64,000 nt of DNA from Candidatus Azambacteria bacterium (GTDB taxonomy: Bacteria; Patescibacteriota; Minisyncoccia; UBA10092). Shown piece by piece: positions 1 to 64,000 of this stretch (positions are counted from its first letter, which is position 1; the number at the start of each line of letters is the position of its first letter). The position numbers and the translations under genes were made by a program. The stretch lies in assembly GCA_016213445.1 (NCBI GenBank), contig JACRAJ010000001.1, positions 142,203-206,202 on the forward strand, given 5' to 3'. A model generated the notes under the pieces. The model was not told the DNA's origin and did no database searches. It was given only the letters and a program-made list of their open reading frames with translations.

Positions 1-552
1 CGGGTTGTTTTTACTTATTTGATTGCCTATAGCCTGAATCAAATGGGTTTTACCAAGCCCCACCCCCCCGTAAATAAACAAAGGGTTGTATTTTTTTCCG
101 ATATTTTCGCTTACGGCCAAAGCCGCCGCGTGAGCAAGTTCGTTTGACGATCCGACAATAAAATTTTCAAAGGTATATCGAGGATTAAGATTGGTCAATG
201 CGTTTACGTTCAGTTCTTGAAAATCCAGTTGTTGTTTTGTCGCATCCGCGCCTTTTAAGGATGGATTTTTACTTTTAAAATCGTCTTTGCTGAAATTTTG
301 GCCTTGCTGGATTTTATAATTAACTTCTTTGATCTCCGACTCAAGATTTCTCAATGATCTTAATATAAATTTATGATATTTGTTCTCCAACCATTCTTTG
401 GTAAAGGAATTTGGAACGGCAACGGTAATTATACCGCCCTTTTTATCGACGATGGCTGTGTTTTTCAACCAGGTTTTAAAATTTGCCTTTGAAACTTGCA
501 GTTCTATTTCTCCGAGAGCCGCTTGCCAAAGTTCGTTCAATTCCATTTCCAT
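1..552 (-). CDS. dnaA: Chromosomal replication initiator DnaA, N-terminal 184 codons (partial, open at window start)
   Basis: Reverse translation from the ATG at 552-550 gives [32 protein letters not shown]... and ends ...[33 protein letters not shown], which is the DnaA AAA+ Walker A. It is missing from the ORF track because it runs off the window edge. It lies divergent from rpmH-rnpA-yidC-jag. Confidence 0.9.
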
Positions 553-699
553 ATTTTATTTAGTATAACATCGCGCAAAATAATTTTAAGATGTTTTTAA
601 CCATACGGAAGTTTATAACTTGTGAATTATCTGTGGAAAAGTATAAATTATTAAAAATGTTTGACGCAATATTTATGTTTGTGTTAGAATATTTGCAAA
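553..699. promoter_or_regulatory. dnaA-rpmH intergenic region: divergent promoters, candidate DnaA-box/oriC-associated region
   Basis: A 147-bp AT-rich spacer. It holds imperfect DnaA-box-like 9-mers TGTGAATTA (621-629) and TGTGGAAAA (632-640). A sigma70-like promoter for rpmH reads TTGACG (661-666), 18 bp, TAGAAT (685-690). Confidence 0.4.
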
Positions 700-834
700 A
701 TGAGCAAAACTTATAAACCCAAAAAACTTAAGAGGATAAAAAAACATGGATTCTTAAAGAGAAAGAAGAGTTCCGGAGGGAGAAAAGTATTAAAAAGGCG
801 CCGACAAAAAGGCCGCCGGCGTTTGGCCGTTTGA
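700..834 (+). CDS. rpmH: 50S ribosomal protein L34
   Basis: ATG at 700 and TGA at 832-834. The 44-aa product MSKTYKPKKLKRIKKHGFLKRKKSSGGRKVLKRRRQKGRRRLAV is very basic in the L34 pattern. It is too short for the ORF track. Confidence 0.95.
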   Translation: MSKTYKPKKLKRIKKHGFLKRKKSSGGRKVLKRRRQKGRRRLAV

Positions 835-1187
835 TTTTTATGTTGCCCGCGGCAAACAGGCTGAAATCCACCGCTGATTTTGGAAAGATTTTCAAATATG
901 GAAAAGTTTCCGAAAATGAATTTCTAAGGATTAAATTTATAAAAAATCAAAAGGGCTGTTCTCGATTTGGGTTTATTGTAAGCAATAAATTCGCCAAAAA
1001 AGCCGCGGAGAGAAATTTAATAAAGCGGCGTTTAAGGGCGGCAGTCGGATTTTTATTAAAGAATGTAAAGCCGGGATTTGACGTAGCGGTTTGGCCGAAG
1101 GCGGCTTTAAAAAAATCCGAATATCGAATGTTGGTTGATAATTTAAAAAATATACTAATCAAAAATGATATCCTATTTGTTCAATGA
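831..1187 (+). CDS. rnpA: RNase P protein component
   Basis: 118 aa. Contains FGFIVSNKFAKKAAERNLIKRRLRAAV, the RnpA RNR-like motif. Follows rpmH in the canonical order. Confidence 0.9.
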   Translation: MIFMLPAANRLKSTADFGKIFKYGKVSENEFLRIKFIKNQKGCSRFGFIVSNKFAKKAAERNLIKRRLRAAVGFLLKNVKPGFDVAVWPKAALKKSEYRMLVDNLKNILIKNDILFVQ

Positions 1188-1899
1188 AATATTTTATCGG
1201 CCGCTTTTAAACGGCTTGATTTTTTTGTATAACATTATTCCGGGCCACGATTTCGGCGTCGCTATTATTATTTTAACCGCGATCATTCGGTTGATTCTTT
1301 GGCCGATGACGAATAAAAGTCTTAAAAACCAGAAAATTCTAGCTAAAATTCAACCGAAAGCCGCGGAAATAAAAAATAAGTTTAAAAACAACAAGGAAGC
1401 GCAAGCGAAGGCGCTCATGGCGCTTTATTCCGAAAATAAAATCAACCCTCTTTCCGGTTTTTTGCCCATTATCATTCAAATTCCCATTCTTTTGGCTCTT
1501 TGGCAGGTTTTTCTGCACAGTCTAAATTCGGATTTAGGCTCTCTTTATTCGTTTGTTTCGGCGCCGGGCAAGATACAGACGGTTTTTTTGGGAATTATTG
1601 ATTTGTCCCATAAAAATATGGTATTAGCCATATTATCAGGCGTTTTACAATATATTCAGACAAAAATGATTATGCCCGTTCCCGTTAAATCCGGCGGAAA
1701 TAATCGGGGACCTGCCGGAGCCCCCGATTTCGGCAGCATGATGTCAAAGCAGATGCTTTATTTTATGCCGGTTTTAAGCGTAATCATTTTTTGGTCGCTA
1801 CCCGCGGCTTTGCCGCTTTACTGGATTGTAACGACGCTTTTCGCTATACTTCAGCAATATCTCAACCAAAATGAACGAGGAGAAATTACTAAAAGTTAA
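1165..1899 (+). CDS. yidC: Membrane protein insertase YidC/Oxa1 (short form)
   Basis: 244 aa with multiple TM segments and the motif NPLSGFLPIIIQIPILLALWQVF. Sits in the rnpA-yidC-jag synteny. Confidence 0.9.
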   Translation: MISYLFNEIFYRPLLNGLIFLYNIIPGHDFGVAIIILTAIIRLILWPMTNKSLKNQKILAKIQPKAAEIKNKFKNNKEAQAKALMALYSENKINPLSGFLPIIIQIPILLALWQVFLHSLNSDLGSLYSFVSAPGKIQTVFLGIIDLSHKNMVLAILSGVLQYIQTKMIMPVPVKSGGNNRGPAGAPDFGSMMSKQMLYFMPVLSVIIFWSLPAALPLYWIVTTLFAILQQYLNQNERGEITKS

Positions 1900-2335
1900 A
1901 AATATTGTTTACGACTTTTTTGTTAAAAGCAGAATTGCCGATTTTGAAATCAAAACCGTTGAAGCGTCCGCCGACGGTTCAATAAATATTTCAATTTCGG
2001 CGAAAGAAACTGGTTTTTATATCGGTGAAAATGGCAAGCATATTCCCGCTTTTGAAATTCTTTTGCGCTTAATCATAAAAAAACAAATCGAGTCGGCGCC
2101 CTTAATTCATCTTGATATTAATAATTATAGAAATCTAAAAGACGATTCTTTGCGGGAGCTTGCCAAAAAAGCGGCGCGACGCGCCAGATTCTACAAACAG
2201 CCTGTGGCTTTGGAAGCGATGACGGCTTACGAAAGAAGAATCGTCCATACGGAACTTGCCGCTCATCCGGATATAAAAACCGAAAGCGCCGGCGAAGGCG
2301 CGCAAAGAAGGGTGGTCGTGAAATATATTGATTAA
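1871..2335 (+). CDS. jag: Jag/KhpB-like RNA-binding protein (KH + R3H)
   Basis: 154 aa. The C-terminal YERRIVHTELAAHPDIKTESAGEGAQRRVVV is an R3H motif. Located downstream of yidC. Confidence 0.8.
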   Translation: MNEEKLLKVKNIVYDFFVKSRIADFEIKTVEASADGSINISISAKETGFYIGENGKHIPAFEILLRLIIKKQIESAPLIHLDINNYRNLKDDSLRELAKKAARRARFYKQPVALEAMTAYERRIVHTELAAHPDIKTESAGEGAQRRVVVKYID

Positions 2336-2337
2336 AT

Positions 2338-3435
2338 TTATTTCAAATTCAATTGGTATAAAAGCCCGCTGTTTCGGGATAAAAATATTAAACTGCCGCC
2401 GTCCGAACTTATATTGAGATCCGAAATGTCCCCTATCGCTTGGTATATGATATTTTTTTCTCCGGTTTCAACGTTGATTTTTATAAGATCGTCGACGGTT
2501 GAAAACACTTTTTTATAATAATCATCGGGCAATAGCACCGCAGAATATGGCCAAGATTGGGGAACGGCACAGTATATGTTTATAGAATCTCCAGCCCAAG
2601 CGCATTTATCGATTAATGTCGAGGTGTTTTCAATAATTCTTGAAACGCCTTTTTTATAAACAGCCAATGACGGATTTCGGCCGCTTTCGTCCGCATAGGA
2701 ATATATAAAACTGTCGCCGTTTGGCGCCCAAAGGGTTTCCAGGCCGCGCAAATCGCCTATTATTTTTGCCAAAACGAGATTTACCGTGTTTAAAGTCCAT
2801 GCATTTCCCGTTATCAGGCCGCTGGGTTTTGAAGTTAAGCTTATAGTATTATTTTTAGGCCACGATAATTTAATGTCGCGCAATTTAAAAGATGTTATTA
2901 AAGATTTTTGTTTTTTGCCGTCGGGGTTGCTGGTGTATAGAGAATTTATATTTGAATTTCCGGAAATGTGATAAACCATTTTGGCGCCATCGGGAGAAAA
3001 AGCCGCGGATTTTATATTGGCGGTTAAATTGGCGGATATTTTTTTGGCAAAATCGTTGAACACATAACGGCTGTCAAATTGTTCCGATCCCGCTTTAACC
3101 ATATTTTTTCCGTTTAACGACCAAATTATTTCGGCCGGATTTTCAATGGCCGTTTGATCCGTTAAAATCGGCTTGGCGTCGCCGGTTTTAAATTGCCAAA
3201 GCTGGCCGGAAAAATCGTAGAACAAAATTTCATCGCCGCTCCAGCGCGCAGAAACAACCGGATCGTCGCTTATCGGTTTCCATCCGGCAGCCGCCTCTTG
3301 GCCGGGAGCGGCGAATCCCGCGCCGGGAGTGGTTACGGGTTTTGCGGATTTAAAAAATAAATACCAAACCACTCCCCCGATTATCGCGAGGCTGGCGAGT
3401 ATTACTAAAATTATGTATAAGGTTTTTTTGGACAT
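2338..3435 (-). CDS. N-terminally anchored TolB/PD40-like beta-propeller repeat protein
   Basis: 365 aa with one N-terminal TM. Repeated SPDG/APNGD/SSDGGS propeller-blade-like motifs are present. It is the last gene of the minus-strand T4SS-like gene string. Confidence 0.55.
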   Translation of the reverse strand: MSKKTLYIILVILASLAIIGGVVWYLFFKSAKPVTTPGAGFAAPGQEAAAGWKPISDDPVVSARWSGDEILFYDFSGQLWQFKTGDAKPILTDQTAIENPAEIIWSLNGKNMVKAGSEQFDSRYVFNDFAKKISANLTANIKSAAFSPDGAKMVYHISGNSNINSLYTSNPDGKKQKSLITSFKLRDIKLSWPKNNTISLTSKPSGLITGNAWTLNTVNLVLAKIIGDLRGLETLWAPNGDSFIYSYADESGRNPSLAVYKKGVSRIIENTSTLIDKCAWAGDSINIYCAVPQSWPYSAVLLPDDYYKKVFSTVDDLIKINVETGEKNIIYQAIGDISDLNISSDGGSLIFLSRNSGLLYQLNLK

Positions 3436-3450
3436 AGTTATTTTAAGATT

Positions 3451-3957
3451 TTACCAAGCGCCTCCCGCGCCTCCACCGCCGTATTTTCCACCTCCACCTC
3501 CTTTAAACTCTTCAGCCGGTTGGGGGAATGAGCCGCCCTTAAATTGAAGTAGATCAATTTTGGGATTTCTTAAATTTACCAAATCGGGATTAATTGTTCT
3601 TAGTAAAAGATAAGACACAAGCATTAGCCCGAGTCCGAGAAGGGCTTGTTTTATCATATCCTTGGCGTCTTCAACTTTAGCGATGTTGCCGGCGGCCAAA
3701 ATATACATAACGCCGCCGATTGTCATAAAACCCAAAGCAAAAAAAGTAATAAGCCCCAAGCCGAATATGAATAAATAATTTATATATGAAGGCAGTTCCT
3801 GGCCGGCCGGGATTACGGGAACGCCGGGCAGTCCGGTTTCAAGCCGGACTTGAGCTTGAACGGAAGCAACAAGCGGCATAAAACAAGCGATGAGTATAAA
3901 AACAATCAGTAAGATTTTTTTATTTTGATTTTTAATTTTCCATGTCGCCTGTCGCAT
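3451..3957 (-). CDS. T4SS pilin-like (VirB2/TrbC-like) small membrane protein with Gly-rich tail
   Basis: 168 aa with a signal/TM segment followed by two hydrophobic helices. These flank AAGNIAKVEDAKDMIKQALLGLGLMLVSYLLLRTINP, a pattern typical of CPR/Gram-positive T4SS pilin-like proteins. The C-terminus is GGGGGKYGGGGAGGAW. The gene sits in the VirB4 cluster. Confidence 0.55.
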   Translation of the reverse strand: MRQATWKIKNQNKKILLIVFILIACFMPLVASVQAQVRLETGLPGVPVIPAGQELPSYINYLFIFGLGLITFFALGFMTIGGVMYILAAGNIAKVEDAKDMIKQALLGLGLMLVSYLLLRTINPDLVNLRNPKIDLLQFKGGSFPQPAEEFKGGGGGKYGGGGAGGAW

Positions 3958-3961
3958 GTTG

Positions 3962-5008
3962 CTATTTTACTTGAAGATTAATTGTTGATTGGGCCGTTTC
4001 CGTTTCATTGGCCGGATTTTTAATTATTGTTTGAATTTGAACTGAAAAAAATTGGCTGAAATTTGAAAGATCAAGCGAGGCCAGCCACGGTTTATCGGTT
4101 TCCGCGGGAACTTCATTGCTATTTACAAACCATTGCCATTTTAAGTCCTTGTCCGGAGAATTGAAGAAGTAATTTTTGGCGATAAAATTAAAAACTGCCG
4201 GGATTGTGATCAAATTTTTCAAGGCGCCGCCATACGGACTGTTCGTTTCGAGATTATTGAAATAAATCAAAGTTTGCGGCCTGACTACGGGAATTGTAAT
4301 GTTTTTAATTGCGGAAACGGTGGCATCGGCAGTTTTAATTTCGAGGCGCAATGACTTTTCGCTTCCGGCGAAATCGTCGATTTTTAAAATAAAGTCCGAT
4401 TTGTTGAGTCCTGATTTGCTTTTGGATAATTTGTCATCGATAGTCCAGTTGAAAATTAAATCGTCGGCGCTAATCAACGTCTTGGATCCCGGCCGATAAA
4501 TGAAAGGCAGCGCCGAAACGACTATTGTTGAATTTTGAGTCGGCAATAATTTTCCTTTATATGAAGCCGGCGCTTCCGAAGACGCGCTCCATGTAATGTC
4601 GAAATCGCTCACCGTAAAAAATGTCGAGTCGGACAAATTGTCTCCCGCCGGCGTTGAAACGTTTACATTTACTCTATAAACGGCGCCTAAATTTCCGACT
4701 TGAAAAGCGTAAATATTTTTATTGACGCCGGACGCGTTATTTTGTTTGACGCCGTTTAAAAACCAGGTGTAATCGGAATTCTCGACATTAGCCGGCCCCG
4801 AAAGATTGGCAATGACGGTGATTACGGAATTCGGCAATGGCGTTGCGGGATCCAAGTTTAAAGAAAGCGTCGGTTTTATGTTTAGGCTCGGCAATTGGTT
4901 GGCGCCCAAGTTGAATTGGGCGTTTGTAATGGCGGGCAATAAAACGATAAGTAAAAAACCCGAGCGCGCGAGGAAAAATTTATTTTTGTTTGGGTTTGAT
5001 GCAGTCAT
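3962..5008 (-). CDS. Secreted hypothetical protein (beta-rich, repeat-like)
   Basis: 348 aa with an N-terminal signal-like segment. Composition is rich in N, S and T, with no recognisable catalytic motif. Spacing is operonic. Confidence 0.6.
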   Translation of the reverse strand: MTASNPNKNKFFLARSGFLLIVLLPAITNAQFNLGANQLPSLNIKPTLSLNLDPATPLPNSVITVIANLSGPANVENSDYTWFLNGVKQNNASGVNKNIYAFQVGNLGAVYRVNVNVSTPAGDNLSDSTFFTVSDFDITWSASSEAPASYKGKLLPTQNSTIVVSALPFIYRPGSKTLISADDLIFNWTIDDKLSKSKSGLNKSDFILKIDDFAGSEKSLRLEIKTADATVSAIKNITIPVVRPQTLIYFNNLETNSPYGGALKNLITIPAVFNFIAKNYFFNSPDKDLKWQWFVNSNEVPAETDKPWLASLDLSNFSQFFSVQIQTIIKNPANETETAQSTINLQVK

Positions 5009-5014
5009 TTTATT

Positions 5015-5464
5015 TTATTTTGGTGTTATTTTGGAAGCTTCTTTTATCGCTTCGCCGGCCATGGGAATTTTTTCCGCTTTTACCAAGAAGTAAAGAATTA
5101 AAACGGAAACAACCCAGCCGAACCAATTAACAACCGGAATCAGATTCGCCAATCCTCCTCCGAACGCCAGCCACCAATATTGCCCAAGGCCTTTATGTTG
5201 CAGATAAAACCAGAAAATTGCCGTTGCCGCCAAGTCTAAAATCGGCTCTGCGACCGCATAAATCACCAGGCCGACAATCGGAATCAGGGCAATAATCGTC
5301 AAAAGAATAAAAAGAATGTCTATGTAGCCGGCGCCCAAAAATAACAGCAGCCATTCCGCGAAATCAATCTCGGCGCCGCTTTCGGTTTCCGATTCCTGCG
5401 ACTTCGCGCTTATTTTTTCTTTAAAAGCGCCTCTTTTTTGTTGTAAATTTTCCGCTAAAGCCAT
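5015..5464 (-). CDS. Polytopic small membrane protein, hypothetical
   Basis: 149 aa with 3-4 predicted hydrophobic helices. Lies between VirB4 and the secreted protein. Confidence 0.6.
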   Translation of the reverse strand: MALAENLQQKRGAFKEKISAKSQESETESGAEIDFAEWLLLFLGAGYIDILFILLTIIALIPIVGLVIYAVAEPILDLAATAIFWFYLQHKGLGQYWWLAFGGGLANLIPVVNWFGWVVSVLILYFLVKAEKIPMAGEAIKEASKITPK

Positions 5465-5485
5465 TATATGTTTAATTATACAATA

Positions 5486-7273
5486 TTACGGCGCCAGTGT
5501 CTCGGCGCGCTCCAGTTCTTTTTTAGCCTGTTCTATTTGTAAAAGCTGGGCGGGATCGGAAGTGATTATTTGGTCTTCGGTGTAGGAAGCGATTACTTTG
5601 ATGGCGACGTGCTTGGAACCGGCGAAAAACAAGCCTTCGCCGACGTCCGATTCAAGAAGCAGGAATTTTTCCTCGTCGGTTAAATTAAAAGTTTTTTGGA
5701 TAACGTCTATGTTCGCCGGCGATTGTTTAAACAAAAATTGAAGCGACGAGTTGGTTAAAATCGGCTTGCCGTACGGAGAGTTTATAAAATCGCTTACGTC
5801 TTGAGTGATGGTCGTGACCCCCAAAAAATATTTTCTGGCGCGCTTGGCGATGCCGAACAAAAACGAGGCGCCGTCGTCGTGTTTCATCAGCCACCAAGCT
5901 TCGTCAACCATGAGGATTCTTTTTTTAAGTTCCGAACGAACCATGTTCCAGATAAAGTGAAGAATTATGTACATTGCCGCGGGCCGCAATTCTTCTTCCA
6001 TATCCCTGATGCTGAAAACCACCAGTTTGTTTTTTATTTCGAGATTTGTCCTATTGTTCAAAAATCCCGCGTAAGAACCGGTGACATATTTTTCAAGCCG
6101 GCGGCTTAGCGATTCGGCTCCGGCCATGCTGTCTAAAACAGTTTTTAAATCGGACATTGTCGGCATTACGGCTTTCGAAAAATCGGAATTCGGCGTTATG
6201 TCGCGGCTGGCGTAGGTTTGGGTGATGGCAGAATCGATAATAGCGTCTTCTTCAGGCGTGAGTCCCCCGAGCATTATGCGGATCAGTCCCACCAAACTAA
6301 TGACTCCCGATCTTAAAATGTCGGCCGGATTTTCACCCTCCTTGGGAATTGGCAAATCAAACGGATTAAGGTGGTTTTCCGAAGTGAGTGAAATTTTGAA
6401 AAAAGCGCCGCCTATTGTTTCGGCGAGATATTGATATTCATTTTCAGGGTCGATTACGATAACATCGGTTCCGAACATTAGCGAACGCAAAATTTCGAGT
6501 TTCGACGCATAAGATTTGCCGCCTCCGGATTTGCCGAAAACCACGGTATTGGCATTTTCCAAGGAAAAGCGGTCGAAAAGAACCAGTGAATTGTTGTGGC
6601 GGTTGATGCCGTAAAGAATGCCGTTGTCGGAAGTTAAATCCGATGAAACAAAAGGAAAGGTGGCGGCAATCGGCCCCGAATTCATCGGGGTGTTTATCTC
6701 CAATTCATCCGTCATCAGGGGAAGAGTTGATTTAAAGCCCTTGTCTTGCTGATAAATCGCCGACTTGCTGTACGCGAGCTTGGTATCCAAAATCGAACGC
6801 AGGGAAGTTTCCATTTTATTCAGTTCTTCAAGCGAATTGCCGTAAAGGGTGATATATAACCCGAATTTAAAAAATTTTTCTCTCGCTTGCTGAAGTTTGT
6901 CGCGCAAGTCTTCAAGGTCTTGATAGGCGGTTTCAAGCATCGGATCGCGCACCAAGCCCTTTTCCTCCCGCATGCTGATTTCCGACGCCACTTGCGCCAC
7001 TTTTTTCCTCAAGCTTTTCAAGGCCGCGCCGGTGTCGATGGGATGGATAAAAAAACTCACATCCAAAGTTTTGTCTAAATTTATAACTTCGGAAAACCAG
7101 TTGGTGTTTAAAAATCTGGGGTAGTTGAAAACAAAAAAAGTCCGCGCCAGTTTTTTATTGAGCCGCAAAAAAGACGGATCGATTTCCAAAGCCGCCGGCG
7201 CCAAAATACTGCGCAAATCCGCGGCCGCGGCGTTTGTTATTTGTTCTTTTTTATTTGAAAATATGGGTGTCAT
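5486..7273 (-). CDS. virB4: VirB4/TrbE/PrgJ-family T4SS ATPase (ATPase portion)
   Basis: 595 aa. Walker A is VVFGKSGGGKSYASK. Also present are VIDPENEY and the Walker B-like RILMVDEAWWLM. Confidence 0.9.
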   Translation of the reverse strand: MTPIFSNKKEQITNAAAADLRSILAPAALEIDPSFLRLNKKLARTFFVFNYPRFLNTNWFSEVINLDKTLDVSFFIHPIDTGAALKSLRKKVAQVASEISMREEKGLVRDPMLETAYQDLEDLRDKLQQAREKFFKFGLYITLYGNSLEELNKMETSLRSILDTKLAYSKSAIYQQDKGFKSTLPLMTDELEINTPMNSGPIAATFPFVSSDLTSDNGILYGINRHNNSLVLFDRFSLENANTVVFGKSGGGKSYASKLEILRSLMFGTDVIVIDPENEYQYLAETIGGAFFKISLTSENHLNPFDLPIPKEGENPADILRSGVISLVGLIRIMLGGLTPEEDAIIDSAITQTYASRDITPNSDFSKAVMPTMSDLKTVLDSMAGAESLSRRLEKYVTGSYAGFLNNRTNLEIKNKLVVFSIRDMEEELRPAAMYIILHFIWNMVRSELKKRILMVDEAWWLMKHDDGASFLFGIAKRARKYFLGVTTITQDVSDFINSPYGKPILTNSSLQFLFKQSPANIDVIQKTFNLTDEEKFLLLESDVGEGLFFAGSKHVAIKVIASYTEDQIITSDPAQLLQIEQAKKELERAETLAP

Positions 7274-7901
7274 ATTCTTCGGGATTGTAGAGATTATAAA
7301 ACAATTCCAGCAATTCTTCAGTGTTAAGCGCCGTCGCTTTAACGCCCACGTGGGCCAGAGTTAAAATAATATGTTCAACGCGCTGAAATAATTGATTTTT
7401 ATATTCCTGAAATTTTTCTTCGGAAAGTTCCGGAGTTTTCGGAGAAACTATTTTTAAAAGCGAACCGACTTTTTCAAGCGGGCTTTCCGCCTTGGATTCG
7501 ATCGGATCAAAGGGAATGATTGTGTAAAACCTTTTTACCATTATATCCGAAAGCGAAACGAAATTTCTTATGAAATCCGCATATTCGGCGGTTTGAATTT
7601 TCAAAAGCTCGTTTTCCTGCGTTTTTAATTTTTCTTCAAGCGACGCCAAATAGGGTTTGATATCCAATTTTCTCGAATGAATCACTATTTGCAATGGCCA
7701 GTCGAAAGAATTTAGGAAATCGGCATAGGCGCTGATGATGGCGTTTTGACTGTCGATTGATTCCAATTCCAAATTTCTCGAGCCGCACATCAAAACCGCG
7801 CGGAGCCCGCCGTTTTTTAAAATGATAACGCCATCGCGGATTTTTTCTATGTCGAGAAATTCCTGCGTGGCGGGTCCCTTTGTTGTTTTTTCTTCAGCCA
7901 T
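7251..7901 (-). CDS. VirB4 N-terminal-domain-like protein (separate ORF overlapping virB4 by 23 nt)
   Basis: 216 aa. Contains EFLDIEKIRDGVIILKNGGLRAVLMCGSRNLELES...QNAIISAYADFLNSFDWPLQIVIHSR, resembling the N-domain of Gram-positive VirB4 proteins. 216 + 595 aa is close to the usual full VirB4 length. Confidence 0.6.
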   Translation of the reverse strand: MAEEKTTKGPATQEFLDIEKIRDGVIILKNGGLRAVLMCGSRNLELESIDSQNAIISAYADFLNSFDWPLQIVIHSRKLDIKPYLASLEEKLKTQENELLKIQTAEYADFIRNFVSLSDIMVKRFYTIIPFDPIESKAESPLEKVGSLLKIVSPKTPELSEEKFQEYKNQLFQRVEHIILTLAHVGVKATALNTEELLELFYNLYNPEEYDTHIFK

Positions 7902-7911
7902 GGCTGGTTAA

Positions 7912-8319
7912 TTACTTGGTGCCGGTGTCTAATTTTAATGCCAGTTCTTTTAATTTGGAAGGGGTTATTTTTTCTTCTTGCGGCGCGGGTGCTTGCGGTT
8001 GAATTTTTTTTTCGATTTTTTCCGGCTCGGCCGCTTTTTCGGGGGCGCTGGAAAAAAGGTAAAGGCGGGGCTTGGTGAAATATCTCAAAAATGCCAGGAA
8101 AAAATAAACAAACGGCCGGTCATTTATTTTTAAAAATGCGAAAGCAACGGCTATGGCGATAACGGGAACGGCAACAATTATCCAAACATACAAATTAAAA
8201 ATAAACCAAAGAACAAAAAGGATCGCGCCGGCGAAAGCCAGATATAAGAATTGTTTGAGCGTTAAAGGCCCGATGATTCTGTCTTCCGCTTCAATAAATT
8301 GTGGCACTTGGTACTGCAT
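7912..8319 (-). CDS. PrgI/VirB3-like small T4SS membrane protein
   Basis: 135 aa. The N-terminus MQYQVPQFIEAEDRIIGPLTLKQFLYLAFAGAILFVLW matches the PrgI-family pattern with two TM segments. Lies immediately upstream of VirB4. Confidence 0.7.
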   Translation of the reverse strand: MQYQVPQFIEAEDRIIGPLTLKQFLYLAFAGAILFVLWFIFNLYVWIIVAVPVIAIAVAFAFLKINDRPFVYFFLAFLRYFTKPRLYLFSSAPEKAAEPEKIEKKIQPQAPAPQEEKITPSKLKELALKLDTGTK

Positions 8320-9288
8320 TTAAAACTCTCCTTTGTCTTGCCTTAAATCGAGGATATTTTTGGCGGAGTTTGTTGGGGGCGCGCCGGAAGGTTTCATTAT
8401 ATATTGAGGCGCCAGTTCGCGATTTTGCTGAACCGGAATGGGCGGCGCGGTTGGCGTTGGACTTGGAATTTCAACAGGTTCCCTGTATGTATCGACCGGC
8501 TTTTGCGCGGGCATTGAAATTTTATGAGGTTCAGCTTCAATAAGCGGCGGCATTGCGGGCTTTGGAGCCGGCGCGGCTGGCGCCAGGGGCATCGGCCTTA
8601 TCGAAAAAACCGGCTTGGGCGCCGCCGGAGCCGGAGTTTCCGCCAAGGGCGGACCAGCCTTGGGCTGGGGCGCGGCTGGCATCGGCGCCGGAGGCGCCGT
8701 TGGTTTGGGCGTGATTGGCATCTCCGCTAAAGGCGGACCAGCCTCGGGTTGGGGCGCCGGCGGCGTTGGCATCGGCGCAACCGGCACTTTTCTTAAATCG
8801 ACAACTTCCGGCGCCGGGGGCATTGCCGCCGGTTCGCGGTATTTATCGAAAATTGGTTTGGGAGCCGCTGGCGCCGCAGGCTGTGGCATCGGCGTCGGTT
8901 GAGGCGCGGGCGTCGGTTGAGGCGTTGGAATCGCGCCTGGCGGTGCGACGATGGGTTGGGGCGGAATCGGCACGGGCGCGGGCGCTAAAGGCGCCAATAA
9001 TGGCGCCAAAAGTTCAGCGTTTAATTCCTGCGCCAGACTCGTCGCGATTTGCGTGTCGGATGTGATTTGCGAGTTAATTTCTTGCGTCAAAGATGTTGGC
9101 GGGATTATTCCTAAAATAATGTCGCCGATTACTCTTGCCAAAAGCGAAACTTGATCATCGTCTAAACCGTATTTTTTTCCGATTCTATCAATAGTGTCGG
9201 CCGTGGCGTCGGAAAATAGCGCCTCTTGCAATTGAGGCGGCAATTTACCGAATAATTTTATTTTTTCTTCTCTGGTTATTTCGGGCAT
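8320..9288 (-). CDS. Proline-rich repeat protein, hypothetical
   Basis: 322 aa. A helical N-domain is followed by PxP-rich repeats (...PQPEAGPPLAEMP... / ...PQPKAGPPLAETP...). The plus-strand ORFs in this interval are antisense artefacts. Confidence 0.7.
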   Translation of the reverse strand: MPEITREEKIKLFGKLPPQLQEALFSDATADTIDRIGKKYGLDDDQVSLLARVIGDIILGIIPPTSLTQEINSQITSDTQIATSLAQELNAELLAPLLAPLAPAPVPIPPQPIVAPPGAIPTPQPTPAPQPTPMPQPAAPAAPKPIFDKYREPAAMPPAPEVVDLRKVPVAPMPTPPAPQPEAGPPLAEMPITPKPTAPPAPMPAAPQPKAGPPLAETPAPAAPKPVFSIRPMPLAPAAPAPKPAMPPLIEAEPHKISMPAQKPVDTYREPVEIPSPTPTAPPIPVQQNRELAPQYIMKPSGAPPTNSAKNILDLRQDKGEF

Positions 9289-9323
9289 TTTAATTGGTTA
9301 AAAATTTAAGTCGTGTAAATTGC

Positions 9324-11357
9324 CTATCCTTTTCTTTCTTCAAGGGGCGGAATTTTTGCGTACGGACCCACCACGGTTATTGCAGGCGCTTCTTTTTTAA
9401 GTCCTTCTTTCTTTTCTTCTTCTCCAAGACTTATTTTGAAGAATGTACTGCCCGGAGATTTTTGAATCCACTTTGCTAAACGGGGATTGTCAGTTTTAAA
9501 TTGTTCAATGCCGATTTCTTTAATTCCGTCTTCAATTGCGTCAATTATGTCGCTACGGTCATTTTTGGCGGCGTTCATAACGTGTTCGCCGGTGAATTTA
9601 TTCGCCATCACCGTTATAACTTCTTTATTTTTCAGCGACAGTTCGTTGATTTTGAAAGCGTCCGCCGATTTAATTTTTCCTATTATTTCATCCAAGGATT
9701 TTTCGAGAACTTTTGCCGATTCAACGGGAAGCGTCGCGTACAATTCTTTTTCTATTCCGTTATTTTTAGCCCTGCGGACAAGTTCTTCCCTTTGTTCGAT
9801 GTTATAACCGTTTTTATCGCTTAATTCGCCCGGCATTTTATCCGCGGCGATTTTAATGAAGTCGCCTTCTTTCCCGTACCGTTTCGCTTCATCAAGCATT
9901 GGCATTAATTGCTCCGCGGTTGGTTTGAATCTTTTCTTTTCCATCAGCGTTTGCCGTACGGCTAAGCGTTCTTGAGGCGCCAAAATTCCCTTTTGTGCCT
10001 GCTCAAGCACGGCCGGATCGACATTTTTGTATTTATCGTACGCCGTGGAATAAGCTTTTCGCTCCGCTTCGAGTTGTTTCAAGTAAGCGCCTCTTACGCC
10101 GGGAACGGCAACCGCCGCGCCGCCGATGGCGGCGCCAATTTTTCGCAAACCGCCTCGCAAACCGGTTGGCGGCGGCGCGCCTTCAGGCAATGGCCGGGTC
10201 CATTCAAGGCCTTTTCTGCGCGCGTATCTTCCCGCCCAGTTTCTAGTACCCGTTCCCCACTTCTTTAATATATCTTGAGAACCTTTTGCTCCGTATACTC
10301 CAAAATTCTGCGCCACGATGAGGGCGCCGAACATCAGCGCGATAACCAAAATCCACTGGAAAATCGCCGAAGGCAGTGAAACCTGGGTTAATCCGTCGGC
10401 CACCGTATTCCACCCCTGCGGCGACGTTCCGAAAAACACGTCGCCGCGGATTTTGCCGCTCTGGTCAAAAATCGACAGCGAAAGGTAAATCATAAAAACA
10501 TAAATAGGGGCGAAAAAAGCCCACTGGATAAATTTATTCCACCACTGGCTGAAATATTTGCTTGTCGCCGGCAAAATCCAAAGCATCCACACGATGGGCG
10601 CAAAAATCAGCAGCATCCAGATATATAGGATTCTCACGATTAAAAATATGGCCGTGGCGCCGAAAACGAACACGGTAATCACAAGGCCGATTAAGGTTAA
10701 AACCATACCCACAAGACCTGCGACGGCGCTTGCTCCGAATTGGGTTATGCCTTGCATCACGGTAGTTGGCAACGCCGGATTGTAAAAATTAGTGATTTTC
10801 ATGGCGTTCGCCAGTTTTACGGTGATAGTCGTAAAGCCTTGGCCCGTGGATTGTTTTATGAAATATGTCGTTAAAACTTGCGTGAAGTCGATGATAAATC
10901 CGGCTATTACCAGGCTGAAATTCACCAAAAGCGCCGCCACCAACACTTTCCACCAAAGCTGTTTTATGGCGTACGACTGAATTCTTAAAACCGTGGAAAA
11001 AGCGATGACCAAAAGAATTAAAATGAGAAACATATTGCCGAGGTCGCGGGTGATGCCCCATCCAAGCTTGACAACCATGGCATTGGTGAAAGAAAAATTG
11101 CTGGGAGAAAGAATGTAGTCGATTATTTGGGCTTCAAGATAGAGTATTACTCCAAAAATGGCGCCGAAAATCGTGCTGACGAAATCAGAGATGCCGAGCA
11201 AAGCCTTGGCGCTTATCCAACCCAGAAGTGTGTCTGCGATGCTACTATCGTCTTTTTCCGCCGCGACAGCGGAAAACGGGAAGATAAAATTAAAAACAAT
11301 TACCGCAATTACGATTAATCCGAGATATTTTTTATTTTTTGTCAAGAAGTTTTTCAT
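9324..11357 (-). CDS. VirB6/TrbL-like polytopic T4SS channel protein (by topology and context)
   Basis: 677 aa. At least 6 hydrophobic helices occupy the first roughly 370 aa, followed by a long hydrophilic tail. It is adjacent to the PrgI/VirB4 genes. Confidence 0.6.
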   Translation of the reverse strand: MKNFLTKNKKYLGLIVIAVIVFNFIFPFSAVAAEKDDSSIADTLLGWISAKALLGISDFVSTIFGAIFGVILYLEAQIIDYILSPSNFSFTNAMVVKLGWGITRDLGNMFLILILLVIAFSTVLRIQSYAIKQLWWKVLVAALLVNFSLVIAGFIIDFTQVLTTYFIKQSTGQGFTTITVKLANAMKITNFYNPALPTTVMQGITQFGASAVAGLVGMVLTLIGLVITVFVFGATAIFLIVRILYIWMLLIFAPIVWMLWILPATSKYFSQWWNKFIQWAFFAPIYVFMIYLSLSIFDQSGKIRGDVFFGTSPQGWNTVADGLTQVSLPSAIFQWILVIALMFGALIVAQNFGVYGAKGSQDILKKWGTGTRNWAGRYARRKGLEWTRPLPEGAPPPTGLRGGLRKIGAAIGGAAVAVPGVRGAYLKQLEAERKAYSTAYDKYKNVDPAVLEQAQKGILAPQERLAVRQTLMEKKRFKPTAEQLMPMLDEAKRYGKEGDFIKIAADKMPGELSDKNGYNIEQREELVRRAKNNGIEKELYATLPVESAKVLEKSLDEIIGKIKSADAFKINELSLKNKEVITVMANKFTGEHVMNAAKNDRSDIIDAIEDGIKEIGIEQFKTDNPRLAKWIQKSPGSTFFKISLGEEEKKEGLKKEAPAITVVGPYAKIPPLEERKG

Positions 11358-11366
11358 AAAAAAGAA

Positions 11367-12926
11367 TTACGGAGCGGGCGTTGCGCTTGAACAAAGAGTC
11401 AGTTGTTGTTGATAAGAACTCATGGCCTGTTGTTTTTGGCTGGCTTCGTTTTGCGCGGCCAAAACCAGGCTGTAAGTTGCCGCCGGGTTGATAACGCCGG
11501 CCACCTTGGCCCAAACGGAAGGAATTTGCGTTACATCGGTTATGGCTTTTATTTCCTGTTCTTTGGTTTGGAGGGCGATAATATCGGATTGGATTTTGGG
11601 AATTTGATCCGATATATTTGATACCGCGCTTTGAACGGAAAGTATGGTTGAAGCCGTGCCCGCGGCCAAAGCGGGCGACGTCGACGCCTGACAGTCTTTA
11701 AGTTGGTTTAAAATACCGATTGATTGATTTAAAATAAACAAAGTGCTTTGCTTTGCTCCCAAAAGCTGATTTTGATACGCCAAATCTTGCTCTATTGTGG
11801 CTATGAGGTTATTTTTTTGGAATTCTCTTATATCCGCTCCGCTTTGTATCGCGTTTATACAGTTGTTGTACGCCGCCGTGCCCAAAAGTTGGGCGCATTG
11901 ATATTGGGCGGAAGAGGCTCCCCCGCCTCCGCCGCCGCTTGTGCTTGCGCTGGTTGAGAATGCCGAATGCAAAAGCCCGACTCCTTCGGCGAACACTCTG
12001 TTTAACAACGCGTTAACGATCGCTCCGACATAAGCGGCGAAATCATTGGCATTGACAATGTAATCGATGTCCGAGCCGCCGGCTTTTGCCGCCATGTCGC
12101 CGACAAAGGCGCCCGGAGTTACAATGCCTCTTTTGTTGCAAGATGCCGCGTCGCATTCTTCCGCGCTCAATCCACTTGCCAAACATTGCTGGTATCCTTC
12201 GTAATTTCTTTCAAGACATCCGCCCTTGACGCTCAAAAACCCTCTTCCGGCTTGAGCTTCGGCGGCCGCGGCTTTGGCCGCCGCCGATTTTTCGATTTCA
12301 TACTGGTCCCAAGCCATAAGATACGCGCCGTAAACGTTGTTTTGCGGCCTTAACACCATTTCCTGCCAAGCAACCCAGCCGCCGCTTCGAAAATCTTTTA
12401 GAAACGCATCGAGATTCGCCCCAACCTTGCTTAAGGTGCAAGCGCTGCGCGTGGAAAATGTGGGGATCGGAATAAAACCGGCGCCCAATAGCGCCTTAAA
12501 AGGCGAACAAAGATTTACCCCGTATTTTGAATTAAAGTTGTCAAGAAAATGGCCGGCGGTCTGGTCAACCGCATCCCGGAAAAATCCGGGCCAGTCGGTT
12601 ATGAATTTAGGATCGCCTCCCCCTTGGATCCAGCGGACGATCTGATCGACTATCATATTTAAAAGTTGCCGTTTCAAAGCCTCCCCCGCCGCTTTGAACG
12701 ACCATTCGAAAAAACCTTGTGTCGTATTGGCTACAGTCGACGCAGATCCGATACCAGTAGCTGCGGCTATAATATTGGAATTAACGAGTATATCCGATGT
12801 CATTAATTGCATGCCAATATCTTGCACTTCCAATGTAGCATGCGTTGTTTTTGGAACGCTTGAAAATAAAATAGCGGCGAGTAAAAAAAGTATTGCGGTT
12901 TTTTTATTAAAAAATTTCGGCATCAA
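11367..12926 (-). CDS. Secreted hypothetical protein (Cys pairs, Gly run)
   Basis: 519 aa with a signal peptide (…SVPKTTHA). Several Cys residues and a GGGGGG run are present. Part of the T4SS-like operon. Confidence 0.65.
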   Translation of the reverse strand: MMPKFFNKKTAILFLLAAILFSSVPKTTHATLEVQDIGMQLMTSDILVNSNIIAAATGIGSASTVANTTQGFFEWSFKAAGEALKRQLLNMIVDQIVRWIQGGGDPKFITDWPGFFRDAVDQTAGHFLDNFNSKYGVNLCSPFKALLGAGFIPIPTFSTRSACTLSKVGANLDAFLKDFRSGGWVAWQEMVLRPQNNVYGAYLMAWDQYEIEKSAAAKAAAAEAQAGRGFLSVKGGCLERNYEGYQQCLASGLSAEECDAASCNKRGIVTPGAFVGDMAAKAGGSDIDYIVNANDFAAYVGAIVNALLNRVFAEGVGLLHSAFSTSASTSGGGGGGASSAQYQCAQLLGTAAYNNCINAIQSGADIREFQKNNLIATIEQDLAYQNQLLGAKQSTLFILNQSIGILNQLKDCQASTSPALAAGTASTILSVQSAVSNISDQIPKIQSDIIALQTKEQEIKAITDVTQIPSVWAKVAGVINPAATYSLVLAAQNEASQKQQAMSSYQQQLTLCSSATPAP

Positions 12927-12935
12927 AATATAAAA

Positions 12936-13745
12936 TCAAGATTGATTGAATTTTTTTACGAACGCATTGAATTTATTTTGCAGATCCAGCCAACTTTGCA
13001 AAACAACTTTAAATTGTTCCGTCGCCGCCATTGCGCCCATAGGGTCGTTTTCAATGTTGGCAAACGCCCTTAATACATTCGCGGTGATTCTTAACAGCCG
13101 GATTTCGTCTATCGTTAAATTTTTTAAACTTGATGGAACGGGTATTTGTTCGAGTTGGTCGGCAGCTGTTTCATAAGCGGTTATTATCGGCGAAAGTTTT
13201 TCCATTCCGGTGTCATTGTTTGCGACTATGCTGTTTAACGTATCAAAAAGGGAACCGAGGGGCTTTAAATTTTTATTCAATACCGCCTGCATTTCCAAAA
13301 TATATTTTTTTATCGCCGGCTTACTATTGTCGTTTGAAATTTTAAGGCTTGGCGGATTGATGTTTAAAATGTTTTCATTTGCTTTTTTCAGTCCGTCGGA
13401 AATAAAATTTTCCGCCATGGCGTTTACATCGGGCGCGTTAAGCCCCGGATTTGACGAATCGATTTTCGGGTTCGAATTTTTGGAGATTAGTTCCTCTGTT
13501 AATTTTGCCGCAAAATTGTCGGTTATGTTTTGCGTTCCCCTGATTGTCGGGATGATATTGTTTGAAAGATCGCCGATTTTATTATCCGTTAAGTTGTTTG
13601 TTTGATTTTCGTCGGCGGAAGCGAGGTAATTGGCGCCATTATTGTTCACATATACGGTTTTTGAAGCCGGCGCAAACGCAAAAACGCCGAAAGCGACTCC
13701 GGCCGATATCGCGAATGCGATTGCAAAGCGGTTTTTTATAATCAT
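12936..13745 (-). CDS. Secreted/anchored hypothetical protein, first gene of the T4SS-like operon
   Basis: 269 aa with an N-terminal TM. On the minus strand a TATAAT sits about 11 nt upstream of the ATG. Confidence 0.65.
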   Translation of the reverse strand: MIIKNRFAIAFAISAGVAFGVFAFAPASKTVYVNNNGANYLASADENQTNNLTDNKIGDLSNNIIPTIRGTQNITDNFAAKLTEELISKNSNPKIDSSNPGLNAPDVNAMAENFISDGLKKANENILNINPPSLKISNDNSKPAIKKYILEMQAVLNKNLKPLGSLFDTLNSIVANNDTGMEKLSPIITAYETAADQLEQIPVPSSLKNLTIDEIRLLRITANVLRAFANIENDPMGAMAATEQFKVVLQSWLDLQNKFNAFVKKFNQS

Positions 13746-13823
13746 TTCATTAAATTATACCGCAAAAAATTCTCTTGTTAAAGCGGAGTTTTTACGCAAT
13801 ATGTGGATAACTCGAATAGCGAT

Positions 13824-13971
13824 AAAAATAAAATCAAATATAATTTTTCTCGCGCGTTCGCCCCGCCGGCGCGGGGCTCTCTGTCCGTTCTCGCCCCGAC
13901 GCTCCCGCTACGCGGAGACCATGCCGTCGGGGCTGCGGAAGCTGCGAAAAATTATATTTGATTTTATTTTT
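13824..13971 (+). repeat. Palindromic structured intergenic element, copy 1 (148 bp)
   Basis: Perfect 25-bp AT-rich terminal inverted arms: 13824-13848 AAAAATAAAATCAAATATAATTTTT pairs with 13947-13971. The GC-rich core has hairpin CCCCGC-CGGC-GCGGGG, a long stem GCCCCGACG/CGTCGGGGC, and conserved TGTCCG, ACCATGC and AAGCTGCG blocks. Confidence 0.85.
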
Positions 13972-14806
13972 CTTTCTTAATTTTGTATGGAATTTCGGTT
14001 GTCAGAGAAAGCCATTGTTTCAAACTTAAATTTTCCGCTCTGGCGTTTTCCGGAATATCCAGTTTTTTGAATATTTTCGCGAGTTTTTCTTTTGGCGCGC
14101 CGAATTTTTTGGAAAGGTTTCCGATTAGTTTTTTTCTCGGCTGGGAAAAGCCGGCTTTAACAGTCGCAAAAAACGCGCCGCGCGTCTTTTGCGGCGGCTT
14201 TTTGCGGGGAATGATTTTTATTATAGCCGAATCAATTTTTGGCTTGGGCCAAAAAGCTTCCGCCGGAACATAATCGACAATTTTTGCGTCGGCGTAAAAT
14301 TGAACGCTTGCCGCCAAAAGATTCGCGCGAGGAGGTTTTGCGCATATTCTTTGCGCCACTTCTTTTTGAACCATTAAGACCATTAATTGCGGAGGTTTTT
14401 CGGCTTCCAGCCACTGCCGTATTAAAAAAACGGCGATGTTATATGGCAAATTCGCCGCAATTTTATATTTTTCGAGCGATAGGTTTCCGACACCTATCGA
14501 TCGGGCGTCGGCGTGGACAATTTTTATGTTTGAAAAATCGGCCAGCGTTTCTTTTAAAATTGAAATCATCAGCGGATCTTTTTCAATGGCGGTGATTTTA
14601 GCGCCGGCTTTCGCCAGTTCCCGGGTAAGCGCGCCAAGCCCCGGCCCGATTTCGACAATCGCATCGCTTTTCTTTATTTCCGCGGCGGCAGTCATTTGAT
14701 TAAGGGCTTTTTTTGACAAAATAAAATGCTGGCCAAGGTATTTTTCCGCCCTCGCCCCGTGTTTTTTCAGCAGTTCTTTTATTGTTGTCTTGTCGGTTAA
14801 GTCCAT
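13964..14806 (-). CDS. rsmA: 16S rRNA (adenine1518/1519-N6)-dimethyltransferase
   Basis: 280 aa. Contains the SAM motif VEIGPGLGALT and overall KsgA architecture. The stop codon lies inside the arm of repeat copy 1. Confidence 0.9.
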   Translation of the reverse strand: MDLTDKTTIKELLKKHGARAEKYLGQHFILSKKALNQMTAAAEIKKSDAIVEIGPGLGALTRELAKAGAKITAIEKDPLMISILKETLADFSNIKIVHADARSIGVGNLSLEKYKIAANLPYNIAVFLIRQWLEAEKPPQLMVLMVQKEVAQRICAKPPRANLLAASVQFYADAKIVDYVPAEAFWPKPKIDSAIIKIIPRKKPPQKTRGAFFATVKAGFSQPRKKLIGNLSKKFGAPKEKLAKIFKKLDIPENARAENLSLKQWLSLTTEIPYKIKKEK

Positions 14807-14818
14807 ATTATTCCAACC

Positions 14819-16687
14819 TTATTTCCGGCAGGTCGTCTGCGCCGAGCCGTATCCGTCGACCAAAGAACGGAAATTAACCAGATTCTGCGGCAATTCCATT
14901 ATAAACCGCGACGGCAATGTTTCTTTCTTTTCGCCCCACAACGCGCGTTGTTTTGCGAACAGCAGTTTTAAATATTTTTTCGCCCGCGTCATTCCAACGT
15001 AGCAAAGCCGCCTCTCTTCTTCCAAATCCTGAAAAGAATAGGCCGAACGGGAATGAGGCATTAAATTTTCTTCGGCTCCGGCGATAAAAACAGCGTCGAA
15101 TTCCAAGCCTTTCGCCGAATGGAGCGTCATTAAATTAAGCTGTTTGCCGGCGCCCGCATTTCTTTCCGTTTGCATTAAAGCGACCTCGGCGAGAAAATCT
15201 CCGATATTTTCATGCATCCCGGCCAAGCCGATAAGTTCTTTTATATTTTTAATTCTTGATTCAAATTCCGGTTCGCCGTCCGGCCCGAAATCGGGAAATT
15301 TTTTCTCCAAATAATCGTAATAGCCGGTTTGTTTGACGACGGCTTTTACGAATTCCGCCGGCGATAAAATTTCGGTTTGTTTTTTTAAATTTTCCCAATC
15401 GGCAACCGGCTGTCCGCCTTGGGCGGCAAACGCTCTTTTGCCGATAATTCCGACGATTCTTTTCAGGCTGATTTCATCTTTCGGGCTTTGCGCCAGCCGC
15501 AAATAAGCCAAAACGTCTTTTATTTCTTTTCTTTGGTAAAATTTTACGCCGCCGATTATGCGATACGGCAGGTTGGCGTAAAGGCAGGCTTCTTCAAGAA
15601 CCCGGGATTGCGCGTTGGTTCGGTATATCACGACAATTTCATCAAGATCGATGCCCGAATATTTGTTGAGATTTATCGCTTCGTTCACGATGAATTCGGC
15701 CTCTTTCCTTTCGTTGGCGGTTTCAATGACTTCTATCAGCGCTCCCGGAGAATTTTCGGTCCACAATTTTTTTTCTTTTCTTTCGGTGTTTTTTGTAATA
15801 ATTTCATTGCTGGCGTTTAAAATGTTTCCGGTGGAGCGGTAATTTTGTTCAAGTTTCACCAGTTTGGCATCGGGATAATCTTTTTCAAAATTCAAAATAT
15901 TTCTGAAATCGGCATGCCGCCAGCCGTAAATCGCCTGATCGGGGTCGCCGATGGCGAAAATATTTTTGTATTTTTGCGCCAGAAGGCTTATTAAAAGATA
16001 TTGGGCGCGGTTGGTGTCTTGATATTCATCAACTAAAATATGCCGGTATTGTTTCCGGTATTTTTCCAGAATTTCCGGCCGCGACTGCCAAATTTTTATC
16101 GGCAATATTATCAAATCGTCAAAATCGACTGCATTGGCGGCTTTGAGGCGGCTCTCATAGAGGTTATAAAAATCGGCGAATTGTTTTTTGTAAAAATCGT
16201 CGGCGCCGGCATTTTCGTAATCTTTCAATTCGCTTTTTATTTTGGAAACCAAATTTAAAAAAGAAGCGGGTTTGAATTTTTCCCGCGACAAGTTCATTTC
16301 GGCCATAATGTCTTTGGCCAAATTAAGCGCGTCGTCTTCGTCGTAAATAACGAAATTCTTTTTATATCCCAAACATTCTATTTCTTGCCTTAGAATTTTT
16401 ACGCCGAAGCTGTGGAACGTGCCTACAAATAAATTTTCAATTTTCAATTTTAAATTTTCAATTTCAAGGAGTTTTTTTATTCTGTTTCTCATTTCTTCCG
16501 CGGCCTTATTGGTAAACGTTACCGCGAGTATGTTTTCGGGATTTATTCCTTGCGACAACATATGGGCGATGCGGTGGGTCAAGGTTTTGGTTTTGCCGCT
16601 GCCGGCGCCGGCCAAAATCAAAACCGGACCGCCGATGGTTGTCGCGGCCTCCCTTTGTTTTTCATTTAGTCCGGCTAATATATTCAT
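14819..16687 (-). CDS. pcrA: UvrD/PcrA-family ATP-dependent DNA helicase
   Basis: 622 aa. Motifs seen: AGAGSGKT, VDEYQDTN, and TLHSAKGLEF...YVGMTRA. Confidence 0.9.
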   Translation of the reverse strand: MNILAGLNEKQREAATTIGGPVLILAGAGSGKTKTLTHRIAHMLSQGINPENILAVTFTNKAAEEMRNRIKKLLEIENLKLKIENLFVGTFHSFGVKILRQEIECLGYKKNFVIYDEDDALNLAKDIMAEMNLSREKFKPASFLNLVSKIKSELKDYENAGADDFYKKQFADFYNLYESRLKAANAVDFDDLIILPIKIWQSRPEILEKYRKQYRHILVDEYQDTNRAQYLLISLLAQKYKNIFAIGDPDQAIYGWRHADFRNILNFEKDYPDAKLVKLEQNYRSTGNILNASNEIITKNTERKEKKLWTENSPGALIEVIETANERKEAEFIVNEAINLNKYSGIDLDEIVVIYRTNAQSRVLEEACLYANLPYRIIGGVKFYQRKEIKDVLAYLRLAQSPKDEISLKRIVGIIGKRAFAAQGGQPVADWENLKKQTEILSPAEFVKAVVKQTGYYDYLEKKFPDFGPDGEPEFESRIKNIKELIGLAGMHENIGDFLAEVALMQTERNAGAGKQLNLMTLHSAKGLEFDAVFIAGAEENLMPHSRSAYSFQDLEEERRLCYVGMTRAKKYLKLLFAKQRALWGEKKETLPSRFIMELPQNLVNFRSLVDGYGSAQTTCRK

Positions 16688-16874
16688 GTCTGATGGGATT
16701 TAGTATAGCGGCAAATTCTTCAATCTCAAAATTTCAGCGTGCGCGGCAATAATGGCTGGGGATAACTACCTTGACCGGCGGAGTGGCCGCTTGGTAAAAT
16801 TAAAAATACCAGCTTGGCAGATTTGCTGTTATTACTCTTAATTTTGGCTTATTTATACCATTTTTAGACAAATT

Positions 16875-17690
16875 TTGCTGAAAGGCAAAAAACACCCCTT
16901 GGGGGCGTCTTTGTTTTTAATTTTGGCTTTGATTTTTGCCGCGCATTCCTTTAATTTTGGCGACTTGATCGGAAAAATCGGATTGGGAAAAGACTCGATT
17001 GTCGGCGGCGAGGTTACAGAAATCGTGTCGGCGCCTTCATTGACTGACGGATTGAGGGAAAATCCAATGTTTCAATCGGCTTTAGCCGCTTCCGCGGAAA
17101 TAAGCGGCGGCAATGACATTGATCTTGAAAGCGCTCCTTATGACGCGAGAGATCTTTTAATAACCGGAGAGGATTCGATTCTTCAAAACCAAAATCCGAT
17201 GACCGAGCCGCCGGTTGTTGAGCCAAAGTCTTCGCCGGCGCCGGCTAGGCCCAAAAAAGCGCCTTTGCCGCGCTATACCGCCGGTCCTTATCTCGACGGC
17301 TATTTTATTTTTCCAACCAACGGTTTCAATCGCGGGAAGCTTCACGCTTATAATGCCATTGACATATCGCGCGGCGACAGCTGCCTTTCCGAAAATATTC
17401 CGGTTTACGCGGCGGCTTCGGGGGCGGTATCGGCGGTTTATCCCACCGACAGCGCCAGTCGTTATGCCAACGGCGGCTACGGCAACAATATTTTAATTCT
17501 TCATCCTAACGGAGTTTCAACTCGCTATGCCCACCTGAAATCAATTTTAGTTTCAACCGGCCAATACGTTAATCAAGGAAGCATTATCGCTTTTATGGGC
17601 GGCTATCCGGGCAATGTCGGTTCGGGCAATTCAACGGGCTGCCACCTTCACTTTGAAGTCCGCGGCGCCAAAAACCCGTTTGTGAGGTAA
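16875..17690 (+). CDS. M23/LytM-family peptidoglycan endopeptidase
   Basis: 271 aa with a TTG start and an N-terminal TM. Contains the HxxxD-type motif (HAYNAIDI) and a C-terminal GCHLHFEV. Confidence 0.85.
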   Translation: MLKGKKHPLGASLFLILALIFAAHSFNFGDLIGKIGLGKDSIVGGEVTEIVSAPSLTDGLRENPMFQSALAASAEISGGNDIDLESAPYDARDLLITGEDSILQNQNPMTEPPVVEPKSSPAPARPKKAPLPRYTAGPYLDGYFIFPTNGFNRGKLHAYNAIDISRGDSCLSENIPVYAAASGAVSAVYPTDSASRYANGGYGNNILILHPNGVSTRYAHLKSILVSTGQYVNQGSIIAFMGGYPGNVGSGNSTGCHLHFEVRGAKNPFVR

Positions 17691-17702
17691 ATTGCTTGAT
17701 TC

Positions 17703-17857
17703 TAAATAAAAACCAAATATAATTTTCCTCGCGCATTCGCCTCGCCAGCGCGAGGCTCATTGTCCGATGAAAGCATTTTATTTTTCCGCCTAAAGCGGAA
17801 AAAACCATGCTAAAATGTTTTCATAAGCTTCGGAAAATTATATTTGGTTTTTATTTA
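17703..17857 (+). repeat. Palindromic structured intergenic element, copy 2 (155 bp)
   Basis: Arms at 17704-17726 and 17834-17856 are perfectly complementary over 23 bp. The core has hairpin CCTCGC-CAGC-GCGAGG, stem ATGAAAGCATTTTA/TAAAATGTTTTCAT, and an inner hairpin TTTTTCCGC...GCGGAAAAA. ACCATGC and AAGCTTCG are conserved. Confidence 0.85.
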
Positions 17858-17867
17858 CTTATCAATA

Positions 17868-19406
17868 TTAAACATCCTCTCTCGGCCTGTATTGAAGCGC
17901 TTCGGCCAGGTGCCGGGGTTTTATATTTTCGCAATTATCCATGTCGGCGATGGTGCGGGAAATTTTCAGCAGGCGGTGATATGTCCTGGCCGAAAGTCCC
18001 ATCGAGCTGACCGCATTTTTCATCATTTTTTCCGCTGTTTCGTCCAAAGCGCAATATTTTTTGATGTGGCGGACCGACATTTCGCGGTTGGTTAAAATAT
18101 CTTCGTTTTCAAACCGCCTCGCCTGGATTTCTCTTGTTCGGGCCACTCTTTTTCTCACTGTTTCGCTGGTTTCGCCGAAACTTTCTTTGGCCATTTCCTC
18201 GTATTTCAAACGCGGCACCTCAACATGGAGGTCTATTCTATCCAAAAGCGGGCCCGACAGTTTTCTTTTATAACGTATTATCTGGCTTGCGGCGCAAACG
18301 CATTCTTTCATGTCGTCGTTCAAATATCCGCAGGGGCAGGGATTCATCGCCGCGACCATCAAGAATTGGGCGGGGAAAGTTAAACTGCCTTGGGCGCGGG
18401 AAACCGTTACCCGGTTTTCTTCCAGCGGCTGCCTTAAATTTTCCAAAACGTCGCGGGAAAATTCGGGAAATTCATCCAGAAAAAGAACGCCGCGGTGGGC
18501 CAAAGAAATTTCTCCGGGTCTTGGCCACGCGCCGCCGCCAACCAATGACACGCCCGAAGCCGTGTGATGCGGCGCGCGAAACGGACGTTGCGACAAAAAC
18601 AGCCGATCTTCTTTTAAAAGTCCGGCAACGCTCCAGATTCTTGTCACTTCAATCGCCTCTTCAAGACTTAACTTGGGCAAAATCGAAGCCAAAGCTTTTG
18701 CCAAAAGGGTTTTTCCGGAACCCGGCGGACCGGAAAAAATAATATTGTGGTTGCCGCCGGCGGCGATTTCCAAAACTCTTTTCGCTTTTTCCTGCCCGCG
18801 GATCAAAGCCAAATCAACGTCGGGTTTTTCTATGAAGTTTTTTTCAAGTTCTTTGTTCAAATCGGAATTTTTATATGCGGTTAACAATTTTTTGTTTTCA
18901 AGATGTTCCAAAATTTCATTCAAATTGGCGGCGCCGACGATTTCTATGTCGGAAACAAGCGTCGTTTCGGCGATGTTTTCTTTCGGAACGAACAAGGTTT
19001 TGAAACCGCGATTTTTTGCCTCGATTGCGATTGACAGCGCGCCGTTGACGGGCCTCAAGGCGCCGTTTAAAGCCAGTTCGCCGACAAAAAGTTTCTTTTC
19101 CGGATCGAATTTCGTCTGGCCGGAAATAAGCAAATATCCCAGCGCTATCGGCAAATCGTACGCCGGCCCTTCTTTTTTCAAATCGGCCGGCGCCAGATTG
19201 ATGGTGACTCTTTTGTTGCGGCGGCTTGGCGGGGAAGCGCCGGAATTTTTCAACGCCGCGGAAACGCGGTCTTTTGATTCTTTAATGGCGATATCGGGCA
19301 GTCCGACAATGTTGAAACTAAAAAGGCCGGGCGACAAATCGCACTCGACCTCCACAATTTTCGCGTTTATTCCGCACAACGCGGCCGAATAAAGTTTAGA
19401 CGACAT
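17868..19406 (-). CDS. comM: YifB/ComM Mg-chelatase-like AAA+ protein
   Basis: 512 aa. Contains GPPGSGKT, VLFLDEFPEF, and the C-terminal Mg-chelatase ChlI-like region. Confidence 0.9.
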   Translation of the reverse strand: MSSKLYSAALCGINAKIVEVECDLSPGLFSFNIVGLPDIAIKESKDRVSAALKNSGASPPSRRNKRVTINLAPADLKKEGPAYDLPIALGYLLISGQTKFDPEKKLFVGELALNGALRPVNGALSIAIEAKNRGFKTLFVPKENIAETTLVSDIEIVGAANLNEILEHLENKKLLTAYKNSDLNKELEKNFIEKPDVDLALIRGQEKAKRVLEIAAGGNHNIIFSGPPGSGKTLLAKALASILPKLSLEEAIEVTRIWSVAGLLKEDRLFLSQRPFRAPHHTASGVSLVGGGAWPRPGEISLAHRGVLFLDEFPEFSRDVLENLRQPLEENRVTVSRAQGSLTFPAQFLMVAAMNPCPCGYLNDDMKECVCAASQIIRYKRKLSGPLLDRIDLHVEVPRLKYEEMAKESFGETSETVRKRVARTREIQARRFENEDILTNREMSVRHIKKYCALDETAEKMMKNAVSSMGLSARTYHRLLKISRTIADMDNCENIKPRHLAEALQYRPREDV

Positions 19407-19779
19407 GTTCCATATCGGTTTTTGCGGCGGGATTGGCTTTCAGCCTGTCTTCGGGAATTTCCGCGCCGCAAGTTTCGCAAGTTCCGTATGTTCCTTTTTC
19501 GATTTTTTCCAGAGCGCCATTAACGTCTCTAAGCCGCAATTCCAACCGGTCGGAAAGCGCTTTATTTGTCATATCCTCGTCGGATTCGTTGACGCTTATT
19601 CCCCCTTCCAATTCTTCTTCGCTGGTGATTTCATTTTCTTCCCATTCGGAATGTTTAATATCCCAATCGCCTTTTAAATTCGGATCGGGCGTTGCGATGG
19701 TTTCCAGTTCGCTTATCAAAAGATCGCGTTCTTTTTCCAGCGCGGTTTTTAATTCATTTGTCGTTTTTTGGTCTAACAT
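19396..19779 (-). CDS. DksA/TraR-family C4 zinc-finger protein
   Basis: 127 aa with a coiled-coil N-part followed by GTYGTCETCGAEIPEDRLKANPAAKTDMEH. Confidence 0.8.
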   Translation of the reverse strand: MLDQKTTNELKTALEKERDLLISELETIATPDPNLKGDWDIKHSEWEENEITSEEELEGGISVNESDEDMTNKALSDRLELRLRDVNGALEKIEKGTYGTCETCGAEIPEDRLKANPAAKTDMEHVV

Positions 19780-19799
19780 ATTTTTAGAATATCAAAGTT

Positions 19800-20160
19800 A
19801 AATTTTAAAAGCAATAAAAGCAGCTTTATTCACGGTCAACTTTCCGAATCCCCGAACAAATCAATAGGTGTCGGAAACCTATCGGTTTAAACCGATAGGT
19901 TTAAAGATTTTTAACGGCAAACGAAAAAGGGCCCCGTTGAACCCCTAAAAAATATATTTATATGGGTTGGTGCCCTTTGGACCCGCGTCTGCCTTCGCGG
20001 TAAAAAACGTGAGCCTCGTTTCCATTTTACGGTCGAGACCATAATTAAATTCTTTTAAAAAGAACAAAATCGCGCGATGAGCAGATCATCGCATTCGAGT
20101 ACGAATACTCGAAAATCCTAAAACAGAAACAAGGATCTATATATATTTTCTAATATCTTT
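19800..20160. ncRNA. Candidate structured non-coding RNA, class unassigned
   Basis: A 450-bp gene-free gap between two minus-strand genes. It holds a perfect 28-bp palindrome at 19875-19902 and hairpins at 20074-20092 (GCGATGA/TCATCGC) and 20096-20111 (CGAGTA-CGAA-TACTCG, which is a UUCG loop on the minus strand). A possible minus-strand promoter is at TTGACG around 20171-20176. Confidence 0.25.
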
Positions 20161-20199
20161 AAAACCCCGTCAACGCCAAGTTATCCACAACCCGCAAGG

Positions 20200-20224
20200 A
20201 AAATTATTTATATTGTTTTTAAAA
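20200..20224 (+). repeat. Solo arm of the palindromic element family
   Basis: AAAATTATTTATATTGTTTTTAAA is identical over 24 nt to the right arm of copy 3 (24689-24712). No convincing partner arm was found. Confidence 0.6.
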
Positions 20225-20232
20225 GATAACTG

Positions 20233-21363
20233 CTATTTAACAAAACTGTTTATCGACGCTTCGAGAGATTTTATATAGTCGTAAGATACCGTTTGGCCGG
20301 TTAAATCTTGCAAAATAACAAACATTCCCGCGCTTGAAGTTGTAAAAATAAGATAATCGTTGTAAATGGCGTAATTTAGCGAAGCGAAAGGAACGCCAAC
20401 ATTTAAATATCGCACCGGCTGGCCGATAAAAAGATACGGTTTAAATGTTTGGGAAATTTTCGGCAATGCGGAATCGCTTAAAAATAAAGGAAAAATATCG
20501 TTTGCCAGCGTAGTTTTTTCCCAATCAGCCGTTTGCTTTTGCGCCAACCCCCGATCTTTTGTTTTGAGGATTAAAATCGGCCGCACTCCTTCTTTTTGAG
20601 CGAAATAAGCGAAAGCGAATTCATTTTCGCAGTTTGACAGGAAATCTTTGGGAGCGGATATTTGCATTAAATTCAAAAATTCTTCGGCGGTTATCGATTC
20701 TCCTTTGTATGTTATTTTCAGTTGTTTAACCGAGGCGCGAGGTTCTTCGATTTCAGCTTCGGATTTCAATGTCTGAATCAAGGTTGCCGATGTTTTCGAC
20801 GGCAGGTCGATTGTTATGGATTTGTTGGGCAGTTTGGTAAAAAATTTTATGGGCGCGGTTGTGGTTGCCGTTGGAATTGCCGGCAATGTCGGGGTTATGG
20901 CCGCAGGCGGTGTTATTTGAGGCGCCGCCGCCGGTTTGCTTTGGACAAAAATTTTCCAGTAGCCGTAAAGACCTGAAAGTGCCAAAACAATTATTGCCAA
21001 GCCGATTATTCCGAGTTTTATCCAAACCGGCGCTATTTTATACGCGGGTTTTGGAATTTCGGCTTCTTTCGGTAAAACCGGTTTTGGCGGCACGATTAAA
21101 ACCGGCGGCCGGCCGATTGGCGGAGGAATGGAAGGTTTTTCTACCGGGGCGAAAGGTTTTTCCGCCGGAGGCAGAGGCTGGGGCGCGGGCATTTGCGCTT
21201 GCGGCGCTTTATATTGAGATTCTTGAAAAATAGGTGAAACTGGCGCCGGCGCTTGCGCCGGTTTTACTTCTTCTTTTTTTGGGGCGATTCCGGACAATTT
21301 TTCCAGATCGCTTTTCATTGTTCTTATAACAATGTCTTCCGGTTTTTGCATTGGGTCGGCCAT
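20233..21363 (-). CDS. Membrane-anchored proline-rich hypothetical protein
   Basis: 376 aa. A Pro-rich N-region and one TM (WIKLGIIGLAIIVLALSGLYGYW) are followed by a C-terminal globular domain. Confidence 0.65.
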   Translation of the reverse strand: MADPMQKPEDIVIRTMKSDLEKLSGIAPKKEEVKPAQAPAPVSPIFQESQYKAPQAQMPAPQPLPPAEKPFAPVEKPSIPPPIGRPPVLIVPPKPVLPKEAEIPKPAYKIAPVWIKLGIIGLAIIVLALSGLYGYWKIFVQSKPAAAPQITPPAAITPTLPAIPTATTTAPIKFFTKLPNKSITIDLPSKTSATLIQTLKSEAEIEEPRASVKQLKITYKGESITAEEFLNLMQISAPKDFLSNCENEFAFAYFAQKEGVRPILILKTKDRGLAQKQTADWEKTTLANDIFPLFLSDSALPKISQTFKPYLFIGQPVRYLNVGVPFASLNYAIYNDYLIFTTSSAGMFVILQDLTGQTVSYDYIKSLEASINSFVK

Positions 21364-21439
21364 TGAAATTATTTTAACATAAAAATATCCCCGCTTACAG
21401 CGGGGGTATTTTTATCAACTTATCCACATGATTGCATTT

Positions 21440-23536
21440 TTATTTTTCAACGTCTTTCAGCGATAAACTGATTTTACCGCCTTCGACTCTTTTTATTTTT
21501 ACTTTCACTTCGTCGCCGACATTCACGATGTCGGTAACTTTATTGACGCGATAAGACGCCAGTTCGGAAATATGGATCATTCCGTCTCTATTTCTTCCGA
21601 ATTCCACAATGGCCCCGAAATCAAGAATTTGAACCACTTTGCCGACAACAATATCGCCGACTTTATATTCTTTAACGATACCTTCCACCATTTCTTTGGC
21701 TTTAGCGCCGCTTTCTTCATTTTCGGCGGTTATAAAGACAATCCCCGATTCTTCAATGTCGATTTTAGCGCCGGTTTGGTCGATAATTTCATTTATAACC
21801 TTGCCGCCCGGGCCGATAACTTCTCTTATTTTATCAACCGGGATTTTAACGGTGATAATTCTCGGCGCCAAAGGCGACAACTCCGATTTCGGCGCGCCAA
21901 TGGCTTTTAACATATTTTCCAAAATTTCCAACCGCGCTTTTTTGGCTTGATATAAGACTTCTTTCAAAATTTTCGTGTCAATGCCATTTATTTTAACGTC
22001 CATTTGCATTGCGGTGATGCCGTCTTTGGTGCCGGCCACTTTAAAATCCATATCGCCGTGGTGGTCTTCCGGCCCCTGGATGTCGGTGAGAATTTTATAA
22101 TCTCCTTTTCCGTCGCTCATAAGGCCCATGGCTATGCCGGCCACCGGTTTGGAAATCGGGACCCCGGCGTCCATTAAAGCTAAAACAGAGCCGCAAACCG
22201 ATGCCATCGACGAAGAGCCGTTTGAAGATAAAACCTCGGAAACAACTCTGATGGCATAGGGGAAGTCTTCTTTTGGGGGCACGACAGGCAAAAGCGCTCT
22301 TTCCGCCAAAGCGCCGTGGCCTATTTCTCTTCTTCCCGGAGCGCCCATTCTGCCCGTTTCCCCAACCGAAAACGGCGGGAAATTATACATATGCATAAAA
22401 TGCTTTTTTGTGGAAATAACCATCCCTTCGATAATCAACACATCGGAAGGAGAACCTAAAGTGAGGGCCGATAAAACTTGCGTTTCCCCTCTTTGAAATA
22501 GGCCGCTGCCGTGAGTGCGCGGCAAAACTTCTATTTCCGAAGTCAACGCTCTCAATTCGTCGAGTTTTCTTCCGTCCGGCCGCCTGCCTTTTTCAAGCAC
22601 GTTTTCATGCACCATTTTGTCAATCGCTTCTTCGAAGAAAATCTCCGCTTCCTGTATTTTTTCTTCGCCGAGTTCGGCAAAGAATTCTTTCATTCGGCTT
22701 TTAAGCGTTTCCAAATTGGAAACGCGTTTTGATTTGTCTTTTTCGTAAATCGCGTTTTCCAAAGCGTTGCCGGCGCTTAAAAACTTCATCACTTCGTTTT
22801 TTAATTCCATGTCGGCGGTTTTTACGGTTAGCGCCGCTTTGGCGGTTTTAAAATCGCCGGCGATTTTTTTGTTGAAATTCGCCAAGTCTTTAAACGATTG
22901 TTCGGCGAAATCTATGCCTTTTGCCAATTCATCTTCCCCGATTTCATTTAAGGGGCCGGCTTCAACCATGTTTATTTTCAAATCCGAAGAAACCGAGACC
23001 ACTAAATCGGCCAACCCATTTTCGCGCTCCTCAAAAGACGGATTGACAATCCATTTATCGCCCGTTAGGCCGATTCTCACGGCCGCAACGGGGCCATTCC
23101 AGGGGATATCGGAAATCATCAATGCGATAGAGGCGGCGTTTATCGCCAAAACGTCGGGATCGTTTTTTTCGTCAACCGAAAGAACCGTGGTAATGATTTG
23201 AATTTCATTTCTTATGTTTTGGTCGAAAAGCGGCCTTATGGAGCGGTCGATTAACCGGGCGTTTAAAATCGCTTCTTCCGAAGGGCGGCCTTCGCGCCGC
23301 ATGAACCGCGAGCCCAATATTTTTCCGCGGGCGTAATATTTTTCTTCGTAATCAACGGTTAGAGGAAAAAAATCTCTTCCGCTTTTTCTTTCTCCCGCCA
23401 TAACGGCGGTTGCCAAAACCACTGTTTCGCCCAATTGGGCGAGAACGGCGCCATTGGCTTGGTTGGCCATTTTGCCGATTTCTATTTTCAGCGTTTGGCC
23501 GGCAAGTTCCAATTCATATTTTTTAATTTCAGACAT
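21440..23536 (-). CDS. pnp: Polyribonucleotide nucleotidyltransferase (PNPase)
   Basis: 698 aa with two RNase PH domains, a KH domain and an S1 domain (…GDIVVGKVVQILDFGAIVEF…). Confidence 0.95.
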   Translation of the reverse strand: MSEIKKYELELAGQTLKIEIGKMANQANGAVLAQLGETVVLATAVMAGERKSGRDFFPLTVDYEEKYYARGKILGSRFMRREGRPSEEAILNARLIDRSIRPLFDQNIRNEIQIITTVLSVDEKNDPDVLAINAASIALMISDIPWNGPVAAVRIGLTGDKWIVNPSFEERENGLADLVVSVSSDLKINMVEAGPLNEIGEDELAKGIDFAEQSFKDLANFNKKIAGDFKTAKAALTVKTADMELKNEVMKFLSAGNALENAIYEKDKSKRVSNLETLKSRMKEFFAELGEEKIQEAEIFFEEAIDKMVHENVLEKGRRPDGRKLDELRALTSEIEVLPRTHGSGLFQRGETQVLSALTLGSPSDVLIIEGMVISTKKHFMHMYNFPPFSVGETGRMGAPGRREIGHGALAERALLPVVPPKEDFPYAIRVVSEVLSSNGSSSMASVCGSVLALMDAGVPISKPVAGIAMGLMSDGKGDYKILTDIQGPEDHHGDMDFKVAGTKDGITAMQMDVKINGIDTKILKEVLYQAKKARLEILENMLKAIGAPKSELSPLAPRIITVKIPVDKIREVIGPGGKVINEIIDQTGAKIDIEESGIVFITAENEESGAKAKEMVEGIVKEYKVGDIVVGKVVQILDFGAIVEFGRNRDGMIHISELASYRVNKVTDIVNVGDEVKVKIKRVEGGKISLSLKDVEK

Positions 23537-24110
23537 TGATTTTTATTTTTTTATTAGAGGTTTTTCCGCCGGAAGCAGATCTGCCCTTTGTGGATAATTT
23601 TTTGCTTGGGATGGTAAATTTTTTGGGATCGGCCGACATATCGATAAAATCATCCGCCGCTTCTTTCAATTTTGCCGAAGTGGAGCGGCCGAAAGCGATA
23701 ACCTCAACCTGCCGTCCCCTTCCTCTGATATATTCCACAAGCGGAACGAAATCGCCGTCGCCGGTGCCAAGCACCAAGGCGTCGATTGTTGATTCGCTAA
23801 GCCGAATGGCGTCTATGGCCATTCCGACGTCCCAGTCGCCCTTTTTCACTCCGCCGGGGAAAATTTGAAGGTCTTTCACCTTAGTTTCAATGCCCATTTT
23901 AGTGAGGGCTTCGAAAAAAGCCGCTTCTTCCCCGGTTTCGGTTTTTATAACGTAAGCGAGGGCGCGAATTAATCTGCGGCCCGCTAAAGCCGCTTTTAAA
24001 ATTTCATTGAAATTGACCCGGGCGTTGTATAAATTTTTGGCGGAATGATAAAGATTCTGAACGTCTATTAAAATGGCGACTCGCTGGTCTTTATGCTTTA
24101 TTATGGGCAT
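23529..24110 (-). CDS. NYN/LabA-like PIN-fold domain protein
   Basis: 193 aa. Contains VAILIDVQNLYHSAKNL and ...LGTGDGDFVPLVEYIRGRGRQVEVIAF. Confidence 0.8.
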   Translation of the reverse strand: MPIIKHKDQRVAILIDVQNLYHSAKNLYNARVNFNEILKAALAGRRLIRALAYVIKTETGEEAAFFEALTKMGIETKVKDLQIFPGGVKKGDWDVGMAIDAIRLSESTIDALVLGTGDGDFVPLVEYIRGRGRQVEVIAFGRSTSAKLKEAADDFIDMSADPKKFTIPSKKLSTKGRSASGGKTSNKKIKINV

Positions 24111-24183
24111 GTAAATTTAAAACTCAAAAGTCAAAATTGAAATAAAAAGTTTAAGATTTATAATTTTATTTTTAACTTTTGTC

Positions 24184-24450
24184 TTACTTCTTTAATCCTA
24201 ATTTTTTAATCAAAGCTTTATACCTTTTTTCGTTTTCTTTCGCCAGATAATTCAAAAGGCGCTTTCTTTTTGAAACCATGCCTAAAAGGCCGCGCCGCGA
24301 ATGATTGTCTTTGGGGTGTTTTTTCAAATGTTTGGCAAGCTGATCTATCTCCTCGCTTAAAATGGCAACTTGAACTTCAGTCGACCCTGTGTCGGTTGGA
24401 TGAACCTTGTGCTTTTCGATTACTTTTGATTTTGCTTTAGTTTTTAGCAT
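24184..24450 (-). CDS. rpsO: 30S ribosomal protein S15
   Basis: 88 aa. Contains [49 protein letters not shown]. Confidence 0.95.
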
Positions 24451-24565
24451 TGTTTAAGCATAATATCACAGGATTTATTTTTCGTAAATAGCGCGTGGTA
24501 AAATATTTTGCGACATTGCGGTTTTTTGGGTATAATTAAGATTATTTAAGTTCAATCCCGTTGTT

Positions 24566-24712
24566 TTTAAAACCAATATAAATAATTTTTCTCGCGCATT
24601 CACCTCGCCAGCGCGAGGCTCATTGTCCGATGAAAGCGTTTTGTCCCCCTGCGGGGGAACCATGCCAAAACGCTTTCATAAGCTTCGTAAAATTATTTAT
24701 ATTGTTTTTAAA
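24566..24712 (+). repeat. Palindromic structured intergenic element, copy 3 (147 bp)
   Basis: Arms at 24566-24589 and 24689-24712 match at 23 of 24 positions. The core has hairpin CCTCGC-CAGC-GCGAGG, stem ATGAAAGCGTTTT/AAAACGCTTTCAT, and an inner hairpin CCCCC-TGC-GGGGG. ACCATGC and AAGCTTCG are conserved. Confidence 0.85.
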
Positions 24713-24737
24713 GAAGGAAAAAAATTATTTTATTCAA

Positions 24738-25667
24738 ATGAATATCAACGATTTATTAAAGGACTATCTTGATTATTTAGAGATAGAAAAAAACCGCTCG
24801 GTGAAGACGCGGGCTAATTACGAGCGTTATTTGAAAAAATTTTTAAGTTTTTCAAAAATTTCCAAACCGGAGCAAATTTCCCAAGACTTGACAAGGCAAT
24901 ACCGTTTGTGGCTTAATAGGCAATTTTCTAGCCAAGGTTCGGATAAAACCATAAAGAAAAACACTCAAAATTATCACTTAATCGCTTTAAGAAGTTTTTT
25001 AAAGTATCTTTCCAGGCGCGACATAAAAGTTTTGCCGGCGGACAAGATTGAATTGGCGAAACAATCGGAGCGGCAGGTTGTTTTTCTGGAAAACAACGAG
25101 CTTGAGCGCCTGTTAAAAGCGCCAAGCGGCGATTCTTTCAAGGATTTGCGCGACAAAGCGATTTTAGAACTTTTGTTTTCAACCGGATTGCGCGTTTCGG
25201 AACTCTGCGGACTTAATCGCGATTCGATAAATTTAACCGCGATAGCCGGCAAATCCGGCGAATTTGCCGTGCGCGGCAAGGGCGACAAAATTCGCCTTGT
25301 TTTTATTTCCGATACCGCCAAAGCAACTTTAAACAAATATCTTGCCAAGCGCAGGGATGTTGACGAGGCGCTATTTACAAGAAACATAAAAAATCCCGCC
25401 AAGTCAGATAATTTACGGCTAACGCCAAGAAGTGTTGAGCGCTTGGTAAAGTATTATGCCGCTAAGGCGGGATTGTCGAAAAAAGTGACTCCGCACGCCT
25501 TGCGCCATAGTTTTGCCACTGATTTGCTTATAAACGGCGCCGATATTCGCTCCGTTCAATCGCTTTTAGGCCACTCAAATATTACGACAACCCAAATTTA
25601 CACTCACATAACAGATAAGCAGCTTCGCGAAGTTCATCAGCAGTTTCACGGGAAACGAAGGAAATAA
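24738..25667 (+). CDS. xerC: Tyrosine site-specific recombinase XerC/XerD family
   Basis: The start is taken at MNINDLLKDYLDYLEIEKN; the track's upstream extension reads through repeat copy 3. The C-terminus is HALRHSFATDLL...LLGHSNITTTQIYTH. Confidence 0.85.
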   Translation: MNINDLLKDYLDYLEIEKNRSVKTRANYERYLKKFLSFSKISKPEQISQDLTRQYRLWLNRQFSSQGSDKTIKKNTQNYHLIALRSFLKYLSRRDIKVLPADKIELAKQSERQVVFLENNELERLLKAPSGDSFKDLRDKAILELLFSTGLRVSELCGLNRDSINLTAIAGKSGEFAVRGKGDKIRLVFISDTAKATLNKYLAKRRDVDEALFTRNIKNPAKSDNLRLTPRSVERLVKYYAAKAGLSKKVTPHALRHSFATDLLINGADIRSVQSLLGHSNITTTQIYTHITDKQLREVHQQFHGKRRK

Positions 25668-25680
25668 ATTGATTATTATG

Positions 25681-25752
25681 TGGGCAGTGTAGGAATCGGA
25701 CCTACAACCTTCTGTGTGTAAAACAGACGTTCTACCATTGAACTAACTGCCC
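25681..25752 (-). tRNA. tRNA-Val (anticodon TAC)
   Basis: A manual cloverleaf fold works. Acceptor GGGCAGT/ACTGCCC, anticodon arm TCTGT-TTTACAC-ACAGA, T arm GTAGG-TCCGATT-CCTAC. Confidence 0.9.
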
Positions 25753-25800
25753 TTGTTTTGGCCTTTTGTCCATTATAACGGCAATAAGATTAAAATGACA

Positions 25801-25977
25801 ATGGCCATGTCCGCATTTGTCCGGGACATGTCCGGACACATTGCGTCCACAATGCGGCCATGGCCGATATGACATGCGGCCACATTGCGGCCATGACTAT
25901 CGGCCACATTGCGTCCATGGACGCATTCGGCCCTATTGGTGGCCGCATTGGCCGCGGCATAATGCCGCGGTTTTTTT
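25801..25977 (+). ncRNA. Candidate small RNA / protein-binding array: GC-rich CCATGG-palindrome and ACATTGCGKCC repeat cluster ending in an intrinsic terminator
   Basis: Repeated ACATTGCG(G/T)CC-like units are present. Perfect palindromes are CGGCCATGGCCG and GCGTCCATGGACGC. The terminator is CCGCGGC-ATAAT-GCCGCGG followed by T7, at 25952-25977. Confidence 0.3.
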
Positions 25978-26069
25978 ATTTGATTTTAATTAATTTAGTC
26001 AAAGCAGTTTAAATAAGTTTTATCAAATTTTCGGCAAAAGAGGATAAGTTGTTGATAAATTTTAATAAG

Positions 26070-26453
26070 TTAAATCAAGTTTACATTTTCGATATGTTTA
26101 ATCCGGGCATTTTTTGCTTCGAAATCCAAATTTATCGCCACAATATCAATTCGCCAATCTTGGTTTTCGGAAATTTTATTCTCGCTTAAATAAGTTGCAA
26201 TTATTCTCGATAATTGGCGCTTCTTGTGTCGCGTTATATTTTCTTCCGGCCGCCACTCGAATTTTGCGTTTTGAGCTTTTACTTCGATGAACGCTATTTC
26301 CCGGATTTTTGAAGCCGCGTCCAAGGCGATTATATCAATTTCGCCCCATGGCTTGCGATAGTTTCTCGTTAAAATTTTATAACCGTGTTTTTTCAAATAT
26401 TTAGCGGCAATGTCTTCTCCCAATTTCCCGATGTTTTGTTTTTCCGTTGTCAC
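26070..26453 (-). CDS. yraN: YraN-family (UPF0102) endonuclease-like protein
   Basis: 127 aa with a GTG start. Contains GEDIAAKYLKKHGYKILTRNYRKPWGEIDIIA. Confidence 0.85.
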   Translation of the reverse strand: MTTEKQNIGKLGEDIAAKYLKKHGYKILTRNYRKPWGEIDIIALDAASKIREIAFIEVKAQNAKFEWRPEENITRHKKRQLSRIIATYLSENKISENQDWRIDIVAINLDFEAKNARIKHIENVNLI

Positions 26454-26476
26454 GGTTTTATGTGGAACGTTAATTG

Positions 26477-26548
26477 TGTCCCCATGAGGAGTCGGACCTC
26501 AATCTACTCCTTAGAAGGGAGTCGTTCTATCCGTTGAACTATGGGGAC
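26477..26548 (-). tRNA. tRNA-Arg (anticodon TCT)
   Basis: Acceptor GTCCCCA/TGGGGAC, anticodon arm ACTCC-CTTCTAA-GGAGT, T arm TGAGG-TCCGACT-CCTCA. Confidence 0.9.
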
Positions 26549-26657
26549 ATTTTAAAACTATTGCGTGAAATTATCGCAATTAATTTTAAAATACCATAAA
26601 ATAAGTTGAAATTCAACCGATTTTCGGATATGATTTATAAGTATTAAGGCGGGTAAA

Positions 26658-26731
26658 CGGGGAGTCGTATAGTGGTAGTACGTATGCTTTGGGAGCATAT
26701 AGCCCGAGTTCGATTCTCGGCTCCCCGACCA
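26658..26731 (+). tRNA. tRNA-Pro (anticodon TGG), CCA encoded
   Basis: Acceptor CGGGGAG/CTCCCCG, anticodon arm TATGC-TTTGGGA-GCATA, T arm CCGAG-TTCGATT-CTCGG, 3' end ACCA. Confidence 0.9.
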
Positions 26732-26825
26732 AATGCAACTTTGTAAATTTTTTGAATAGGCCTTGAATTATTGGGTTTGCGGATTTTGTTTTCCGATAAA
26801 TTAAAATTTTGGAAGAAAAAATAAC

Positions 26826-27866
26826 ATGAATCATCAAAAATCGGAGCTTTATTTTTTACTCACTCTCCTTGCGGTAATTTTTGTCCTCGCCTTTTTCATT
26901 TTTAAACCCTTTCTATACGCTCTCATCTTGGCGGCAGTTTTTGCGACTGTTTTTGAGCCGGTTTACAAAATGGCGCTTGCCATTACTCGTGAAAAAAAAG
27001 GTTTGGCGGCATTTCTCTCCACCGTCTTCGTTTTTATTGTTGTCGTGGTTCCTCTCGCGCTTTTAGGCGCGCAGATTTTTCAAGAAGCAACGGGTCTTTA
27101 TTCTTCAATCATAAGCAACGGCGGCGCAACCGATTTTTCTCGCAGACTGGAAGATGCGGTAAACAACTTCAAAAAAATTTTTCCCGCGCCGGTGGAAATC
27201 TCTTTTGATGTCGGCCAGTATGTAAGGCAAGGGCTGGATTGGCTGCTTAGGCATCTCGGTTCTTTTTTCGCGAATGTCGCGCAAGCAACGGTGAGTGTTT
27301 TTATATTCCTTACAGCTTTATATTACTTGTTCAAGGATGGCCGCAAACTCAAAAGCGCCATTATCGCGCTAAGTCCTCTCGCAGACACCCATGATGAAGC
27401 AATTTTCAATAAACTTGCTTTAACGGTTAATTCGGTTATCAGGGGGACTCTTATGGTGGCGATTGTCCAAGGTGTATTAACCGCGGTTGGTTTTACGCTT
27501 TTTGGGGTCCCCAACGCGGCGCTGTGGGGAAGCGTTGCGGCAATTGCCGCATTAATCCCCGGCATCGGGACGGCTTTGGTGCTTCTTCCGGCAATTTTTT
27601 ATCTTTTCTTTGGCGGAGAATCTATTTCCGCGGCCGGTCTTCTTGTTTGGGGGATAACGGCCGTGGGGCTTATTGATAACTTTTTGGGACCGAAACTTGT
27701 TGAGCGGAGAATACGGCTTCATCCGTTTCTCATACTTCTTTCTACTTTGGGCGGAATCGTCTTTTTCGGGCCTTTCGGATTCTTGTTGGGGCCGCTCGTC
27801 TTAAGTTTACTCTTCGCTCTCCTTGAAATTTATGTCGATGTCAGCAGAGAGCGCGACAACCGCTAA
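26826..27866 (+). CDS. AI-2E/PerM (UPF0118) family transporter
   Basis: 346 aa with about 8 TM segments and the typical family layout (…GTLMVAIVQGVLTAVGFTLFGVPNAALWG…). Confidence 0.85.
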   Translation: MNHQKSELYFLLTLLAVIFVLAFFIFKPFLYALILAAVFATVFEPVYKMALAITREKKGLAAFLSTVFVFIVVVVPLALLGAQIFQEATGLYSSIISNGGATDFSRRLEDAVNNFKKIFPAPVEISFDVGQYVRQGLDWLLRHLGSFFANVAQATVSVFIFLTALYYLFKDGRKLKSAIIALSPLADTHDEAIFNKLALTVNSVIRGTLMVAIVQGVLTAVGFTLFGVPNAALWGSVAAIAALIPGIGTALVLLPAIFYLFFGGESISAAGLLVWGITAVGLIDNFLGPKLVERRIRLHPFLILLSTLGGIVFFGPFGFLLGPLVLSLLFALLEIYVDVSRERDNR

Positions 27867-27977
27867 TCGAGAAAAATGGTTGGCTGTGTTTTGACCCATC
27901 GATGGAATATTGCTATCATCATTTAAATATTTTGCTTTGCGCCGCGCTTGATAATTGCGGCAGGAGTTTAAAATTTC

Positions 27978-28048
27978 GGGCCCATAGTAAAGTGGCATTA
28001 CGCTACATTCGCATTGTAGAGGCGGGAGTTCGATTCTCCCTGGGTCCA
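27978..28048 (+). tRNA. tRNA-Ala (anticodon CGC); integration target
   Basis: Acceptor GGGCCCA/TGGGTCC carries the G3:U70 identity pair. Anticodon arm CTACA-TTCGCAT-TGTAG. The discriminator A is followed by CAA rather than CCA because of the insertion. Confidence 0.9.
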
Positions 28049-29563
28049 CAATTCAAAACTTTTCAACTTTTTCGCTGGGGACAAGTCGGAATGCTCGCCG
28101 CACCCAGTGGCGCGGCTCGCAAGGAATTGAGCCCAAAAATCCCACGGCGCAGAAAACGAAAAGGAAACGGATTTGTCCAAAAGTTGATGGTTCGTTCCAA
28201 CTTTTTGGACAAATGCCTTTATTTCTCCGAAACTGTCGCTCCGCGACAGTTTTTCGGCTTTCTGTATGTCTAAAATCCAACTCCGCAATGGTTCAATCCA
28301 ATTCTTTCCCATGCGTCCAAAATCGCTCTTTTGGGACGCAAGAGAAACTTTTTGTTTCAAAAGTTCTTCCTTTTTGACGAGATAACTTTCCTTTGGTATG
28401 TCGCCGTCAATATAAGAAGAAACGAGCTTGTCCAGTTTCTCTTGCGTCTCTTTCTGATTTCCCCGCAGATTTTGGACGAATGTTTGCGATGAGTCTACTT
28501 GCTCCTTTTCCCACGCTTCAACTTGCTTCAACATTTTTCCCGTCCACTCATCGCAAAGCGCAACGCTTTGAAGCCGTGATTTTAGTTGCGAAACAAGCAA
28601 ATCTTCTCGTAAATATTTTTGAGCACAATTTCCCTTTTTCCGCGTACACCGATAGTAGCGATATGTTCCGCCGTTGCCGTGCGCGTATTGAGCGGTGATT
28701 GCGCTTCCACATTGTCCACAGGTGAGTAGTCCGGTAAAAGGGAAATTGTGCCTCTGTTTGGATTTGCGAGGTTTTGCTTTTCGCTTCAAAATCTCCTGCA
28801 CGGCTTCAAAGGTTGCGAGGGAAAGAATTGGCTCAAAGCGTCCGTCAAAGTATTCGCCTTTGTGCGCCACAAAACCGAGATATGCCCGATTGGTGAGCAT
28901 CCGATGGACGGATGCTTTGGCAAGTGGCGTTCGGTGCCGAGTTTCAATACCAAGTTCCGCCAAAAACTCCGAAAGAGATTTAAGCGTATGCGTGCCTTTG
29001 GCGAATTCCTCAAACGCTCGCACTACAATTTTTGATTTCGCGGGGTGCGGTTCAATCGTGCGAGTTTTGGGATTGTTCACATAGCCAAAGGGTGCGAGCG
29101 TCAGCCATTCTCCACGGCGGAGTTTTTGGCGGATACCGCGATTGATGTTCTCTACCAAATTATCCGAGTAATATTTGGATTGACCGAACGCCACTTGCAA
29201 CATAAATTTCCCTTGCGGAGTTGGCTCAAACCAAAATGTCGGAAAACGCAAAGAAACGATTTTTTCGATATCCACGAGATAGATGACGCGTCCGCCGTCA
29301 ACGCTATTGCGAGCAAGGCGATCCGGATGCCAGGCGAGTATTCCCACGCCTTGCGATTGCTCAATAAGCGTCATCATCTCGTTGAATTTCTCTCGTCCGG
29401 GTTTCTTTGCGCTTTCCGCCTCGGTAAATTCTTGGAGAATTTCCGCATTTTCTCTACGCGCATATTCTCGTAGCTCAAAGAGTTGAGCTTCAATACTCAT
29501 AATTTGGTGGTCGTCATCTTCGGTGGACTTGCGAGCGTAGAGAAAATATTTTGGTTTGAGCAT
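27998..29563 (-). CDS. Large serine recombinase (resolvase domain + recombinase domain + zinc ribbon)
   Basis: 521 aa. The N-terminus is YARKSTEDDDHQIMSIEAQ (catalytic Ser region). A Cys cluster CGQCGS...YYRC follows. The last 15 codons read antisense through the tRNA-Ala gene. Confidence 0.9.
   Translation of the reverse strand: MLKPKYFLYARKSTEDDDHQIMSIEAQLFELREYARRENAEILQEFTEAESAKKPGREKFNEMMTLIEQSQGVGILAWHPDRLARNSVDGGRVIYLVDIEKIVSLRFPTFWFEPTPQGKFMLQVAFGQSKYYSDNLVENINRGIRQKLRRGEWLTLAPFGYVNNPKTRTIEPHPAKSKIVVRAFEEFAKGTHTLKSLSEFLAELGIETRHRTPLAKASVHRMLTNRAYLGFVAHKGEYFDGRFEPILSLATFEAVQEILKRKAKPRKSKQRHNFPFTGLLTCGQCGSAITAQYAHGNGGTYRYYRCTRKKGNCAQKYLREDLLVSQLKSRLQSVALCDEWTGKMLKQVEAWEKEQVDSSQTFVQNLRGNQKETQEKLDKLVSSYIDGDIPKESYLVKKEELLKQKVSLASQKSDFGRMGKNWIEPLRSWILDIQKAEKLSRSDSFGEIKAFVQKVGTNHQLLDKSVSFSFSAPWDFWAQFLASRATGCGEHSDLSPAKKLKSFELWTQGESNSRLYNANVA
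28050..28151 (+). repeat. Repeat Y (left end of element)
   Basis: Its 102 bp differ at 5 positions from the reverse complement of 29614-29715. Confidence 0.9.
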
Positions 29564-29613
29564 AATTTTTGAATTAGGATTTTAGATATACAGTCTGTTT
29601 CCGTTTCGTTCAA

Positions 29614-29715
29614 TGCGCCGTGGGATTTTTTGGCTCAATTCCTTGCGAGCCGCGCCTCTCGGCGCGGCGAGCATTCCGAATTGTCCCCAGCGAAAAAGTT
29701 GAAAAGTTTTGAATT
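29614..29715 (-). repeat. Repeat Y, inverted internal copy
   Basis: Reverse complement of 28050-28151 with 5 substitutions. On the plus strand it encodes an alternative recombinase-tail cassette, APWDFLAQFLASRASRRGEHSELSPAKKLKSFELWDILKIARTHFEER*. Confidence 0.9.
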
Positions 29716-29719
29716 GTGG

Positions 29720-29858
29720 GATATTCTAAAAATAGCGCGAACCCATTTTGAAGAAAGATAACGCCTCGCTTCGCTCGGCGAATCCGCTCGGGCGGCGCGG
29801 GAAGGAGGGGTGGGGGGAGGAATGCCCGCGCCGCCCTCGCTTTCGGAAAGTCGCGCGC
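29720..29858 (-). repeat. Repeat X, inverted internal copy
   Basis: Reverse complement of 31076-31213 with one substitution and one C-run indel. It is contiguous with inverted Y across a GTGG core at 29716-29719. Confidence 0.9.
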
Positions 29859-29935
29859 TAAAATTTCCAAAAATCACAATAAAATAGTAAAATGAGAATG
29901 GGTCGATTATCTTAAATTTTCTAAAAAATATTTCT

Positions 29936-30154
29936 ATGGATAGAAAACATTTCAAATGTCTGTTATGGAAAACCTTGTGGGGTTTGAGCGTCTTGTCTCT
30001 TGTCGCCGCATGGTTTTCGATAAAATCAAGTGCGGTACTTGGGCTTGATGCGGCGACTTGGTTTTGGAACGCTCTAATTTTTGTTGCGCTATCAATTCCG
30101 ATTAAGCTAGATTGCCATTCCTGCGATGTGTGTGGAATAAGTCCGCGAGCTTGA
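29936..30154 (+). CDS. Small two-TM membrane protein with C-terminal CHSCDVC motif, hypothetical
   Basis: 72 aa with two hydrophobic helices. Located in the cargo module of the element. Confidence 0.45.
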   Translation: MDRKHFKCLLWKTLWGLSVLSLVAAWFSIKSSAVLGLDAATWFWNALIFVALSIPIKLDCHSCDVCGISPRA

Positions 30155-30249
30155 CGAGAAACTTTTTTCATGCTATCATAGCGGCAGAATGAAAAGTGGT
30201 GTGTAGCCACTTTTCCAGTTGAAAACAAACCGAAAAATGGAGGTGTCAA

Positions 30250-30990
30250 ATGTTCGGACAGCTGACAGAGTTCGTTCTGCCGCGTATAATTGGAGTTATG
30301 CTTCACAAGCGCGAAAAACTCACCAAGAAAGAACAGGTGGCGCAAGATGCGTTCATGGCGAAGCTCGACATCAAGAAGCGCAAGACCGATAAGCCGGTCG
30401 TCGTGGCCGTCATCGGCCTCGTTGGTTCCGGCAAGAGTTCGGTGGCGCACGAGCTTGCCAAGCACATCGGTGCGACGGTTATCGAGGGAGACGACATTCG
30501 TATCGAGCTTCGCAAACAGAATGAACGCTACGAGAAATCGCGCGCCATCGCCGAGAACGCCGCTATCGAAGTCGTGAAGCAGGGTGGCAATGTCATTCTC
30601 GATTCCGACTTCGTGGACGAGAAGAAGCGCGCGAGCGTTCGCGAGAAAGCACGCAAGGCAGGCGTGCGCCTCGTCTTCGTTCGTACTCACTGCGACCTCG
30701 ACGTCATGGTGGGCCGCGTCCTTACCGCAACCTATCACAATCGCGTTGACGATTTCTTCGGCGGCGCGAAGTCCAAGTGGCAAGGAAGCGAGCAATCGAA
30801 AGGCGCGGCGGTGAAGGTTCGCGAGATGTGGCGGCGCACGCCTCACCATTATCGCTGGGTCAATCAAGGCGGCGGGCAGTGGAAACTCAAAAAGTTTCCG
30901 TTCGCAATCTTCGCCGAGATTGACACCACGGATTCCGATTCGTGGAAACGCGAAGTGGAGAAGTGCGCGAAGCAACTCCTCACGCGGTAA
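30250..30990 (+). CDS. P-loop kinase/NTPase (AAA_33 / zeta-toxin-like fold class)
   Basis: 246 aa preceded by GGAGG 8 nt upstream. Walker A is VIGLVGSGKSSVAHEL and a Walker B-like motif is NVILDSDF. The gene is GC-rich. The 516-aa antisense ORF over it is judged an artefact. Confidence 0.7.
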   Translation: MFGQLTEFVLPRIIGVMLHKREKLTKKEQVAQDAFMAKLDIKKRKTDKPVVVAVIGLVGSGKSSVAHELAKHIGATVIEGDDIRIELRKQNERYEKSRAIAENAAIEVVKQGGNVILDSDFVDEKKRASVREKARKAGVRLVFVRTHCDLDVMVGRVLTATYHNRVDDFFGGAKSKWQGSEQSKGAAVKVREMWRRTPHHYRWVNQGGGQWKLKKFPFAIFAEIDTTDSDSWKREVEKCAKQLLTR

Positions 30991-31075
30991 ATCGCAATCA
31001 AGGGCGACCGAGGCAAAAGCCAAGGTCGCCCTTTCTCTTTCTTTGATTTTTTGGTAAATTAAATTCATAATAGTT

Positions 31076-31213
31076 GCGCGCGACTTTCCGAAAGCGAGGG
31101 CGGCGCGGGCATTCCTCCCCCCACCCTCCTTCCCGCGCCGCCCGAGCGGTTTCGCCGAGCGAAGCGAGGCGTTATCTTTCTTCAAAATGGGTTCGCGCTA
31201 TTTTTAGAATATC
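31076..31213 (+). repeat. Repeat X (right end of element)
   Basis: Contains a 12-bp GC stem, GGGCGGCGCGGG...CCCGCGCCGCCC. It ends ...TTTTTAGAATATC followed by the CCAC core at 31214-31217. Confidence 0.9.
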
Positions 31214-31329
31214 CCACCATAAGGAACTTTCAGAATTTTTTGAGCCAGGCGACAGGCGCCGCCAGTTAGGAAATGAAGCAGTTGGCTCGCCAGCCGATTT
31301 TAATTTTGATTAGTTGGCTGGTTAATTAG

Positions 31330-32100
31330 CTATTTAAGGACAATTAGCCAGAAAAAAAGAGTTAGAAGTATGCGATAGACGCCAAATGGCGCAAAATTAT
31401 GCTTTTTAATAAAACTAAGCAGGAATTTGATGCTCGCCATTGCGGTGATAAAAGAAACTATGAATCCGATAGTCAAGACCCCAAATTGGTCTTTTGAAAA
31501 ATAATCCGCATTTTTGATGAGATCCAGCCCGCTTGCGGCAAGCATTGTTGGAACAGCCAGTAAAAAAGAGAATTCTACAATAGTTTTTCTCTTTAACCCC
31601 ACTAATAAACCCCCGACAATAGTGGCCGCTGAACGCGATATGCCGGGAATTATCGCAATAGATTGGCAAAGCCCCACCCAAAACGATTGTTTGTATGAAA
31701 TTTGCTCTATTCCATCTCCGGCGCCTTCAGATTCTTTGTGCCAAAACTCAAAAATTATTAATGCCGCGCCTCCAAGAATCAGTGCCCACAAAACCACGTT
31801 TTGATTGCCGATGAGATGGGTTTTTACGACTTTATATAACGCGAGACCAATAATGCCGGTTGGTATGAACCCGATAATTATTTTTTTCAGGTTTATAATA
31901 TTGAGGAATGATTTCCAGTATAGAACTACTACGGAAAAGATTGCCCCGAATTGGATAATTATTTCAAAACTTTTTACGAAATTTGATTGGCTTATTTTTA
32001 GAAGCTCGCTAGTCAGTATGAGGTGGCCGGTGGATGATATCGGTAAAAATTCCGTAACACCTTCCACAACTCCCATAATTAAACTGTGTAATATAGTCAT
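31330..32100 (-). CDS. uppP: Undecaprenyl-diphosphatase
   Basis: 256 aa. The N-terminus is MGVVEGVTEFLPISSTGHL and an internal motif is PGISRSAATI. Confidence 0.9.
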   Translation of the reverse strand: MTILHSLIMGVVEGVTEFLPISSTGHLILTSELLKISQSNFVKSFEIIIQFGAIFSVVVLYWKSFLNIINLKKIIIGFIPTGIIGLALYKVVKTHLIGNQNVVLWALILGGAALIIFEFWHKESEGAGDGIEQISYKQSFWVGLCQSIAIIPGISRSAATIVGGLLVGLKRKTIVEFSFLLAVPTMLAASGLDLIKNADYFSKDQFGVLTIGFIVSFITAMASIKFLLSFIKKHNFAPFGVYRILLTLFFWLIVLK

Positions 32101-32223
32101 ATTTGATATTATATCATGCGGATTTTTTCAAATACACGCCACGCCTCATTCTGATTGTAGTTTCGATAGTTTTTATGGTATAATATAAATCAGAAAGGTC
32201 TATAATAAACCATTAAAATTATT

Positions 32224-32469
32224 ATGAAAAAAATAGGAAAAGTGTCTCATTATTATGGCAATCTCGGAGTGGCCATTGTCGAGCTTAGCGGCAAATTGTC
32301 GGTGGGCGACAAGGTTAAATTCGAGAGCGGTAAAAATGAATTCGAGCAGACGGTCAAGTCGATGCAGATTGAACACAAGGAAATCGAGTCGGCGAAAAAG
32401 GGCGATGTGGTCGGCATCAAGGTTGACGAGAAAGTCAATGACAGCGCGGAAATGTTTTTGGCGGAGTAA
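32224..32469 (+). CDS. Small beta-barrel protein resembling translation-factor domain II
   Basis: 81 aa. Contains GKVSHYYGNLGVAIVELSGKLSVGDKVKF...KKGDVVGIKV. Confidence 0.55.
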   Translation: MKKIGKVSHYYGNLGVAIVELSGKLSVGDKVKFESGKNEFEQTVKSMQIEHKEIESAKKGDVVGIKVDEKVNDSAEMFLAE

Positions 32470-32538
32470 ATTATTTTTAGTAATTTAGCCGTTTTACACT
32501 GGCCGGATTTTCTTTTGTTTTGGTTAAATAAATTTTAC

Positions 32539-32615
32539 GGTGGGCGTAGCTCAACTGGCAGAGCTCCCGGTTGTGGTCCGGGCGGTTGCGGGTTCAAATC
32601 CCGTCGCTCACCCCA
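32539..32615 (+). tRNA. tRNA-His (anticodon GTG) with G-1 and encoded CCA
   Basis: An extra 5' G pairs with C73. Anticodon arm CCCGG-TTGTGGT-CCGGG, T arm GCGGG-TTCAAAT-CCCGT. Confidence 0.9.
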
Positions 32616-32889
32616 GACGGTATCTAATATAATCGAGTCCGGTTGATTGGATACCATCACAACCACTTCATTTCGTCCGGGACTTTGGTATATGCCTCGT
32701 AGGCATTGCGGACAAACAGCAGAACGTCTTGGGGTTCAGCAATTCTCATATTTAGTAAATCACTCAAAAAGTCTTTATTTTAAAGCATATTATTGTCCTC
32801 TTGAGCTTCTATATCACTAGATTGATATAGTAAAACAGATCAGTATATTCAGTGAATAAGCCTATTTTGTTAGTTTAATTCACAGTGTT

Positions 32890-33849
32890 TTAACCACACA
32901 CATTTGTCGGTTTTCCGTTTAATAATAATTCTAACATTTCATTTGGCGTTTTACCGTTTAATCCGCAGTGTTCCAAGTTGTTGTATTCATCATTCCATAT
33001 CCTAATCTTTGTTTTCAATTCTTTCAGATTTTTGGATTTGTTTCTATCGTAGAACATCTCTTGGTCAGTCCTATGGCTTCTTTCTACCTTGCCATTCTGC
33101 GCCGGCTTGCCCGGATCAATCAGATAATGCATCATATTGTATTTTTGGCATAAGACATCAAATTCATGCAGTCTGGAATTTAAAGGATCAATACTTTTCT
33201 GATATCCGACATATCTGTTTGTGAAATTGCTTCCGTTGTCCGTCTTAATAGCCCGTATCCAGAATGGAGCGATGCCAAGTATTTCTTTCAAAAATTTCAT
33301 TGAACTGAAATTTGAATAATCCGGATATATTTTTAAATATCTCCATCTGGAAGCGCAATCTATGGCCGTGAATTGGTAATACCGCCTGTTTTCAATCAAA
33401 TCCGGCACATATTTAACATCTATCTCCACCAAATCTCCCTGCATTAAAGGAACTTTGATATATTTGTATTTTAATTTTCTAACCCTGTATTTTCTTACCA
33501 ACCCTTCTTTTTTTATTATCTTCTGTATCGTATTTCTGTGAATCATAATCCCTTCTTTCTCCAATTGCCATTTCAGCTTCAAAGCGCAGAGTTTCCTTTC
33601 TCTCCTCATTTCAACCACTCTTTCCTTTATCCTTATCGGAGTTTCTTTCGGATTTGTCTTAGGCCTTGTTGATTTCGACTCCAATCCGATTTCTCCGTTC
33701 TTCCGGTATTCAGCCAGCCATCTTTCCAAACTTCGTTTCGAATGCGGACATATCTTAACCGCATCAACCATTCTTATCTCTTTATTATATATCGGCAGTA
33801 TCCATCTAAGCCTTTCTTCTTTGATTGTTTTAGGCATATTTATACTCAT
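32890..33849 (-). mobile_element. IS481-family-like DDE transposase gene (HTH + rve integrase core); IS ends not resolved
   Basis: 319 aa. Contains N-terminal HTH, then DLVEIDVKYV, IKTDNGSNFT and PAQNGKVERSHRT, which together give a D, D, E core. Only weak terminal-repeat similarity was seen around 32860-32885 and 33900-33925. Confidence 0.8.
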
Positions 33850-34088
33850 ATCCCAGCTTAAAAGCTGGGGACAGAAACCGCCATATGTGTATGGACATTA
33901 CCACAATTGATTGACAAATATGGCGTTTAGATGTATGACGGTAGGCATAGTTCTTTGATAAGACTTGCGATTGGTCATAGCGAAAAGTGGCTTAAAACTA
34001 GGCCATTCCTCGCTATGACCACACAGGCCATGGCTCCTCTTCGGATTAGAGGAAAACGAAACGGGCAAATTAGCCCGAGGAGGTACAC

Positions 34089-34604
34089 ATGAGCACAGAG
34101 TGGCGCGAGGAAGACGGCGTCATCTACTTTGGCGTCACCTCGGACGGCACGACCGGCGAAGCCTGGATCAAGCGTCTGGAAGGCAACGGTTTCAGCGTCG
34201 AAGACTACGCCAAGCAGGTGCTCCGTTCGCCGGACTTCAAACCGACGAGCGGCGTGACGACCGAAGTCGCCGTTCTCAAGGGCATGCTCTTCGAGGACAA
34301 CGACCGGATCACGAAAAAAGTTCGTACCGAGGCCAACAAGCGCAGGCTTTCGAAGCCGAACGCCGAACTGGCTTGCCTCATCCGTGAGAAGTTCACGGAC
34401 AAGGAGATCGAAGCGATGGGTCTGTGGTATGTCATTGCCATGCACGAACCCATCAACGACTCCGACGGCGGTTCGAACTTGCTGCACGCGGGCCGTAGCG
34501 GCGTTGGTCGCTGGCTCGACGCGTACTTCGACAGGCCTGGCAGCAGGTGGAGTCGTGACAACGGGTTCGCGTTCGCCGTGTCGCAAGTCAGCTCTAAACA
34601 CTAA
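34089..34604 (+). CDS. DGR variable (target) protein, 171 aa, C-terminal CLec-like variable region
   Basis: GAGGAGG lies 7 nt upstream of the ATG. The gene is GC-rich and has no signal peptide. The C-terminus ...GRWLDAYFDRPGSRWSRDNGFAFAVSQVSSKH contains the VR. Confidence 0.85.
   Translation: MSTEWREEDGVIYFGVTSDGTTGEAWIKRLEGNGFSVEDYAKQVLRSPDFKPTSGVTTEVAVLKGMLFEDNDRITKKVRTEANKRRLSKPNAELACLIREKFTDKEIEAMGLWYVIAMHEPINDSDGGSNLLHAGRSGVGRWLDAYFDRPGSRWSRDNGFAFAVSQVSSKH
34459..34589 (+). repeat. DGR variable region (VR)
   Basis: Gap-free 131-nt alignment to the TR. All 15 mismatches fall at TR adenines. Confidence 0.9.
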
Positions 34605-34611
34605 ATTCCTT

Positions 34612-34625
34612 GGGACTTCAGTCCC
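34612..34625 (+). other. GC hairpin GGGAC-TTCA-GTCCC 22 nt downstream of VR
   Basis: A perfect 5-bp stem with a 4-nt loop. Its position is analogous to the target-recognition hairpin reported for the Bordetella phage DGR. Confidence 0.5.
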
Positions 34626-34639
34626 TTTGAATTTAGCCC

Positions 34640-34680
34640 TTAGCCCTGTTCCGATCCGTCGGAGCAGGGCTAAATTTTTT
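34640..34680 (+). terminator. Intrinsic terminator of the DGR target gene
   Basis: TTAGCCCTG...CAGGGCTAA stem with an inner TCCGA/TCGGA helix, followed by a T-run. Confidence 0.6.
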
Positions 34681-35011
34681 TCATAAAATATATAACTGGG
34701 TACAATGTTTCTCCGTCGCTCAGACGTCGTGTACGAGAGTACTCGTCCACGCGATCTTCGCTAGGAGAAATAAAATCGGCTATAATATTCGTGGCAGTAG
34801 GTGAATATGCGGACGGTCAAGGCTTTCCGCTACCGAACCCAGTATCCATGCGTCGAGAGTATCCGCGGCCACGGTTTCGGATAGAGTGGTGCATGCAGAA
34901 ACTTCAATAAAAAAGAAGATACTTGGCGCGAGACATTAAGGCATTGCGATGCCGGATTCGATTCAGTCCTGAGAGTATTCGAGGGGCGGTGATATGGAAG
35001 ATGTTTCGCGC

Positions 35012-35142
35012 AATCCGACGGCGATTCGAACTTGCTGAACGCGAACCGTAACGACGATGGTCGCTGGCTCAACGCGTACAACGACAGGCCTGACAACAGG
35101 TGGAATCGTGACAACGGGTTCGCGTTCGCCGTGTCGCAAATC
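35012..35142 (+). repeat. DGR template repeat (TR)
   Basis: Reads ...NLLNANRNDDGRWLNAYNDRPDNRWNRDNGFAFAVSQ and is rich in AAC codons. Same orientation as the VR. It ends 3 nt from the avd stop codon, which lies on the other strand. Confidence 0.9.
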
Positions 35143-35145
35143 TCT

Positions 35146-35547
35146 TCATTTCTCTCCGGCTTTTGCTGGAGAGTTTTGTTTTGCGAGCTGACCGTTCCAA
35201 CCGCCGAGCATCTTGCCGGCTTCATCCAGTTTTACGGAAAGAGCGATGTATTTTTTATCGTCGAGGGATTTCGTTTCCCAGAGCACCAAAAGAAGTACGC
35301 GGAGAGTGTCCGCTTTCTTGATTGCGAGACGAACATACGGATGTTTCTCCGCCGGTGAAAGGAAACTGGCGGCCGATATCGCTTCTATCACTTCGACAAA
35401 TAAAGTGTCGATGCGCTGGCCGAGAGAATGACGATGCACCTTGGGCAAGTCCTGATAAAATTTGTACCACAAAAGGTACGACTCCTTGACTTTATTTAAA
35501 ACCGGTAAAATTCTTAATGGTTGGTTGGTTGCCACCGTTATGCCCAA
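35146..35547 (-). CDS. avd: DGR accessory variability determinant (Avd, four-helix-bundle protein)
   Basis: 133 aa. Contains ESYLLWYKFYQDLPKVHRHSLGQRIDTLFVEVIEAI, matching the pattern of the Avd / 23S-rRNA-IVS four-helix-bundle family. Confidence 0.85.
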   Translation of the reverse strand: MGITVATNQPLRILPVLNKVKESYLLWYKFYQDLPKVHRHSLGQRIDTLFVEVIEAISAASFLSPAEKHPYVRLAIKKADTLRVLLLVLWETKSLDDKKYIALSVKLDEAGKMLGGWNGQLAKQNSPAKAGEK

Positions 35548-36553
35548 AATTAGATTTCAACATACATATAATAATATCATTTTCCTCGAAAATATCCTCG
35601 AGGCGTGGAAAGAATTTGTCCGCGGCAAGCGAGCGCGTAAAGACGTGCAGGAATTCGAGCGAGATTTGATGACGAATCTTATCGCGCTCCACCGTGAGCT
35701 TGCCGCCAAAAAATATTCTCACTCGGCATATCAGCATTTCAAAATTGCCGATCCGAAACCGCGCGATATACATAAAGCCAGCGTTCGGGACCGGCTTTTG
35801 CATCACGCGTTGCACAGGCAGCTGTCGCCATTTTTCGCAAAGACGTTTATTTCCGACTCGAATTCATGCCAAGACGGTAAAGGGACGCACCGCGCGCTCC
35901 GCAGATTCAGAAAATTCATCGGCATCGTTTCGGAAAACAATATCCGGACGGTATGGGTGCTTAAGTGCGACATTAGAAAGTTTTTCGCAAACATAGATCA
36001 TTCGATCCTATTGGATATAGCCGCAAAATATATTCCCGATCAAGACATTCTCGATCTCGTGTCGATCATCGTCCGGAGCTTTCATTCAAACGTCGTCGGC
36101 GTAGGACTTCCGCTCGGCAATCTGACGTCCCAGCTTTTGGTGAACATTTACATGAATGAATTCGACCAATTTATGAAGCATCGCATCAAGGCGAAATACT
36201 ATCTACGCTACGCCGACGACTTTGCCGTTCTTTCTACAGACAAGACGTACCTTGAGGCCATTCTGCCGGCGATGCAGGAATTTTTAGGAAGCAAGCTCAA
36301 GCTCTCCATGCATCCGGATAAGATTTTTATTCAGACCGTCGCTTCGGGCGTCGACTTTCTCGGCTGGGTGCATTTTCCGGATCATCAGGTCTTGAGGACG
36401 ACGACCAAAAAGAGGATGTTCAGAAATATAAAAGCGAAGGATGGAAAGGAAGAAACGGTGCAGTCATATCTTGGACTCATCGGCCACGGTAACAGCTGGA
36501 AATTGCGACATAAAATTCTCGATAAAGCATCCAAGCTCAAGCCTTCCAATTAA
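35540..36553 (+). CDS. DGR reverse transcriptase
   Basis: The start is taken at MPKIRFQ. Motifs seen: PKPRDIHKASVRDRLLHHAL, LPLGNLTSQLLVNIYM (the DGR-type SQ motif) and YLRYADDFAVLS. Confidence 0.9.
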   Translation: MPKIRFQHTYNNIIFLENILEAWKEFVRGKRARKDVQEFERDLMTNLIALHRELAAKKYSHSAYQHFKIADPKPRDIHKASVRDRLLHHALHRQLSPFFAKTFISDSNSCQDGKGTHRALRRFRKFIGIVSENNIRTVWVLKCDIRKFFANIDHSILLDIAAKYIPDQDILDLVSIIVRSFHSNVVGVGLPLGNLTSQLLVNIYMNEFDQFMKHRIKAKYYLRYADDFAVLSTDKTYLEAILPAMQEFLGSKLKLSMHPDKIFIQTVASGVDFLGWVHFPDHQVLRTTTKKRMFRNIKAKDGKEETVQSYLGLIGHGNSWKLRHKILDKASKLKPSN

Positions 36554-36832
36554 GTCGGTCATATTTACTTACTTAAGCAAATCGTCCCAAGGGTTTAAAT
36601 TTGGTCAAACCTGTGATCGAGGGTGCAAGATGGATCAAACGTCGATCCTCGGCACAAAGCTCGCCACTGGGGCAAATAATTGGGCAAAAAAGGTTACTTA
36701 CCGGCATTCAGGAAGTCGTAGTTATAGAACTTGGCAACTTTCTTGATATTGTTCATTTTTTCGCGTACCGTGATCATATACTGCTTGTCTTCAAGCACGG
36801 TTATGAGACCGGACAAGTCGCGACCCAAAAAC

Positions 36833-36865
36833 AAAAACCAGCCGCTTCAAGCGGCTGGTTTTTGT
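36833..36865. terminator. Bidirectional intrinsic terminator
   Basis: An A-run, then CCAGCCGC-TTCAA-GCGGCTGG, then a T-run. Lies between the DGR island and htrA. Confidence 0.65.
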
Positions 36866-36866
36866 T

Positions 36867-37925
36867 TTACTTCATTTCTTCGAGGACTACCGTGGCGGAA
36901 ATTTCTTCGCCGCCGCGCCTCAAAATTTTTAAATGGATTTTGTCGCCGACTTCGTGTTTTTGTATCAAATCGGAGAGCGGAAGGTCTTTGGTTATTTTTT
37001 GCTTATCAATTTCAAGAACAATGTCGTGTTCCAAAATTCCCGCTTTGTCAGCCGGGCTGTTTGGCAAAACGCCGTAATCGCCGGGTGTCGCTTCCGGAAC
37101 GACAAAAGCGCCGTAATCCACGGGCAAGTTGTGCCTCATTTTTAAGACAGGGTCTATTAAAATGTATCGCAATCCCAAAAACGGAGCCCGAATGCGCCCG
37201 TATTTTTTTATGTCGACAAGGGCTTTTTTGGCGGAGTTGATGGGAATGGCGAATCCGATATTCTGGGCGCCGAAAACCACGGCCGAGTTGATGCCGATGG
37301 CTTTGCCGTCTATGTCAACCAATGGGCCTCCGGAATTTCCCGGATTGATGGCCGCGTCAGTTTGGATAACGCCGCGAAGTTCTTGTTGCTGGCCGTCAAT
37401 CCCGGCTTGAGCGGTGATGTGGCGCGAAAGGCCCGAAACAATGCCGGTTGAAACCGTGTTTTGGAATTGTCCCAAAGCGTTGCCGATGGCGACAACGGTT
37501 TGTCCCAGTTCCAGATTTGAAGATTCGCCGAGTTCGATATAAGGCAGATTATTGCCTTCGATTTTAAGAATGGCCACATCGTTGATGGGGTCGCGGGCAA
37601 CCACTTTGGCGTGGAATTTTTTTCCTTCGTTGGTTACCACGGTGTAGTCGGCCTTAGGGTCGATTACCACGTGTTTGTTGGTTAAAACAAAACCGTCTTT
37701 TGAAACAATAAATCCCGAACCGCCGCCGATTTTGATGCGGCCGTGCTCGTCAAACATTTCCGGCGGAATTTGTTTGTATAGTTCTTTCGGGTCGAATCCA
37801 AACGGCAAAAACGGAAAAAAGTCCGGAAAATTTTCCAGCTTGGGAAGATTTTTGGCGATAACGATGGAAACAACCGCCGGCGCGCATTTTTTAACCACTT
37901 TAATGATTGGAGATTTTTCAGCCAT
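36867..37925 (-). CDS. htrA: HtrA/DegP-family serine protease with PDZ domain
   Basis: 352 aa. Contains TNKHVV, DVAILKI, and GNSGGPL around the catalytic Ser. A C-terminal PDZ domain is present. Confidence 0.9.
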   Translation of the reverse strand: MAEKSPIIKVVKKCAPAVVSIVIAKNLPKLENFPDFFPFLPFGFDPKELYKQIPPEMFDEHGRIKIGGGSGFIVSKDGFVLTNKHVVIDPKADYTVVTNEGKKFHAKVVARDPINDVAILKIEGNNLPYIELGESSNLELGQTVVAIGNALGQFQNTVSTGIVSGLSRHITAQAGIDGQQQELRGVIQTDAAINPGNSGGPLVDIDGKAIGINSAVVFGAQNIGFAIPINSAKKALVDIKKYGRIRAPFLGLRYILIDPVLKMRHNLPVDYGAFVVPEATPGDYGVLPNSPADKAGILEHDIVLEIDKQKITKDLPLSDLIQKHEVGDKIHLKILRRGGEEISATVVLEEMK

Positions 37926-38031
37926 GATTTTGGTATTTTAATTTGAATTTTAATACTATTTAGTATATTGTATAACATATAAATTGTAAACAAATTTTAA
38001 TTAATAATATTTATAATTCTTAAAAAGTTCA

Positions 38032-38103
38032 GCCCTTGTAGTTCAACGGATAGAACAGCACACTCCTAGCGTGCGGATCGAGGTCCGACTCCTCGCGAGG
38101 GCA
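38032..38103 (+). tRNA. tRNA-Arg (anticodon CCT)
   Basis: Acceptor GCCCTTG/CGAGGGC. Anticodon loop CTCCTAG, with an A31-C39 mismatch in the stem. T arm CGAGG-TCCGACT-CCTCG. Confidence 0.8.
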
Positions 38104-38106
38104 TAG

Positions 38107-38177
38107 GGGCCTATAGTAAAATGGTATTACACATCCATGGCATGGATGAGGTTGGGGTCCGATTCCCCATAGGTCCA
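38107..38177 (+). tRNA. tRNA-Ala (anticodon GGC)
   Basis: Acceptor GGGCCTA/TAGGTCC carries G3:U70. Anticodon arm CATCC-ATGGCAT-GGATG. It begins 3 nt after tRNA-Arg. Confidence 0.85.
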
Positions 38178-38231
38178 CCGGGAAAAAATTTTGCAAATTT
38201 TTGATCTTTAAAACTGCAAAGGAGGAGTGTT

Positions 38232-38489
38232 ATGAAAACGAAAATATGTATTTTCGCGTTTGTTTTTGCGGCGGTTGCGGTCTTTTTTAGTTCCGTCGCG
38301 CAGGCTCTAGATTGCAGGTTTGTGTTTGTAAATAATGAAGGGCGTATTATTTATGATGAGTGGCAATCAAGGCGAGAATCCGAGATAAAAATGATCGAAA
38401 GCATTAAAAATAACAATCCTCCGTTGTATAAATGGATTGAATGCGAACCGGAGGAAGAAGATAACGAAATCGAAATAAGGTTTTCTTAA
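38232..38489 (+). CDS. Small secreted hypothetical protein
   Basis: 85 aa with AAAGGAGGAG upstream and a signal peptide (…FSSVAQA). Confidence 0.6.
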   Translation: MKTKICIFAFVFAAVAVFFSSVAQALDCRFVFVNNEGRIIYDEWQSRRESEIKMIESIKNNNPPLYKWIECEPEEEDNEIEIRFS

Positions 38490-38619
38490 AATTCGAAAGC
38501 CGTTAAAAGGCTCAACGCACTGAGCCTTTTATATTTTCCGCTATTGATTTATTCGCGGCATTTATTATAATTCCAATTATGTTTTTATTTACAGATAAAA
38601 ATAAAAACACAATAAAACA

Positions 38620-38982
38620 TTGAGTAATAAATTTAAAGGCAAGCTTCTTGCCATTGACGCTTTCGGCGTAGAAAACAAAAAACTGACAAATAAAAAATAT
38701 TTGGCATCAATGCTTGAGGAAATCCCTCGCAAGCTTGGCATGCATATACTGAAAAAACCGGCGATTGAAGAAATCAAATCCGACAGGTATCCAAACACGG
38801 GCTTGTCGGGTTTTGTGATTCTCTACGAAAGCCATGTGTCTTTTCACACCTGGCCCGAAGAAAATTATATAGCCGTCGACATTTTTTCCTGCAACGACTT
38901 CAAAGAAAAAACGGCCGTGAAATGTTTTAAAGAGTTGTTAAATCCCAAAAAACTGAAGTCAAAATCAATAATCCGCGGATAA
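38620..38982 (+). CDS. speH: S-adenosylmethionine decarboxylase proenzyme (SpeH type)
   Basis: 120 aa. Contains the self-cleavage and pyruvoyl motif VILYESHVSFHTWPEENYIAVDIFSC. Confidence 0.85.
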   Translation: MSNKFKGKLLAIDAFGVENKKLTNKKYLASMLEEIPRKLGMHILKKPAIEEIKSDRYPNTGLSGFVILYESHVSFHTWPEENYIAVDIFSCNDFKEKTAVKCFKELLNPKKLKSKSIIRG

Positions 38983-39127
38983 TTTTTGGATTGATGGCGT
39001 TATTGAAAAATATAGAAAATTTGTGTAAGCTTGTAAGATATAAGCAAGCCGCGGTAGCGAAGCGGGTGAAAGCGAGCGAGGGAGCTTTCACGGGCGTTCA
39101 TTAAATAGAAGATATAATTCCCAAAGT

Positions 39128-39199
39128 GCCGCGGTAGCTCAGTGGTAGAGCGCATCCCTGAAGAGGATGGCGTCGACAGTTCGATTCTGTCCCGCGGCA
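39128..39199 (+). tRNA. tRNA-Phe (anticodon GAA)
   Basis: Acceptor GCCGCGG/CCGCGGC, anticodon arm CATCC-CTGAAGA-GGATG, T arm GACAG-TTCGATT-CTGTC. It is flanked by a 14-nt inverted repeat. Confidence 0.9.
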
Positions 39200-39212
39200 C
39201 TTTGGGAATTAT

Positions 39213-39244
39213 AAAAACGACCCCGCAGCTGCGGGGTCGTTTTT
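39213..39244. terminator. Bidirectional intrinsic terminator
   Basis: An A-run, then CGACCCCGC-AGCT-GCGGGGTCG, then a T-run. Confidence 0.65.
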
Positions 39245-39268
39245 GAAATATGCACGATTTTATATCCG

Positions 39269-40015
39269 TTATAATCCGAAAATTTTGAGGAAATTTTTAA
39301 ATAAAGATGACGGTTTAACGGGAGGGGTCGAGGGGGTCTCGGGCGTTTCCGCCGGTTTTTCCTGAAGCGTTATTACAGGCTTTACGAGAATCGAAAGCGC
39401 GTTGCTTATTATATTATTAGTTTTATCAAATACGCCCTTTACCGTAACTTGAACGCCTTCCGCAATCGGAGTTTTTACGAATACTTCATCGCCGTTAGCC
39501 AAAACCAATGTAAAGCCGTCTATTGCCGTATTTTTAACGGTGCCGGAAACCGATTGGTGATAATCTTTGGTCTCCAAATTTCTCATCGTTGCCGCCCTGA
39601 TGGTTTTTGAATCGGCGGAAAGCCACCCTAAAACATTAATTTTGTCGCCGGCCTGAAAATCGGTTAACAGCGTCGGCTCCTGGTTATTGCCCAGAAGAGT
39701 AGTCCTTTCATCTATCTGAACTATATAGTTATTGTCTTTACCTTCGTTGAAAATACAGGGCAATGGTTTGTCGGTCTTGCCGTTTTCATAAACAGAGCAG
39801 GAACCGCTGTTTTTTTGGACAACCTCAAGAGAAACCGGCGGCTCGTCCGCCGCGGGGCTTTTAAAAATTTCCAGAGCGTTGAATTGATAAAAACCGGCCG
39901 CCGCCACATTTGGGTTTTGAGCGGCGAAACTGTAAGAAGAAACCAATAAAATTACTGCGAAAAAAAGGCTTGATACAGCCAATAACTTGCTTATCTTATG
40001 ATTTTTTATAAACAT
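39269..40015 (-). CDS. Secreted hypothetical protein
   Basis: 248 aa with a signal peptide (…SSYSFAA) and a Pro/Thr-rich C-terminal segment. Confidence 0.65.
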   Translation of the reverse strand: MFIKNHKISKLLAVSSLFFAVILLVSSYSFAAQNPNVAAAGFYQFNALEIFKSPAADEPPVSLEVVQKNSGSCSVYENGKTDKPLPCIFNEGKDNNYIVQIDERTTLLGNNQEPTLLTDFQAGDKINVLGWLSADSKTIRAATMRNLETKDYHQSVSGTVKNTAIDGFTLVLANGDEVFVKTPIAEGVQVTVKGVFDKTNNIISNALSILVKPVITLQEKPAETPETPSTPPVKPSSLFKNFLKIFGL

Positions 40016-40207
40016 GATTTATGGTTTTATGAATAATTAAACAATTTGGTTTCTACACCGGTTTTAATGGTAGCGCAAAAACGCTATTTTCGCAAGTCTT
40101 CCGGGCAGTGAAAGTTCGACACCCCGCTTTGCGTAGTTTTTCATCGAGTCGAATTTCTACCATCCGGTCTTGCCAAAGCGCGAAATTTTGGTAGAATAAT
40201 GAAAATC

Positions 40208-40279
40208 GCGGGTGTCGTATAGTGGCTATTATACTTCCTTGCCAAGGAAGAGACGGCAGTTCGATTCTGCTCACCCGCT
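40208..40279 (+). tRNA. tRNA-Gly (anticodon GCC)
   Basis: Acceptor GCGGGTG/CACCCGC, anticodon arm CTTCC-TTGCCAA-GGAAG. Confidence 0.9.
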
Positions 40280-40387
40280 CAAGACAGGAAATTGTTTTTT
40301 TGACAAAACAAGATTTATTTGTTAAAATTGCTTCATCACTTAATTAATCGATTTAGATGATGTCTAAATTTTTAGGAAATTACCAAT

Positions 40388-41908
40388 ATGATTCTATATT
40401 TAACAGGCGCCTTGGCTTTGGCGGCAGGGGCGTTTTTAGGCTATTTAATCCGCCAATCAATTGGGGCGCGCAGCGCGAACTCGATAGAAGCTAAAATAAA
40501 GCGCCAGCTTGAAGAATCGAAAACTCAAGCAAAAGAGGTTTTAATCGAGGCTAAAGACAAAGCCGTAAAAATTCTTGAAGACGCCAAACACCAGGAACAC
40601 GAACGTTTGGCTATTTTGGCGCGCCAGGAAGATCGCCTCAATCTTCAGCTGAAAAAAATTGAACAAAAAGAAGGAGATTTGGAAGGTGCTAAAAAAGATT
40701 TGGAGCGGCAGACCGATCAGATAAAAGCCATTCATCAGGAAGCGGATGTTTTAAAGAAAAAAGGCGAAGAAACGCTTGAACAAATTTCCGGTTTAAGCCG
40801 CGAAGAAGCAAAAGCTAAATTAATCGTCCAGATTGAGGAAGAATCGAAAGCCGATCTTGCGGCGGCGATTCAAAAAATGGAAAGAAACCGGATTGAGGAA
40901 CTTGAAAAGAAAGCGCGGGGGATAATGACCGTGGCAATCCAGCGATGCGCCAGGTCTCACGTTAGCGAAATTACCACCTCAACGGTTAATCTTCCTTCCG
41001 ACGAGTTAAAGGGCCGAATTATCGGCAAGGAGGGCAGAAATATCCGCACACTCGAACGGCTTACGGGCGTTGAAGTGATAGTCGATGAAACGCCGGAAGC
41101 CATTACTCTTTCTTCATTCGATCCTTTGCGGCGGGAAATCGCCAAAACGGCTCTTTTAAGATTAATGTCCGACGGCCGCATCCAGCCGGCAAAAATTGAG
41201 GAGAAAGTTGAAGAAGCTAAAAAAGAAGTTTCAAAGAAAGTCATGGAAGCCGGCGAAGCGGCTTTATACGAGGTTGGAATTTTGGATTTGCCTAAAGAGG
41301 TTGTGATGCTTTTAGGGCGGCTCGCGTTTCGCACCAGTTATGGACAGAACGTGCTTTTGCATTCCATTGAAATGGCGCATGTCGCCAATATGCTGGCCAA
41401 GGAACTCGGCGCCAATGCCGAAGTCGCCAAAAAAGCGGCTTTGCTTCACGATATCGGAAAAGCCGTGGATCATGAAATAGAGGGCACGCATTTGGAACTC
41501 GGAAGGAAAATTCTCCAAAAATATGGCATCGAACAGCCGATTATCGCGGCTATGGAATCTCATCATGAAGATTATCCGTTTTCAACGCCGGAATCGTTTA
41601 TCGTGGCGGCGGCCGATATTATTTCCGGCGCCCGGCCCGGTGCTCGCCGCGACTCGGTTGAAAACTATATCAAGCGATTAACCGAGCTTGAAAATATAGC
41701 CAATTCTTTTGCCGGCGTTGAAAAATCGTACGCTATTTCGGCCGGCAGGGAAATAAGAATTTTTGTCCATCCGGAAAAGATCGACGATTTGAAAGCGCTT
41801 CAGCTCGCCAAAGAATTGGCGAAAAAAATAGAAAGCGAATTAAGATACCCGGGCGAAATCAAAGTGAATGTGATTCGGGAAACTCGCGCGGTTGAATATG
41901 CGAGATAA
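40388..41908 (+). CDS. rny: Ribonuclease Y
   Basis: 506 aa. Has an N-terminal TM, a coiled coil, a KH domain (GRIIGKEGRNIRTLE) and an HD domain (LLHDIGKA). Confidence 0.95.
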   Translation: MILYLTGALALAAGAFLGYLIRQSIGARSANSIEAKIKRQLEESKTQAKEVLIEAKDKAVKILEDAKHQEHERLAILARQEDRLNLQLKKIEQKEGDLEGAKKDLERQTDQIKAIHQEADVLKKKGEETLEQISGLSREEAKAKLIVQIEEESKADLAAAIQKMERNRIEELEKKARGIMTVAIQRCARSHVSEITTSTVNLPSDELKGRIIGKEGRNIRTLERLTGVEVIVDETPEAITLSSFDPLRREIAKTALLRLMSDGRIQPAKIEEKVEEAKKEVSKKVMEAGEAALYEVGILDLPKEVVMLLGRLAFRTSYGQNVLLHSIEMAHVANMLAKELGANAEVAKKAALLHDIGKAVDHEIEGTHLELGRKILQKYGIEQPIIAAMESHHEDYPFSTPESFIVAAADIISGARPGARRDSVENYIKRLTELENIANSFAGVEKSYAISAGREIRIFVHPEKIDDLKALQLAKELAKKIESELRYPGEIKVNVIRETRAVEYAR

Positions 41909-42000
41909 ACGCTTGTCAAAAACAGTTGCCTACGGCAACTGTTTTTGTTAAAATTTGATATTATAATTCGATTTTAATTTAAAATTAAGCATATAAAATT

Positions 42001-42273
42001 ATGAATAAAGACAAACTTGTCGATTCGGTTGCGGCGAAGCTCGGTTCAACCAAGGCCGAAGCCGAAAGGGCCGTTAACGCCATTGTTGACGAAATTACAG
42101 GCGCTCTTTCACGGGGCGAAGAAGTTTCTTTAACCGGCTTTGGAACTTTCGAGGTGTCGTCGAGGCAGGCGCGAGCCGGCGTTAATCCGCGAACCGGCGA
42201 AAAAATCCAAATCGCCGCCGTCAAAGTGCCGAAATTCCGCGCCGGCAAAAACCTTAAAGAAGCGGTGAGATAA
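42001..42273 (+). CDS. hup: HU-family DNA-binding protein
   Basis: 90 aa. Contains GFGTFEVSSRQARAGVNPRTGEKIQIAAVKVPKFRAGK. Confidence 0.95.
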   Translation: MNKDKLVDSVAAKLGSTKAEAERAVNAIVDEITGALSRGEEVSLTGFGTFEVSSRQARAGVNPRTGEKIQIAAVKVPKFRAGKNLKEAVR

Positions 42274-42287
42274 AATTTTACTTTTTA

Positions 42288-42320
42288 CAAAAAACACCCC
42301 CGCGGCCGCGGGGGTGTTTT
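42288..42320 (+). terminator. Intrinsic terminator after hup
   Basis: ACACCCCCGC-GGCC-GCGGGGGTGT followed by TTTT. Confidence 0.7.
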
Positions 42321-42439
42321 AGTGAGTATCTTTACGATTCCGCTCGAACTTACTTTATCAAAAATTCCTGAACACTAAGGAAGCCGCCCCGCCGCCTGCT
42401 CGCTCAGAGCAGGGCCAAGCAAAATACTCTTTTCCTTTG

Positions 42440-42510
42440 AGCGGGATGCGAGAATCGGACTCGCGCCCATACCTTGGAAGGGTATTGTACTGCCACTATA
42501 CGAATCCCGC
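42440..42510 (-). tRNA. tRNA-Gly (anticodon TCC)
   Basis: Acceptor GCGGGAT/ATCCCGC, anticodon arm ATACC-CTTCCAA-GGTAT, T arm GCGAG-TCCGATT-CTCGC. Confidence 0.9.
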
Positions 42511-42638
42511 TTTTGTTTGATTTTACTTGTTTTTTCCGGATTTTTCAACATTTTTCAACAAAACCCCTCGCCATCCGGCGAGGGGTTTTGCGTCTAAAAA
42601 TTTTTTGTAATGCGACCTTTCCTGTTATATATAACGAT

Positions 42639-43007
42639 TCAACCGGCCGTTTTGGTTTCCTCTTTCGCCAAAGTTAATTGCGCCAAAGACAATATGAAAT
42701 TCTTAAACATTAAAATAATCATCGCCAAGGAACCTAAAATCGACAATTGAACGACAAACCGAGTTTTGAAAAAAGTGTTGAAAGCGAACGCGCCCCATAT
42801 TTCCGGATTAAGCGAATTATTGGCTAAAATTTGTCCGGCGTATTGCATTACTTTGGAGACGAAAACATAGTGGCCGATAAGAAAAACAAAACCGGCAAAC
42901 AGCGCCGATTCGATTAAAATATACGGAGCGATTTTTTTGGCAAACCAAATGAAATAAACGCGCCTCATTATCCGTTCGCGAATTGAATTGTTATTGTTTA
43001 TATTCAT
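42639..43007 (-). CDS. Membrane protein, putative anti-sigma factor (by position only)
   Basis: 122 aa with 3 hydrophobic helices. It lies immediately downstream of the ECF sigma gene. Confidence 0.45.
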   Translation of the reverse strand: MNINNNNSIRERIMRRVYFIWFAKKIAPYILIESALFAGFVFLIGHYVFVSKVMQYAGQILANNSLNPEIWGAFAFNTFFKTRFVVQLSILGSLAMIILMFKNFILSLAQLTLAKEETKTAG

Positions 43008-43023
43008 TTTTTATTGTTTATAT

Positions 43024-43602
43024 TCATTTTTTATTGTTTTGATTTTGAGACAAGTTTTTTAAAAGTTTTTTTGCCCGGAAAAGCTTCATTTTCAGCGCCG
43101 GAACGGTAATAGATTCTTGCGCGGCTATTTCTTTATAGGATTTGTCTTCAATGTAATATAACGAAACCAATCGAGCCAAAGGTTTCGGCAGACGGGACAC
43201 GAGATTATTTACCGTGGATTTTGTTTCCATTGTCAGAGCCAAATTTTCGGTTAAATTGCCGTGTTCGGAAGCCAGCTCAAGGTCAAGCGGGTCGTTTGAT
43301 TCCATTTGTCGTTTTCTGTTTGTTTTCCTGTACCGGCTGATGGCGGCGTTCATTAAAATTTTATAAGCCCAGCTTTTAAATTCGACGCCTTCCATTTTTT
43401 TAAATTTTGCGCCGTGCAAATATATTTTGACGAAAGCTTCCTGAACGATGTCTTCGGCTTCTTCCCGCTGTTTCAAAATGCCGAGCGCTTTTCTTGTAAA
43501 CGCTTCTTGGTAGCGATCGACTAAAATCTTGAAATAAACCGGCTTTTCCAACGACGCGGCCAGTATTTCCTCGTCTTTTAAATTTTCCGCCGCAAAGTTC
43601 AT
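43024..43602 (-). CDS. ECF-type RNA polymerase sigma-70 family factor
   Basis: 192 aa. Region 2 reads EAEDIVQEAFVKIY... and region 4 reads SYKEIAAQESITVPALKMKLFRAKK. Confidence 0.85.
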   Translation of the reverse strand: MNFAAENLKDEEILAASLEKPVYFKILVDRYQEAFTRKALGILKQREEAEDIVQEAFVKIYLHGAKFKKMEGVEFKSWAYKILMNAAISRYRKTNRKRQMESNDPLDLELASEHGNLTENLALTMETKSTVNNLVSRLPKPLARLVSLYYIEDKSYKEIAAQESITVPALKMKLFRAKKLLKNLSQNQNNKK

Positions 43603-43719
43603 AAAATATATCCCGGCTTAATTTACATCGTTATATACTAAAACTCAATAAAATCAAAAATGTTTCAAATATTTCGCGCTCCCAGTTTAACACGGGCGCG
43701 ATTAAAAATAAATTTACCG

Positions 43720-43772
43720 TTGACAAGTATTTTTTATTTGATATAATCAACCCATACCCACGGTCGGGGTGT
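43720..43772 (+). promoter_or_regulatory. Copper-operon promoter with CsoR-type operator
   Basis: TTGACA (43720-43725) is followed by an extended -10 TGATATAAT (ending 43747). Next is ATACCCACGGTCGGGGTGT (43754-43772), a GC-rich pseudo-palindrome of the TACCC...GGGGTA type bound by CsoR repressors. Confidence 0.55.
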
Positions 43773-43804
43773 TGATAAATAACCAACCATTAATTTTTAA
43801 AAAT

Positions 43805-44077
43805 ATGACTACCCAAAAAGAAAACGCTTTAATCAATTTTAAAAAAGCCCAGAGCTTAACGTTGAAAATCATCAAAATGGTCGAAGCCGATGAATATTGC
43901 ATTGATATTATGCAGCAAAATTTGGCGGTGATCGGCCTTTTAAAATCCGCCCATCAGATGCTCATGGAAAATCACCTTAATACTTGCTTCAAAACGGCGA
44001 TGGAAACAAAAAATGAAAAAAGAAAACAAGAGATGACGCAAGAAATTTTAAAGGTTACAAAACTGCTTAATAAATAA
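43805..44077 (+). CDS. csoR: CsoR/RcnR-family metal-sensing repressor
   Basis: The start is taken at MTTQKENAL. Contains EYCIDIMQQNLAVIGLLKSAHQMLMENHLNTC, which supplies the C-H-C ligand pattern. Confidence 0.8.
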   Translation: MTTQKENALINFKKAQSLTLKIIKMVEADEYCIDIMQQNLAVIGLLKSAHQMLMENHLNTCFKTAMETKNEKRKQEMTQEILKVTKLLNK

Positions 44078-44083
44078 AATTAT

Positions 44084-45607
44084 ATGACCAAAAACGCAAA
44101 AGAACATATTTATTATGTAAAAGGAATGCATTGCGCTTCCTGTGAAATTTTAATCGAGAAGAAATTATTGGAATTGGAAAACATAAAATCCGTTGAAGCG
44201 AAAACGGCCAAAGGCGAAGCGCTGATTGAATACGCCGGCGAGAGGCCGGCCATTGAAAGATTGAATGAAATTTTTAAAAGAGACGGCTATGTTTTTTCTG
44301 ACCGGCCAAAAGAGGCGGCGAATGGTTTTAGGCCGAAGGAATTTTTTATAACTCTCGGCATCGGATTATTGATTGTTGCCGGTTTTATCGGATTAAGCAA
44401 TTCGGGATTATCGGGATTAATAAATGTTAGCTCGAAATCGTCTTTACCGGCGTTTTTTGCGCTCGGGCTTATGGCCGGAATTTCCAGTTGTGCGGCCTTG
44501 GTCGGCGGCATAATTCTCTCGATGTCAAAACAATGGGGCGAATTATATTCGGATGCCGATTCTGTGCGCAAGAAAATTCAGCCCCACTTAATTTTTAACG
44601 CCGGCAGGATTCTTTCTTACGGCATTTTCGGGGCGGCATTGGGAGCCATTGGCGGCAAACTTAATCTTTCCTTAAAATTTAGCTCGGTTTTAGTCATCGC
44701 CGTTTCCGTAATGATGATTTTTTTGGCTTTACAGATGTTCGGTTTCAAAGCTTTTAGAAAATTTCAATTTACAATGCCAAAATTCATTACGAGATTTATT
44801 GCCGATGAATCTAATTTCAAGGGCCGTTATATGCCATTTTTAATGGGCGCGTTTACTTTTTTCCTACCTTGCGGTTTTACCATAACAGCCCAAGGGCTCG
44901 CTTTAATATCCGGCAACGCGATTCAGGGGGGTTTGATCATGATTTTGTTTGCGCTGGGAACCCTGCCGATGCTTTTATTTATTGGTTTGTCCAGCGTTAA
45001 ATTTTTACAAAAACCGCATTTATCCAATAGATTTTTGAAAGTAGCCGGCATTTTGGTTTTATTTTTTGCTCTTTACAGCATAAATTCCCAGTTAAATGTT
45101 TTAGGAATTGCCAGCTTTAGCGATTTAGGCATCAATTCTGGCAGATTGCCAAGCGCTGCAAAAAATAATTCGACTCAAAGCGAAGAAAAATTGCCGCCAA
45201 TCGTTAACGGCAAGCAAATATTAAAAATGGACGCTTCCTCTTCCGGATATTCACCGAACTATTTTAAAGTAAAAGTCGGGGTGCCGGTAAGATGGGAAAT
45301 CGCCGATAAAGGAACAAGCGGCTGTACCAATGCCGTGATTTCAAGAGGATTATTTGATGGCGAAATTAAGCTGACTCCGGGCCAGACCAGCATTAAAGAA
45401 TTTACTCCCGAAAAACCCGGAAAATACAAGTTTAGTTGCTGGATGGGGATGATTTCGGGGATTATAGAAGTTATCGACGAAAACGGCGCGACGCTCCAAA
45501 GCGATTCTTTAAATAGCGGCGGAAATTTATTTAACTTGTCCGGCGCGGAGGGAGCGGGCGGAAGTTGCGGAATAAACGGGCAATGCGGCTGCGGCGGAAG
45601 ACGATGA
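44084..45607 (+). CDS. Fusion protein: HMA metal-binding domain + TauE/SafE-like permease + cupredoxin-like domain + Cys/Gly tail
   Basis: 507 aa. The N-terminus has GMHCASCE, followed by about 6 TM segments. The C-terminal part reads YFKVKVGVPVRWEI...SGCTNAV...KFSCWMGMISG, and the tail is SCGINGQCGCGG. Confidence 0.7.
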   Translation: MTKNAKEHIYYVKGMHCASCEILIEKKLLELENIKSVEAKTAKGEALIEYAGERPAIERLNEIFKRDGYVFSDRPKEAANGFRPKEFFITLGIGLLIVAGFIGLSNSGLSGLINVSSKSSLPAFFALGLMAGISSCAALVGGIILSMSKQWGELYSDADSVRKKIQPHLIFNAGRILSYGIFGAALGAIGGKLNLSLKFSSVLVIAVSVMMIFLALQMFGFKAFRKFQFTMPKFITRFIADESNFKGRYMPFLMGAFTFFLPCGFTITAQGLALISGNAIQGGLIMILFALGTLPMLLFIGLSSVKFLQKPHLSNRFLKVAGILVLFFALYSINSQLNVLGIASFSDLGINSGRLPSAAKNNSTQSEEKLPPIVNGKQILKMDASSSGYSPNYFKVKVGVPVRWEIADKGTSGCTNAVISRGLFDGEIKLTPGQTSIKEFTPEKPGKYKFSCWMGMISGIIEVIDENGATLQSDSLNSGGNLFNLSGAEGAGGSCGINGQCGCGGRR

Positions 45608-45632
45608 TATGTAAATTTTAATTTCACAAAAT

Positions 45633-47885
45633 ATGAATCAAAAAACAATCTTAAATATTTCCGGCATGCACTGTGCTTCCTGCGCGGCCAATATCGAAAA
45701 CGCCCTCAAAAAAAAGGAGGGAATTAAATCCGCCAATGTTAATTTTGCTTCCGAAAAACTTTATTTAGAATTTGATTCTGTTGAAATAAGCATCGCCAGA
45801 ATAAAAAAAATTATTGAGAAATTAGGATATGGGGCGGCGGAAGAAACCTTTGAGGAGGAAATGCGCGATCACCGTAAAGAGGCAAGAGCGCAAGAAATAA
45901 AAAAATTAAAAAAGCGGTTTATTTTTGCTCTAATTTTCAGTTTGCCCGTTATTTATATGGTAATGGGCGAGATGGCCGGCTTGCCGATGCCGATAATTTT
46001 TGAAAATTACGGAACCGTTATTCAGTTTGCGCTGGCGTCGGCCGTCATCGTTTCTTGTTTTAATATTTGGACTTCCGGTTTTAAAAACTTGTTGCGTTTG
46101 GCGCCCGATATGGATTCCCTTATCTTTATTGGCACGGCCGTCGCTTATTTTTACAGCCTAACCGTGTCCATTTTAACATTTTCGGGCGCAAAGATTGAAG
46201 CGCATCTTTATTATGAAAGCGCGGCTTTGATTTTGGTCTTTATTTCTTTGGGAAAGTATCTGGAAGCGATAACCAAGGGAAGGACAAGCGAAGCAATTAA
46301 AAAATTGATCGGGCTCCAGCCCAAAGAAGCAACGATTATAAAAAACAACGAAGAAATAAAAATTCTTATTTCCGAAGTAAAAGTCGGGGATATTATTTTG
46401 GTTAGGCCCGGCGAGAAAATTCCGGTAGACGGCATTGTTATCGACGGCTATTCCGGCGTTGATGAAAAAGCGATCACCGGCGAAAGCATCCCGGTGGAAA
46501 AGAAAAAAAACGATGAGGTAATCGGCGCGACCATTAATAAGACCGGCGTTTTAAAATTTACAGCGACTCGGGTCGGCAAGGATACAATGCTCGCGCAGAT
46601 TATAAAAATAGTTGAAGAGGCGATGGGCTCCAAGGCGCCGATTCAGCTTTTGGCCGATAAAGTTTCTTTTTATTTTGTTCCTTTCGTGATCGGCATTGCT
46701 ATTTTTGTTTTTATTATCTGGCTTTTATTGGGGCAGCCTTTGGCTTTCGCCTTAACGGTTTTTGTGGCAGTCTTGATTATTGCTTGTCCTTGCGCGTTGG
46801 GATTGGCGACGCCGACAGCCGTGATGATGGGCGCGGGATTGGCGGCAAAAAACGGCATTTTAATCAAAAACGGCAAGGCTCTGGAAATAGCCCGCGATTT
46901 GGATATCGTCATTTTTGATAAAACCGGAACTTTAACCAAAGGCGAACCGAATGTCACCGATGTGGTTAAGATTAAAAACGATATCGGCGAAAATTTGGTT
47001 TTGCAAATCGCGGCATCGGCGGAAAAAAATTCCGAACATCCTTTGGCTCAAGCGATTGTCAATAAGGCGAAAGAAGAAAAGACCGATTTGTCGGAAGTAA
47101 AAAATTTTCAAGCCATACCAGGCTACGGCATCGCGGCCGATTTGGAAAATAAAAAAATACTTTTCGGAACAAGAAAATTAATGGCTGACAATCAAATTGA
47201 TCCGAACGCAATAGAAGAAAAAATGATTGCTCTCGAAGATCAGGGTAAAACGGCAATGATTTTGGCCGTGGAAAAAGAAATTGTCGGCATTATCGCGGTG
47301 GCTGACATGCTCAAGGATTATTCAAAAGAAGCGGTTGAAATGCTTCACAAAATGGGAAAAAAAGTCGCGATAATCACCGGGGACAATAAAAGGGTTGGGC
47401 AGGCCATCGCCCGGCAAGTCGGCATAGACAAGGTTTTAGCCGAAGTGTTGCCCCAAGAAAAATCAGCCGAGATTAAAAAATTGCAGAGCGAGGGAAATAC
47501 TGTGGCGATGGTGGGAGACGGCATAAATGACGCTCCGGCCTTGGCTCAGGCAGATTTGGGCATCGCGCTTGGTTCGGGCACCGATATAGCAATGGAAACA
47601 GGAGAGATAGTCTTAATTAAAGATGATTTGCGAGATGTTGTTGCCGCTATTGATTTAAGCAAATACACTTTAAATAAAATCAAGCAAAATCTTTTTTGGG
47701 CTTTCTTTTACAATATTATCGGCATTCCCGTCGCGGCGGGCATTTTATATCCCTTTACCGGTTGGCTTTTAAATCCGGCGCTTGCCGCCGCCGCCATGGC
47801 ATTTTCGTCGGTTAGCGTTGTTTCAAATTCTCTTTTAATGAAAAGCTATAAGCCGCAAATTACCATTCGGGCTGCTGGGAATTGA
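45633..47885 (+). CDS. copA: Copper-translocating P1B-type ATPase
   Basis: 750 aa. Motifs seen: [21 protein letters not shown] and GDGINDAP. The last codons overlap the antisense tRNA-Pro. Confidence 0.95.
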
Positions 47886-47937
47886 ACCCAGATTACACGC
47901 ACCCGAAGCGTGCGTAATGCCGTTATACCACAGCCCG
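47867..47937 (-). tRNA. tRNA-Pro (anticodon CGG)
   Basis: Acceptor CGGGCTG/CAGCCCG, anticodon arm CACGC-TTCGGGT-GCGTG, T arm CTGGG-TTCAATT-CCCAG. Confidence 0.85.
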
Positions 47938-47938
47938 T

Positions 47939-49441
47939 TTAGCTGACGCGATATTTGCTTTTGATGCCGCGAAATTCTTCTTCGGCGGCTTCCTGCGTTT
48001 TAGTTTGCGCGATTTTGCGCATTTTTTCAAGTTTTTCAAGCGGCTCTTCGTTTAATTCAGCCGCTCTTTTCAGCAAATAATCTTTTTTATTGTTTTTCGG
48101 ATTTTCGATAATTTCATCGAGAAGGATGTTTAAAATATGGCCGATTTTCGGGCCGGGTTTGAGTTTCAATTCTTTCATTAAAATATCGCCGTTGATTTTT
48201 AACATTTTTACCGAAATCGGGTCGCGCGACACTTTTTCAATAATCGCCCGAAGATGGCGGAGTTTGTACGGCTCGGCCTTGGGCACGCCCGAGCCCTTGC
48301 GGTCGGCGATGCGCACTTCAAGCAAGTCGTCGATATTTTCCGGACCGACATTTTTTACCAGTCGGCGCACCGAGCTTTCGCTTACTTCTTCAACATTGTA
48401 GTAAAACAAATGATAACGAACCAATAATACAACTTTTTCGATGAATTTTTTGGAAAATTTAAGCCGTTCCAAAATTTTGGCGGTCATTTTGGCGCCGACA
48501 ACTTCATGATTGTAGAAAGTGGAATCCGGCCCTTCGCCCCGTTTAGTGCGGGGCTTGCCGATGTCATGCAGAAGCGCGGCGACGCGGTTTTCCAGTTTAT
48601 AATTATTTTTCACCGCCCAATCCAAAGCTAAAAGATTATGTTCCCAAACGGTGTAAATGTGGTGCTTGTTCTGGCCGACTTGCCATCCCTCGTCGAGTTC
48701 CGGAAGGACATGTTTTAACAAACCGTATTCGCGCAGCATTTCGATTCCGGTTTTGGCGTTTTCAGCCATTATTATTTTGGCGAATTCATCGCGGATTCTT
48801 TCTTTGGAAATGGCGACAAGGTCGTTGGAATTTTTCTTTATCGCTTCGGCGGTTTTTTCTTCGATTGAAAAATTCAATTGCGCGGCGAAGCGAACGGCCC
48901 GCATCAAGCGCAGAGCATCCTCGTTGAATCTTTCATCCGCGTTGCCCACGGTTCGGATTATTTTATCGGCGATGTCTTTCTGCCCGCCGAAGGGATCAAT
49001 CAACGACATGTGATTTGCGACATGCGACATGTTGTTAATTCTTGCCGCTTGCCGCTTGCCGCTTGTTACTCCAAGCGCCATCGCGTTGATTGTAAAATCG
49101 CGGCGCGCCAAATCGTCTTCAAGTTTTGAAGCGAATTTAACGGCGTCGGGGTGGCGTTTGTCGGTGTATTTTTCTTCAACCCGGAAAGTGGTGATTTCAA
49201 CGATTTTCAGTGTCTCGTTTTCACTTTCGGTGTTCACCGCCACGGTGCCGAAATTGTTTTCATAAACGCTTTTTCGGAAAATTTTCTGGATTTCTTCCGG
49301 CTTGGCGTTGGTGGCGACGTCCCAATCGTACGGTTCGCGGTTTAAAATGAAATCGCGGACGCATCCGCCAACGGCGTATGCCTCAAATCCGGATTCGTTC
49401 AAATCGGCTATTATTTTTTTTACTTCTTTCGGGAGAATCAT
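47939..49441 (-). CDS. cca: CCA-adding enzyme / poly(A) polymerase-family tRNA nucleotidyltransferase with HD domain
   Basis: 500 aa. Contains AYAVGGCVRDFIL, ...RDFTINA..., and HD LLHDIGKP. Confidence 0.85.
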   Translation of the reverse strand: MILPKEVKKIIADLNESGFEAYAVGGCVRDFILNREPYDWDVATNAKPEEIQKIFRKSVYENNFGTVAVNTESENETLKIVEITTFRVEEKYTDKRHPDAVKFASKLEDDLARRDFTINAMALGVTSGKRQAARINNMSHVANHMSLIDPFGGQKDIADKIIRTVGNADERFNEDALRLMRAVRFAAQLNFSIEEKTAEAIKKNSNDLVAISKERIRDEFAKIIMAENAKTGIEMLREYGLLKHVLPELDEGWQVGQNKHHIYTVWEHNLLALDWAVKNNYKLENRVAALLHDIGKPRTKRGEGPDSTFYNHEVVGAKMTAKILERLKFSKKFIEKVVLLVRYHLFYYNVEEVSESSVRRLVKNVGPENIDDLLEVRIADRKGSGVPKAEPYKLRHLRAIIEKVSRDPISVKMLKINGDILMKELKLKPGPKIGHILNILLDEIIENPKNNKKDYLLKRAAELNEEPLEKLEKMRKIAQTKTQEAAEEEFRGIKSKYRVS

Positions 49442-49443
49442 AG

Positions 49444-51897
49444 CTAAAGCAATGTGGCGGAAACGACTTTGTCTCCGGGTTCGACGCGCATGATGCGGAC
49501 GCCTTGGGTGACGCGCGAAACGGTGGAAATCGAAGCAAGGTCGGTGCGAATCACCACGCCTTTTTTGGAAATGGCGATTATTTCCGTCGCTTCCGGCGGA
49601 ATCGCGAAAGCCGAAACTATTTTTCCCGTTTTCGGAGTGATTTTGGCGGTTTTGACACCCGATCCGGCGCGATTTTGTTTTTTGTAAAATTTAAGGAATG
49701 TTTTCTTTCCGTATCCGTTTTCCATAATCACCAAAAATTTGGCGTTTTGATCTTTTGCCATCGCCGCGGGAATGACATCCATCCCCATCACTTCATCGCC
49801 GGCGCGCAGGCGGATGCCGTGCATTCCGGCCGTCGCCCTGCCGAGCGGCCGCGCGTCTTTTTCTGAAAATCTTATCGCCTGTCCCTGCGAGGTGACAAAA
49901 ATTATCTGGTCTTCTCCCGATGATTCTTTCACCCATTTGAGCGCGTCGCCTTTTTTGAGTTTTATGGCGATAAGGCCGGAGCGGCGCACCGATTCAAAAT
50001 CGGCGATGGGCGTTTTCTTCACCAAACCGTTTTTGGTCGCCATCACGAAATATTTTTCGGAGTTCTTTTCTTTAAGCTGTTTTTCGTTGTAGGTAAGAAT
50101 CGCGGCGATTTTTTCATCGGCTCCGAGCGCCAAAAAATTCACGGCGGCTTTGCCGCGCGATTGGCGCGACGCTTCGGGGATTTCCCAAACTTTGGTTTGA
50201 AAAACTCGGCCGGCATCGGTGAAAAACAGCGCGTTGTCGTGGGTTTCGCAGGAAATAAAGTGAGTGACGGCGTCTTCTTCCTTGGTGCTTATGCCGGTTG
50301 CGCCCTTGCCGCCCCTGTGCTGGGCCCTGACGACCGCGGGATTCATTCTTTTTATGTATCCGGAATCGGTTAACACGATTACGGCTTCTTCAAGCGGCAC
50401 CAGGTCTTCTTCTTTAAATTCCCCCAAAGCGCCGGCGACCAATTTGGTGCGCCTTTCGTCGCCGTATCTGGTTTTAGCGTCTTGAAGTTCTTTGTGGATT
50501 ATTTCCAACACCCGGTCGCGGCTCTTCAAAATCAAGGTCAATTCTTTGATGAGTTTTTTCTTTTCTTCCAATTCATTTTCTATTTTTTTCCTTTCAAGAT
50601 TCGCCAGAGTGGCGAGCTTCATTTCCAAAATGGCATTGGCCTGAATTTCGGTGAATTTGAATTTGGCGACCAGGTTTTTGCGGGCGGCGTCGCGGTCTTC
50701 CGATTTTTTGATGGTTTTTATTATTTCATCTATGTGGTCGAGCGCTTTTTTGAGGCCTTCCAAAATATGGGCGCGCTCTTCGGCTCTCGCCAGATCATAT
50801 TTGGTGCGGCGCACCACCACTTCTTCGCGGTGTTTCAAGTAATATTCCAAAACGGCTTTAAGCGAAAGCACCTGCGGCTGGATGCCGTCAACCAAAGCCA
50901 GCATATTCAAATGGAAAGTGCGCTGGAGTTCGGTGTATTTATAAAGGTTGTTGAGGATTTTTTGGGGTGCGGCGTCGCTTTTGAGTTCAATAACAATTCT
51001 CATTCCGTCTTTATCGGATTCGTCTCGCAAATCCCTAATACCCTCGATTTTCTTTATGGAAACCAGCTCGGCGATTTTTTCGAGAAGCGTCGATTTATTT
51101 ACCTGATAAGGAATTTCCGTGATGATTATCTGGAACCGCCCCTTTTTATCTTCAACGATTTCGGCTTTGCCCCTGATGACAATCGGTCCGCGGCCGGTGG
51201 CGTAAGCCGCGGCGATGTCTTTTTTATTGTAGATTATTCCGCCGGTCGGAAAATCGGGCCCCTTAATGAATTCCAGTAAATCTTCGGTGGCGGCGCGAGG
51301 GTGCTTTACCAAATGGGAGGCGGCGTCGATTATCTCGTTCAAATTATGCGGCGGAATGTTGGTCGCCATGCCGACGGCAATGCCCATCGTGCCGTTTAAG
51401 ATAAGCTGGGGAACGGCGGAGGGCAAAACCTTCGGCTCTTTGCGAGTGGCATCGTAGTTGTCGATAAAATCAACGGTGTCCTTTTCTATATCTTTTAAAT
51501 TTTCTTCGGCCAAAGCGGTCAGCTTGGCTTCCGTGTATCTCATAGCCGCCGGGGAATCGCCGTCGACACTGCCAAAATTGCCCTGGCCTTTAATCAGGGG
51601 ATATCTCAAGGAAAAGTCCTGCGCCATGCGCGCCAGGGCGTCGTAAACCGAAATGTCGCCGTGCGGGTGGTATTTGCCGAGCACTTCGCCGACCACCAGC
51701 GCCGATTTTCGAAATTTTGCCGTGTGGCCCAATCCCAGATCGTGCATGGCGTAAAGAATCCGGCGGTGAACCGGCTTCAAGCCGTCGCGAACATCGGGCA
51801 AGGCGCGCTGAACAATCACCGACATCGCGTAATCCAAATACGACTCTTCCATTTCCCGGCTTATTTCTCTTTGTTTTATGTATCCTATTTCCGCCAT
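49444..51897 (-). CDS. gyrA: DNA gyrase subunit A
   Basis: 817 aa. Contains [16 protein letters not shown] and AAMRYTE around the catalytic Tyr, plus a C-terminal beta-pinwheel repeat region. Confidence 0.95.
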
Positions 51898-52124
51898 AAA
51901 TTTTTAAGTTCGCCGACTTGCGATTTGAGCGCTTGCCACACGCCGGGCAATTCCTGTTTTAAATTCGCCGCGGCTTCATCATTTTGATTTTGGGGAATTT
52001 GCGACGGGAAATTCAAAAGCCAAAAACTGAAAATCACGGTTATTATAACAGCAATGCCGGCCCACATTATCATTTTTTTTACCGGCTCGGGCTTGTTTTG
52101 AAGATTTTTTAAGAAATTATTCAT
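51885..52124 (-). CDS. Small single-TM hypothetical protein
   Basis: 79 aa with one TM ([19 protein letters not shown]). It overlaps the gyrA start by 13 nt. Confidence 0.5.
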
Positions 52125-52148
52125 TTTAAGAAATAAAAATGGCTGAAA

Positions 52149-52295
52149 AAATAAAAGCGGAAAACATTATTTTCGAAGCTTCCGCAGCCCCGACGGCATG
52201 GTCTCGCCGCAGGCGAGCGTCGGGGCGAGGACGGACAGAGAGGTCGCCGCTGGGCGACCGAACACGCAAGAAAATAATTTTTTCCGCTTTTATTT
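52149..52295 (-). repeat. Palindromic structured intergenic element, copy 4 (147 bp, opposite orientation)
   Basis: Arms at 52149-52173 and 52271-52295 match at 24 of 25 positions. Read in reverse complement, the core shows hairpin GGTCGCC-CAGC-GGCGACC, stem GCCCCGACG/CGTCGGGGC, and inner hairpin CTCGCC-TGC-GGCGAG. ACCATGC and AAGCTTCG are conserved. Confidence 0.85.
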
Positions 52296-52344
52296 GTCAT
52301 AACTTTATTTTTTCACTTTTATTTTCATAAGCCGCTTTTATTTA

Positions 52345-52932
52345 TTATACCTTTTCCAAAATCACGATTTTCGTCTCATTTTCATTTATATCTTTCTTTT
52401 TTATGGCGAGTTTTGGTTGCGAAGTTCCGTCGGCTTCGCTTTCTTTGAGAAAAGCCGAAAGCGGCGCCCGTTTTATTTTCAATCCTTTAATGTCGTAAAG
52501 CATCGGAATAACTATCGACGGCCCGATTTTGTTTATTACTGTCATTGCCGTTTCCGCGTCTAAAACGCCACTGCCGCCAACCGGAACCAAAACAATGTCC
52601 GGATCGCCGATTAACGCTGTTTTTTCGCTGTCCAAATCCTCGCTTAAAAAACCAAGATGAGAAATTTTAATATCGTCGATTTCCATATTATATATGGTGT
52701 TTTTCCCGTCGGCGACGCCTAAAACGCTTACCCCTTTTATTTCATATTCTCCCGGACCGTCTATGACAAAAGCTTCGGTGTCCGCCGTTTGGCCGGATTT
52801 TGAATAAATTAAAACATCGCTTTTCAGGCGAGGAGGATTGATTCCCGATTCTTTTTGAGGCGGTTCGATTAAAATCCGTATTCCGCCGCTTTCCAAAAGA
52901 AAGCATGCTTCTCCGTACCAGCTGATTGTCAT
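52345..52932 (-). CDS. MBL-fold metal-dependent hydrolase (UPF0173-like)
   Basis: The start is taken at MTISWYGEACFLLES, since the track extends further upstream. Overall length and pattern fit the family. Confidence 0.75.
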   Translation of the reverse strand: MTISWYGEACFLLESGGIRILIEPPQKESGINPPRLKSDVLIYSKSGQTADTEAFVIDGPGEYEIKGVSVLGVADGKNTIYNMEIDDIKISHLGFLSEDLDSEKTALIGDPDIVLVPVGGSGVLDAETAMTVINKIGPSIVIPMLYDIKGLKIKRAPLSAFLKESEADGTSQPKLAIKKKDINENETKIVILEKV

Positions 52933-53024
52933 AATTTGTATATTGTTAAAATAACAAGTTTCCGCGAATTGTTCAAGAATTGGCATTTGACAAGGGCGCA
53001 TTTTGCGGATATTATCGTCAAAGT

Positions 53025-54158
53025 ATGGAAGCGCAAATGAAAATAAACAACAGCATGCAAAATTTGGCGGTCAAATTGCCCGAGGCTTTCGGCATGCCTA
53101 AATCGGGCGACGTGATCGAAGGCCGGATTGTGAAAAAAAGCGCCCGTTCTTTGTATTTTGATTTGGGATTGTGGGGCGTCGGCGTTGTTTATGGCATAGA
53201 ATTTTCCAACGCGCAGTCTATGATTAAAAATTTGAAAGCCGGCGATGTCGCTTTTGTGAAAATTTTGGAAATTGAAAATGAAGACGGCTTTCGGGAGCTT
53301 TCACTGGCCGAAGCGCAAAGCCAAAGGTCTTGGGATTTGATACGGGAATTAAAAAAAACCAATAAAACAATCAGCGCGAAAATTTTGAGCGTCAATCGCG
53401 GAGGCTTGATGGTTGAAATCAGCGGCGTTACCGGTTTTTTGCCGGTTTCCCAGTTGTCCGGCGAGCACTATCCGCGGGTTGAGGGCGGCGACAAGAACAA
53501 AATTCTGGAAGAGCTTTCCAAGTTTGTTAACCGTGAGTTCAATGTGAGAGTTTTGGATTTTGATCCGAGGGAAAACAAATTGATAGTTTCGGAAAAAGCG
53601 GCCGAGGAAGAGCACTTGAAAAAAGCCATCGGCCGGCATCAGGTCGGCGATGTTGTCGCCGGCGAAATTTCCGGCATAGTCGATTGGGGCGCTTTCGTTA
53701 AGTGGCCCGCCGACGAAGAAATGCTCGAAGGCTTGGTTCATATTTCCGAGCTTGATTGGCAATTGATAGAAAACCCCGCCGATTTTGTGAAAGTCGGCGA
53801 CAAAGTGTCGGCGCAAATTATCGATATTGCCAACGACCGGATTTCTCTGTCTTTAAAACGGCTCAAAATTGATCCGTGGAAAACAGCCTCGGCTTTCCTT
53901 GAAAAAGGAATGATTGTCGACGGTTTTGTTAAAAAATACAATTCTTTCGGCGCTTTCGTTGAAGTGGCTTGTCCCGTTTCAGCCGATTTGCCGGCGCAAC
54001 CAGGCGCTAAAAACGAAACACTGCAAGGGCTTTGCCACATTTCTGAATTCGGTTCGGATGAAAAAATGGCGACAGCTTTGGAAGTCGGAAAAAAATATCA
54101 ATTTAAAATCCTGGCTTTCGTTCCGGAAGAGCATCGAATGAGTCTGTCGAAGATTTGA
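53025..54158 (+). CDS. rpsA: 30S ribosomal protein S1 (four S1 domains)
   Basis: The start is taken at MEAQMK. S1 motifs recur (GDVIEGRIV..., GGLMVEISGVTGFLP, GDVVAGEISGIVDWGAFV, GMIVDGFVKKYNSFGAFV). Confidence 0.85.
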   Translation: MEAQMKINNSMQNLAVKLPEAFGMPKSGDVIEGRIVKKSARSLYFDLGLWGVGVVYGIEFSNAQSMIKNLKAGDVAFVKILEIENEDGFRELSLAEAQSQRSWDLIRELKKTNKTISAKILSVNRGGLMVEISGVTGFLPVSQLSGEHYPRVEGGDKNKILEELSKFVNREFNVRVLDFDPRENKLIVSEKAAEEEHLKKAIGRHQVGDVVAGEISGIVDWGAFVKWPADEEMLEGLVHISELDWQLIENPADFVKVGDKVSAQIIDIANDRISLSLKRLKIDPWKTASAFLEKGMIVDGFVKKYNSFGAFVEVACPVSADLPAQPGAKNETLQGLCHISEFGSDEKMATALEVGKKYQFKILAFVPEEHRMSLSKI

Positions 54159-54244
54159 CAAAATCTGAATTTTATATTACATAAAGAACAACCTTTTGGG
54201 TTGTTCTTTAATTTTTTGAATAAGGAGGCGAATGAAGTGAGTAA

Positions 54245-54271
54245 AACTATCGATTCTAAGAATCGATAGTT
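54245..54271. promoter_or_regulatory. Perfect 27-bp palindrome (12-bp arms) upstream of orphan cassette
   Basis: AACTATCGATTC-TAA-GAATCGATAGTT, located 20 nt upstream of the 54291 start codon and its GGGAGGAGG RBS. Confidence 0.5.
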
Positions 54272-54290
54272 AAATTCGGGAGGAGGAAGT

Positions 54291-54872
54291 ATGGAAAAAA
54301 TCTGGAATAAATTCCACCCGTTGTTTGGATCCGACCTGAAGGTCGGGCTGGAGTTCACGTATCCGAGGGACGCGGTTTTGGATCTAAATCCGCTTTATAA
54401 AAAAAGCGGCTTGATCCACAAATCGCCGAAAGAGTCGGTTGCGCGGGTGTGCGAACCGGCGATAAAGACTGTCGGCTGTTGTAAAACCGGCAGGGCGGCC
54501 AAAGTTTTTTTTGAGTCCCCGTTGCATGACAAGGAGTCATTGTTTCGAAGGTTGGTTTTTTCAAGGAAAAGCGATTCCGATAATAAACCAAGGCTTTGGA
54601 TGGTGTTTGCCAGGCATGGGGAAGCGTGCCACTTTGGCTTCGATTCATGGAATAGCCGGAGCGACCGCTACTTGACGCTGGCGTTTCCCGGCACCGGTTT
54701 AGACGATCAGTTTATTCCGGCTTATGTAAAAATTCAAGCAGGAAAGGAGGAGGAGTTTGTTTATCTGGAATTATGGGCGTGGAGCGATAGTTCCAGAATA
54801 GTAATTCAGGGGCGGCGAGTCTCCATATGCGAGGCTCCGCAAATGCTGATTGGCGCCCGGCCGGGGTGCTGA
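54291..54872 (+). CDS. Hypothetical protein (orphan cassette gene 1)
   Basis: 193 aa with a strong RBS. GC-richer than the neighbouring genes, with no motif I recognise. Confidence 0.6.
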   Translation: MEKIWNKFHPLFGSDLKVGLEFTYPRDAVLDLNPLYKKSGLIHKSPKESVARVCEPAIKTVGCCKTGRAAKVFFESPLHDKESLFRRLVFSRKSDSDNKPRLWMVFARHGEACHFGFDSWNSRSDRYLTLAFPGTGLDDQFIPAYVKIQAGKEEEFVYLELWAWSDSSRIVIQGRRVSICEAPQMLIGARPGC

Positions 54873-54903
54873 AAGTTAAATTTGCCTGATTGAGGAGGTT
54901 GTC

Positions 54904-55839
54904 ATGACGAATTTTAAGGAAGCTTTTGAGAAGGCGGAAAAAATAAGCGTCGTTGAGAAATCGACGGCGAAGCAGAAGGAGAAAGATGGCAGCAACGGCA
55001 ATGGAGACTTGGTTCTCCGCGTGCCGCCGATGAAAAAAGTTCCAACCACGGCAGGGAAACGCGAGGCTATCGACAAGGCCGTGGAGGCAACGAGAGAATA
55101 CGTTGCCAATATAACGGAACACATGATTGATCTCGTTTCCCGCATCAGCGAGATTAAAACAGCGTCGATCGAGGAGCGGGATATTCGCGGCGGCGAACTC
55201 GCGGCTTTGGAAGACGAGGTGCTCGCGCACATCCTCTCCGAGGAGAAGGCGCTGGCATCCGTCGCCCGGCAAGCTTATGCCATGGCGTTGGTCCTCACAT
55301 TGCCCGCCGATAAGCGGGCGGTGATCGCGGCTATTAATGGCGGGGGAAAAAATTCGCGTTTGCCCGGGCTTCTTCAGCTTGGCATCCTGTCTCAAACGGA
55401 TGCCGACGCAAAAGGAACGACGGTTGCCGTATATGGCGATCGTTACAAGGTAAACGGGAAAAGAGAATTTGCCGCGGAAGTGGCAAAAATTCTCGCCAAT
55501 AAATCTCTTAAAGCCAAAGCAAACATCTCGATAATCGAGATGTTTGACGGCAAATCCGGAAAAATTTTTGTGGATGTTCCGGACGCGGTAGATGGCCAGA
55601 AGTTTTTAGCCGGCGGCGCTCTGCTTGCGGAGAGCGACGGCAGAATTGTCAGGGTTGCGGCCGCAACCGGCCACTTTTCAAAAATTGTGGCTGAAATTAT
55701 GGCCGCCAAAACATTTATTTATTTAAAATCGCTCAAGAAAGAAAGATTTTGGGCGGGGGAGCGGTTGTCTGACGACGCATTCCGGCTGTGCCGGATTTTG
55801 CACTCGGTATTGCGTCGCGGAATAGCCGAGGTGCGATAA
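54904..55839 (+). CDS. Hypothetical protein (orphan cassette gene 2)
   Basis: 311 aa preceded by the RBS GAGGAGG. It is Ala/Lys-rich and predicted helical, with no motif I recognise. The antisense ORFs over it are rejected. Confidence 0.6.
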   Translation: MTNFKEAFEKAEKISVVEKSTAKQKEKDGSNGNGDLVLRVPPMKKVPTTAGKREAIDKAVEATREYVANITEHMIDLVSRISEIKTASIEERDIRGGELAALEDEVLAHILSEEKALASVARQAYAMALVLTLPADKRAVIAAINGGGKNSRLPGLLQLGILSQTDADAKGTTVAVYGDRYKVNGKREFAAEVAKILANKSLKAKANISIIEMFDGKSGKIFVDVPDAVDGQKFLAGGALLAESDGRIVRVAAATGHFSKIVAEIMAAKTFIYLKSLKKERFWAGERLSDDAFRLCRILHSVLRRGIAEVR

Positions 55840-55951
55840 CCTGATTGGGTTTTTGGCTCGCGGCGGCGGTTTTTTTAAAACCGTTGCCGTGGGCTATTTT
55901 TTATGATAGAATTCTAAATCGGATTAAGATTATTGAAAAAAATAAAACACT

Positions 55952-57793
55952 ATGAAAATAGGAAAATTTAATTACAAAAAATTTATAAACCAGATTTTTA
56001 TCGCCCTCGGCGCCTTGCTTTTGGTCGCTCTTGTTTTCGCTTATTTCAATTCGGCTTTTGACAAGCAAAAAACCATCGCTCTTTCCGAATTGGTTTCCAA
56101 AATAAACAACGGCGAAGTTTCGAAAATAATCGTCAAAGACAGCGATTTGGAAATAACTTTGAAAGACAACAGCGTTTATTCGGCGAAAAAAGAAGTTGAA
56201 AGTTCGCTTACCGAAACATTAAAAAACTATGGGGTGGATGAAGCCAAATTGGGCGCCGTTAATCTTCAGGTGGAAAAAAATGTCGGAGCCGGTTTTTGGA
56301 TTGGTGCGGTTCTTCCCGTCATTTTGCCTTTTCTCCTGGTGGGTTTTCTGATTTGGTATATGACGCGGCAAGCAAATCGCGCCAACGGCTCGATGTTCGG
56401 CTTTGGCAAGTCCCAGGCGCGTCTTTTCGGCCCGTTTAACGGCAAGAAAAAAATAATGCTTTCCGATGTCGCCGGCGCGAATGAAGCCAAGGAAGAGCTT
56501 GTTGAAGTCGTTGATTTTTTGCGAAATCCCAAAAAGTTTTTAAATATAGGCGCCCGGATTCCGCGCGGCGTGCTTCTCGTCGGTTCTCCCGGCACGGGCA
56601 AAACGCTTCTGGCGCGGGCGATTGCCGGCGAAGCCAATGTGCCTTTCTTTTATATTTCCGGTTCGGAATTCGTTGAAATGTTCGTCGGCGTCGGCGCTTC
56701 CCGCGTTCGCGATTTGTTTAATTTGGCTAAAAAATTCGCGCCTTCGATTATTTTTATTGACGAAATCGACGCGGTTGGCCGCCAGCGCGGCGCCGGGCTC
56801 GGCGGCGGCCATGACGAACGCGAGCAGACGCTCAACCAGATTTTGGTTGAAATGGACGGTTTTGATCGCGATACCAACATTATTTTAGTTGCCGCAACCA
56901 ACCGGCCCGACATTTTGGATCCGGCTCTTTTAAGGCCCGGCCGTTTCGACCGGCAGATTGTGGTTGACATTCCCGACATCAACGATCGCGAGGCGATTTT
57001 GAAAATCCATTCTCTCGACAAGCCGCTCGCGCCGGAGGTTGATTTGAGAAGAATTGCCGAAAGAACTCCGGGATTTTCCGGCGCCGATTTGGCCAATGTT
57101 ATAAATGAAGCGGCGATTTTGACCGCCCGCCAAAACAAGAAAATCATCGATCAAGAGACTATTTATCATTCAATCGAAAAAGTTTTGCTCGGACCGGAAA
57201 GAAGAAGCCACATTTTGTCCAAAAAAGAAAAAGAAATCGCGTCTTACCACGAGGCTGGGCACGCTTTAATTGCCGGAGTGTTGCCTCATTCGGATCCGGT
57301 CCATAAAATTTCCGTTGTTTCCCGCGGCCGGGCGGCGGGCTATACGATGAAACTTCCCATCGAGGACAAACATCTTCATTCCAAGAGTGAATTTTTGGCC
57401 GAGCTCGCGGTTTTAATGGGCGGTTACGCGGCGGAAAAACTTGTTTTCAAGGAAATCACCACCGGCGCTTCCGATGATTTGAGAAAAGCCACGGATTTGG
57501 CAAGGCGGCTTGTTACGGAATATGGAATGTCCGAAAAAATCGGCCCGGTATCTTTTGGGGATAAAGATGAGATGGTGTTTTTGGGCCGCGAACTCGGCGT
57601 TGAAAAAAATTATTCCGAATCCGTCGCCCAGATTATTGATAAAGAAATTGCGAATTTTCTTGCCGTCGCTTACGACACGGCGAAAAAAATCATCACCCAG
57701 CGCCGCAAAAAACTCAAAGAAATCGCCGAGCTTTTGATTGAAAAAGAAACAATCGAGCGCGACGAATTCGAGGCGATAATGGTCGCCGCGTAA
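55952..57793 (+). CDS. ftsH: ATP-dependent zinc metalloprotease FtsH
   Basis: 613 aa. Has two TM segments, Walker A GSPGTGKT, the SRH, and HEAGHA as the zinc site. Confidence 0.95.
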
Positions 57794-57913
57794 GCGAAAG
57801 TATTATTATAAAAACAAAACACAAGCGGTATCGTTGGTGTTTTGTTTTTATTTCAGATAAAATAGAACCATTAAACAGTAATCTTTTGATTTATAATTCA
57901 AAATGATAAACAA

Positions 57914-58579
57914 ATGGTTAAATTGGCAGAAAAAAATAAAGCACTATCTTTGCGCAAAGAAGGTAAAAGTTACAGCCAGATAAAAAGCGCTGTAAGCGTC
58001 AGTAAAAGCACCCTTAGTAATTGGCTTAAAGATTATCCATTGTCGAAAGAAAGAATCAGGTCTTTACAGGCGTTGAGCGAGCAAAGAATAGAGAATTTTC
58101 GGAAAACAATGATGAGAAAACGGCAATCAAGACTGGATAAAATTTATCGCGAAGAAAAGAAAAAATAGTTGCCGCTTTCAAATAGAGAATTATTTTTAAC
58201 GGGCATTTTTCTTTATTGGGGAGAAGGCACAAAAGCTACCAAAGGCGAATTAACCATATCCAATACCGATCCGAAAGTTATTAAGTTTTCATTGTATTGG
58301 TTTGTTAAGATATTAAAAGTTCCTAAAAACAAAATAAAAATTCTGGCGCATCTTTATAATGATATGGATATTGATAAAGAATTGCTATTTTGGTCCGAAT
58401 TGACTAAAATTCCTCTAAGTCAATTTAGGAAGCCTTATATCAAAAAAACTAGCCTGAAGTCCATAAATTATAAGGGAACGTTTGGCCATGGGACATGCAA
58501 TGTCAAAGTTATTGATACTAAGTTGACGGAAAAAATCATGATGGTGCTTAAAGCCGTGAGCGATTATTACGGCCGATAG
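57914..58579 (+). pseudogene. HTH + LAGLIDADG-like endonuclease gene interrupted by a single in-frame TAG (58166-58168)
   Basis: ORFs 57914-58168 and 58169-58579 share one reading frame and are separated only by a TAG. The N-part has an HTH (GKSYSQIKSAVSVSKSTLSNWLK) and the C-part has FLTGIFLYWGEGTK. The stop codon overlaps the tRNA-Ile 5' end. Confidence 0.5.
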
Positions 58580-58642
58580 CTCAGCGGTTAGAGCACGCGA
58601 CTTATAATCGCGGAGTCGATGGTTCGAATCCATCTCGGCCGA
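58570..58642 (+). tRNA. tRNA-Ile (anticodon TAT)
   Basis: Acceptor CGGCCGA/TCGGCCG, D arm GCTC-AGCGGTTA-GAGC, anticodon arm CGCGA-CTTATAA-TCGCG, T arm GATGG-TTCGAAT-CCATC. Confidence 0.8.
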
Positions 58643-58700
58643 TCATTATGGAACATTTTGGCTGAAATGTTTTTAATAAAGTGTTGGAAAACAATTATAT

Positions 58701-58772
58701 GCGCCCATAGCTCAGTGGTAGAGCGTTCGCTTGACATGCGAAAGGCCTGAAGTTCGATCCTTCATGGGCGCA
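58701..58772 (+). tRNA. tRNA-Val (anticodon GAC)
   Basis: Acceptor GCGCCCA/TGGGCGC, anticodon arm TTCGC-TTGACAT-GCGAA. Confidence 0.9.
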
Positions 58773-58777
58773 CAAAT

Positions 58778-59515
58778 ATGAACGAACTTAAATTAGAACC
58801 GGATTTCAATATTCCGCTCAATGTTGTTTATGAAGACGAAAATGTTGTCGTTTTAAACAAGCAGGCGGGGATTTCGGTTCATCCGTCCGCCAATGAGCCG
58901 CAAGGGACTTTGGTTAACGCATTGATAGCGAAATATCCGGAAATAAAAAATGTCGGCGAAGATCCGATTCGCCCGGGCATTGTTCACCGCCTCGATAAAG
59001 ACACTTCGGGAATTATGGTTGTTGCCAGAAACCAGAAAACTTTCGAATTTTTAAAAAGAGAATGGCAGGAAAAGCTTGTCGTTAAAAAATATTTAGCTTT
59101 GGTTTGGGGCCATCTCAAAAAGGAAGAGGGAGAAATAATTTCCGAAATTATAAGGTCGCCGAAGGATTTCAGAAAAAGAATAGTGGCGCGGCCGGAAAAG
59201 CAAAAAAGCGGGAAAATAAAAGGCAAGTTGGCGATTACGGAATATAAAGTCGTTGAAAAATTCAAGGATTATTCTTTGGTCGAGGTTTACCCGAAAACGG
59301 GCAGAATGCACCAGATAAGGGTGCATATGGCGTCGCTCGGCCACCCCGTGGCGGGGGATAAAGTTTACGGCAAAGGCAAAAAAAGCCCGGAAGGCTTAGT
59401 TCGCCAGTTTCTCCATGCGTTTTATTTGCGATTTTTTTTGGCCGGGCGCTCGCTTGCTTTCGAGGCGGATTTGCCGGAAGATTTAAAGCGAGTGTTGACG
59501 AAATTGGAAAAATAG
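58778..59515 (+). CDS. rluD: RluA/RluD-family pseudouridine synthase
   Basis: 245 aa. The catalytic motif is GIVHRLDKDTSGIMVVA and a second motif is GRMHQIRVHM. Confidence 0.9.
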   Translation: MNELKLEPDFNIPLNVVYEDENVVVLNKQAGISVHPSANEPQGTLVNALIAKYPEIKNVGEDPIRPGIVHRLDKDTSGIMVVARNQKTFEFLKREWQEKLVVKKYLALVWGHLKKEEGEIISEIIRSPKDFRKRIVARPEKQKSGKIKGKLAITEYKVVEKFKDYSLVEVYPKTGRMHQIRVHMASLGHPVAGDKVYGKGKKSPEGLVRQFLHAFYLRFFLAGRSLAFEADLPEDLKRVLTKLEK

Positions 59516-59539
59516 TGGCATAATGGGCGAGTTAAATTT

Positions 59540-59992
59540 ATGACCGATAAAATAAAAACATTTGATAAAAATAATTTGAGAAACGACATTCCGGAAATAA
59601 GATCCGGAATGAAGGCGCGTGTTTGGCAAAAGGTAAAAGAAGGCGATAAAGAGCGGCTTCAGGCGTTTGAAGGAGTGGTTATTGCCGCAAAGCATGGCCG
59701 CGGAAAAACCGGCGATTTTACCGTTCGGAAAATTTCAAGCGGCGTGGGCGTTGAAAGAATTTTTCCCTTTCATGCTCCGACCATCGAAAAAATCGAAATT
59801 TTATCGCAAGCGAAAGTGCGCCGTGCCAAGCTTTACTATTTGCGCGGCCGCATCGGCAAAAAAGCGAGAATGAAGCAAGTGGAGCTCGCCGAAATCGCGG
59901 CGCCGGTTGTTGAAACAAAACAGAAGGAAGCGGCATCCGAAGTTATTGAACAAGAACAAGAAGCAACCCCGGAAGTTCCGGCAACAGAGTAA
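59540..59992 (+). CDS. rplS: 50S ribosomal protein L19 with acidic C-terminal extension
   Basis: 150 aa. Contains [33 protein letters not shown]...[17 protein letters not shown]. Confidence 0.95.
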
Positions 59993-60068
59993 TAAAAATC
60001 GGCTTTAAAGCCGATTTTTGTTTCGCAGTATTTGGCATACGCTATTAACTTGAGATATAATATAATTA

Positions 60069-60719
60069 ATGAGGTCGCTAAGTAAAGTAAAAATTAAATG
60101 GTCTCCAGAATTCGCGTATGCTTTAGGACTTTTGGCTACAGACGGTAATCTGTCTATCGATGGCAGACATTTTGATTTTACATCTAAAGATATGGAGCAA
60201 TTGGAGAATTTTATGAAGTGTCTCGATATTTGTGTAAAAATTGGTTACAAAACATCGGGATTTACTGGAAAAAAATTGCCACATATTCAATTTGGAGATG
60301 TTAATTTTTATAAATTCTTATTAGATATTGGTTTTATGCCAAAAAAATCAAAGATTATAACAAGTATTAAAATTCCAAATAAATATTTCTTTGATTTTTT
60401 GAGAGGGCATTTTGATGGCGATGGTAGTTTTTATTCGTATTGGGATCCACGTTGGAAATCAAGCTACATGTTTTATACTACATTTGTTTCTGCCAGCAAG
60501 AAACATATAGAGTGGCTTAGAAATGAAATACAGAAACTCTTAAATATCGGAGGGCATATCGCTAAGGGTGGCGCCAGTTCCGTTTATCAATTAAGATATG
60601 CGAAGGCAGAATCGTTGAAATTATTGCCAAGGATGTATTACAATAATAAAGTTATTTGTTTATTTCGAAAGCGCTTGAAAATAGAAAAAGCTTTTAAAAT
60701 AGAGGATAAAAAATTATAG
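60069..60719 (+). CDS. Free-standing LAGLIDADG homing endonuclease (two-motif, monomeric type)
   Basis: 216 aa. The two motifs are YALGLLATDGNL and FLRGHFDGDGSF. Confidence 0.85.
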   Translation: MRSLSKVKIKWSPEFAYALGLLATDGNLSIDGRHFDFTSKDMEQLENFMKCLDICVKIGYKTSGFTGKKLPHIQFGDVNFYKFLLDIGFMPKKSKIITSIKIPNKYFFDFLRGHFDGDGSFYSYWDPRWKSSYMFYTTFVSASKKHIEWLRNEIQKLLNIGGHIAKGGASSVYQLRYAKAESLKLLPRMYYNNKVICLFRKRLKIEKAFKIEDKKL

Positions 60720-60728
60720 AAAATTTAT

Positions 60729-60815
60729 GCGCGGGTGCTGTAATTGGTAGCCAGGCCAGCTTGAGGTGCTGGTGCCCGTAAGGGCGTGGAGGTTCGAGTC
60801 CTCTCCCGCGCACCA
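60729..60815 (+). tRNA. tRNA-Leu (anticodon GAG), long variable arm, CCA encoded
   Basis: Acceptor GCGCGGG/CCCGCGC, anticodon arm CCAGC-TTGAGGT-GCTGG, variable arm GTGCCCGTAAGGGCGT. Confidence 0.9.
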
Positions 60816-60886
60816 GAAGGGGTCCAGCGTTCGCGTTGGCCCCTTTTCATTTGTAATAACATTGAAATTGTGATAATATTTTTCAT

Positions 60887-61183
60887 ATGGAGCCTCCTAA
60901 GGAAAAATTTGAAATTTCGGAAATGGAAAAGTTTTTGGAAAAGCATGAGCTTCGTCATATTCATTCCGATGTTTTTGAAAGAATCATAACTTTGGTAATT
61001 GCCGCTTTAGGTTTAATCGCCGCTCTCGCGTGGGACGAAGCACTAAGGCATATTTTTGAAAACCTATTCGGTGGCAAAGGAACTTTGTTGGAAGAAATTT
61101 CATATGCAGTAGTGATAACAACTCTTGCGGCTTTTATTTCAGTGCGTTTGGGAAAACTTTTTTCCAAACGCAAGAGGGAATAA
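60887..61183 (+). CDS. Small two-TM hypothetical membrane protein
   Basis: 98 aa with two hydrophobic helices (ITLVIAALGLIAALAW and YAVVITTLAAFISVRL). Confidence 0.55.
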   Translation: MEPPKEKFEISEMEKFLEKHELRHIHSDVFERIITLVIAALGLIAALAWDEALRHIFENLFGGKGTLLEEISYAVVITTLAAFISVRLGKLFSKRKRE

Positions 61184-61455
61184 TCCAAATTTCTTAAATG
61201 CCGCCAAAGAAAAATTGGAAATTGTTATCGGTGCGGCGGAGCCGCCTTTCTGTATTTTCGCGGGGGGACTTCCTCGCCGCCTGCGGCGGCGAAATGCGTT
61301 CGGACTAATTCAAGAATACTGCACCAAAACTTACTTTGTCGGAAATGACTGCTCCGCGCGGCGAGTACGCCGCGCTCCGCAAGGCAAAATCCGCTTTTGT
61401 TTTCGCCGTGAAATCCCATAATCTTCCCCGATAGGGGAACTGTTTAAAAATAATT

Positions 61456-63546
61456 ATGGAATTTTTAAATCATTTTTTGCAAACAATCCAACACCTGGGA
61501 GTATTTGGATATTTGCTAATTTTATTTATTTCTTTAGCGGAGTCATTTCCGTTTTTAGGTTTAATCGTCCCCGGCGCTATTATTGTCGGGCTTTTTGGAT
61601 TTTTCTCGGCGCAAGGGTATCTCGACATCGGGGATTTGATTTGGTTTTCCGCCATCGGCGCGATACTCGGGGACGGCATAAGTTATTACTTGGGAACAAA
61701 AGGAACAAAACTTTTTCGCCAAGAAAACAAAATACTTAAATTGAGCCATTTGGAAAAAGGCGAGAATTTTTTCAGGAAGCACGGCAACAAAAGCATATTT
61801 CTGGGCAGATTTATAGGTCCGCTTAGATCCATTATTCCGTTTGTCGCGGGACTCTTCCGAATGGACAAAAAGGTCTTCTTGTTTTGGAACGTCGCGAGCG
61901 GAATTCTTTGGGCTGTTTCTTTTCTGCTCCTTGGCTATTTCTTCGGCGGCGCATTAAAAACAATTGAAATCTGGTCGAGCCGAGCAGGAATTTTTATCTT
62001 AGCAATTGTTGCGTCTCTCATCATCATCCGCATTCTTACAAAATACATACCGCCATTTTTCGCTTTTCTAAAATCGATATCTTTATCCATTAAGGAAGCT
62101 GTTGTTGCCAATCCTGACGTAAAACATTTTGTTGAAAAACACCCGGTATTTTTCAAGTTCACCAGCCAGAGATTAAATAGGGGTAGATTCTCCGGTCTGC
62201 CGCTCACGTTTCTTAGCGTAGCTTTTGTATACGTGTTGTTTCTTTTTCTCGGCGTTATTGAAGATATCCTTACCTCTGATGTTATTATCGCGGTGGATAT
62301 GCGAGTGGCAAATCTTTTATTTACCTTTCGCGACGCCGAGCTTGTAAAAATTTTCACTTGGATAACATTGCTTGCGAAATGGCAGATAGTCGTAAGTTCG
62401 GCAATTGTTCTTTCTGTCATTCTTTGGTTATGGAAGAAAAGAATATATCTGCTTCCGCTTTGGGTGACGCTTGCCGGAAGCGAGCTTTTTAATTCTCTCG
62501 GAAAACTGGCATTTCACCGTCCGCGACCCGATGCCTCGTTGTATATTGAAGACACTTTCTCTTTTCCGTCAGGACATTCAACGATAGCCGTCGCGTTTTA
62601 CGGTTTTCTCATATACATCTTGTTCCGGCACATTAAAAAATGGAAGTATAAAGTCAATGTTCTATTTTTCGGCATCATATTGATTTTGGCAATCGGCTTG
62701 AGCCGTATATATCTCGGCGTTCATTTTTTGAGCGATGTGTGGGGCGGCTATCTTTTGGGCGCGCTTTGGCTTCTCATAGGAATTACTGTTTCGGAATGGT
62801 TGCGGCATCGCAAACCATTACTATTATTCACTTCGACACAAAAAACCAAGATTGCCGTTTTAATTTTTATTCTTGCGGAGCTCGCTTTTTATGTGAATTT
62901 TGCCCTCCGTTACAATCCGCCTGTCGCGCGCCAAGAAAAGCCGGGTGTGATTGTAGCCGCCGATGCGTTGGATATATTCGGAGATAAAGAAATTTCTCGC
63001 TTTACTGAAACGTTGTTTGGTGAACGACAAGAGCCTTTAAGTTTTATTGTCATTGCCAAAAATGACCAACTGCTTATAGACGCCATGCGAAAAGCCGGTT
63101 GGTATCGGGCCGACACGGCAACTTTTATTTCCGTGGCGAAGCTTGCAAAGTCCGCAATATCAAACGAAAATTATCCGACTGCGCCGATGACGCCTTCATT
63201 TTGGGATGCCAGGGTTCACGATTTCGGTTTTGAAAAACCGACCGAAGCGCAAAGCGCGCGCGAGCGGCATCATGCGAGATTTTGGCGCGCGCAATTTGAA
63301 ACCAAAAACGGCAATCGTGTTTATGTCGGAACGGCGAGCCAAGACATTGGCGTAAAGTGGCTCATTACGCACACTATAAAACCCGATATCGATACGGAAA
63401 GAGAAATTTTGTTTTCCGATTTAGAAAACGCCGGCGCCATATCGAGTTTTACGAAAGAAAAATTTGTAGAGCCGACGCTTGGCACAAATTTTTCCGGAGA
63501 TCAATTTTTCACTGACGGGAAGGCGTATGTAATTATTTTAAAATAA
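61456..63546 (+). CDS. Fusion membrane protein: DedA/SNARE-associated domain + PAP2 phosphatase + LssY-like C-terminal domain
   Basis: 696 aa. The DedA part reads GDGISYYLG...FLGRFIGPLRSIIPFVAG. The PAP2 part reads KLAFHRPRP...SFPSGHST...SRIYLGVHFLSDV. The C-terminal part reads ...RERHHARFW.... Confidence 0.8.
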   Translation: MEFLNHFLQTIQHLGVFGYLLILFISLAESFPFLGLIVPGAIIVGLFGFFSAQGYLDIGDLIWFSAIGAILGDGISYYLGTKGTKLFRQENKILKLSHLEKGENFFRKHGNKSIFLGRFIGPLRSIIPFVAGLFRMDKKVFLFWNVASGILWAVSFLLLGYFFGGALKTIEIWSSRAGIFILAIVASLIIIRILTKYIPPFFAFLKSISLSIKEAVVANPDVKHFVEKHPVFFKFTSQRLNRGRFSGLPLTFLSVAFVYVLFLFLGVIEDILTSDVIIAVDMRVANLLFTFRDAELVKIFTWITLLAKWQIVVSSAIVLSVILWLWKKRIYLLPLWVTLAGSELFNSLGKLAFHRPRPDASLYIEDTFSFPSGHSTIAVAFYGFLIYILFRHIKKWKYKVNVLFFGIILILAIGLSRIYLGVHFLSDVWGGYLLGALWLLIGITVSEWLRHRKPLLLFTSTQKTKIAVLIFILAELAFYVNFALRYNPPVARQEKPGVIVAADALDIFGDKEISRFTETLFGERQEPLSFIVIAKNDQLLIDAMRKAGWYRADTATFISVAKLAKSAISNENYPTAPMTPSFWDARVHDFGFEKPTEAQSARERHHARFWRAQFETKNGNRVYVGTASQDIGVKWLITHTIKPDIDTEREILFSDLENAGAISSFTKEKFVEPTLGTNFSGDQFFTDGKAYVIILK

Positions 63547-63605
63547 TGGGATAGCATGAAATATAGTCGTGTTTATGTTATCATGTGAACATGATTATTA
63601 TTTCA

Positions 63606-64000
63606 ATGAACAATTTTATGAAAAAAACATTTATTGCGGTAGCGATGGGTTTGTTTGTGTTAACGGGCAGCGTGGCGTTTGCCCAGAGCGGACAAGCCGC
63701 GCTTCCTTCGGCCGGTTTGACTCCAGAAAGCTCTTTCTATTTCCTTGAAGATTGTGAGTGAAGAAAAAACATCCGGCAAAGATGTTGCCGCCCTTGCCAA
63801 GACACTCAATGATGAATTTGACGCAAGGGACAAACTTTTGGAACAAACTTTCAAAGACGCCAAAGCGCAACTCAAAGCCCAGCGCAAAGAAATCAAAACC
63901 AATCTTCTTAAAGAGGCGCGCCGCGTCGGAGACACCGCGCAGATAGCAGTATTGGAAGCGCAACTCAATGACATTGACGGGCAGATTGACGCGCTTGGAC
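63606..64000 (+). pseudogene. Secreted coiled-coil protein, apparent +1 frame break near 63745-63760; partial at window end
   Basis: ATG at 63606 gives MNNFMKKTFIAVAMGLFVLTGSVAFAQ...LTPESSFYFLEDCE*, with the stop at 63759-63761. The coding-like sequence continues in the next frame as ...SLKIVSEEKTSGKDVAALAKTLNDEFDARDKLLEQ... to the window end. Confidence 0.35.

Follow-up and report, generated by a model that had tools for sequence, protein, structure and literature searches.

A B3-type diversity-generating retroelement of Candidatus Azambacteria with a putative separate TR RNA gene and a possibly slippage-prone avd/RT junction

In the diversity-generating retroelement (DGR) of Bordetella phage, avd, TR and the reverse transcriptase gene (RT) follow one another in the order avd-TR-RT. 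A stretch of 64,000 nucleotides from Candidatus Azambacteria (contig JACRAJ010000001.1; hereafter the window, with position 1 as its first letter) carries a different order: target gene with VR, TR, avd on the reverse strand, and RT. This raises the questions of whether the reversed avd is an anomaly, how the TR RNA is made when avd is convergent with it, and what the junction between the divergent avd and RT contributes. The explanation that we find best as a whole, with a probability of about 0.7, is a DGR of architecture B3 with a separate TR RNA gene and a slippage-prone avd/RT junction.

The order had been described in an earlier note on this DNA, and most of that description was borne out (Table 1). 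The minus-strand ORF fills the gap between TR and RT, and its stop codon (35146–35148) is 3 nt off the end of TR. TR, VR and RT are all on the plus strand, and the RT ATG at 35540 aligns with the nearly invariant Met1 of homologues. The cassette order is indeed unlike that of Bordetella phage, and the sequence right after TR is antisense to avd. DGR-type RTs are marked by the motifs [LIV]GxxxSQ and YxDD; in a 33-sequence alignment of homologues, LGNLTSQ (residues 192–198) and YADD (residues 224–227) were invariant.

Table 1. Coordinates of the DGR and of its proposed RNA elements in the window
Feature	Position	Strand	Remarks
DGR target gene, 171 aa	34089..34604	+	ORF; VR at 3' end; ~59% GC
VR	34461..34589	+	129 nt; 3' end of ORF 34089–34604
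Small GC hairpin GGGACTTCAGTCCC	34612..34625	+	22 nt past VR, in block conserved among relatives
Putative -10 box TATAAT of TR RNA gene	34781..34786	+	TGnTAnAAT in relatives at same alignment position
Structured 5' leader of putative TR RNA, ~220 nt	34793..35011	+	six covarying helices, H1–H6
Leader helix H1	34809–18 / 34821–30	+	covarying
Leader helix H2	34847–54 / 34888–95	+	covarying
Leader helix H3	34860–64 / 34879–83	+	covarying
Helix b 5' strand, consensus AAAUGAAGA	34911..34919	+	pairs with 35143–35151
Leader helix H4	34926–37 / 35000–11	+	covarying; ends 2 nt before TR
Leader helix H5	34941–44 / 34949–52	+	covarying
Leader helix H6	34966–69 / 34984–87	+	covarying
TR	35014..35142	+	129 nt, 31 adenines
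Linker UCUUCAUUU, helix b 3' strand	35143..35151	+	includes antisense of avd stop codon (35146–35148)
9-bp hairpin with UUUU loop (35152–35173), then UUUUGUUUUG	35152..35183	+	overlaps avd codons 122–132
avd ORF, 133 codons	35146..35547	-	Avd core residues 14–117 (35197–35508)
Simple-sequence repeat (TGGT)x3.5	35518..35531	.	9–22 nt upstream of RT ATG
DGR reverse transcriptase, 337 aa	35540..36553	+	RVT_1, E 3.4e-23; LGNLTSQ and YADD motifs
Upstream ATG starting avd in sibling alleles	35561..35563	-	reverse complement of RT His8 codon CAT

TR and VR differ at 14 of their 129 nt, and all 14 mismatches are at TR adenines. This A-to-N polarity sets the plus strand as the template, and therefore a minus-strand TR RNA, which the earlier note had named as a result that would overturn its reading, is not the template. 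The VR falls in the last 48 codons of the target ORF, and each of the 14 variable sites is a first or second codon position. The last 34 nt of VR (34553–34586) match TR exactly and are GC-rich and IMH-like, followed by a single A/G difference at 35140/34587. The small GC hairpin beyond VR is a candidate counterpart of the inverted repeat downstream of the IMH. The target gene had no match in Pfam or NCBIfam. L090 and L094, two relatives that share the window's layout and encode one and the same RT protein, show 20 differences over 2111 nt; 19 of these are in VR, 18 of them at TR adenines, and one is elsewhere. This pairwise comparison shows recent adenine-specific VR change in a close relative of the same layout.

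The minus-strand ORF is the Avd accessory protein. It matched NCBIfam NF033474 (DivGenRetAVD) with an E-value of 4.9e-16 (58.9 bits, under the curated cutoff of 80) and Pfam bAvd with an E-value of 7.7e-10 (39.7–40.0 bits at a cutoff of 40), and bAvd matched 18 of 18 Avd homologues. No Avd-like ORF exists on the plus strand; such an ORF was another result that the earlier note had named as overturning its reading. The AlphaFold model has four helices (pLDDT 81.7), and the C-terminal tail (residues 128–133) is predicted to be disordered. Avd and IVS proteins were among the top Foldseek matches of the model, with 2rld, 4dwl (Avd) and 8ub7 near the top; these matches are suggestive, and none was significant (E at least 0.37). 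A sequence search of the PDB with an Avd profile gave no match at E up to 1.

The earlier note had called this layout non-canonical, and here it was mistaken: the layout is standard for the lineage. Wu et al. 2018 (Nucleic Acids Res 46:11; PMC5758913) defined it as architecture B3, 'TR-(avd)-RT', and B3 makes up 90% of CPR DGRs. The B3 elements described there come from CPR/Patescibacteria hosts, and their TR, avd and RT are ordered and oriented as in the window, with the target gene upstream on the TR strand; the layouts are identical. The window has TR, a reverse-strand avd and RT without any other accessory gene. It does not have the B1 arrangement, which is avd-TR-RT on one strand with a non-coding spacer, as the minus-strand avd sits between TR and RT. 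The element is thus a DGR of the CPR-typical B3 architecture. Among related Patescibacteria loci with an Avd match, where the note had proposed to look for the same layout, avd was on the minus strand directly upstream of RT in 72 of 73, and in 60 of these a plus-strand TR with A-biased mismatches ended between -10 and +50 nt relative to the avd 3' end. Such recurrence is far beyond chance. It also bears on the suspicion that the antisense avd is a rearrangement or a mis-assembled inversion across 35143–35550, to which we give practically no credence and for which no support was found. Since identical order and orientation recur in 72 of the 73 loci, which are independent and come from many studies (about 70 independent MAGs), an assembly inversion is excluded; moreover, the linker and hairpin, which bridge TR and avd, covary among these loci. 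The inversion reading is refuted. The layout itself is the already catalogued, normal form of Patescibacteria DGRs and adds nothing new.

For the TR RNA, the earlier note had offered two readings, a TR-RT co-transcript that is antisense to avd throughout, or a TR RNA that is made separately and used in trans. The second reading proved to be a live option and is favored by a -10 box, a covarying leader, and a 3' hairpin with a U-run. A conserved block starts 7–9 nt downstream of the -10 box, and transcription would start at about 34793. In the leader alignment, RNAalifold found 42 pairs, with compensatory changes in 38. Paired cells amounted to 96.0%, compared with 73.5% in shuffles and 33–54% in slid controls, and there were 585 compensatory cells against 155 in shuffles. 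A long-range helix, helix b, joins the leader to the linker directly 3' of TR. In the window it has 5 + 3 bp around an A.A mismatch. Over the loci compared, the duplex energy of helix b was -5.50 kcal/mol in cognate and -3.61 kcal/mol in non-cognate pairs, and the cognate mean was reached in 0 of 10,000 permutations. Helix b would close TR into a loop.

Downstream of the linker is a hairpin with a 9-bp stem, of which 6 are G-C pairs, directly followed by TTTTGTTTTG. A GC-rich stem with a U-run has the form of an intrinsic terminator, as far as pattern goes. The hairpin was found in 61 loci, and in 50 of the 61 the following 9 nt include 6 or more T. Its covariance model gave one match per locus, always on the plus strand; 97.8% of cells were paired and 7 of 9 pairs covary, with many G.U pairs. 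On the avd strand, identity at synonymous sites was raised only at codons 122–133 (0.9 vs 0.5 expected), while at codons 16–115 it was at expectation, with no extra constraint.

According to the proposed model, TR would not be co-transcribed with RT and would have its own non-coding RNA gene of ~390 nt, composed of the -10 box, the ~220-nt covarying leader, TR, and the covarying hairpin with its U-run. Helix H4 of the leader would abut the TR 5' end, the A-rich strand of the leader would pair with the linker, the hairpin and U-run would probably terminate the transcript within the last ~12 codons of the convergent avd, and the RT-Avd complex would act on the TR RNA in trans. With such a composition, the RNA elements that Bordetella phage has on the 3' side of TR (the Sp region) would be mostly upstream here. 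Both the transcription start and termination at the hairpin are predictions from sequence pattern.

The other reading, in which TR and RT are on one plus-strand transcript running antisense through avd and the reverse complement of avd serves as a priming or positioning spacer RNA, draws on Bordetella phage. There, a 140-nt stretch following TR is indispensable and opens with a stem-loop bound by Avd (Handa et al. 2018, PMC6182149; bioRxiv 10.1101/2023.10.23.563531). Handa et al. found stem-loops just after TR in 207 of 278 DGRs, CPR members among them, most commonly of 9 bp and capped by a tetraloop. The window has such a stem-loop at 35152–35173; the 3' hairpin thus resembles the Avd-binding one, and it could be only that, with read-through into RT as in Bordetella phage. 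After the U-run comes A-G-C (35186–35188), comparable to A56-G57-C58 of the Bordetella Sp. The TR 3' end UCGCAAA (35134–35140) is complementary to the post-hairpin tail UUUGCGA (35180–35186), a pairing that is attractive because A-G-C comes next as in Bordetella. No convincing RT promoter was visible in the window lineage, which would also suit a co-transcript. However, the pairing of the TR 3' end with the tail was not clearly better in cognate than in non-cognate pairs (281 of 5000 permutations, p about 0.056, marginal), the U-run follows the hairpin in most loci, as in a terminator, and the strongly covarying RNA structure sits upstream of TR. Moreover, synonymous sites of avd codons 16–121 are under no, or merely marginal, extra constraint, and antisense read-through would collide with avd expression. 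The idea that the whole of avd, in reverse complement, is equivalent to the spacer held for the first ~45 nt after TR and failed over codons 16–115. Together these points make the co-transcript unlikely, and they favor the separately made TR RNA as the better-fitting of the two readings.

Two further pairings were considered and rejected. A Bordetella-like stop duplex, noticed by eye in the window between GGCGGT..TGGAA upstream of TR (34988–35005) and TTCCAACCGCC downstream (35203–35213), changes on one side alone in relatives, and global duplex energies were not different from those of shuffles (mean z -0.16). Pairing of the H5 loop UUGCGA (34945–34950) with the TR 3' end is a coincidence, as the loop varies freely in relatives. 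No priming site was identifiable.

Compared with the DGR of Bordetella phage BPP-1 (mtd-avd-TR-brt), the window type has in common the adenine-specific transfer from TR to VR, the pair of Avd and RT, a tetraloop stem-loop of ~9 bp just after TR, and a helix that borders TR on the 5' side and could halt cDNA synthesis. It differs in that avd is reversed and downstream of TR, that about 45 nt overlapping the avd 3' end replace the 140-nt non-coding Sp region, that TR is preceded by a large structured domain of ~220 nt, and that the helix at the TR 5' border is formed wholly within the leader. In Rfam, RT-10 corresponds to the Bordetella Sp motif and had no match in the window; no Rfam family matched the leader or the 3' hairpin, and the RT-family motifs had no match in 22 related loci. 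RT-7 (RF03028) belongs to the motifs RT-1 to RT-19, which occur in the vicinity of bacterial RT genes (Weinberg et al. 2017, PMC5737381). In the window, a hairpin with the flanks AGAGU...AGAGUG (34853–34906) aligns to the first 40 positions of the RT-7 model, but membership was rejected, with 17.6 bits against a gathering threshold of 116.8, an E-value of 0.3, and 145 of 191 model positions skipped.

At the other end of avd, the earlier note had placed an ATG at 35547 and had described the avd and RT starts as overlapping head-to-head. The RT side of this stands. On the avd side, 35547–35545 reads TTG, and the only in-frame starts in the window are this TTG and a GTG at 35535; whether the starts overlap in the window is therefore uncertain and hinges on which weak avd start is used. 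The ATG at 35563, with which sibling alleles start avd, is in the window displaced by +1 from the frame of the avd body, and the reading frame that it opens ends after 23 codons (stop at 35492–35494). In L090, the demonstrably active relative, the avd ATG at +23 is in frame.

Between this upstream ATG and the avd body is the simple-sequence repeat. On the avd strand it reads AACC, lies inside avd codons 6–10, and encodes TNQP. A tract is present at the junction in about 67 of 70 loci, with units of 1, 2, 4 or 7 nt and never a multiple of 3; in most relatives it is G6–G14, and the remainder have the longer units. Across 588 kb there are 63 G/C runs of 8 nt or longer; 61 of them are at the avd/RT junction, always with G on the RT strand. 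The tract also varies between otherwise very similar sequences. In the window lineage, 14 near-identical alleles have (GGTT)n-bearing gaps of 24 to 66 nt, and allele L084 is set apart from the window by a single 4-nt repeat unit and by an A/T substitution in the flank 5' of the tract. Contigs with an identical RT protein have G10 vs G9, or (GT)7 vs (GT)6, with at most one other difference; homopolymer lengths in assemblies are error-prone. By contrast, seven contigs sharing RT protein P0048 all have (CTGG)3. Short tracts thus appear stable, and since the window tract is itself short (3.5 units), the window copy may be effectively fixed.

In the window lineage, gap length modulo 3 determines which start is in frame: the ATG at +23, a GTG/TTG only, or none at all. 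No start-capable codon lies between the tract and the Avd core in this lineage, and therefore the tract must be translated there. In 45 of 72 loci there is a possible start downstream of the tract, often TTG at codon 14, which may leave the tract untranslated in these loci. The tract of the poly-G group is flanked by a -35-like and a -10-like hexamer, and the frames of the ATG at +23 are evenly spread (14/20/22); consensus sequences of this group therefore give no support for in-frame selection.

From these observations we infer a stochastic on/off switch on DGR activity. Avd and RT would diverge from a shared junction that carries a slippage-prone tract, and a change in tract length would restore or break the frame between the upstream start codon and the avd body; among poly-G relatives it would also alter the spacing of a putative RT promoter. 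The supply of Avd, and with it mutagenic retrohoming, would then switch on and off stochastically. Since the assembled window has the family ATG out of frame, this copy would be off or reliant on the weak TTG/GTG starts.

The tract might instead tune transcription and leave the avd frame alone; it would then form the spacer in the promoter of a leaderless RT mRNA, and perhaps in a divergent avd promoter too. In 27 of 47 poly-G loci a TAnnnT hexamer comes right after the tract, often 7 nt before the RT ATG, with (c/g)TGG(c/t)A upstream, and the resulting spacer peaks at 17–19 nt. The random frames of the upstream ATG in this group and the TTG at avd codon 14 in many loci would also fit. However, neither the window nor its tetranucleotide relatives have a -10-like hexamer after the tract, the tetranucleotide lineage needs the tract translated, the unit sizes are never multiples of 3, and tracts of 24–66 nt are far beyond any workable promoter spacer. 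We regard a purely transcriptional role as doubtful, with something under a one-in-three chance. It is also conceivable that the tract is functionless, a mutational hotspot in a dispensable N-terminal or intergenic segment, or in part an assembly artefact. The Avd core starts only at residue 14, so the tract segment is dispensable for the fold; frames in poly-G loci are evenly spread, and homopolymers are hard to assemble. On the other hand, nearly all long G/C runs are at this one site and in one orientation, different lineages have different unit types at the same site, and homopolymer sequencing artefacts cannot account for the tetranucleotide and GT tracts. The site has been kept across about 67 species-level genomes, including MAG projects that by their record names are among the oldest of the set, such as GW2011 and RIFCSP. 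A functionless tract is thus improbable, more so than a promoter spacer. The switch itself we propose tentatively: that in this large Patescibacteria clade DGR hypermutation is phase-variable through the junction repeat (acting on Avd, perhaps on RT), together with a previously undescribed structured RNA family that has a domain upstream of TR and its 3' end antisense in avd, has in our judgment somewhat less than an even chance.

Simple-sequence contingency loci are known from host-adapted bacteria: Haemophilus influenzae lic and mod have intragenic tetranucleotide repeats, the divergent hifA/hifB promoters of H. influenzae have a (TA)n tract, and Neisseria porA and opc have poly-G or poly-C promoter tracts. 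Similar to these loci, the DGR junction has a short-unit tract where an ORF begins and/or where two genes diverge; its unit is not a multiple of 3, its copy number differs among near-identical sequences, and its length shifts the frame of the start codon or the spacing of the promoter. The genes concerned are a targeted hypermutation machinery and not a surface structure or a restriction-modification gene, and the hosts are uncultured Patescibacteria, in which switching and its reversibility are predictions. The word 'promoter' is absent from Wu et al. 2018 (PMC5758913), and the available parts of that paper mention neither a junction repeat tract nor a structured leader. In the part of the literature covered, we found no published mention of a junction repeat tract or a structured TR RNA gene, and nothing relevant on homopolymers, phase variation or slippage in DGRs or avd.

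A contingency-type repeat controlling Avd, if true, would be a simple and testable regulator of targeted hypermutation, and tract phase can be compared with VR heterogeneity in existing metagenomic reads. Models of DGR priming rest on Bordetella phage, with its essential RNA downstream of TR. The window type, with strongly covarying RNA upstream of TR and only about 45 nt downstream, would offer a natural, compact second model for reconstitution, and a compact TR RNA would be relevant to the engineering of DGR-based mutagenesis tools. If the DGRs of this clade are phase-variable, only a subpopulation of cells would diversify the target gene at any time.

The two copies of a 129-nt direct repeat differ at 14 sites. 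At each of them the downstream copy has A, and each is a first or second codon position of an ORF on the plus strand. Thus the upstream copy is the variable repeat (VR) and the downstream copy is the template repeat (TR) of a diversity-generating retroelement (DGR), both on the plus strand. The avd ORF matched NCBIfam NF033474 (E 4.9e-16) and Pfam bAvd (E 7.7e-10), and bAvd was also matched by 18 of the 18 avd homologues tested. The AlphaFold model of Avd is a four-helix protein (pLDDT 81.7); a fold search with this model was suggestive only. The reverse transcriptase (RT) ORF has an RVT_1 match, its ATG at 35540 aligns with the nearly invariant Met1 of its homologues, and its LGNLTSQ and YADD motifs are invariant among them. 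An ORF scan confirmed the coordinates in the earlier note except at 35547, where the codon called the avd ATG is TTG. The second in-frame avd start candidate is a GTG at 35535.

The target protein had no Pfam or NCBIfam match. GC content is about 59% in the target gene (34000-34600), 33-40% in the transposase region, and 44-51% in the rest of the cassette. The transposase ORF sits between the tRNA-His gene and the target gene, and thus the DGR may adjoin mobile DNA. One related locus (L042) matches the group I intron model RF00028 with 72.6 bits at 5360-5612, roughly 3 kb downstream of its DGR.

Features of the DGR cassette and its surroundings (positions within the window)
Feature	Position	Strand	Remark
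tRNA-His	32540-32615	+	
IS481-type transposase ORF	32890-33849	-	rve, rve_3, HTH_32, LZ_Tnp_IS481 matches
VR	34461-34589	+	within ORF 34089-34604
-10 box	34781-34786	+	TATAAT in window; TGnTAnAAT in relatives
Long-range helix	34911-34919 with 35143-35151	+	A-rich strand of leader (consensus AAAUGAAGA) with post-TR linker
Helix H4 of TR leader	34926-34937 with 35000-35011	+	stops 2 nt short of TR
TR	35014-35142	+	adenine at every mismatch
avd ORF	35146-35547	-	sole long ORF between TR and RT
Junction tract	35518-35531		(TGGT)3.5
tRNA-Arg, tRNA-Ala, tRNA-Phe genes	38032-38179 and 39128-39200		downstream of cassette

The RT homologues number in thousands, and the best ones are from Patescibacteria (65-91% identity). 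Among the 80 genomic loci compared, 73 have an Avd match, and in 72 of these a minus-strand avd lies directly upstream of RT. In the other seven loci, a contig end coincides with RT or lies no more than ~190 nt from it, leaving the avd region uncovered. There are 60 loci with a plus-strand TR that shows A-biased mismatches and ends -10 to +50 nt from the avd 3' end, with the VR 370-570 nt upstream of the TR. The layout, which had been regarded as non-canonical, is therefore ordinary for this lineage. It is architecture B3, 'TR-(avd)-RT' with parentheses for the reverse strand, in Wu et al. (2018, PMC5758913), who also state that DGRs with components on different strands require at least two transcription units. 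Since order and strand recur across these loci, three alternatives are excluded: an inversion in the assembly, an avd overlooked on the plus strand, and a template on the minus strand. The architecture is real, yet already catalogued, and the interest of the locus is in two features absent from the earlier note, the conserved structure of the TR RNA and a repeat at the avd/RT junction.

The layout is also functional in nature. Two contigs encoding an identical RT protein, L090 and L094, have 20 differences in 2111 nt, 19 of which are inside the VR and 18 at TR adenines. These differences are direct evidence that a B3-type relative had recent DGR activity between samples. In the public gene calls, seven contigs with this RT protein (L090-L096) have no avd between target and RT, despite an intact ATG-started avd ORF, and head-to-head overlapping avd genes may be under-annotated.

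Upstream of the TR, 58-61 loci share a highly conserved block at positions 34770-35013, which starts right after the -10 box. RNAalifold on a plain MAFFT alignment predicted 42 pairs in six helices in this leader, with compensatory changes in 38 pairs. Paired cells were 96.0% versus 73.5% in shuffles (slid controls, 33-54%), and compensatory cells were 585 versus 155. The long-range helix is more stable in cognate than in non-cognate combinations (-5.50 versus -3.61 kcal/mol), and the cognate mean was matched by 0 of 10000 permutations. Together with H4, it leaves the TR looped out between two helices, in a way that resembles Bordetella phage, but the large structured domain here is on the 5' side of the TR. 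The RNA around the TR had no Rfam family match, only a partial sub-threshold RT-7 match. The leader has two copies of the motif GAGAGTAT(C/T)C (34855-34868 and 34971-34984), each in or beside a hairpin. The motif could be a repeated protein-binding element; the weak RT-7 match comes from its first copy. Unlike the conserved block, positions 34641-34760 are window-specific. These ~120 nt between the VR and the leader are missing from most relatives. They contain a 15-bp hairpin with a T-run after it (34640-34683), as well as a promoter-like site at 34678-34706. They could be a small insertion providing a terminator for the target gene.

Downstream of the TR, all relatives share the order linker CTCTTCATTT, hairpin, TTTTGTTTTG. 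A covariance model of the hairpin gave one match per locus, on the plus strand in every case. There were 97.8% paired cells (slid controls, 32-65%), two-sided changes in seven of nine pairs, and 69 compensatory cells versus 14.8 in shuffles. The hairpin is rich in G.U pairs, which would be A.C mismatches on the opposite strand, and thus it acts as RNA of the plus strand. Its form is that of an intrinsic terminator, and it fits the stem-loops described directly 3' of TRs by Handa et al., most commonly 9 bp with tetraloop caps. It overlaps avd codons 122-132, which are past the last predicted helix in the low-confidence tail of the AlphaFold model. In a codon-level test, synonymous identity was at expectation in avd codons 16-115 (ratio 0.95-1.18) and raised only at the hairpin with its U-run (0.9 versus 0.5 expected) and at the N-terminal repeat tract, indicating that RNA-level constraint ends ~45 nt past the TR. 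The earlier note had offered either a TR-RT co-transcript or a separate TR RNA. The conserved -10 box, the leader covariation, the helices, the hairpin, and the ~45-nt limit argue against the co-transcript and favour a self-contained TR RNA gene of ~390 nt, probably used in trans; its promoter, transcription start, and termination are predicted from sequence.

The 90 nt preceding the RT start were surveyed in all loci, and in almost all of them a repeat tract lies 10-30 nt ahead of the RT ATG. The tract is G6-G14 in about 60 loci, and close relatives have (TTGG)10.5, (TTCG)9, (CTGG)10, (TGGC)6.5-8, a 7-nt unit x11, or (GT)16.5. In no case is the unit length divisible by 3. The related sequence (588 kb) has 63 G/C runs that reach 8 nt or more; 61 of them are at the avd/RT junction, always with G on the RT strand. 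The other two are both G10 in one locus (L008:3404-3413 and L008:5253-5262, 1053 and 2902 nt past the RT start). They may be additional repeat switches that act on nearby genes. Nine more window-lineage alleles came from a scan in which the flanks were fixed and the gap could vary. The resulting 14 have gaps of 24 to 66 nt and flanks (40 nt shown) that differ by few bases. L084 and the window are separated by a single 4-nt repeat unit and a single A/T substitution in the flank 5' of the tract. Where contigs share an identical RT protein, they differ only at the tract (G10 versus G9; (GT)7 versus (GT)6) and at one other base. A 3-unit tract is unchanged across seven contigs, as expected for short tracts. 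Overall, copy number at the junction is hypervariable.

In the window lineage, the eight alleles with a gap divisible by 3 have a conserved ATG in frame with avd, and the active relative L090 also has its avd ATG in frame. The conserved ATG, read on the opposite strand, is the RT His8 codon, and avd and RT therefore overlap head-to-head by 26 nt in these eight alleles. In the window, the ATG at 35563 is out of frame with avd. With remainder 1 (window, L001, and L006), the in-frame candidates are GTG or TTG alone, except that L001 also has an ATG at -2; with remainder 2 (three alleles) there is no in-frame start codon. Between the tract and the Avd core, no codon of the window lineage could serve as a start. 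In the poly-G relatives, the ATG frames are uniform, many loci have a TTG at avd codon 14, and the effect of the tract on avd is less clear than in the window lineage. The tract lies between -35-like and -10-like hexamers (spacer 17-19 nt) in 27 of 47 poly-G loci, and often the -10-like hexamer precedes the RT ATG by 7 nt, suggesting that the RT mRNA is leaderless.

The locus is a B3-type DGR that has a structured TR RNA with conserved flanks and, where avd and RT diverge, a hypervariable repeat. No description of a separate structured TR RNA or of a junction repeat was found in the literature covered, including the available text of Wu et al. (2018), and since this coverage is incomplete, their novelty is provisional. 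The TR RNA would be made separately, and the junction repeat would be a switch of the contingency type for Avd and perhaps RT, thereby also controlling diversification.
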